Source: an uncultured bacterium (GTDB lineage: Bacteria; CAZSTA01). Taken from it: a stretch of 32,073 nucleotides of DNA. The notes beneath the pieces are model-generated. The model was not told the DNA's origin. It saw only the letters and a list, made by a program, of their open reading frames with translations, and ran no database searches. Made by a program: the position numbers and the translations under genes. The stretch is from contig CAZSTA010000017.1 of the NCBI GenBank assembly GCA_964609495.1, positions 1 to 32,073 on the forward strand. The letters are read 5' to 3'. Below, piece after piece: positions 1 to 32,073 of this stretch. The stretch's first letter is position 1. Every line of letters starts with the position of its first letter.

Positions 1-1
1 T

Positions 2-148
2 CAGACTATGATCGGATTGGGAATCGAGCTAGGAGAAGTTAAGGTGTTGAGGGATCTGCAGAATGGGATAGAACATGCTTTAGGTATTATGAATAGAAGG
101 ATAGTATCATCAAAGAGTAGGAGGGGAGGTATTAATAGAGAGAGATGA
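2..148 (+). CDS. 3' end of a STAS-domain protein (RsbR/RsbS-like), truncated by the window start
   Basis: My translation, not in the ORF track: QTMIGLGIELGEVKVLRDLQNGIEHALGIMNRR...*, stop TGA 146-148. Resembles the RsbR C-terminal pattern AQTxxxLGIDLxxxxxxxxLQxGIExAL. Confidence 0.65.
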   Translation, partial: QTMIGLGIELGEVKVLRDLQNGIEHALGIMNRRIVSSKSRRGGINRER

Positions 149-196
149 GCTTGAGCGAGGATTGGTCGTTGAATCTATTTAAAAGGAGGAAATCCT

Positions 197-760
197 ATGG
201 ATGATGAGAAGTTGGAGGAACTGAGATGGCGAGTAGGGGCGGGAACAAGCCCCTTAGAGAAGTTAGCTCGCCGAATACCAGGGTATGCGGGATATAAAGA
301 TCGAGAAAATAGGAGAGATGCTGATAAGATATTGCGGGAGTTCCTAGCGAGCGAGTTGGAGAAGGGGAAGAAAAGGCTGGAGAAGATAAAGTATAGGAGA
401 TCGAAGAGTTTGATGCTCGATGATCTAGATGAATTGGATAGGATGAGTGGGAAGACAGAGCGGGTAATAGATCGGATCAAGGTTATCGGATATGGATATA
501 CAGGGTTCTTCGATGCTATCAGGATAAGAGGGCAAGAGTTGGATATGATGTATGCCTATGATTCCTCCCTAACCGATGAGATCGATGAGATAAATAACAG
601 GGTAAAGGTATTAGAGGATACTAAGGATAAAGAACCTATGCCCCAGGAGGCACTTTCGGCTTTGGAGGAGTCAATAGATACGTTGGAGGAAAGGTTGGAC
701 GATAGAAAAAGCGTTATTTTGGGGGTGAAATGGGATGAGTCTATTTTTGGAGATAATTGA
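197..760 (+). CDS. Conserved hypothetical helical protein associated with the SPFH gene
   Basis: 187 aa ORF with AAGGAGG RBS; motif [25 protein letters not shown]; overlaps the next gene. Confidence 0.75.
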
Positions 761-1865
761 GTGGCCCGATGAGAGAGGTGACGAGATGGTGCATCGAATC
801 CCTTCTCGGGGTTCAGCGGATATAAAGATGGGGGCGCAGTTGATCGTCAGGGAGAATCAGTCAGCGGTATTCTTTCGGGATGGGAAGGCTCTTGATACCT
901 TCGGCGCGGGAAGACATACTCTGACCACCCAAAATATTCCGTTGATCACGAATCTTCTTTCTTTACCATTCGGATTTAAGAGTCCATTTCGAGCCTCGGT
1001 TTACTTCGTGAATCACAAGGTCTTCCTCGATCTGAAATGGGGAACGAGAGACCCGATCGCGTTTCGCGATACGGAGTTGGGTTTGGTGAGATTGCGCTCC
1101 TTTGGGATCTTCTCGATCCGAGTCTCCGATGCTCAGCTCTTCATCAATAAGGTCGTAGGAGCTCGAGGGATCTTCTCCCTAGATGAGATCGAGGGATACC
1201 TGAGAGGGTTGATCGTCGCTCGATTGAACGATGTCTTTGGTGAAACACTATCCTCGATCTTCGACCTTCCACGTTATTATGATGAGTTAGGCGTGGCGGT
1301 CAAGGCTAGGGTAAGGGATGATTTCGCTAAGTATGGAGTAGAGCTGGTCGATCTGCTAGTCAATTCCATCACTCCTCCGGAGGAGGTAGAGCGGATGATC
1401 GATGAGCGGAGTGGAATGGGCGCGATCGGAGATATGAATCGATATCTACAATATAAGACTGCGAAAGCTATGGAGGAGGCTGCCAAGCAAGGGGGAACAG
1501 GAGGATCAGCCGCGGCGGGGATGGGCCTTGGTCTTGGCGCAGGATTGGGGTCGAAATTAGCCTCGACGTTACAATCCCAACAGAGCGGAGAAGCGGAGCA
1601 GCAGGGAGGGCGAACGGCCGCTCAGATTACCTGTCCTAACTGCTCCTCTCAGATACCCTCCAATGCTAAGTTCTGTCCAGAGTGTGGCTTCAATTTAAGA
1701 GCCACGGTGAAGTGCCCTCAGTGTGGAAAGGATCTACCTCCGAACGCGAAGTTTTGTCCGGAGTGCGGCTTTAGGTTGGGAAGTTCGCTTAAATGTTCTC
1801 AATGTGGTGCGGAGATCCCAGCAGGAGCTAAATTCTGTTCCGAGTGTGGGGCGAAGGTGAGTTGA
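735..1865 (+). CDS. SPFH/band-7-like protein with C-terminal zinc ribbons (YdjI-like)
   Basis: [31 protein letters not shown] and KWGT motifs, a Gly-rich linker, then three CxxC...AKFCxECG double zinc-ribbon units. Confidence 0.9.
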
Positions 1866-1866
1866 G

Positions 1867-2670
1867 ATGCCCGCGATAAAGTGTCCTCAGTGTGGCGGCG
1901 AGGTTGATTTGAAGGAGAGGGTATATTTCCTCGCCTGCCCTTACTGTCATTCGGCGCTCTATCTCGATAGAGCGCGAAGCGTTCTTCATTATATTCTGGA
2001 GGCAACGATCGATCCTATAGTGGCGGAGCATAACCTGAGGAGGTGGATGGGGGGAGCAGAGATGAGGAGGGGATTGGAGGAACTAGCAGTGATAGAATCC
2101 GTTGAGTTCTTCTACTTCCCGATGTGGTACTTTCATATCAAGCGAACCCAGCAAGCGATCGCGACCTACGTTGAGCCAGCGGCACCAACTTCCCTCTCGA
2201 CGATAAAGGAGTTTAAACCTCCGGGGGGATCGCTTCGCTTCTATGAACCTACTCTGGCACCTCCAGAGAAGATGATAGAACCTTCTATTCCCTATAAAAC
2301 CGCATTGGGATGGTTACAACAGCGGATTCGCTATCTATCATCACCTGCCGCCGGCGCTAAGAGAGGAAAAGGTAAGGAAGAGGTATCATTAACCGAGGTA
2401 TCGTTAGTTCATATTCCTTGGTATATCTTTCGTTACTCCTTTAAAGATGAGACTTACCTTGCCGCAGTCGAGGGGACCACTGGCAAGGTCTTTGCCAACG
2501 TTTTTCCCTCTAAGTCAGAAATACCCTTCGATCTAGTGACGATAGTGGCTATTGTGATCCTCTTCTGCGAGGGGATGTTGATCGATGGTTTTCTGCCGAG
2601 GTTGGTGGTTATGACTTCTACTGCTCTTCCCCTATCGCTCATAGCTTATTTTGTAGCTAGGGAGTTTTGA
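1867..2670 (+). CDS. Zinc-ribbon membrane protein (YdjG-like)
   Basis: N-terminal CPQCGG...CPYCHS; YFPMW and HIPWY motifs; VEGTTGKV; two C-terminal hydrophobic helices; starts 1 nt after the SPFH gene. Confidence 0.7.
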   Translation: MPAIKCPQCGGEVDLKERVYFLACPYCHSALYLDRARSVLHYILEATIDPIVAEHNLRRWMGGAEMRRGLEELAVIESVEFFYFPMWYFHIKRTQQAIATYVEPAAPTSLSTIKEFKPPGGSLRFYEPTLAPPEKMIEPSIPYKTALGWLQQRIRYLSSPAAGAKRGKGKEEVSLTEVSLVHIPWYIFRYSFKDETYLAAVEGTTGKVFANVFPSKSEIPFDLVTIVAIVILFCEGMLIDGFLPRLVVMTSTALPLSLIAYFVAREF

Positions 2671-2826
2671 TTGTTTTATCCTTGATCTCGATTTCAGCCG
2701 AAATGGGATTACTTCTGGGCGAACGTAAGGGACATAAAGTGAAAATAAGGTTTTTCGGCGGAGGCGAATAAATAACCGACTGATCCCTATCGGCAAGCTC
2801 TCTTTTACGAAGTAAAGACTTTTTGA

Positions 2827-2850
2827 TCCCCGATTCTATATGCTTCCAGT
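2827..2850. repeat. Solo copy of the right terminal inverted repeat of the 31342-31513 MITE
   Basis: TCCCCGATTCTATATGCTTCCAGT is identical (24/24) to 31492-31515. Confidence 0.75.
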
Positions 2851-2863
2851 TCATCTTAATAAC

Positions 2864-2892
2864 TTGAAAAATTCGTTAATTTACGTTATAAT
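2864..2892 (+). promoter_or_regulatory. Sigma70/SigA-type promoter upstream of the omegaRNA element and lptC
   Basis: TTGAAA (2864-2869), 17 bp spacer, TATAAT (2887-2892). Confidence 0.7.
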
Positions 2893-2910
2893 TTGGGTAG
2901 AGTTTATATA

Positions 2911-2939
2911 GCGACCCTGAACTCGGGGTCGTTTATTTT
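2911..2939 (+). terminator. Intrinsic terminator-like hairpin just downstream of the promoter
   Basis: GCGACCCTGA / TCGGGGTCGT stem followed by a T-rich tract (TTATTTT). Confidence 0.55.
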
Positions 2940-3200
2940 ACATTAATGTCAATGACCCACGACTGAAGTTCGTGGGCTTGTGGTGGAAACTACAAGCCTG
3001 ATTGACCAGCCTAAGTCCAGCAAGGACTACGTTAGTTAGATCAAGACACCCTAGAATGCTCCTCCAGTTCTAGGCCCTGTCGCTATTAGTTAAAAGTTCT
3101 GAGGTCAGGAACGGTGCTATTAGCCTAAAAAGTTTAGCTAACCTTGGCGAGGAGGGTTAACCGAGAGGTTACGTTACTAGCCCCTTACGGGGATCTGGGA
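2932..3200 (+). ncRNA. IscB omegaRNA / HEARO-like RNA (scaffold from 2948; putative guide is the 5' flank)
   Basis: Ordered HEARO-type motifs: GTCAAT...ATTGACCAGCCTAAG...ACTACGTT...GACACC...GAATGCTCCTCCAGTTC...CTGTCG...TAAAAG...ACGGTG...TAACCTTGGCGAGGAG. CTCCTC/GAGGAG are complementary (pseudoknot candidate). Boundaries approximate. Confidence 0.8.
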
Positions 3201-3281
3201 GAAAATGTGAGGATATTGATAGATTTAATATCCTCACATTCCTCCCACGACTAAAGATCGTGGGCTTCCTGTGAAGAGATC
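2948..3281 (+). mobile_element. Non-autonomous IS200/IS605 (IscB-family) derivative lacking iscB and tnpA
   Basis: Matching subterminal hairpins CCCACGA-CTGAAGT-TCGTGGG (2956-2976) and CCCACGA-CTAAAGA-TCGTGGG (3244-3264). Begins GTCAA and ends ATTCCTCCC...GGGCTTCCTG. No ORF between the ends. Confidence 0.8.
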
Positions 3282-3294
3282 GTGATTTAAACAA

Positions 3295-3873
3295 ATGATT
3301 AAGGGTATATTAATAGCAGTAAGTATAATCGCTTTAATCGGCGGTTTGATCTATCTCTTGAACTTGCCAGAAAAAGAGGCAAATATAGCTGGTGATAACA
3401 GCTCCGAAAAGGAGATACTCGGTGATTCTGTGGCGGAGAATAAACCCAATATGGTTTCGGAGAATGTGGTAATATTTGATGAGACTAGCGAAGGAAAGTG
3501 GAGATTAGAGGCGAAAACTATGTCGGAATTTGAAGGGGAGAAGACGAGAATATTCAAAGGGGTAAAGATACTCTACAACGAGAGAAATGGAACTGACATA
3601 ACTTTTCAGGCTGATGAAGCTAGATTGATAGCTCTCAAAGATGAGAGATGGAACGTTCAGTTTCAGGGCAATAGCCAAGTTAGATCTAGTGATGGAATCG
3701 AGATTTCGGCTGATAAGCTATATTGGTCAACTCAAGATAAGATGATAAGAGGCGAGGGGAATGCCAGGCTAATTAGAGGAAAAACGGTGATCAGCGGAGA
3801 TAGTCTAGAGGCTAAGGAAGATCTGAGTTATGCTAAATTCAAGGGTAATAGCAAGGGAGAATTAGAATTTTAG
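3295..3873 (+). CDS. lptC: LPS export ABC transporter periplasmic protein LptC
   Basis: Single N-terminal TM helix, beta-jellyroll-like sequence (KWRLEAK, ISADKLYW), and position before lptA-lptB. Confidence 0.75.
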   Translation: MIKGILIAVSIIALIGGLIYLLNLPEKEANIAGDNSSEKEILGDSVAENKPNMVSENVVIFDETSEGKWRLEAKTMSEFEGEKTRIFKGVKILYNERNGTDITFQADEARLIALKDERWNVQFQGNSQVRSSDGIEISADKLYWSTQDKMIRGEGNARLIRGKTVISGDSLEAKEDLSYAKFKGNSKGELEF

Positions 3874-3894
3874 TATCGTTAGGAGGCGAAGAAT

Positions 3895-4566
3895 TTGATG
3901 CATCGTTGCTCAAGATGGATTGCAGTTTTAGTAGGAGTTCTATTGTTATATTCCAATATCGCTATAGCACAGGATAATGAGAAGACTGAAGCTAATAGGG
4001 TGGGATTTAAGGCTGATGAGATCGATCTTGATCTAGCGGGTGGAGGAGTCATATTAACTGGTAATGTGGAGATCACTATGAAGGATTTAACGCTCACCTC
4101 TCAGAGTGCCCAGATCAATCAAGAGAAAGGTTATGCGAAAGCTACCGGTAATGCCAGGGTTGTGACGCAAGGATCGACCCTAACTAGTGATACGGTGGAG
4201 ATCGATACGAAAGCCAATACTACGATCGCTTCTGGTAATGCTCGTTTAGAGAGAGGGGGGACGATAATAACTGCGGATAAAGTGGAGATAGAGGAAGGCG
4301 GATTCTCCGCCTCCGGGAATGTGAATTTTCAACATCCCAAAGCTCAAGCGACTTGTCAATCTGCTACCCTCTCAGAGGTAGAAGGCGGAGAAAATAAGAT
4401 AGAGCTTCAAGGGAATGTAAATGTCAGTATGGATACCAGCAACTTCAAAGGTGAGATCATCGAGATGTATATAAAGGGAGAGGAGATATCTAAGGTCAGG
4501 ATTCTAAAGGGGAGTGGCAGTATTATATGGGGAGGCGAAGAGGAAGAGACCGAGGCGAAACCCTAA
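3895..4566 (+). CDS. lptA: LptA/OstA-family periplasmic protein
   Basis: Signal peptide plus repeated LTGNVEI / ATGNARV / ASGNARL / ITADKV OstA beta-jellyroll motifs. True start may be ATG 3898. Confidence 0.8.
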   Translation: MMHRCSRWIAVLVGVLLLYSNIAIAQDNEKTEANRVGFKADEIDLDLAGGGVILTGNVEITMKDLTLTSQSAQINQEKGYAKATGNARVVTQGSTLTSDTVEIDTKANTTIASGNARLERGGTIITADKVEIEEGGFSASGNVNFQHPKAQATCQSATLSEVEGGENKIELQGNVNVSMDTSNFKGEIIEMYIKGEEISKVRILKGSGSIIWGGEEEETEAKP

Positions 4567-4608
4567 AGGGGAAGGGATCCTTCCTATATTAATTTTAAGA
4601 GGTAATAG

Positions 4609-5397
4609 ATGGAAACTCTAGCCGCAGAAAAACTCGTTAAGATATATAAGAAGAGAAAGGTTGTAAATGAGGTAAGCTTTGAGATCAAACAGGGTGAAAT
4701 CGCAGGACTTCTGGGGCCTAATGGAGCAGGAAAGACTACCACCTTCTATATGGTAGTTGGTTTAGTGAGACCTAATTCGGGAAGGGTTATCTTCTCCGGG
4801 GAGGATATAACCAACGAGCCTATGCATATCAGGGCCAGGAGAGGTATAGGCTATCTTGCTCAAGAGCCTTCGATCTTTCGTAAATTGACGGTGGAGGAAA
4901 ATATACTAGCTATATTAGAGGCGATAGACTATCCTAAGAATCTGCGTAGAGATAAGGTGGATGAACTATTGGAGGAGTTGAATATCGCGCACCTAGCGAA
5001 GAATATGGGATATACCCTATCGGGAGGAGAGAGGAGAAGGGTTGAGATAAGTCGAGCTCTATCCACCTCCCCCTATTTCTTGTTATTAGATGAGCCCTTT
5101 ACAGGAGTCGATCCCTTAGCTGTCTCCGATATTCAGAAGATAGTCTATCAATTGAAGGATAAAGGGCTAGGAGTGCTGATAACCGATCATAGCGTGCGAG
5201 AAACTTTAGCTATAACCGATAGAACTTATCTGATACACAACGGTCGAGTTCTGATGTCAGGCACCTCCCAAGAGATAGCTGATAGCGAAATAGCAAAGAA
5301 GTTCTATTTAGGGGAGAACTTCCGCTGGGAAAAGGAATTTTACGATCAGTTGGAGAAGAGAAGGGAAGAACTTGAGAGAGAGGAGGACAAATTATAA
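4609..5397 (+). CDS. lptB: LPS export ABC transporter ATP-binding protein LptB
   Basis: GLLGPNGAGKTTTFYMVVGL, GYLAQEPSIFRKLTVEEN, LSGGERRRVEI, LLDEPFTGVDP, ITDH. Confidence 0.97.
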   Translation: METLAAEKLVKIYKKRKVVNEVSFEIKQGEIAGLLGPNGAGKTTTFYMVVGLVRPNSGRVIFSGEDITNEPMHIRARRGIGYLAQEPSIFRKLTVEENILAILEAIDYPKNLRRDKVDELLEELNIAHLAKNMGYTLSGGERRRVEISRALSTSPYFLLLDEPFTGVDPLAVSDIQKIVYQLKDKGLGVLITDHSVRETLAITDRTYLIHNGRVLMSGTSQEIADSEIAKKFYLGENFRWEKEFYDQLEKRREELEREEDKL

Positions 5398-5425
5398 AGT
5401 GGTTTATGCCTGAGGGGGGATAATT

Positions 5426-6400
5426 GTGAGAGAAGGTTTAACTCTTGTGGTGATATTAGCGGTGTTAGGTGGAGTGATCGCCTTCGTAGGAGATCGCTTG
5501 GGGAGGCTTGTCGGACGAAGGCGGTTGAGCATCATTCGCCTACGACCTCGATATACAGCTACTATGTTCACCGTGTTCACTGGAGCCCTCATCACTATTA
5601 TTACCATAGCTTTCTTGATCACCATATCCCCCTATGTCAGGATAGCTATCTTCGATATCCCCAAGATGCAAGAGGAGATAAAGAGGCTCAGGAACGATAT
5701 GGTTATATTTGAGCAGGAGAGAGTGAAGTTATTAGATGAGATAGCCGCTATGGGGAAGGAGCGTCAGCGTTTACAGGAGGAGTTAAACGAGCTTAGATCA
5801 GAGAAACTGGCTTTTACCGTGGGAGAGGAGATATCCTCGGAGACCTTATTTGGTGAAAAATCCGAGAGGGAAATAGAGGAGGAATTGCGTCTATTACAGA
5901 GAAAAGCTAGTGAGATCGCGATGGAACGAGGAGCAAAACCCTCCTTAGAGAATGTTTACGCAGTTAAGATATCGGATTTGGAGTTGGCTACCGCGGCTGG
6001 CGAGATAAAGAAATCCGACGAGCCGATCACCGTTAAGGTTGTCTCAGAAAGGAATACTTTAGCCGATGAGCCAGTTCTAGCTTATCTAGAACTGGTTCCT
6101 AGTAAGCTAGTTTTTGAGGATAATGAAGAGGTAGTAGTAGGATATGTGAATGGAGAAAGTTCCCCGGAGGAAATAGATAGGATTTTAAAGGATTTGGAGG
6201 AAAGAGCTCAGCTTTTAGCAGAGAGGAGAGGAATGAGACCTAGCTCTATAAACGGGGGTGGCTTAGGTACTGAAGAGGAGATAGAAGATATAAAGAGGAG
6301 AATAGCAAAGATAGGTAAAAGAGTAGAGGTGGCAGTTGTAGCTCCTCAAGACATATATCTAAGCGATCCCTTAATTCTTGAATTTGAGATAAGGCAATGA
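5426..6400 (+). CDS. DUF3084-family membrane/coiled-coil protein
   Basis: N-terminal LGGVIAFVGDRLGRLVGRRRLSIIRLRPRYTA signature, two TM helices and a coiled coil; known lptB neighbour in cyanobacteria and diderm Firmicutes. Confidence 0.85.
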   Translation: MREGLTLVVILAVLGGVIAFVGDRLGRLVGRRRLSIIRLRPRYTATMFTVFTGALITIITIAFLITISPYVRIAIFDIPKMQEEIKRLRNDMVIFEQERVKLLDEIAAMGKERQRLQEELNELRSEKLAFTVGEEISSETLFGEKSEREIEEELRLLQRKASEIAMERGAKPSLENVYAVKISDLELATAAGEIKKSDEPITVKVVSERNTLADEPVLAYLELVPSKLVFEDNEEVVVGYVNGESSPEEIDRILKDLEERAQLLAERRGMRPSSINGGGLGTEEEIEDIKRRIAKIGKRVEVAVVAPQDIYLSDPLILEFEIRQ

Positions 6401-6810
6401 TCATTATTTCTATTGATCCCGGAAGGGATAAGTGTGGAATAGCAATACTGGATGAAAAAGCTAATGTTATAAAGAAGTCTGTTATATCCACTTGCTACTT
6501 TGATAACGAAATAAGGGGATTTACAAAGGGATATAATCCTGATGTTATTATCATAGGTGATGGAACTGGGAGAAAGTTAATAAAGGAGAAAATCTCGAGT
6601 ATATCGGGCGATATCCCCATAAAATTTGTTAGGGAAGATCGCTCTACCTTAGAGGCTAGGAGGAGATATTTTCAAGATAACCCACCTCGAGGATTAAGAA
6701 GATTGCTGCCCATCTCTCTCCTCATCCCACCAGAGACCTATGATGATTATGTAGCGGTTATATTGGGGGAGAGATATCTAGCAAGCGATGATCTACCCTC
6801 AATCCCTTGA
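6397..6810 (+). CDS. YqgF/RuvX-like RNase H-fold protein
   Basis: ISIDPGRDKCGIA, IIIGDGT, EDRSTLEARRRY, DDYVAVIL motifs. Confidence 0.85.
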   Translation: MIIISIDPGRDKCGIAILDEKANVIKKSVISTCYFDNEIRGFTKGYNPDVIIIGDGTGRKLIKEKISSISGDIPIKFVREDRSTLEARRRYFQDNPPRGLRRLLPISLLIPPETYDDYVAVILGERYLASDDLPSIP

Positions 6811-6864
6811 AGTAGCTCAAGCCAATTTAGTGTGAAAAATTTTAATTATAAATTAAAATTTCTC

Positions 6865-6893
6865 TTGACATAACGTAAATAGTCTGATATAAT
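6865..6893 (+). promoter_or_regulatory. Consensus sigma70/SigA promoter for the OmpM-like gene
   Basis: TTGACA, 17 bp spacer, TGnTATAAT. Preceded by the perfect inverted repeat AAATTTTAATT-ATA-AATTAAAATTT (6837-6861). Confidence 0.85.
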
Positions 6894-7231
6894 ATTATTA
6901 GCTCTGATAAAAATTATCTTAAAACCTTTTGTAAGAGCGTTCTCTGATAGTTGAATACCTTAAATAGCGATTGAGATATTACTTGCTCAGCTAATTAAGA
7001 AAGGAAAGGAGGTGAAAAACCCTATTTGTCGATCACAAGGTTGGGTTCACCTTCGTGATTTATCTTCTGTTCAACGCTGAGCGGTAGTATTTAATTTGGG
7101 AAGTGAAGGAGGACTATGAGGACAAGTGGGGCGAAATGAGGAAACAAGGATACTCGATTTGCCCTTTTGTCTGGAGTGGAATTCCGAAGCTTTCCGCATC
7201 AAAATCTAAAAAGACAAAAGGGGGTAAATAA

Positions 7232-10200
7232 ATGAAAATTAGTATGCGTATTTTGTTAGTAGCGGCTTTGGTCGTTGCTTTCGCCATCCCAGTATTTGCC
7301 CAGGCCACTTTCCCCGATATTCCAGTCAATCATTGGGCTTATGATGCTGTAAAGCAATTGGCTGATAAGGGATTGGTCATAGGCTATCCGGATGGGACCT
7401 TCAGAGGCAATAGAACTCTGACTAGATATGAGATGGCGATGATTATCGCCAGAATGTTGCCCTTAATCGAGGCCGCGAAGGTTGTTCCCGCCGAGGTTCC
7501 AGAGATAGATCTTACGCCATATGTTACTAAGGAGGATCTAGCCACTATCGAGAAGTTAGTGGTGGAGTTCGCCGATGAGCTGGCCTCTTTAGGCGTTCGG
7601 GTAACCGCGGCTGAGGATAAGATCAAGGGCCTCCAGGCTGATATTGTCGCTGTCAAGGACTTCGCTGTAGCCGTCAAAGATGATGTTGAGATGGTAAAGG
7701 GCGATGTTGCGGCGAACAAGGAAGATATATCTTCTCTTCTAGGAGAGCTAGCGGGGCTTAAAGATGCCTTAGACACCTTAAAGGCTCAGGTCGCAGATCT
7801 TGCTGCGATACCTGCACCTGTAGTTGTCGATCTCTCCGAAGTAGAGGCTAGAATAGCTGAGTTGGAGGCTAAAATAGCTGAGTTGGAGGCAGCATTAGGG
7901 ACTATAGATATCTCTGCGCTCGAAGTGGAGATTGAGGCGATAAAGGCTGAGATAATGGCTGAGATGGAGGCGATGAAGGCTGAGATAATGGCTATGATCC
8001 CCGATGTTCCTGACATTGAGGGAGTCAAGGGCGAGATCTTGGCTGAGCTTTACGCCGCCCTGGATGAGATCGAGGGGAAGATAGCTGAGCTAGAGGCCGA
8101 GATGCCTGATGTTGATGCTCTAAAGGCGGAGATAATGGCCGAGATGGATACTATGATGGCCGATATAATAGCTATGATCCCTGAGATGCCCGATATGGAG
8201 GCTTTCAAAGCCGAGATGATGGCTGAGATGGATGCTATGAAGGTTGAGATAATAGCTATGATCCCCGCCCCGGTGCCTCCTGTAGATGTTGAGGCTCTGA
8301 AGACTGAGATAATGGCTGAGCTAGATGCGGTTGAGGCTGGCTTAATCGCTAGGCTCGGCGCTCTAGAGGCCGAGATCATGGCGGTGATGCCCGATGTCGA
8401 GGCTCTGAAAGCGGAGATAATGGCCGAAGTAGAGGCTATTATTGCCGAGATATTGATTGAAATAGAGATCCCTGAGATGCCCGATATGGAGGCCTTCAAA
8501 GCCGAGATAATGGCTGAAGTAGAGGCTATGATCCCCGAGATGCCCGATATGGGGGCCTTCAAAGCCGAGATAATGGCTGAGATGGAGGCGATGAAGGTTG
8601 AGATAATAGCTGAGTTCCCCGATGTCGAGGCCGTTAAGGTTGAGATAACCGCTGAGCTCGACACCATCATGCTAGATATAGATGCCATCAGAGTCGAGAT
8701 CGAGGTTCTCAAGAAGGATGTAGCCGGAGCCTTCAGCGATATCAAGGCTGTCAAGGAGTTCGCCGTAGTGCTAAGAGGAGAGCTTACCGATCTACAGGCT
8801 GCCCAGGAGGAATTGCAGGCGGAGCTAATGGCGTTAGCCGACGAAGTCAGCAAGCTGGAAGCGGAAGTTGCTAAGATCGTCCCCATTAGCGATATCGATG
8901 CTAAGATCGAGGTCGCCATTTCTCCTGTTCAGAGTGATATCCTTTATCTGAAGGATGCCTTGGTAAAGGTCAGCGAGGATATCGCCGCTCTGAAGAAGGA
9001 GAGCGAGATGCTGAAAGCTCAGCTTGCCGCTATAACGGAGCAGGTGAACACCAACAAGGCTGATATCATCGCTCTGGGCGAGCAGATCGTAGCCTTCAAT
9101 ATCGAGGAGCTTGAGGCTAGAGTAACCACCGTCGAGGGCGAGGTTGAGACGATCAAGGCTGATATCGAGGGGATCAAGGAGGAGCTAACGAGGATAAAGG
9201 TCGGTGGTAGCGTTACAGTCAGCTTCACGGATATAGCTATAGTAGGTTCTCCTCTGGAGTGGGGAGCCTTAGATGGCGCCTTCATAGATGACGTCTGCGA
9301 TGACGACGACGATGCGATCGCAGGCGAGTCCACTTTCCAGATGGAAGCCAGCTTGGATGCCACTGTCCGAATCAAGAAGGAGGATGGAACCCTTGCCGAT
9401 CTCTCCTTGAAGGGCGAGTTCTGCGCTGGTGCTGGTGAGACCCTAACCCCTGGATCCTTAGAGCTTGATATCATAACCTTCTCCGCTATCGGTGTAGCCG
9501 AGGCTACTCTGACTATTGGAAAGATCGAGCCTCACTTCACCGATTACACCCTTTGGAACACCTATGAGCCTCCTGATATGGGTGGAGCGATCTTGGATCT
9601 CACAGTTGGTCCCTTCGCAACCACGTTAGTTGGCGCTCGTTTAGTGGATTACGATGATACCGCTGGCAGCGAGACCTACGCTCGTTATCTGTTGGGTATC
9701 AAGGGCGATATCACCATCGCTGGAATAACCGCTGGACTTTCCTACAACTCGGTCTATGATGATGTCAGCACTACCGATCAATTGCCATTCATTATACCTG
9801 GGGGAGGCATACCTCCTGAGGCTAACACCATCTATGGAGTTCACGCCACGACCACACTCGGATTCCTCAATCTCGAGGCTGAGTATGCGGCTAGCTCTTA
9901 CGATCCTGATACCACCGATACGATAGATGCCTCCGCGAACGTAGAGGATTCGTTATACTACATCAAGGACACCAGCCAGTTGCTACCTTATGATGACGCC
10001 TATCGTCTTGAGTTAGAGGCTGAGTACTATCACATCGGACCCGATTACAAGGCTAGAAGCGGTGATAATAGTGGCGCGGTTGAAGATGGTGAGGTTACTG
10101 ATGATGGAACCTGGCAGGTAAGTGGTGCTCACGATCCCGACGATCCCAGCTGCGATTATGACTATGAGTTCCCCTTCGGCGTGAACAGCGAGGGTTATCG

Positions 10201-10981
10201 AGTGGAAGCCACTAAGATCGTAATCCTGGCCGATTTACTCGACCTCAGAGGGAAATACGCGGTGAAGGATGCGAATCTAAGGGCTGCCGAGGATAAGGAG
10301 ACCACTACCACTATGTCGGGTGGCGCAACCGTCAAGCCCTTCATCCTAGAGGTAGCTGGAGACTACACTCTGGAGAGTGTCGTCACTACAGTCGCACCAT
10401 TGGCTACGGATAAGGATACCACCACCCTTGCGGCGTCGGTAGCTCTTGCGGAGGACTTCCTCAGTGGCTTAAGCGCTGGGGCCTCTTATACGAACGAGGA
10501 TGTGGACGATAAAACGGCCGCGAATGCAGATATAGTCACTACCACTATCGAAGCCAATGCTTCCTATGCCCTCGGCCTTGGTCCAGTAACCATCACTCCA
10601 GGGGTTGAGTTCAAGAACGTAACCTACGATCCTGAGCCCACTCCTATTGCTGGGACATATACAGATATGGACTACTCGCTTCTAACCTTGATGGTTGATG
10701 GTAGCATCGACTTCTTCGATGGCGAGATGACCTTAGAAGCTGGTTATAAGCAGATGTCCCGTAGCGATAGCTGGATGTTCACCGCTAGCGAGATGTATGT
10801 CGGTCTCAAGCATAGATTAGGCTTGGGTTATCTAGATGATGGTGCAGATGATCCAGCCTTAACCTTCAAATACACTATGTATGATGTCGACTTCGATACC
10901 CCATTCAAGAATGCTAATGGTGAGACAATCGATGACTGGGCAGCCGACACCATCGAGGCTGGCTTAACTCTCAAGTTCTAA
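7232..10981 (+). CDS. OmpM/SlpA-like outer-membrane tether: signal peptide, SLH domain, ~570 aa coiled-coil stalk, C-terminal beta-barrel
   Basis: FPDIPVNHWAYDAV...GYPDGTFRGNRTLTRYEMA (SLH); LVVEFADELASLGVRV stalk start typical of OmpM; alternating-residue beta-strands from about aa 655; terminal Phe (IEAGLTLKF). Confidence 0.9.
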   Translation: MKISMRILLVAALVVAFAIPVFAQATFPDIPVNHWAYDAVKQLADKGLVIGYPDGTFRGNRTLTRYEMAMIIARMLPLIEAAKVVPAEVPEIDLTPYVTKEDLATIEKLVVEFADELASLGVRVTAAEDKIKGLQADIVAVKDFAVAVKDDVEMVKGDVAANKEDISSLLGELAGLKDALDTLKAQVADLAAIPAPVVVDLSEVEARIAELEAKIAELEAALGTIDISALEVEIEAIKAEIMAEMEAMKAEIMAMIPDVPDIEGVKGEILAELYAALDEIEGKIAELEAEMPDVDALKAEIMAEMDTMMADIIAMIPEMPDMEAFKAEMMAEMDAMKVEIIAMIPAPVPPVDVEALKTEIMAELDAVEAGLIARLGALEAEIMAVMPDVEALKAEIMAEVEAIIAEILIEIEIPEMPDMEAFKAEIMAEVEAMIPEMPDMGAFKAEIMAEMEAMKVEIIAEFPDVEAVKVEITAELDTIMLDIDAIRVEIEVLKKDVAGAFSDIKAVKEFAVVLRGELTDLQAAQEELQAELMALADEVSKLEAEVAKIVPISDIDAKIEVAISPVQSDILYLKDALVKVSEDIAALKKESEMLKAQLAAITEQVNTNKADIIALGEQIVAFNIEELEARVTTVEGEVETIKADIEGIKEELTRIKVGGSVTVSFTDIAIVGSPLEWGALDGAFIDDVCDDDDDAIAGESTFQMEASLDATVRIKKEDGTLADLSLKGEFCAGAGETLTPGSLELDIITFSAIGVAEATLTIGKIEPHFTDYTLWNTYEPPDMGGAILDLTVGPFATTLVGARLVDYDDTAGSETYARYLLGIKGDITIAGITAGLSYNSVYDDVSTTDQLPFIIPGGGIPPEANTIYGVHATTTLGFLNLEAEYAASSYDPDTTDTIDASANVEDSLYYIKDTSQLLPYDDAYRLELEAEYYHIGPDYKARSGDNSGAVEDGEVTDDGTWQVSGAHDPDDPSCDYDYEFPFGVNSEGYRVEATKIVILADLLDLRGKYAVKDANLRAAEDKETTTTMSGGATVKPFILEVAGDYTLESVVTTVAPLATDKDTTTLAASVALAEDFLSGLSAGASYTNEDVDDKTAANADIVTTTIEANASYALGLGPVTITPGVEFKNVTYDPEPTPIAGTYTDMDYSLLTLMVDGSIDFFDGEMTLEAGYKQMSRSDSWMFTASEMYVGLKHRLGLGYLDDGADDPALTFKYTMYDVDFDTPFKNANGETIDDWAADTIEAGLTLKF
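7925..8660 (+). repeat. Intragenic tandem repeats in the OmpM stalk
   Basis: About 9 units like PD[MV]EA[FL]KAEIMAE[MVL]; near-identical ~50 nt DNA copies at about 8177, 8468 and 8530. Confidence 0.85.
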
Positions 10982-11003
10982 GTCTGCTTACTGTTTGATA
11001 ACG

Positions 11004-11040
11004 AAGCCTTCAGGGATGATGTTTCCCTGAAGGCTTTTTT
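11004..11040 (+). terminator. Rho-independent terminator after the OmpM-like gene
   Basis: 13 bp stem AAGCCTTCAGGGA / TCCCTGAAGGCTT followed by a T tract. Confidence 0.9.
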
Positions 11041-11081
11041 AAATATCCTTTCTCCGGAAGCTATATAAAGGAAAAAATTTA

Positions 11082-13268
11082 TTGATGTCCACCAGATATC
11101 TCGTCTTACTCATCATCACGTTGATGCCCCTTTCTGGAACTAGCCTGGTATCCGCTTCTGAGCCGATCAATATTTCCGCTCAGTTGTATGAGTTCGATTA
11201 CGCCAAAAACCTGATTACAGCCGAAGGAGAGGTGAGGATAACCTATAAAGATATAACTATCGAGGCATCCAGGATAGAGTTTGACTACGATAGGGGATTG
11301 ATAGAGGCTTATGAGAACATCATCCTTACCAAAGGGGAGGAGCGGATAGAAGGCGATATTCTAACTTACGACTTGAAGAGCGAAAAAGCTCACCTCAGAA
11401 GAGCTAATACCGTGATCGATAAGGTATTCTTATCCGGAGATAAGATCGAAATTACCGAGCATAAGGCGACTATTAACCGAGGAGAGTTTACCACCTGCGA
11501 TCTGGCATCTCCACACTATCACCTCTCAGCAGATAGAGTTATCGTATATCCCGAGGATAGATTGATAGCGAGAAATGTTGTCTTCTGGATCGGGAATTTC
11601 CCCATATTATGGATGCCCTATTATATAACCTTACTGAAGGAGGAAGGCCCTAGACGGGGCTTCGTTCCTGATGTTGGATATAACAAGAAGGACGGATTAT
11701 ATATAGCTGGAGAATTAGATTATCTTCTTTCCCTAAATTCTTACGGAAGCGTGAACTTAAAATATACTACTAGACGAGGATGGAGAACCAGTGCGACCCA
11801 TCATTATGGGATAGGGTCTTTAGGGGTAGGAAAGCTAGTACTATACTATAATTCGGGTAAAAAGGAGATCGAGGGGGAGAGTTGGGGAGTAGCGATCGAT
11901 CACAAAGGGACTTTTCCCAAGGGAGGTTGGCGCATATACTATAAATATAACCTAGATAGGGATCTTGTAACTGGCAAGGAGAAGGAAACAGTAGTAACTA
12001 GAGATCATATCTCCTTAAGAGAGGGGAATTATAATCTTACTATCTTACACTCCCTAAATGAGGATCTATCTCCTAATAACGACTATCTCTTAGATCGAAA
12101 GCCCGAGCTTACTCTATCCCTTATCGGTCTGGAGAGAATAGAAAAGGCGCCTCTACTTTACTGGGGGTATATCAATTGGGGATATTTTCAGGAAGACCCA
12201 CCAGGGAACATAGCGGATAGAACGGAACTTTATCTGAAGTTATCGAGCGACCCTATCTGGTTAAGTTCTAAAGCCCAATTTTCCTTCAATATCGACCATC
12301 GAGATGGATGGTATCATAAAAGCGATGGCGATATTGAACGGAGGATGATCGATAGCAATGGAATAGGATTAACCACCAACTTATATGGGCCGAGGGCTAT
12401 TCTCAATTTGAACTATTCCTATACCTATATAGATGGCAAATCGCCCTTCTGGTTCGATTCTGCGACGATGTTGGGAATAGAGAATACGAATCTCCTGAGA
12501 GGAACTTTATCTCTCGGAGGAGACCTACTAAGTAACGGTTATAAGAAGTGGGAGGGAAATGTAAACGCTAGTTATGATTTCCTATTGGAGGAATACTCCG
12601 ATATAACAAGCGATTGGATTTTCAGACCCGACTTAACTACCAATTTGAGGATGGGATTACGATATGGCTTGATAGAACCTGAGGATGAAGAGGAGGAGGT
12701 TTGGCGTCTTAAATCTATATCTGCGGGGGTAGGGGCAATATCGGAGGATAACAGAAGTTATATTGGCTTATTAGCGAGTTATGATACCATCGATTCCGTC
12801 TTCAGCAGGATAAGGGGAAGCACAGGAGCTACATCTGAGGATGATAAAAGAGCCATCAGTCTTCTAGCTGAATATGATGCTAAAGAACATCGAATAGATC
12901 GAGTTATCGGTCGATTGAGAGTTCAAGGAGAGCATAACTGGTCCTTGAGCGCCAAGGTTGATTATGATCCCTCTCGCTCGTCATATAAGGGAGTTGAACC
13001 GGAATTAGGGCTTTGGGTAGGAAAATGGCGTCTGAGCTTCTCCGCTAAATATAATCATATTAAAGATATATGGGATGAAACCGATTGGATCTTGGTCCGA
13101 GATCTTCATTGTTGGGAAGCGAAGTTGAAGTGGCATACCAAGAAAAGCGAAGATCTGGATGAAATAACTTTATCCTTCATCTTAAAAGCTTACCCAGAGC
13201 AGAGGATAGAGATTCCTTTAGAGTTCAGGGAGGAGGGGCTTCAGCTTCCCGAATTACCACAGCTTTAA
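11082..13268 (+). CDS. lptD: LPS-assembly protein LptD-like outer-membrane protein
   Basis: Signal peptide, OstA N-domain, FTTCDLASPHYHLSA, PILWMPYY, PDVGYNKKDG, and a C-terminal RDLHCWE motif typical of Terrabacteria LptD. Start is TTG 11082 or ATG 11085. Confidence 0.85.
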   Translation: MMSTRYLVLLIITLMPLSGTSLVSASEPINISAQLYEFDYAKNLITAEGEVRITYKDITIEASRIEFDYDRGLIEAYENIILTKGEERIEGDILTYDLKSEKAHLRRANTVIDKVFLSGDKIEITEHKATINRGEFTTCDLASPHYHLSADRVIVYPEDRLIARNVVFWIGNFPILWMPYYITLLKEEGPRRGFVPDVGYNKKDGLYIAGELDYLLSLNSYGSVNLKYTTRRGWRTSATHHYGIGSLGVGKLVLYYNSGKKEIEGESWGVAIDHKGTFPKGGWRIYYKYNLDRDLVTGKEKETVVTRDHISLREGNYNLTILHSLNEDLSPNNDYLLDRKPELTLSLIGLERIEKAPLLYWGYINWGYFQEDPPGNIADRTELYLKLSSDPIWLSSKAQFSFNIDHRDGWYHKSDGDIERRMIDSNGIGLTTNLYGPRAILNLNYSYTYIDGKSPFWFDSATMLGIENTNLLRGTLSLGGDLLSNGYKKWEGNVNASYDFLLEEYSDITSDWIFRPDLTTNLRMGLRYGLIEPEDEEEEVWRLKSISAGVGAISEDNRSYIGLLASYDTIDSVFSRIRGSTGATSEDDKRAISLLAEYDAKEHRIDRVIGRLRVQGEHNWSLSAKVDYDPSRSSYKGVEPELGLWVGKWRLSFSAKYNHIKDIWDETDWILVRDLHCWEAKLKWHTKKSEDLDEITLSFILKAYPEQRIEIPLEFREEGLQLPELPQL

Positions 13269-13474
13269 GTAGTTTCTAATACGAAGTATAGACTAAAGTC
13301 TTTATTTCGTAATCACCCTCCCCTAACTCCTCCCATCAAGGGAGGGGGAAACTGAAGAGAGCAAGTTTATCTCTCGATGTTCCCTCTCCCCTCGTGGGAG
13401 AGGAATAGGGTGAGGGGGGAAGCTATATCTTGAACTCACTGGCGAAAAACTAAGAAGAATAATAAGAAACTACT
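13268..13474. mobile_element. MITE-like element containing paired REP-like GC hairpins
   Basis: Terminal IR AGTAGTTTCTAAT / ATAAGAAACTACT (12/13). Internal CCCTCCCCTAACTCCTCCC-ATCAA-GGGAGG and CCTCTCCC-CTCGT-GGGAGAGG-AATAGGGTGAGGG. Confidence 0.6.
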
Positions 13475-13495
13475 CAAAACGGGTGATATCCGACT

Positions 13496-14577
13496 ATGTA
13501 TATCTTCGATCGTTATATACTAAGGGAGTTAGTGGGGCCATTTCTCTTTGGCGTATTCGCCTTCACGATGATTCAATTCGTCTTTCCTCTCTTCGAGGGG
13601 ATAGAATTCATAATGAATAAGGGAGCGCCCCTAAATCTAGTATTGAGCTTCCTCCTCTACAGCCTCCCGTCGATGATGGTCCTCACCCTTCCCGTATCTA
13701 CCTTGATGACCGCCCTTCTCACCTTCTCCAATCTCTCTTCCGGAGGGGAGATCACAGCTTTAAGGGTAGGAGGAGTAAGTTTCTACCGTTTGATGGTCCC
13801 TGTCTTAGCTTTCGCTTGTATGGTGAGCGTAGCGACTATAATCCTCAATGAGGAGATAGTACCTAGGGCCAATCAGGCTGTGGAAGATCTGAGATGGTCC
13901 ATAGTTTGGAAGAGGGATGTTAAACTCTCCTTAAAAGAGGTGGAGAACGAGGTTGTTCTAGTCAATAATCGCTATTATCTCATCTTTAAGAAATATCTTC
14001 CCGAAAGGGATGTCTTACAAGATGTGATGATCATTGAGCCTACCGGGGAATCAGGAACATTTCTCCAGTATATCGCTCAAGAGGCCGAATATAGCGATAA
14101 TGGTTGGGACTTCAAAAATGTGAATATCTTCGCCCTTGAGGGTGATAAAGTGACCCCTAAAGGCAGTTTCGAGAGGACTCGTTTCGAGGTAAATATAACC
14201 CCTTTAGATATAGCTCATGCTAGGCATACGAAGAGCGCCGGTCAGATGAATATGAGGGAACTTAGAGAGACGATATCAGCTAAGAGGAAGATGGGACTTC
14301 CGACTCGCAGTGAGGAAGTGGAGTTCTATCTAAAATTAGCTACTCCCTTCTCCTGCTTGATATTCGCCCTCTTTGGCGCTCCTTTAGGACTACAACCTAA
14401 TCCTCAGAGTAAGTCTGTGGGACTAGGAAAGAGTGTTATCATCGTCTTCATCTATTTTGTGATTCTCTCCCTATCCAGAGCCTTGGGAATGGGAGGACAA
14501 CTGCCTCCCATCTTAGCCGCTTGGTTGCCTAATACTATTTTTGGAGGAGCAGGGGGATATTTCTTAGCAATTAGAAC
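13496..14577 (+). CDS. LptF/LptG-family permease (3' end lost in the assembly gap)
   Basis: MYIFDRYILRELVGPFLFG, GEITALRVGGVSFYRL, PFSCLIFALFGAPLG, LAAWLPN; runs into Ns at 14578. Confidence 0.92.
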
Positions 14578-14677
14578 NNNNNNNNNNNNNNNNNNNNNNN
14601 NNNNNNNNNNNNNNNNNNNNNNNNNNNNNNNNNNNNNNNNNNNNNNNNNNNNNNNNNNNNNNNNNNNNNNNNNNNNN
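14578..14677. other. Assembly gap (100 N)
   Basis: Run of N; the true length and the contiguity of the flanks are unknown. Confidence 0.95.
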
Positions 14678-14783
14678 GGGGGGAGAATCATATCTTTCCC
14701 AGCACAAACAAAGTTTACATGCTTACACTCCTGCCCTAAAGGCAGAAGATTTCTCCATTAGATTAAATCAAAGAGGTGACATA

Positions 14784-15107
14784 GTGAAAAAGTTAGCTAT
14801 TCTATTAGTTCTGTTGATGACCCTATCACTAGGAGGTTGTTTCATCAAAGGAGCTTATGATCCTAACAAGACCTATACTGGCACCCTAATAATTAAGACC
14901 TCGCCTTCTAAAGCTGAGGCCTATGTAGATGATAAATATTTGGGGATAACGCCACTTAGATTAGAGGGGGTCCTTGGCAAGTGGTATGACATCAGGATCG
15001 AAAAGGAAGGGTATCTGAAGAAATGGGATAGGATATATCTCGAGCCTGGAACGGTTAAGGAGCTATATTATAGATTGACTGAGAGAAAATGTGAAACTTG
15101 TCCTTAG
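14784..15107 (+). CDS. PEGA-domain lipoprotein
   Basis: Lipobox LGGC; GTLIIKTSPSKAEAYVDDKYLGITP...IEKEGY PEGA pattern. Confidence 0.85.
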   Translation: MKKLAILLVLLMTLSLGGCFIKGAYDPNKTYTGTLIIKTSPSKAEAYVDDKYLGITPLRLEGVLGKWYDIRIEKEGYLKKWDRIYLEPGTVKELYYRLTERKCETCP

Positions 15108-15170
15108 CAGTTCCTCCAAAATTGATAAGATATCCTTACGAAGTCTATCCTCAGAAGGAGACCCTATATT

Positions 15171-15917
15171 ATGAGCATTTTCGTCCATAATACAGCGAAG
15201 CTGGGTCAAGATCCTCACCTAGGAGAGAACGTAGTCATCCTAGAAGGGGTTCGGATAGGGAGCGGAGTTCAGATAGGGAATAATACGGTCATCCATCCCT
15301 ATACGGAGATCGGGGATGGGGTTATGATCCACGATAATTCCGTGATCGGACGTCAGCCCAAATTGAGCGCCACCAGCACGGTCAAGCTCGAAGGTTCTCT
15401 TCCCCCTCTAGTGATCGGGGAAGAGACCTCGATAGGAAGCTCAGTAGTGCTTTATGCCGGCACAAAGATCGGGAAGAAGGCGATGATCGCCGATTTCGCC
15501 TCGGTGCGAGAGAAGTGTGTAATCGGTGATTATGTGGTAGTAGGTAGGGGAGTGGCGGTGGAGAACGAAACTACTATCGGAGATTATACCAAGATTCAAA
15601 CGGGAGCTTATATAACCGCCTATATGGTCATCGAGGATCATGTCTTCATCGCGCCGATGGTAACTACTACGAACGATAACTTTATGGGAAGAACGGAGAA
15701 GAGATTCGCCTTGAAGAAAGGCGCGCATATAAAGAGAGGGGCTAGGGTGGGAGCCAATAGCATCTTGCTACCTGCGATAACTATTGGCGAGGATTCCTTC
15801 GTTGCCGCAGGAGCTATAGTCACTAAGGATGTTCCCGCAAGGATGCTGGCTATGGGTATTCCTGCCAGAGTGATTCGTCCGGTTCCCGAGGAGGAGTTAC
15901 TCGAGAATCAAAGATGA
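15171..15917 (+). CDS. Hexapeptide-repeat sugar N-acetyltransferase (WbpD/WlbB-like)
   Basis: Left-handed beta-helix repeats, FIAPMVTTTND, VAAGAIVTKDVP; adjacent to a DegT aminotransferase. Confidence 0.85.
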   Translation: MSIFVHNTAKLGQDPHLGENVVILEGVRIGSGVQIGNNTVIHPYTEIGDGVMIHDNSVIGRQPKLSATSTVKLEGSLPPLVIGEETSIGSSVVLYAGTKIGKKAMIADFASVREKCVIGDYVVVGRGVAVENETTIGDYTKIQTGAYITAYMVIEDHVFIAPMVTTTNDNFMGRTEKRFALKKGAHIKRGARVGANSILLPAITIGEDSFVAAGAIVTKDVPARMLAMGIPARVIRPVPEEELLENQR

Positions 15918-15976
15918 TGAAGGCTAAATATAGAGCAGTAATGAGACTCTGTTGACGGGAGGAGATGGAAGTATAA

Positions 15977-16016
15977 TGGGGAAAGAATATTTCCCTCAAC
16001 CCTTTCTATATTAATA
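15977..16016 (+). repeat. ~39 bp hairpin repeat, intergenic copy A
   Basis: TGGGGAAAGAATATTTCCCTCAACCCTTTCTATATTAATA; 39/40 identical to 20579-20618. Confidence 0.9.
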
Positions 16017-16048
16017 AAGCCTCCCTCCGATGCAGAAAGGAGCATATT

Positions 16049-17161
16049 ATGAAAGTCCCGCTAGTCGATCTTAAAGCTCAGTATCACTCTTTTAAAGAGG
16101 AAATGGATAAAGCGATCTGGGGAGTGTTAGAGAGCACTAGGTTTATCTTGGGAGAAGAAGGAAAAGGGCTGGAGGAAGAGATCTCTGCCTTTTGCAACGC
16201 GAAATTTGCGGTAGGAGTTTCCTCAGGAACTGACGCCCTACTATTATCTCTAATCGCCTCTGGGATAGAGGCAGGAGATGAGGTTATCACTTCTCCATTT
16301 ACATTTGTCGCTACTACTGAGGTCATATCTCAATTGTCCGCCAAGCCGGTATTCGTAGATATCGATCCGAGAACATTCAATATAGCCACTTCCCTTATAA
16401 AAGAAAAGATATCGAATAGGACTAGGGCTATAATCCCTGTCCACCTCTTTGGACAGGTCGCCGATATGGATCCTATCTGGGATTTGGCGAGGGAGATAGA
16501 ATTAATAGTGATAGAGGATGCAGCTCAAGCCATCGGAGCTGAGTATAAAGGCGGTCGAGTGGGAAGTTATGGAGATAAGACGGATGCGACTTGCCTTAGC
16601 TTCTTCCCCAGCAAGAACCTAGGAGCTTATGGAGATGCGGGGATGGTAGTCACTGATAAGGAGGATTTGGCGGAGAAGGTGATGATGCTGAGAACCCATG
16701 GAAGCACTAGTAAATATTATTACTCCTGGATCGGATATAACAGCAGGCTCGATGAGCTACAGGCGGCTATCCTACGGGTCAAACTTAAAAGATTAGACGA
16801 ATGGATTAAAGCTAGGCGAAGAAATGCCCATCTATATAACGAGCTACTAGCTGAGGTAGAGGAAATAGTTACTCCTATCGAACTGAGTGGAAATAAGCAT
16901 ATCTATAACTATTATACCATTCGAGCGGAAAGACGCGATGAATTAAGGGATCATCTCAAGAGCAAGGAGATAGCGACCTCTATATACTATCCTCTGCCCC
17001 TTCATCTGCAAGAGGTATATAAATCTTTGGGACATAAAGAGGGAGATTTTCCCGTGGCAGAGAGAGCGGCGAAGGAGGTTTTATCCTTACCTATGTATCC
17101 AGAGCTGACTGAGGAACAGATAAAATTTGTGGCGGATTCTATAAAGGAATTCTACGGTTAA
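16049..17161 (+). CDS. DegT/DnrJ/EryC1/StrS PLP-dependent sugar aminotransferase (WbpE/WlbC-like)
   Basis: VSSGTDAL, PVHLFGQ, IEDAAQAIGA, SFFPSKNLGAYGDAG (PLP Lys), NSRLDELQAAIL, LSLPMYPEL. Confidence 0.95.
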   Translation: MKVPLVDLKAQYHSFKEEMDKAIWGVLESTRFILGEEGKGLEEEISAFCNAKFAVGVSSGTDALLLSLIASGIEAGDEVITSPFTFVATTEVISQLSAKPVFVDIDPRTFNIATSLIKEKISNRTRAIIPVHLFGQVADMDPIWDLAREIELIVIEDAAQAIGAEYKGGRVGSYGDKTDATCLSFFPSKNLGAYGDAGMVVTDKEDLAEKVMMLRTHGSTSKYYYSWIGYNSRLDELQAAILRVKLKRLDEWIKARRRNAHLYNELLAEVEEIVTPIELSGNKHIYNYYTIRAERRDELRDHLKSKEIATSIYYPLPLHLQEVYKSLGHKEGDFPVAERAAKEVLSLPMYPELTEEQIKFVADSIKEFYG

Positions 17162-17166
17162 AAGAG

Positions 17167-18840
17167 ATGAGATGGGAAACGATTTGCTTGCTCTCTCTTT
17201 TCTTTCTAGCGATCGTATTCTTAGAAGGAGGGAGTATTTTTGCCGAAGAATATAGCCAATCCTTAACTCTCATCTCCAGCGATGAGAAGTTAGCCCTCGG
17301 TGAGGCTCGAAGCTGGGAATTTCCTCCCGCCCGAGGAGATAGGACCTATGTGAAGATAAAAGCTAGAATCGACTACCTTCAAACCTCGATCTATATAGAT
17401 GATATAAGGCTCATTGAAGATCAGGATAAATTTCTTCTGATAGATGATTTCGAGGGTGAGAAGCTATCTCCAGATTGGAAGCATAATAGATATCAAGATA
17501 GGATAGCTCTGACTGACTCTTGGTCTTCTCAAGGAGAGAAATCCCTAGTTTGGACCTTCTTCGCTGAAGGTAAAGATCCCAATAGGTGGGAGGAGTTCAG
17601 AAAAATCGGATTGAACTTAGATCCATCTGCTTATGAGCGATTAACCTTCTCGATGAGAACCGAGGCCAAATTCAAAAATTACCTCCGAGTGGCTCTAGGA
17701 GATGGGGTAAGAGAGATAACTCTATTTTTAGCTCCTCCTTTCACTTCTCTGGACATAACGAAGGAATATGGCGATATCCAGATCTCGATCCCCTTGGATA
17801 GTTTCAGATATATAGAAACTCTGAAGAGTATAGAATATATAAGCATCTACGCTAGAGAGGAAGATTGGAAGGATTTCGATACTCTTCTCTCCGAAGTTTC
17901 TGCTGAAATAGATAGCTCCGAAGGTCTGAGAAGCTGTTCCGCTCTCCAGTTGTCCCTGAATAAACAATTGATAAAAAGTGGATTAGTCAGTAAAGCCCAT
18001 ATCACTAATTCCAAAGAGGGAATCTGGCCCCTGGTCTATGAGGCTCGATCTTCTCCAGCCGAAGATCTTTATACCCTTATCTTCGATATAACTGAAATGG
18101 TGAGCCGAGATAAGTCAAATCTACTGACGCTATCCAATCAAGGAGGAAGAAATAAAATTGATGGCATCCGTATGCCTATGGAGATCGAACGATTGGAGAT
18201 CGTGGATTGTTCTTTCTCCTCCGAGGAGATAAGGAAAGTGCTGAAGTTGAGTTCGGAGAGACTCTTTAACACTCAGAAGATCGAGATCGAGACCACTCCC
18301 TCCCCCTTTGGAAAGCCCGGGGGCTTCGGAGAGGTCAAGATAAGGATAACAAAGGGACAAGTGGAGACGCTTAAGATAGAGGAACTCCAAATATCCTTGA
18401 AGATGGTCTCCTTCGATCTAGTTCAGTTATGTGTAGAGCAAAGGATTAAACTTAAAGCGGTATTAGGCGTTCATATGAACTTCACGATAAGCGAAAGCGG
18501 ATTCGCTGAGTTCCTAAGCGAAGAGCTTGAAGAAGTCGAGGAATTAAAGACCGAGTTCATAGATGATAAGATAGTAGTTTCGGGATTTTGGGAGGGAATG
18601 GGGATCACCTCTAGGTTATTTTTGTCAGGGAATTTCGAGGTGACGGAAGGCTGTAAGATAAATATCGCCAATTACAGCCTTAAAGCAGGAAAGGTATATT
18701 TACCCAATGTGGTCACCAAGCCCCTCGCCAATCAAGTAAATCCTATATTAGACTTGAATAGCTTAAAGTTGCCCTTCCCCTTTAGATTAAAGGTCGCTAA
18801 AGTTGTAGGTAAATTTCTCATATTTTCGACTGAACTATAA
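17167..18840 (+). CDS. Secreted protein with a CBM-like beta-sandwich region and a C-terminal DUF2993/LmeA-like domain
   Basis: Signal peptide; IYIDDIRL, LIDDFEG, GEKSLVW, ISIPLDSF (CBM-like); C-terminal FTISESGFAEFL...IVVSG...VNPILDL (DUF2993-like). Confidence 0.55.
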   Translation: MRWETICLLSLFFLAIVFLEGGSIFAEEYSQSLTLISSDEKLALGEARSWEFPPARGDRTYVKIKARIDYLQTSIYIDDIRLIEDQDKFLLIDDFEGEKLSPDWKHNRYQDRIALTDSWSSQGEKSLVWTFFAEGKDPNRWEEFRKIGLNLDPSAYERLTFSMRTEAKFKNYLRVALGDGVREITLFLAPPFTSLDITKEYGDIQISIPLDSFRYIETLKSIEYISIYAREEDWKDFDTLLSEVSAEIDSSEGLRSCSALQLSLNKQLIKSGLVSKAHITNSKEGIWPLVYEARSSPAEDLYTLIFDITEMVSRDKSNLLTLSNQGGRNKIDGIRMPMEIERLEIVDCSFSSEEIRKVLKLSSERLFNTQKIEIETTPSPFGKPGGFGEVKIRITKGQVETLKIEELQISLKMVSFDLVQLCVEQRIKLKAVLGVHMNFTISESGFAEFLSEELEEVEELKTEFIDDKIVVSGFWEGMGITSRLFLSGNFEVTEGCKINIANYSLKAGKVYLPNVVTKPLANQVNPILDLNSLKLPFPFRLKVAKVVGKFLIFSTEL

Positions 18841-18849
18841 GAATTTAAA

Positions 18850-20547
18850 ATGATCATATTTAGTTACATCTTAGTAATAGTCATCTTCGCCCTTGGTATA
18901 GGAGTAGGAGTTGTCTCAATTGGACTTCTCTCTAACTTCGAGGGGATGGATCTCGCCTTTATCTATCTAATAAGCATAATTTCAGTAGTGATCTTCTGGT
19001 TTATAGTGAGGGAAGCTAGAAGAAAGGCTAGCTCCTTATCAGCTATGTATAGAAGTAATACCACCATCATAGCTGATCTCAGCTTCGACTTACTCTATCC
19101 TCATAATAAATTAGTCTTTATCGCCTTAATAGGAATTTTAAACGGGGCTGTCGCTTATATATGTTTTACTAGATATATAATCACCAACGGATTAATAGCC
19201 TTCTCAGCTTTTTTATTCTTTTTAATAACCGTGATCGTCTCCAACATCTCATTTAATTGGGGATTAAGCCTATTTCTCATAATAACCCCGATTTTAAATT
19301 TGACTAGATTCGCATTCGATTATAAATTGGGACCACTACCGATAACAGCCGAGACCGTGTTCATAGCGGCTCTTCTATTCGCTTATCTTGTTAGGAATCA
19401 CCCTTTAGAGGAGGGAAATTTAGCTGATCTTCCAAGCGACAATACCTTTATCTCGAGGCCATTATTGCCGATATCTCTATTACTAATCTCTGGAGTTATA
19501 TCCACCGTATTATCCGGGGATAGATCCTATAGCCTAGGGGTTCTATCCAAGGGAGTCATCGAACCTCTAATCCTCTTCTCCCTAGTAGTGGGGAGCGTTA
19601 AATCCAGAAGGAGTGTTGAGTTGATACTATACTCTCTATTTTTAGCCGCTATGCTTGGGGCTGGCTATGGCTTCTATAAACTGTTGGATTTCGGAGGAAT
19701 TAAAGCTCTCTCCTCCTTGGTGCACACTCAAACTGCCTTCAGCTCAGCCTATACTAACCCCAATATCTTTTCCGAAGTTCTGGTGCTACTGCTACCTCTA
19801 GCGATAGCTCTCACTTTTTCCTCGTCTAGGTCGCTACTTAGGAGGGCTTATGTCCTTATCGCCTCCCTAACTATGTTAGCCGCCTTATCCCTAACTTATA
19901 CCCGAGGAGCCTGGCTGGGATTTGCGATCTCGCTTCTGATCCTACTTCTTAATAGGAGAGTGAGGATATTTTTTCTCCTGATCGCTCCGATAATAGTTAT
20001 AATCTTCATAGTTAAACCTGAGTTATTTCGCACCTTCCTATCATTCTTCAATCTTAAGCTTCGCTCCTCTCAATTGACGGAAACGGTCTCTTATGAGGAG
20101 AGATTGAACGTCTGGAAGAGTGCATTAGTAATGATGAGGTTTTATCCCTGGGGAATCGGCTCAGGGATGTTCAGATATTTTTATCCCAAGTTTATGTTTC
20201 CTTACTCCAGACGCGCTTTAGATGCCGCTCATAGCCTATCCCTCCACACCGGGGTAGAGATGGGTTGGTTGGGGATGATATCCCTCATCTGGATAATGAT
20301 AATCTTTTTATATAGGTCCGTTATCTTATATATCAAATCGCCCGTAATGCGAGAAATAGGATTGGGTATGATCGCAAGTTTAATCGGCTTTATCGTCTTT
20401 ACTCACACTACTGGAGCTCAATTTATTCAGCGAGCTTATATTAACTCTCCTATCCTATTCTTCTGGGTCATAGGAGGATTAATCATTAATCTATTGAGGG
20501 AGCAAGCTCCTCCTAAATTGAACGAGAAGGGAGAGTTTCTAACTTGA
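18850..20547 (+). CDS. O-antigen ligase (Wzy_C/WaaL) family membrane protein
   Basis: Many TM helices; NPN, LTYTRGAWLG, ERLNVW...PWGIGSG, AHSLSL...EMGWLG. Confidence 0.9.
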   Translation: MIIFSYILVIVIFALGIGVGVVSIGLLSNFEGMDLAFIYLISIISVVIFWFIVREARRKASSLSAMYRSNTTIIADLSFDLLYPHNKLVFIALIGILNGAVAYICFTRYIITNGLIAFSAFLFFLITVIVSNISFNWGLSLFLIITPILNLTRFAFDYKLGPLPITAETVFIAALLFAYLVRNHPLEEGNLADLPSDNTFISRPLLPISLLLISGVISTVLSGDRSYSLGVLSKGVIEPLILFSLVVGSVKSRRSVELILYSLFLAAMLGAGYGFYKLLDFGGIKALSSLVHTQTAFSSAYTNPNIFSEVLVLLLPLAIALTFSSSRSLLRRAYVLIASLTMLAALSLTYTRGAWLGFAISLLILLLNRRVRIFFLLIAPIIVIIFIVKPELFRTFLSFFNLKLRSSQLTETVSYEERLNVWKSALVMMRFYPWGIGSGMFRYFYPKFMFPYSRRALDAAHSLSLHTGVEMGWLGMISLIWIMIIFLYRSVILYIKSPVMREIGLGMIASLIGFIVFTHTTGAQFIQRAYINSPILFFWVIGGLIINLLREQAPPKLNEKGEFLT

Positions 20548-23150
20548 GGTCGAGAGCTATTCTAGGATTCATTTCCTTTGGGGAAAGAATCTTTCCCTCA
20601 ACCCTTTCTATATTAATAGCGCTTCTATTTATCTTCGGAAGAGAGGCGATAATCTATAGCAAAGAGATAACGACCGACTATTATCGGGTTGAGGTGGATG
20701 AGAGGGGCGATTTCAAAATATTTTCTCTAACAGGACAAGAACTACTCCCCAGTTTTCCGCTCTTTTTCGCTGATTATAAGAGTGGCAAGATAGGAGGAGA
20801 GATCGACAAAATAGCTGTTCAACAGCATAGAGATAAAATGAACATCGTCGGTCAGAAGGAATTAGACGAGGTCTATATCACTATCACCTTGACCTTACAC
20901 CCTCATGAGCCTTATATAGATGTTGATATCGCCCTTAACTATAAAGAGAGATTGGATGTCAACTATGAATGGCTAGAATTTCCTCTCTCCACCTCCCAAG
21001 CCAAGATCCTTCGCCGTGATCAGCGATATGAAACCCTTGATAATAACAAAGTTTACATAAATGATAAATGGACTCCCAAAGTTATTATTTTTAACTCCGA
21101 ATGGGGAGAGAATCCTTCCCTCAACCCTTTCTATATTAATGAGGAGGCGATAGTTTTCTTTGGCAGAGATAACACTCAAGCGATGAAGGTATATCCCTCG
21201 CCTCCTTATACTATCGTTCGCTTCGTTCTCGATGATGTAGTAACTCATCCTCACTACTATTACTTCATATATAATGATTATAATTCTAGGATAGACTTGA
21301 GTTCGACCTATCGTCCTCAATATAGCTCCGCCAATTATCATATATCCTTTGCTATAGGCAGAGAGGAGAGGATCCTAAGAAAGGAGAGACAACCCCTCGG
21401 ATATGAAGCCACCCTGATCTTCAGCGAGCATGCTGAGGGACAAGATGTCGATACCGGCGAGGCTATCGCCTATGGCAGTTCGGATAGGAACTCTCCTGAT
21501 TATGGAAAGAAGGGTATAGTTGGTCACGGATTGACCTTCACCAGATCAATCTGGGCTGAGAGTTCCTCCGCTTACAACTCCACCATGGGATTGGATAACC
21601 CAAAGTTTCGAGAACTTACGGATCGTATGTATCGTGATGGAGTGGAGATCATACCTCATACTATCACCAATCTGAGCGATAATCGAAAGAAGGTGATAGA
21701 AGGTTTGAGAAAGTTCGAGGCTTATTCCTCTGATAACTGGATAGATCATGCGGGAGCGCGTAATTATGAGGATCTTGTGAACTCTGGCTGGAAGCGACAT
21801 AGCCCTTATTATATCCTAGATTTACTTGATAAGTTCGATTATAATCTTGCTTGGAGCTATATAGATCTCAACGAGAATTATAAACCTCCCAGAGAGGAAG
21901 AACATTGGTCAGTTCCTCTTGGGGAGATCAATATGTTAGTTCCCGATCGGACAGATCAAATACAACCTATATTATTTTATAACAACCGCCTCGATGATGA
22001 TATCAGCGATGATAAGAAGATATACCTCTGGACCACCATTTCCTTCTGGAGGGGGATTACCCTAAGCGACTACTATTCTCCCTTTCAGATAGATAAGCTT
22101 ATCAGCGAACGAGGGCTAAATATATCCCATCATTACTTTGCTGGACAGAAGATTCACTCCTGGTTTATCGATTATCTTGTGAAGAGAAGCGATGGAGGAT
22201 GGGATATCTCTCCGACCTTCGATAATTATTTAAGCTATATGGCTGATAAAGAGCGAGAAGGACGATTATGGGTCCCGACTCTATCTCAGTGGGCTAATTA
22301 TCTATTAGCCACTGACGAGGTTGATATCATCCCTACTCTCGATGAGGAATTCATAATCCGCAATGAGGGAGATAAGAATATCTTGGGTTTCGCCCTCTCA
22401 ACTGAGCTTCAGGGGATCAATGCTATTTACCTAGATGGCACGATTTTGAATGACTTCAAGAGAGTTGGAGATGATCTTATCTTCTGGTTCGATTTATCTG
22501 CGAAAGAGGAAAGGAGGATCTTCTTCGAGTCGGTATCCGAATATCCTAATACTCATATAATCGACTTTACGCAGAATGACGAAGAAGTAAAGATAAGTTG
22601 GATGGGAGTGGATAATAAGGGAAGAATCTTCCCCTTGACCCCTTCTATATTAAATAAGGCTCATTCTCAATTGGAATATTCCTTCAAGCTAAACGATGAG
22701 TTATGGTCTAGCTATTCCTCCCAAACGAGCATTATCTATAAGCAATTGGAAAAGGGTGAATATACCTTCTATGTTAGGGCTAGAAACGGTGAGGGAAAAG
22801 TTGATCCTATACCAGCTACTTTAAAGTTCGAGATCGACTATGAGGAACAAGAGCAACCCTTTGGGGTAATGAAACTTATGAATCTTCCCAATCCCTTCTC
22901 AGATGAGGTTATGATATATTACAATTTGAGCGGGGATGCGGATAGGGTTACCACAACTGTCTATAGTATAGCTGGGGAATTAATATTCCAAGATGAGACT
23001 CCGACCTCCTCAGGAGATAACTACTACTATTGGGATGGGAGAGATGAAACAGGGGAGGACATCGCTAATGGCATCTATATATGTGTTTTAGAGGCCTCTA
23101 AGGATGAAGAAAAGATAAGAATGGTCTCGAAGATGGCTAAGATCAAATGA
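20544..23150 (+). CDS. Large secreted protein: putative carbohydrate-active (deacetylase-like) core, Y_Y_Y/Ig-like domain, FlgD_ig/T9SS-type-A-like C-terminal domain
   Basis: EHA, EIIPHT, WIDH and HHYF His motifs; YSFKL...W...YKQLEKGEYTFYVRARN; NLPNPFS...YSIAGELI...WDGRDETG...NGIYI. TTG start. Confidence 0.65.
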   Translation: MRSRAILGFISFGERIFPSTLSILIALLFIFGREAIIYSKEITTDYYRVEVDERGDFKIFSLTGQELLPSFPLFFADYKSGKIGGEIDKIAVQQHRDKMNIVGQKELDEVYITITLTLHPHEPYIDVDIALNYKERLDVNYEWLEFPLSTSQAKILRRDQRYETLDNNKVYINDKWTPKVIIFNSEWGENPSLNPFYINEEAIVFFGRDNTQAMKVYPSPPYTIVRFVLDDVVTHPHYYYFIYNDYNSRIDLSSTYRPQYSSANYHISFAIGREERILRKERQPLGYEATLIFSEHAEGQDVDTGEAIAYGSSDRNSPDYGKKGIVGHGLTFTRSIWAESSSAYNSTMGLDNPKFRELTDRMYRDGVEIIPHTITNLSDNRKKVIEGLRKFEAYSSDNWIDHAGARNYEDLVNSGWKRHSPYYILDLLDKFDYNLAWSYIDLNENYKPPREEEHWSVPLGEINMLVPDRTDQIQPILFYNNRLDDDISDDKKIYLWTTISFWRGITLSDYYSPFQIDKLISERGLNISHHYFAGQKIHSWFIDYLVKRSDGGWDISPTFDNYLSYMADKEREGRLWVPTLSQWANYLLATDEVDIIPTLDEEFIIRNEGDKNILGFALSTELQGINAIYLDGTILNDFKRVGDDLIFWFDLSAKEERRIFFESVSEYPNTHIIDFTQNDEEVKISWMGVDNKGRIFPLTPSILNKAHSQLEYSFKLNDELWSSYSSQTSIIYKQLEKGEYTFYVRARNGEGKVDPIPATLKFEIDYEEQEQPFGVMKLMNLPNPFSDEVMIYYNLSGDADRVTTTVYSIAGELIFQDETPTSSGDNYYYWDGRDETGEDIANGIYICVLEASKDEEKIRMVSKMAKIK
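20579..20618 (+). repeat. ~39 bp hairpin repeat, intragenic copy B
   Basis: TGGGGAAAGAATCTTTCCCTCAACCCTTTCTATATTAATA; encodes GERIFPSTLSILI. Confidence 0.9.
21102..21140 (+). repeat. ~39 bp hairpin repeat, intragenic copy C
   Basis: TGGGGAGAGAATCCTTCCCTCAACCCTTTCTATATTAAT, 37/39 to copy B; read in a different frame (WGENPSLNPFYIN). Confidence 0.9.
22617..22655 (+). repeat. ~39 bp hairpin repeat, diverged intragenic copy D
   Basis: AAGGGAAGAATCTTCCCCTTGACCCCTTCTATATTAAAT; encodes KGRIFPLTPSILN; AATAAGG occurs at both junctions. Confidence 0.8.
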
Positions 23151-23180
23151 TAACTTATCATTTACAGAAGCAGGTTCAAA

Positions 23181-24281
23181 ATGAGGATATGTTATATAGC
23201 TAATGCAGGAGTTATCCATACTCAGAGATGGCTGAAGTTCTTCTCATCCGCTGGCCATGACATCCATCTCATAACCGATAACTATAATCCGATAGAAGGC
23301 GTTAAGATATATGATATGAGATTCAGAAATAGATATAAATCGATTCGCTATCTTCATGAGAAGTTCCTCCCCTATCGCGTGAGAGTGGTAAAGAGATTGA
23401 TAGATGAGATCGAACCCGATATAGTTCATGCTCACTATGTCGCCAAATATGGATATCGGGGAGCATTATCGGGCTTTCATCCCCTAGTTCTGACGGCCTG
23501 GGGATCAGATATCTATCTCAACGCTGGACAGAGCTTCCTTAGTAACCGCCTTACAATTTATTCTCTTACTAAAGCAGACCTTATAACGGGTGATTCCAAG
23601 GATCTTCTCCGAGCTATGAGAAAGTTATCCGCTTCCGAAGATAAGCTGGTGGAGGTTCAATGGGGAGTGGAATTAGATTGGTTCGATTCTGTGGAGAAGA
23701 CGAATTGGAAGAGAGAATTGGGATGGGATGATGACCCGGTAGTTATCAGCACTCGCTCCTTCAAACATTTCTATAATATAGATGTGCTATTAAAGGCAGT
23801 CCCTCTTGTCCTTAAAGAGTTCGCAAACGCCAAGTTTCTGATATTAGGGAGTGGCCCTTTGGAAGGAGAACTAAAGCAAGAAGCCGAGAATTTAAACCTA
23901 AGGGATTCCGTCCGATTCCTCGGAGCGATTCCTTATGAGAAGGTTCCAGTGTATCTCAAGGATTCGCAGGTATTTATCTCGATCCCCTCCTGGGATGGAA
24001 CCTCGGCCTCCTTATTAGAGGCGATGTCCGCTCGCCTGCCCGTCATTGTTACCGACCTTCCCACTAATAGAGAATGGATCGAGGAGGGAGTTAATGGACA
24101 CCTAGTTCCGATAAGAGATGAGAAGAGGCTAGCTGAGGCGATAGTTCATCTTTTGAAAGATAAAGCCTCTTGTCTCGACTGGGGCAAAAGGAATAGGGAT
24201 ATAATAGAGGAGAGGGCAGATCATAAGCGTGAGATGAGGAAGATGGAGGCTTTATATAAATCGCTTATAAGGGAGAAATGA
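23181..24281 (+). CDS. Glycosyltransferase family 4
   Basis: IHTQRW, PDIVHAHY, LTAWGSDI, DGTSASLLEAMSARLPVI. Confidence 0.92.
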   Translation: MRICYIANAGVIHTQRWLKFFSSAGHDIHLITDNYNPIEGVKIYDMRFRNRYKSIRYLHEKFLPYRVRVVKRLIDEIEPDIVHAHYVAKYGYRGALSGFHPLVLTAWGSDIYLNAGQSFLSNRLTIYSLTKADLITGDSKDLLRAMRKLSASEDKLVEVQWGVELDWFDSVEKTNWKRELGWDDDPVVISTRSFKHFYNIDVLLKAVPLVLKEFANAKFLILGSGPLEGELKQEAENLNLRDSVRFLGAIPYEKVPVYLKDSQVFISIPSWDGTSASLLEAMSARLPVIVTDLPTNREWIEEGVNGHLVPIRDEKRLAEAIVHLLKDKASCLDWGKRNRDIIEERADHKREMRKMEALYKSLIREK

Positions 24282-24282
24282 T

Positions 24283-25464
24283 ATGAAATATATCCTGTTG
24301 GTAGGAGATGGAATGGCAGATCGCCCCATAGAGGAGTTAGGTGGCAAAACACCTCTGGAGGTAGCTCGCACTCCCAATATGGATTTTCTCGCTAGAGAGG
24401 GGATAGTAGGGAAGGCTAGAACGATCCCGGAGGGGATGCCGGCCGGGAGTACCGTTGCTACTTTAAGTCTTCTGGGATACGATCCTAGAGTATATCTCAT
24501 CGGGAGAGGTCCTTTAGAAGCCGCTAGTCGAGGGATAGAATTAAGGGATGGAGAGATAGCCTTTCGCTGTAATCTGGTTACCGTAGGCGAGAAGGAGATG
24601 ATCGATTACTCTGCGGGACATATCTCCAGCGAAGAGGCTTTAGTTCTAATGGAGTATATAGATGACAATCTGGGAGGTGATGATCTTCACTTCTACCCTG
24701 GGGTAAGTTACCGTCATCTGATGATAACTCAAGGCGAGTTATCCGCATTAGAATGCACTCCTCCCCATGACATAATGGGGGAGAATTTTGAGACCCATCT
24801 ACCCAAAGGAGAAGGAGAGGAATTTATACGCCACCTGTTATATAAATCTAAAGATCTACTAGCCGAACATAAGATAAATCAGGAGAGGGTAAAGAGAGGT
24901 AAAAATCCTGCCAATATGATCTGGGCTTGGGAGCAGGGGAAAAAACCTGTTATGCCCACCCTTAAAGATAGATATAATATCTCTGGGGCGGTCATCTCTG
25001 CGGTCGATCTAATCCGAGGGATAGGTTACTATGCCGGGCTAGATATAATAGAAGTTCCAGGAGCCACTGGATATATAGATACTAACTACGAGGGAAAAGT
25101 CGAATATGCTCTTCGCCTCTTGGATAATAACGATTTCATCTTCGTTCATGTGGAAGCTCCCGATGAGGCTGGACATGCTGGCGATGTCGATCTGAAGATC
25201 GAGACGATAGAGGATTTCGACACTCGTTTAGTGGGAGGGATATTGAGGGGATTAGAGGGAAAGAGGGATTATAAGATCTTATTATTGCCCGATCATTTCA
25301 CTCCTCTGTCTATAAGAACCCATTCACCCGAGCCAGTTCCTTTCTTGATCTATTCCCCTGATGGTGAGCATAATAACGTTAGAACCTTCTCAGAGAAAGC
25401 TGCTGAGGAAGGAGATATATATTTAGAGGAAGGATCGAAACTGATCGATAATTTCATAACTTGA
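24283..25464 (+). CDS. apgM: Cofactor-independent phosphoglycerate mutase, archaeal type (the 'proposed homoserine kinase' subfamily)
   Basis: GDGMAD, KTPLEVARTPNMD, GSTVA, GRGPLEA, AFRCNLV, HVEAPDEAGH, PDHFTP. Confidence 0.9.
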   Translation: MKYILLVGDGMADRPIEELGGKTPLEVARTPNMDFLAREGIVGKARTIPEGMPAGSTVATLSLLGYDPRVYLIGRGPLEAASRGIELRDGEIAFRCNLVTVGEKEMIDYSAGHISSEEALVLMEYIDDNLGGDDLHFYPGVSYRHLMITQGELSALECTPPHDIMGENFETHLPKGEGEEFIRHLLYKSKDLLAEHKINQERVKRGKNPANMIWAWEQGKKPVMPTLKDRYNISGAVISAVDLIRGIGYYAGLDIIEVPGATGYIDTNYEGKVEYALRLLDNNDFIFVHVEAPDEAGHAGDVDLKIETIEDFDTRLVGGILRGLEGKRDYKILLLPDHFTPLSIRTHSPEPVPFLIYSPDGEHNNVRTFSEKAAEEGDIYLEEGSKLIDNFIT

Positions 25465-25489
25465 TTTTATTCTCTTTATATGCTATTAT
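25461..25489 (+). promoter_or_regulatory. Putative sigma70 promoter upstream of the HTH gene, lysC and asd
   Basis: TTGATT, 17 bp spacer, TGnTATTAT. Confidence 0.45.
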
Positions 25490-25513
25490 ATAGGTAATAG
25501 CATATAAAGAGAG

Positions 25514-26287
25514 GTGAGACGGGTGTCAGATGAGGATTATAACCTTACCCTTGAGGAAGCCGCCCAGACATTAGGACTTGCCAAAGGAACGGTATGGCGT
25601 TATACTAAAGTAGGAAAATTATCCAAGATATATGTGAAGGATAGAGGAAGGCGCTTAATAAAAGTTAAGGAAGAGGAAGTGAGAAAGTTAGAAGCCGATA
25701 TGGAGAGAAAAACGGAAGCAGAAGGGTTACCTCCTCCTAAGCTTCGGCAGAAGAGTGAGGAGAAGAATGAGGAAATAAGCGAATTCTTAGTTAAACGGCA
25801 TGAGAAAGCTATATATAAGATCGGGCGGTTGGAGGAGAGATTGGGTAAATTAGAGGGGGAGAGAAAAAAGCTTATAAAGATAAGGACCAAAGCTTGGCAA
25901 TGGTTGGATAAGAAGGCCAAGCTGGAGACGGAAACCAAAAATTTAGAAGATGCTCTGAAGTCGGAAAGAGAGAAAAGGGATGATTTCAAGCGGAAAATGG
26001 GACTTGTAAAAGAGCGGATTAGCGAACTAGGAGAGGAGAATAAAATCCTAAGTGATGATCTAAAGTTGGAGAAGGAGAGAAGAGTCAAACTTGAAGCTGA
26101 AAATCAGATGTTAGATATTGAGTTGAAGAAGGAGAGAGGTAAAAGGGAGAGGCTGGAGGTCGATCTTGAGATACTAAAAGGGCAGATTGAAGACCTATAT
26201 AATTTGGCTGATATTAAGTTTACTGAGTTTATAAAGGCGAAATTGGGAAGGATAATAAGGAGAAAGAGAAGAAAATCCGATACCTAG
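25514..26287 (+). CDS. Excisionase/MerR-type HTH protein with a long coiled coil
   Basis: [34 protein letters not shown] followed by ~130 aa of heptad pattern. Confidence 0.75.
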
Positions 26288-26301
26288 AGGAGAGAAGAAA
26301 T

Positions 26302-27540
26302 ATGCCCTTAGTCGTTCATAAATATGGTGGTAGTTCGGTAGCGGATGCGGAGAAGATAAAACGAGTAGCTCGTCGTATCGCTTCTGCTAAAGTAAAGGGC
26401 AATGATGCGGTAGTAGTTGTCTCCGCAAGAGGTGATACCACCGATGAGTTGCTGGAACTAGCCTATCAAGTATGCGAATTTCCGAGCGAGCGCGAGATAG
26501 ATATGCTATTAGCGACTGGAGAGCAGATATCGATCGCCTTGGTCTCTATGGCTCTTCACTCCCTGGGATATGATGCGATCTCCTTTACTGGCGCCCAAGG
26601 GGGGATAATCACTGATACAGCTCATACCAATGCCAGGATAGTGGAAGTGAAGACAGATCGAATCTTAAGGGAACTGGAAAAGGGTAAGATCGTCATTGTC
26701 GCTGGCTTTCAGGGAGTGAGTATCGAGGATGAGATCACCACCTTGGGAAGAGGAGGATCTGATACAACTGCGGTCGCTCTGGCTGCGGTTTTGAAGGCTG
26801 ATGTCTGTGAGATATACACCGATGTGGAGGGGGTATATACCGCTGATCCCAGGGTAGTTGAGGATGCTAGAAAGATCGACTATATAAGCTATGATGAGAT
26901 GCTGGAGCTAGCCAGCCTTGGCGCTCAGGTTTTACAGTTAAGAGCAGTAGAGTTTGCGAAAAGATATGGGGTCAAGANNNNNNNNNNCAAGATCCATGTT
27001 CGCTCCAGCTTTAATAATAACCGGGGAACTACTGTAGAAGGAGATACGGATATGATGGAAAAGGTTGTAGTGCGGGGGATCACTCATGATGCCAATGTAA
27101 CTAAGATGGCTATGGTCTCCGTTCCCGATAGACCAGGTATAGCGGCCAGGTTATTTAAGGCCGTTGCCGCGAGGAATATAAATATCAGGTTGATCGTCCA
27201 AGGGGTCACTACTCGTGGTAACAAAAGCGATATTTCATTCATCGTCTCTAAGGGCAACTTTGAGAAGGTTAAAAAGATCACTGAGGGACTGGTTGACGAG
27301 TTAGCCGCGGAGGGAGTGTTATATGATGAGGGAGTAGCCCTGGTTTCTATCGTGGGCTTGGGTATCGCTAATACTCCAGGGGTCGCCGCAGATATGTTCG
27401 CGACCCTAGCGGCAGAAGAGATCAATATCGAGATGATCAGCACCTCGGAGATAAAGATATCCTGCCTCATTCGAGAAGAGGAAGTGAATAAAGCGGTCAA
27501 AGCTTTACATCAGAAATTTATCTCGGCTAGGGAGGAGTGA
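26302..27540 (+). CDS. lysC: Aspartate kinase (contains a 10 N gap)
   Basis: [52 protein letters not shown], and two ACT domains ([10 protein letters not shown]). Confidence 0.97.
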
Positions 27541-27544
27541 TCGA

Positions 27545-28567
27545 ATGTCCTATAATGTAGCTGTCGTAGGCGCAGGAATGGTGGGAAAGGAGCTAGTTCG
27601 AGTCCTGAAGGAGAGAAAATTCCCTATCAATGATCTTAAGATATTAGCGACCAGAGAGCGTGATGAGGATATTTATGGCGAGACTTATCATGTGTTAAAG
27701 ATAAGCGATGAGGAATTCGATGGAGTGCAGATCTCCCTCTTCGCGGGAAGGGAGGGGGAGAAGGGAGCTAGCAAGCAGTTTGGATTTAAGGCCATAGAGA
27801 AGGGAGTAGTGGTCATCGATAATGCTTCTACTTTCCGTATGTATCCTGATATCCCTCTGATCGTTCCGGAGGTGAATCCCCATCGGTTGACTAAAGAGGC
27901 TCGTTTCTATGCGAATCCCAACTGCTCAACTATTCAGTTAGTAGTGGCCTTAGCTCCCCTTCATCGAGCAGCGCGGATCAGAAGGATCGTGGTATGCACC
28001 TATCAATCCGTCTCCGGTTGGGGACGCGCCGCCGTAGCCGAGTTGAGGAAACAGACTCCGCAAGCTCTCACAGGAGAAAGGGTGGAGGTCAATACAAGCA
28101 TAATTCCTTATCAGATCGCCCTTAACGTCGTTCCTCAAATAGATAGCTTCTTAGAGGATGGTTATACCAAAGAGGAGCTCAAGATGAAGCAGGAGATGAG
28201 GAAGATCATAGAGGATGATAACATTCAAATCAGCACTACTACGGTAAGGGTCCCGGTCTTCATTGGTCATGCGGAAGCGGTCAACGTTGAGTTCGAGGAT
28301 CGATTAACCGCAGATGAAGCTAGAACTATTCTCTCCAATCCTGAACAATCGCCCGGAGTAATGGTTATGGATGATCCAGCGAATAAAATCTATCCCACTC
28401 CGCTTGATGCTGTAGGGCGCGATGAGGTCTTCGTAGGAAGGATTAGAGAGGATAGAAGCGTAGCCCACGGATTAAATATGTGGATTGTAGCGGATAATCT
28501 ACGAAAGGGTGCGGCTACAAATGCGGTACAGATCGCGGAGATGCTGGTGGAGAAAGGGTTGATTTAG
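27545..28567 (+). CDS. asd: Aspartate-semialdehyde dehydrogenase
   Basis: VIDNASTFRM, VPEVN, ANPNCSTIQ, TYQSVSG, VRVPVFIGH, DNLRKGAATNAVQIAE. Confidence 0.97.
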   Translation: MSYNVAVVGAGMVGKELVRVLKERKFPINDLKILATRERDEDIYGETYHVLKISDEEFDGVQISLFAGREGEKGASKQFGFKAIEKGVVVIDNASTFRMYPDIPLIVPEVNPHRLTKEARFYANPNCSTIQLVVALAPLHRAARIRRIVVCTYQSVSGWGRAAVAELRKQTPQALTGERVEVNTSIIPYQIALNVVPQIDSFLEDGYTKEELKMKQEMRKIIEDDNIQISTTTVRVPVFIGHAEAVNVEFEDRLTADEARTILSNPEQSPGVMVMDDPANKIYPTPLDAVGRDEVFVGRIREDRSVAHGLNMWIVADNLRKGAATNAVQIAEMLVEKGLI

Positions 28568-28694
28568 AATCCTCATCTTGACATTTCAAAAACATGCAAC
28601 TTTTTCGGTGATTTGTATTATTATATATAAGTGGAGGCTACTATCTATAATCTGTATTTGGCCACTTGGATTATAGTTAGCCAATAGTGAAACC

Positions 28695-28724
28695 AGCCAC
28701 TAATGTTTATTAGTGGCTATTTTT
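28695..28724 (+). terminator. Intrinsic terminator between asd and the Tat/radical SAM cassette
   Basis: AGCCACTAAT-GTTT-ATTAGTGGCT followed by ATTTTT. Confidence 0.75.
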
Positions 28725-28820
28725 ATTTATAAGGAGGTGAAGATCTAACTCTAATCTCTCCTAATTCGGAGAGATAACTCCAAATCTTATCCGAAGAGAT
28801 TTGTAAAGGAGGATAGAAAG

Positions 28821-29375
28821 ATGTCCGAGAATAAGATAACGAGAAGGAAGTTTATGGAACTTCTAGCTGAGGTGGGATTAGCAGCTTGGCTAGCGCCTAA
28901 GTTCCTCATCACTCCGGCTTATGCCGCTGAGGCCGATGAGCTATTGAAAGAGATGGTCAGGGAGGATTTGATAGTTGATGGAGTGCTGACGAGCGTTTTA
29001 GGCACCTCCGCAATAGAGGTCTCGCCCAGAAACTTCAAGTATTTGACCGCCGCCTCTCAGAGGAAGGATTCGATAAAGCTTTGGCTTCCTAGCGAGATGG
29101 ATGATTTAGCCAGGGAATTAGCTCAATACAAGGGTCGAAAGGTCCGAGCCATCCTTTCCCCAGATAGGGCCTTTGTGGTTGTTATAGTAATAGTAGGAGT
29201 AAAGCTTCCTCCGATCATTTGCTATATACCCGCCCCTGATGTGTTCCTAGATAATATCAGGGTAAGACCTGGTATGTATGGCGACATAAAGCTTCAAGAT
29301 CAACTACTTGATTCCTTCGTGAGAGAGGGATTGCTCGACAAGGGAGTGGCGGAATTCGTTCGCCGGGCTAGATAA
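28821..29375 (+). CDS. Twin-arginine (Tat) signal protein of unknown function; candidate radical SAM substrate
   Basis: AAGGAGG RBS; ITRRKFM twin-Arg motif, hydrophobic region, PAYA cleavage site. Confidence 0.75.
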   Translation: MSENKITRRKFMELLAEVGLAAWLAPKFLITPAYAAEADELLKEMVREDLIVDGVLTSVLGTSAIEVSPRNFKYLTAASQRKDSIKLWLPSEMDDLARELAQYKGRKVRAILSPDRAFVVVIVIVGVKLPPIICYIPAPDVFLDNIRVRPGMYGDIKLQDQLLDSFVREGLLDKGVAEFVRRAR

Positions 29376-29398
29376 TAATAGTTGCTACTCGAAATCGC

Positions 29399-29431
29399 AA
29401 GGAGCCTGTTCCAATGAGGAATAGGCTCCTT
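29399..29431 (+). promoter_or_regulatory. Intergenic stem-loop between the Tat gene and the radical SAM gene
   Basis: 14 bp stem AAGGAGCCTGTTCC / GGAATAGGCTCCTT with one G-U pair. Confidence 0.6.
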
Positions 29432-29452
29432 AAAATTACCTGGAGGAGATCA

Positions 29453-30466
29453 ATGAGTGATCGAGGACAAACCTTCATCTTAGAGGTTACCGAAGGATGT
29501 AATAATAATTGTATTCACTGTTATAATATCTGGAGGAAAGCAGGAAGATCGAGAGAAGGAGAGATGAGCGCCGCGGAGATCAGAGATCTCATCCTCAAAT
29601 TGAAGAATGAGGTGAAGATCGGAACGATAGGGATCTCAGGAGGCGAGCCTTTTGTCCGAGATGATATTCTGGAGATAGCCTCCTCTATAGCCGACGAGGA
29701 GATCGCCTTATTGATCTTAACCAACGGCACCATGCTGACGAGGGAGAAGGTCGAGGCTACCTATCTCTACTCATCCTATGAGGTCCCTATTCTAAGCTAT
29801 AAGAGAGAAGTTCATAATCGGCTAGTTAGGGCGGAGGCTTTCGATAAAACTATTAAGGGAATTGCCAACATCTGCCATTATGGAGGTAGCTGGTATGCCT
29901 CTTTCGTGGCGACTAAACTTAACTATGCTGATCTAATGAAGACTGCGGAATTGGCGATAGCCTTTGGAACTAGAGGATTTATGTTCAATCGCTTAAACTT
30001 AAGCGAGGCAAACATAAGATATGCCGATCTCCTAATGCCAACAGTTGATATGTTGAAGGAAAATCTGGATACTTTATGTTCGTTAGCTGATAAATATGAA
30101 CTCCCTATATCCTTAGGAGTCCCAATTCCTCCTTGCCTAATAGATATTAGAGATTATCCAGAGCTTCACTTCGGCTGGTGTCCTGCTGGGAGGGAAGGCT
30201 CCTATTATACGATCGATCCTCGGGGTAATCTTAGAATATGTAATCACTCCGCGGTTATTTTGGGGAATCTGCGGGAGGAATCTTTCAACGAGCTTGCTGA
30301 TAAGCCTTATGTCCACAAGTTCAGAGATGCTTTGCCCAGATATTGTCAGAACTGCGAATCCGAGTTTAGAGATGAGTGTCGAGGAGGCTGTAAAGCCGCC
30401 TCCGAAGTTTGTTATCATACTATAGATGAGGTCGATCCTTTTGTAAAGATATCTCTAGGGAGGTAG
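29453..30466 (+). CDS. Radical SAM/SPASM-domain maturase (PqqE/SkfB-like)
   Basis: CNNNCIHCY, SGGEP, LTNGT; SPASM cysteines CPAG...GNLRIC...CQNC...CRGGC. Start moved to ATG 29453, which has GGAGG 6 nt upstream. Confidence 0.92.
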   Translation: MSDRGQTFILEVTEGCNNNCIHCYNIWRKAGRSREGEMSAAEIRDLILKLKNEVKIGTIGISGGEPFVRDDILEIASSIADEEIALLILTNGTMLTREKVEATYLYSSYEVPILSYKREVHNRLVRAEAFDKTIKGIANICHYGGSWYASFVATKLNYADLMKTAELAIAFGTRGFMFNRLNLSEANIRYADLLMPTVDMLKENLDTLCSLADKYELPISLGVPIPPCLIDIRDYPELHFGWCPAGREGSYYTIDPRGNLRICNHSAVILGNLREESFNELADKPYVHKFRDALPRYCQNCESEFRDECRGGCKAASEVCYHTIDEVDPFVKISLGR

Positions 30467-30546
30467 AGCATTCGGGATTGAATTTGTCCCTAATCCGGGC
30501 AATTCGTAAGAAGATCAGACGATTTATTTTTAGGAGGTGATCAAGT

Positions 30547-31167
30547 ATGAAACGTTTAGTTGTCTTAATGACCCTATCCCTGATCCTGTTGGGCTTGATC
30601 CTGACGGGAGCGGTCTGTGATGGAGGAACTACAACTGTTACAGTCAATTTGCCTACTAAGCAAGAGACCTACCTCGGAAGCGCATCTCCGGATGTAGTTC
30701 GTCCCCCCATACCTGGAGTGGGACCCGATCTCTTCCCCTGTGGCGTTGGCTACGGTACTCATAGGGACCTCTTTCAATTTGATTTTGCTAATATCCCCGC
30801 TGGCTCCACCATAAAGAGGGCTGAGATGATCCTATTCGTTTATAAGGTATATGGAGGGAGCGAATCTTATCGGGCGCATCGCATAAATAAATCTTGGGAC
30901 GAGGCTACCGCAACTTGGAATAGTTCTGCTGGTGATTTTGATCCAACGCCTGCGGATACGAAAACCATCACGGGTATAGGAGGAATATGGGTTTCGTGGG
31001 ACATAACCGCTCTGGTACAGGCTTGGTTGGACGCTCCGACTCGTGATTTTGGAGTGATGGTTCGTTCCCCAGAAGAGGCTAATGGAGGCTATGTTCTATT
31101 CGCCTCCTCAGATTATATGGATTTCTCCCACCATCCTCAGGTGAAGGTGACCTATATTAGCCCATAG
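30547..31167 (+). CDS. DNRLRE-domain (CBM96-like) putative lipoprotein
   Basis: Signal ending GAVC; LFQFDFANIPAGSTIKRAEMIL, SWDEATATWN, WVSWDITALVQAW, FASSD, PQVKVTY. Confidence 0.8.
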   Translation: MKRLVVLMTLSLILLGLILTGAVCDGGTTTVTVNLPTKQETYLGSASPDVVRPPIPGVGPDLFPCGVGYGTHRDLFQFDFANIPAGSTIKRAEMILFVYKVYGGSESYRAHRINKSWDEATATWNSSAGDFDPTPADTKTITGIGGIWVSWDITALVQAWLDAPTRDFGVMVRSPEEANGGYVLFASSDYMDFSHHPQVKVTYISP

Positions 31168-31272
31168 AGGAAGATTTGTGGGGGAAATTTTTATTCCTTC
31201 TTTACAACTAATAGAATAGGCTGAAATTCAGAGAGAAGAAGTAAGAAAATATAAAAGTTAATTTCGCAGTAT

Positions 31273-31306
31273 ATCTCATCCCTCGGTTCTCTCCGGGGGA
31301 TGAGAT
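31273..31306. other. Strong stem-loop (terminator or REP-like)
   Basis: ATCTCATCCCTCGG / CCGGGGGATGAGAT; no U tract. Confidence 0.5.
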
Positions 31307-31341
31307 CTCACAACACCAAGCCTTTCCTCAAAAAGTGCTGA

Positions 31342-31513
31342 TGGATGCATATAAAATTAGGGACTTGGAAAACATCGGATATCATCCCCAGCTCCTCCTC
31401 TTAAAGGAGAGGAGAAATTGAAATGTAGATGAAGAGAGATAACCCTTCCTTTCCTCTGAGAAGAGGAAGGCAAGGGAAGTAAGATATCAGGTCCCCGATT
31501 CTATATGCTTCCA
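31342..31513. mobile_element. 172 bp MITE with 23 bp terminal inverted repeats and a 7 bp target-site duplication
   Basis: Left TGGATGCATATAAAATTAGGGAC vs right GTCCCCGATTCTATATGCTTCCA (19/23 inverted match); flanked by GTGCTGA at 31335-31341 and 31514-31520; two internal hairpins. Confidence 0.8.
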
Positions 31514-31529
31514 GTGCTGATTGAAAAAT

Positions 31530-31558
31530 TTGAAAAATTTTTGAATCTGTGATATAAT
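31530..31558 (+). promoter_or_regulatory. Putative sigma70 promoter
   Basis: TTGAAA, 17 bp spacer, TGnTATAAT. Confidence 0.65.
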
Positions 31559-31735
31559 TAAGTAACAAATCAAACTAGTAATAAATTGAATGTAAGATAT
31601 ATACTATAAATTATCAAGATAGATTTGACTAAAGATTAGACTTTTTCTCAGAGAATAGATGAGTTGTCGGTATCTTCGATAAGTATAGTAATATCAACAA
31701 CCTTAATATTACCTTTGGTCGAAGGGGGTATTTTT

Positions 31736-32073
31736 ATGAAGATGCCTTCGATATTCGCTAGATATCAGAAGAGACGCAGCGATATTTTGAGATTTGGGGA
31801 GAGTAACATCGGGCTAGAGGTTAGCAAGCAAGCTTATGAAATAGCGAAAAAGATGAACTTCAAACCAGAGTCATCTTATCCCCAGTGGTTAAAAGAGGAA
31901 TTCCAGAGATGGAAAAGGAAAATTCTGCTCGATAAGGAAGTTAAAGTGGCAAAATATATGCTATCGAAGATCAAGCGAGAAGATATTAATTATGATAAGA
32001 TCTATTATCAGATAGTTATAAGACATAATGCAATTAAGAGAGAAATAGAAGAAGTCTTAAAGGAGTTCGCGCC
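31736..32073 (+). CDS. Hypothetical protein, truncated by the window end
   Basis: My translation: AAGGGGG RBS, ATG 31736, open to the end (MKMPSIFARYQKRRSDILRFGESNIGLEV...EEVLKEFA). Confidence 0.65.
   Translation, partial: MKMPSIFARYQKRRSDILRFGESNIGLEVSKQAYEIAKKMNFKPESSYPQWLKEEFQRWKRKILLDKEVKVAKYMLSKIKREDINYDKIYYQIVIRHNAIKREIEEVLKEFA

Follow-up and report, generated by a model that had tools for sequence, protein, structure and literature searches.

The closest described relatives of the locus analysed here are the IscB omegaRNAs of the HEARO family (Rfam RF02033), the omegaRNA-only elements known as PATEs or standalone omegaRNAs, the IS608 transposon of Helicobacter pylori, and OgeuIscB, an IscB protein with available structures (7utn, 7xht). 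According to the HEARO passages of the Meers preprint (10.1101/2023.03.14.532601), the transposon RE forms the border of the HEARO region, and the family has extra 3′ hairpins beyond the Rfam HEARO model. The passage of the same preprint on PATEs reports that those of Geobacillus stearothermophilus often encode omegaRNAs acting in trans, and describes these as needing TnpB in trans (10.1101/2023.03.14.532601). That standalone omegaRNAs function with IscB is stated in a passage of Hirano et al. (PMC9581776), which cites Altae-Tran 2021, and the transposon-adjacent motif (TAM) of OgeuIscB is given in a passage of PMC12660989 as NWRRNA. As for IS608, in the descriptions that we draw on the cleavage tetranucleotide stands 5′ of the left hairpin foot at a distance of 19 nt and 3′ of the right hairpin foot at a distance of 10 nt; four bases at the 5′ foot of the hairpin recognise it, guide bases 1 and 2 pairing with target bases 2 and 1 (TTAC with AAAG, TCAA with GAAT). 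A second left-end hairpin is described there for IS608, ISDra2 and IS605.

We analysed a 32,073-nucleotide stretch of DNA from an uncultured bacterium (hereafter the window), one contig (C17) of an assembly of 349 contigs and 3.78 Mb (GCA_964609495.1). Positions 2948–3281 (+ strand) of the window hold a 334-bp non-autonomous mini-element of the IS200/IS605 family, of the IscB type and PATE-like, an identification that we regard as virtually certain. OmegaRNA-only elements, whether PATE-like or standalone, have already been described, and the window element is a well-preserved further example: it has both palindromes and no protein gene, would need a nuclease from elsewhere, and has sisters in its own genome whose ends match. 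It differs from the PATEs in being of the IscB type, where the PATE passage speaks of TnpB, in its position in the 5′ leader of the lpt operon, and in that no active TnpA was found in this genome. For the locus as a whole, mechanism included, the best explanation in our judgement is an IscB mini-element formed by internal deletion, and we consider this account probable, though well short of established.

The RNA gene is recognised over its entire length. Rfam model RF02033 matches positions 2948–3161 on the + strand, from model position 1 to 211 of 211, with 153.5 bits (gathering score 83 bits) and an E-value of 1.1e-32 for the window, which bears out the first-pass annotation's reading of the region as a HEARO omegaRNA. 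HEARO was also the sole above-threshold match in a permissive Rfam rescan of 2600–3400; matches of two plant miRNA families and a Burkholderia sRNA to the hairpins were rejected as chance, with 17–23 bits against cut-offs of 43–90. As in the family at large, the helices of the model are present, the first stem-loop coincides with a transposon end, and two extra hairpins (about 3156–3172 and 3181–3192) follow 3′ of the Rfam model, giving an omegaRNA scaffold of 2948–3193 (+). These 3′ hairpins are common to the sister copy on contig C343, and the last of them covaries among the genome's copies.

The assembly contains 12 full and two weak HEARO copies, and among the 12, compensatory double changes are found in 32 of the 63 predicted pairs. 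Positions 2946–3204 are 89% identical to the C343 copy and 90% identical to the copy at the end of contig C165. Between the window and C343 we counted 29 differences in 254 columns, with 8 among 156 paired columns as against 21 among 98 unpaired columns (Fisher p 1.6e-4), a count made on the structure predicted from these two sequences themselves, which favours a low number of paired changes. At all seven affected pairs, both sequences keep standard pairing, and RNA pairing is conserved in the window copy. Its HEARO score is the second best of the 12 full copies and exceeds those of the copies beside complete iscB genes (124.8 and 135.8 bits).

This preservation bears directly on the chief alternative, which holds that the locus is an inert fossil, a fixed and immobile remnant whose RNA, if made, would do no more than lengthen the lptC leader by 334 nt, having neither a partner protein nor an effect. 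We think such a remnant possible but somewhat doubtful, since its substitutions avoid paired positions with every pair kept, and since it outscores copies that still adjoin a complete iscB. What does speak for it at this level is copy number and divergence: the mini-element is single-copy and differs by about 10% from its full-length relatives, and therefore it is not a recent or proliferating derivative.

The window copy departs from the usual HEARO arrangement in having no iscB after it. The gene lies directly downstream of the omegaRNA on the same strand at three other copies (contigs C31, C77 and C3) and is absent here; this missing neighbour is what makes the copy 'standalone', and it is no argument against the RNA family. 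Neither the RRXRR profile nor tblastn with a complete IscB from the same genome found iscB on contig C17, both matching other contigs only. On the + strand, the list of open reading frames contains none of at least 40 aa between 2671 and 3294, and the sole − strand frame in the element region is a mechanical 41-aa TTG frame (3169–3294). Two CCCACGA/TCGTGGG hairpins without an iscB ORF, as the region had been described beforehand, are thus what is found, at 2956–2976 and 3244–3264.

The mini-element retains the whole omegaRNA gene, the right end and the left end, complete with its two hairpins, and only the protein has been lost; judged from its sequence, it arose from an iscB transposon by internal deletion. 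What is left of the iscB ORF is a ribosome site and an ATG followed by an immediate stop (GGGAG 3197–3201, ATG 3205–3207, TGA 3208–3210). This remnant is contained in a long, perfect second hairpin (3194–3250; fold −31.7 kcal/mol, z −8.05) that adjoins the left-end palindrome, and on contigs C76 and C275 the final codons of iscB contain a weaker homologue of this hairpin. A metagenome contig following C343-type sequence runs past the position corresponding to 3192 into a ribosome site and ATG, an iscB-like start.

The boundaries of the mini-element were set by comparing copies within the genome. The left ends, as read on the + strand, number 13, namely the full HEARO copies plus a left end at the edge of C165; because 13 of 13 start with GTCAA(C/T) after unrelated DNA, the left boundary lies at 2948 and positions 2932–2947 are flank. 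These 16 nt, directly 5′ of the first scaffold base, are the putative omegaRNA guide (+ strand), as the first-pass annotation had proposed. At the opposite end, the three right ends of the subfamily (C17, C76 and C275, 3 of 3) agree through ...GAGATCGTGA and are unrelated beyond, and because they diverge right after GTGA, the shared sequence stops at 3285. Comparing copies alone cannot tell the last base of an element from a conserved target motif; because the comparison and the IS608 pairing rule agree, we assign 2948–3281 to the element and 3282–3285 to the motif. The same annotation had named GTGA at 3282–3285 as the probable TAM, and the tetranucleotide is indeed both the last 4 nt common to the three right ends and a fit to the IS608 rule.

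The element has subterminal palindromes at both ends, in the same orientation on one strand, and no terminal inverted repeats. For TnpA, the 'top' strand corresponds to the − strand of the window. In the TnpA sense, the left-end palindrome occupies 3244–3264 (CCCACGA 3244–3250, TCGTGGG 3258–3264); adjoining its foot is the guide tetranucleotide GAAG (3265–3268, − strand), which by the IS608 rule pairs with TCAC, the − strand form of the transposon-adjacent motif GTGA (3282–3285, + strand), 17 nt from the hairpin foot. The right-end palindrome, which is the first stem-loop of the omegaRNA, occupies 2956–2976 (CCCACGA 2956–2962, TCGTGGG 2970–2976). Read on the − strand, this end consists of the hairpin plus TCATTGAC, and CAAG at the hairpin's 5′ foot (the complement of 2977–2980) pairs with the cleavage tetranucleotide TGAC (2948–2951, − strand), 8 nt from the foot. 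Both GAAG/TCAC and CAAG/TGAC pair at positions 1–2, 2–1 and 4–4, with A opposite A at position 3, like IS608.

The likeness to IS608 thus extends to a subterminal hairpin at each end, the same pairing positions, similar spacings (19 and 10 nt in IS608, 17 and 8 nt in the window element) and a second left-end hairpin. The two differ in their tetranucleotides (TTAC/TCAA in IS608, TCAC/TGAC in the window element). They also differ in gene content: the accessory gene of IS608 is tnpB, whereas the parent of the window element has iscB on the opposite strand, and the window element itself is without tnpA. The end geometry of the mini-element is intact, and the survival of both ends, of both guide/cleavage pairings and of the second left-end hairpin again argues against an inert remnant.

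The 12 HEARO copies fall into at least three subfamilies that differ in their hairpins and target tetranucleotides. Besides the subfamily of the window there is one that combines GAAA with ATGA (4 copies) and another that combines AAAA with ATAA (4 copies); because the three differ in both together, guide and cleavage tetranucleotides covary. The boundary at 4 nt is not as sharp for the ATGA and ATAA subfamilies, as 1–2 bases past the tetranucleotide are also common to 4 of 4 copies. The guide register of these two subfamilies was chosen partly by the analyst, with an extra C–G pair counted in the stem, and is strict in six of the eight copies (C41 has A at that position, and C1 has no base).

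Each of GTGA, ATGA and ATAA agrees with the OgeuIscB TAM, NWRRNA, in its first four positions. The IscB protein encoded on C76 aligns with OgeuIscB (7utn, 7xht) across RuvC-II, HNH and RuvC-III with an E-value of 2.5e-20. The relationship is distant, and for the window element it is the motif GTGA that is the predicted TAM. Four further elements of about 46–50 bp were observed in the genome (C69:~5746, C63:~7375, C73:~10275 and C41:~67), each with the 9-nt IscB-element terminus (GTCAAC...), one CCCTAC hairpin, a 17–20-nt left-end spacer and ATGA or ATAA. In these single-hairpin derivatives, a single palindrome represents the two ends.

Elements without a nuclease gene are common in this genome: 8 of the 12 full HEARO copies have no neighbouring iscB, three have one, and one is cut by a contig end. 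The relatives of the window element are split between contigs, with cognate left ends (+ strand sense) and RNA on C343 and C165, and cognate right ends and iscB on C76 and C275. The window's right end (3221–3285) is 92–95% identical to the iscB 3′ ends at C76:925–990 and C275:2652–2588, which belong to 329-aa open frames. These were assigned to IscB by the NF040563 equivalog model (281 bits, cut-off 175) and by RRXRR and HNH domains. In both cognate frames the contig breaks off at the same residue, leaving the first ~107 RRXRR profile positions unassembled. Cognate ends and iscB are therefore present elsewhere in the genome, and an IscB that could serve the window's RNA in trans would come from these sister elements; that both frames are cut by contig ends counts on the side of an inert remnant. 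In the full-length copies, the iscB frame extends across the left-end hairpin as far as the TGA within GTGA, where it stops (C76:987–989, C275:2590–2588). Because the C76 and C275 frames end only at this TGA (corresponding to window 3283–3285), the target site supplies the iscB stop codon.

The transposase is less well represented. The sole Y1_Tnp match in the assembly is a frame of 80 aa whose N-terminus is truncated and which another IscB element interrupts, and no intact tnpA is present in the 349 contigs, although a copy could be unassembled. Thus, of the relatives with matching ends that the first-pass annotation had suggested seeking in the genome, those bearing iscB do exist (C76 and C275, cut by contig ends), and for tnpA there is a pseudogene only. 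The absence of an intact tnpA from the assembly is a further point in favour of an immobile remnant. At C343:1227–1691 (L001), a full-length sister element lies inside the truncated Y1 tnpA pseudogene, after the codons for ...LWSKGYY, and because it is inserted there, the guide of the C343 omegaRNA is tnpA coding sequence. To our reading of the sequence, a ParA-like gene lies upstream on this short contig. As a check of the TAM boundary, the C343 tnpA was rejoined to the right-end flanks of the other copies, an approach that we abandoned. With the C76 flank a stop follows after three codons, the C275 flank to our eye resembles the C-terminal portion of some unrelated gene rather than a continuation of tnpA, and the contig ends could not be paired.

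The mini-element is inserted beside a GTGA located 9 nt ahead of the start of lptC, and is oriented as lptC. The genes downstream on the + strand are lptC (3295–3873; Pfam LptC, 2.1e-09), an lptA-like gene (3895–4566; LptD_N/OstA, 3.9e-14) and an lptB-like ABC ATPase gene (4609–5397; ABC_tran, 5.9e-36). Upstream of the element there is a sigma-70-type promoter-like site, TTGAAA-17-TATAAT (2864–2892, + strand), with 11 of 12 consensus matches, which is presumed to be the lptC promoter; a scan of 2500–3500 found no second such site. With no other promoter-like site from 2893 up to lptC, every lptC transcript that starts upstream must include the RNA, and we infer that the element is obligatorily transcribed with lptC. 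A second LptC-family frame on contig C87 weakens this argument.

Between the promoter and the scaffold stands a strong terminator-like leader hairpin of 10 pairs, followed by TTTATTTT (2910–2940, + strand; terminator scan and fold). Its stem-loop (2910–2933) folds with −16.9 kcal/mol and z −4.65, none of 200 shuffles being as stable, and the presumed guide has the U-run as its first half. This hairpin is another feature that one may cite for an inert remnant, as it lies upstream of the scaffold. Without the element, only about 21 nt would separate the U-run from the lptC start, too short a distance for another promoter; by this reasoning, transcripts reaching lptC from upstream must always have read through the hairpin, and would now include guide and scaffold as well.

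The promoter itself is associated with a very abundant genome repeat (core CCCGATTCTATATGC, then WTCC), the 3′ end of which keeps a fixed distance to promoters downstream of it; the window has one copy at 2805–2848 and a weaker one at 31492–31559. Genome-wide, the repeat has 78 sites with up to two mismatches, 42 of them with a promoter-like site of at least 9/12 within 40 nt. The −35 hexamer starts 15–17 nt past the repeat end in 35 of these 42 sites (16 nt in 21), and the lptC promoter, at 16 nt, is among these repeat-linked promoters. Longer repeat copies have a G/C-rich palindromic part upstream. The repeat could be a promoter-targeting mini-element or a site shared by a regulator. Elsewhere in the window, a c-di-GMP-II riboswitch aptamer is found at 28624–28707 (+ strand), with a full-length Rfam match of 63.4 bits against a cut-off of 53.5.

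From these features, we infer how a mini-element derived from an IscB transposon may operate at this locus, including transcription of the omegaRNA, loading of IscB, cleavage and homing. Transcripts from 2864–2892 that read through the leader hairpin would carry the 16-nt flank 2932–2947 fused to the scaffold, and IscB from the full-length sister elements (C76, C275) would bind this omegaRNA in trans. The complex would then cut chromosome copies from which the element has been excised, in which the flank is followed by GTGA, and repair of the cut chromosome from a sister copy would restore the element. The occupied allele should be spared, since at its own locus the guide adjoins GTCA instead of GTGA: GTCA is the + strand sequence of 2948–2951, the position where the IscB TAM would be expected. 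The guide 16-mer is unique in the genome, and 0 of 60 other sites with up to three mismatches are followed by GTGA. Movement of the mini-element would in addition require a Y1 transposase (TnpA) in trans. We put the chances that the omegaRNA is still usable by an IscB in trans at about even.

The position of the element admits a different reading, in which it has been domesticated as a leader and the structured RNA tunes lptCAB expression, either alone or with an IscB that binds the RNA or its own flank DNA. Its orientation is that of lptC, 9 nt before the start codon and inside the only visible transcription path, and the guide matches DNA between promoter and gene. We nevertheless consider a host function of this kind very improbable: it lacks comparative support, as no relatives with the locus were found; seven other omegaRNA-only copies lie in unrelated contexts; and the transposon ends that it has kept indicate a selfish element rather than one of the host. 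We also considered whether IscB elements generally lie behind promoters, and rejected this, as an 11/12 match within 150 nt upstream is found in only 2 of 13 copies (the window and C31); this scarcity of strong promoters likewise counts against a leader adopted by the host.

A special form of regulation would be an RNA-guided roadblock, for which the element would have been captured into the control region of this LPS-transport operon. The omegaRNA would be obligatorily co-transcribed with lptCAB, and IscB loaded with it would bind its own flank between promoter and lptC, next to GTCA, without cutting, thereby coupling lpt expression to the nuclease of the transposon. RNA-guided transcription factors derived from TnpB exist, and an IscB roadblock, if true, would be their IscB counterpart; we hold it to be improbable in the extreme.

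The locus was also compared with other genomes and with metagenome contigs. In a DNA search of window positions 2300–3900 against 30 other genomes, all of other families in the same domain, no match was found outside the genome itself. A protein search with LptC returned one metagenome contig, 90% identical and starting inside lptC, and no genome contigs, and the best matches to LptB were only 62% identical and came from several phyla, with no near relative among them. Contigs bridging the junctions of the element with its surroundings were recovered from three runs (X3, 2869–3053; X1, 3244–3637; X4, 3253–3403). No joint that skips the element occurs in the contigs of four runs, a result that says nothing about the absence of an empty allele. 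That these contigs contain no empty allele is the last of the points in favour of a fixed, inert remnant.

The run X2, from marine sediment, contains a relative about 95% identical. Its lptC contig ends 4 nt before the position corresponding to 3290, just after GTGA, and another X2 contig departs from the window sequence at 2911. Either this relative also carries a repeat here or the site is polymorphic, and the contigs fit both equally.

Taking the evidence together, we retain the internal-deletion IscB mini-element as our reading of this locus. It leaves the current understanding of OMEGA systems unchanged. It does provide a natural example of an IscB transposon decaying to an RNA-only passenger that has kept everything needed in cis. 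The placement in the lpt leader is a curiosity, and its effect on expression is testable. The three subfamilies that reside together in this genome offer a test bed for the question of whether each IscB's preferred TAM follows the target chosen by the transposase.
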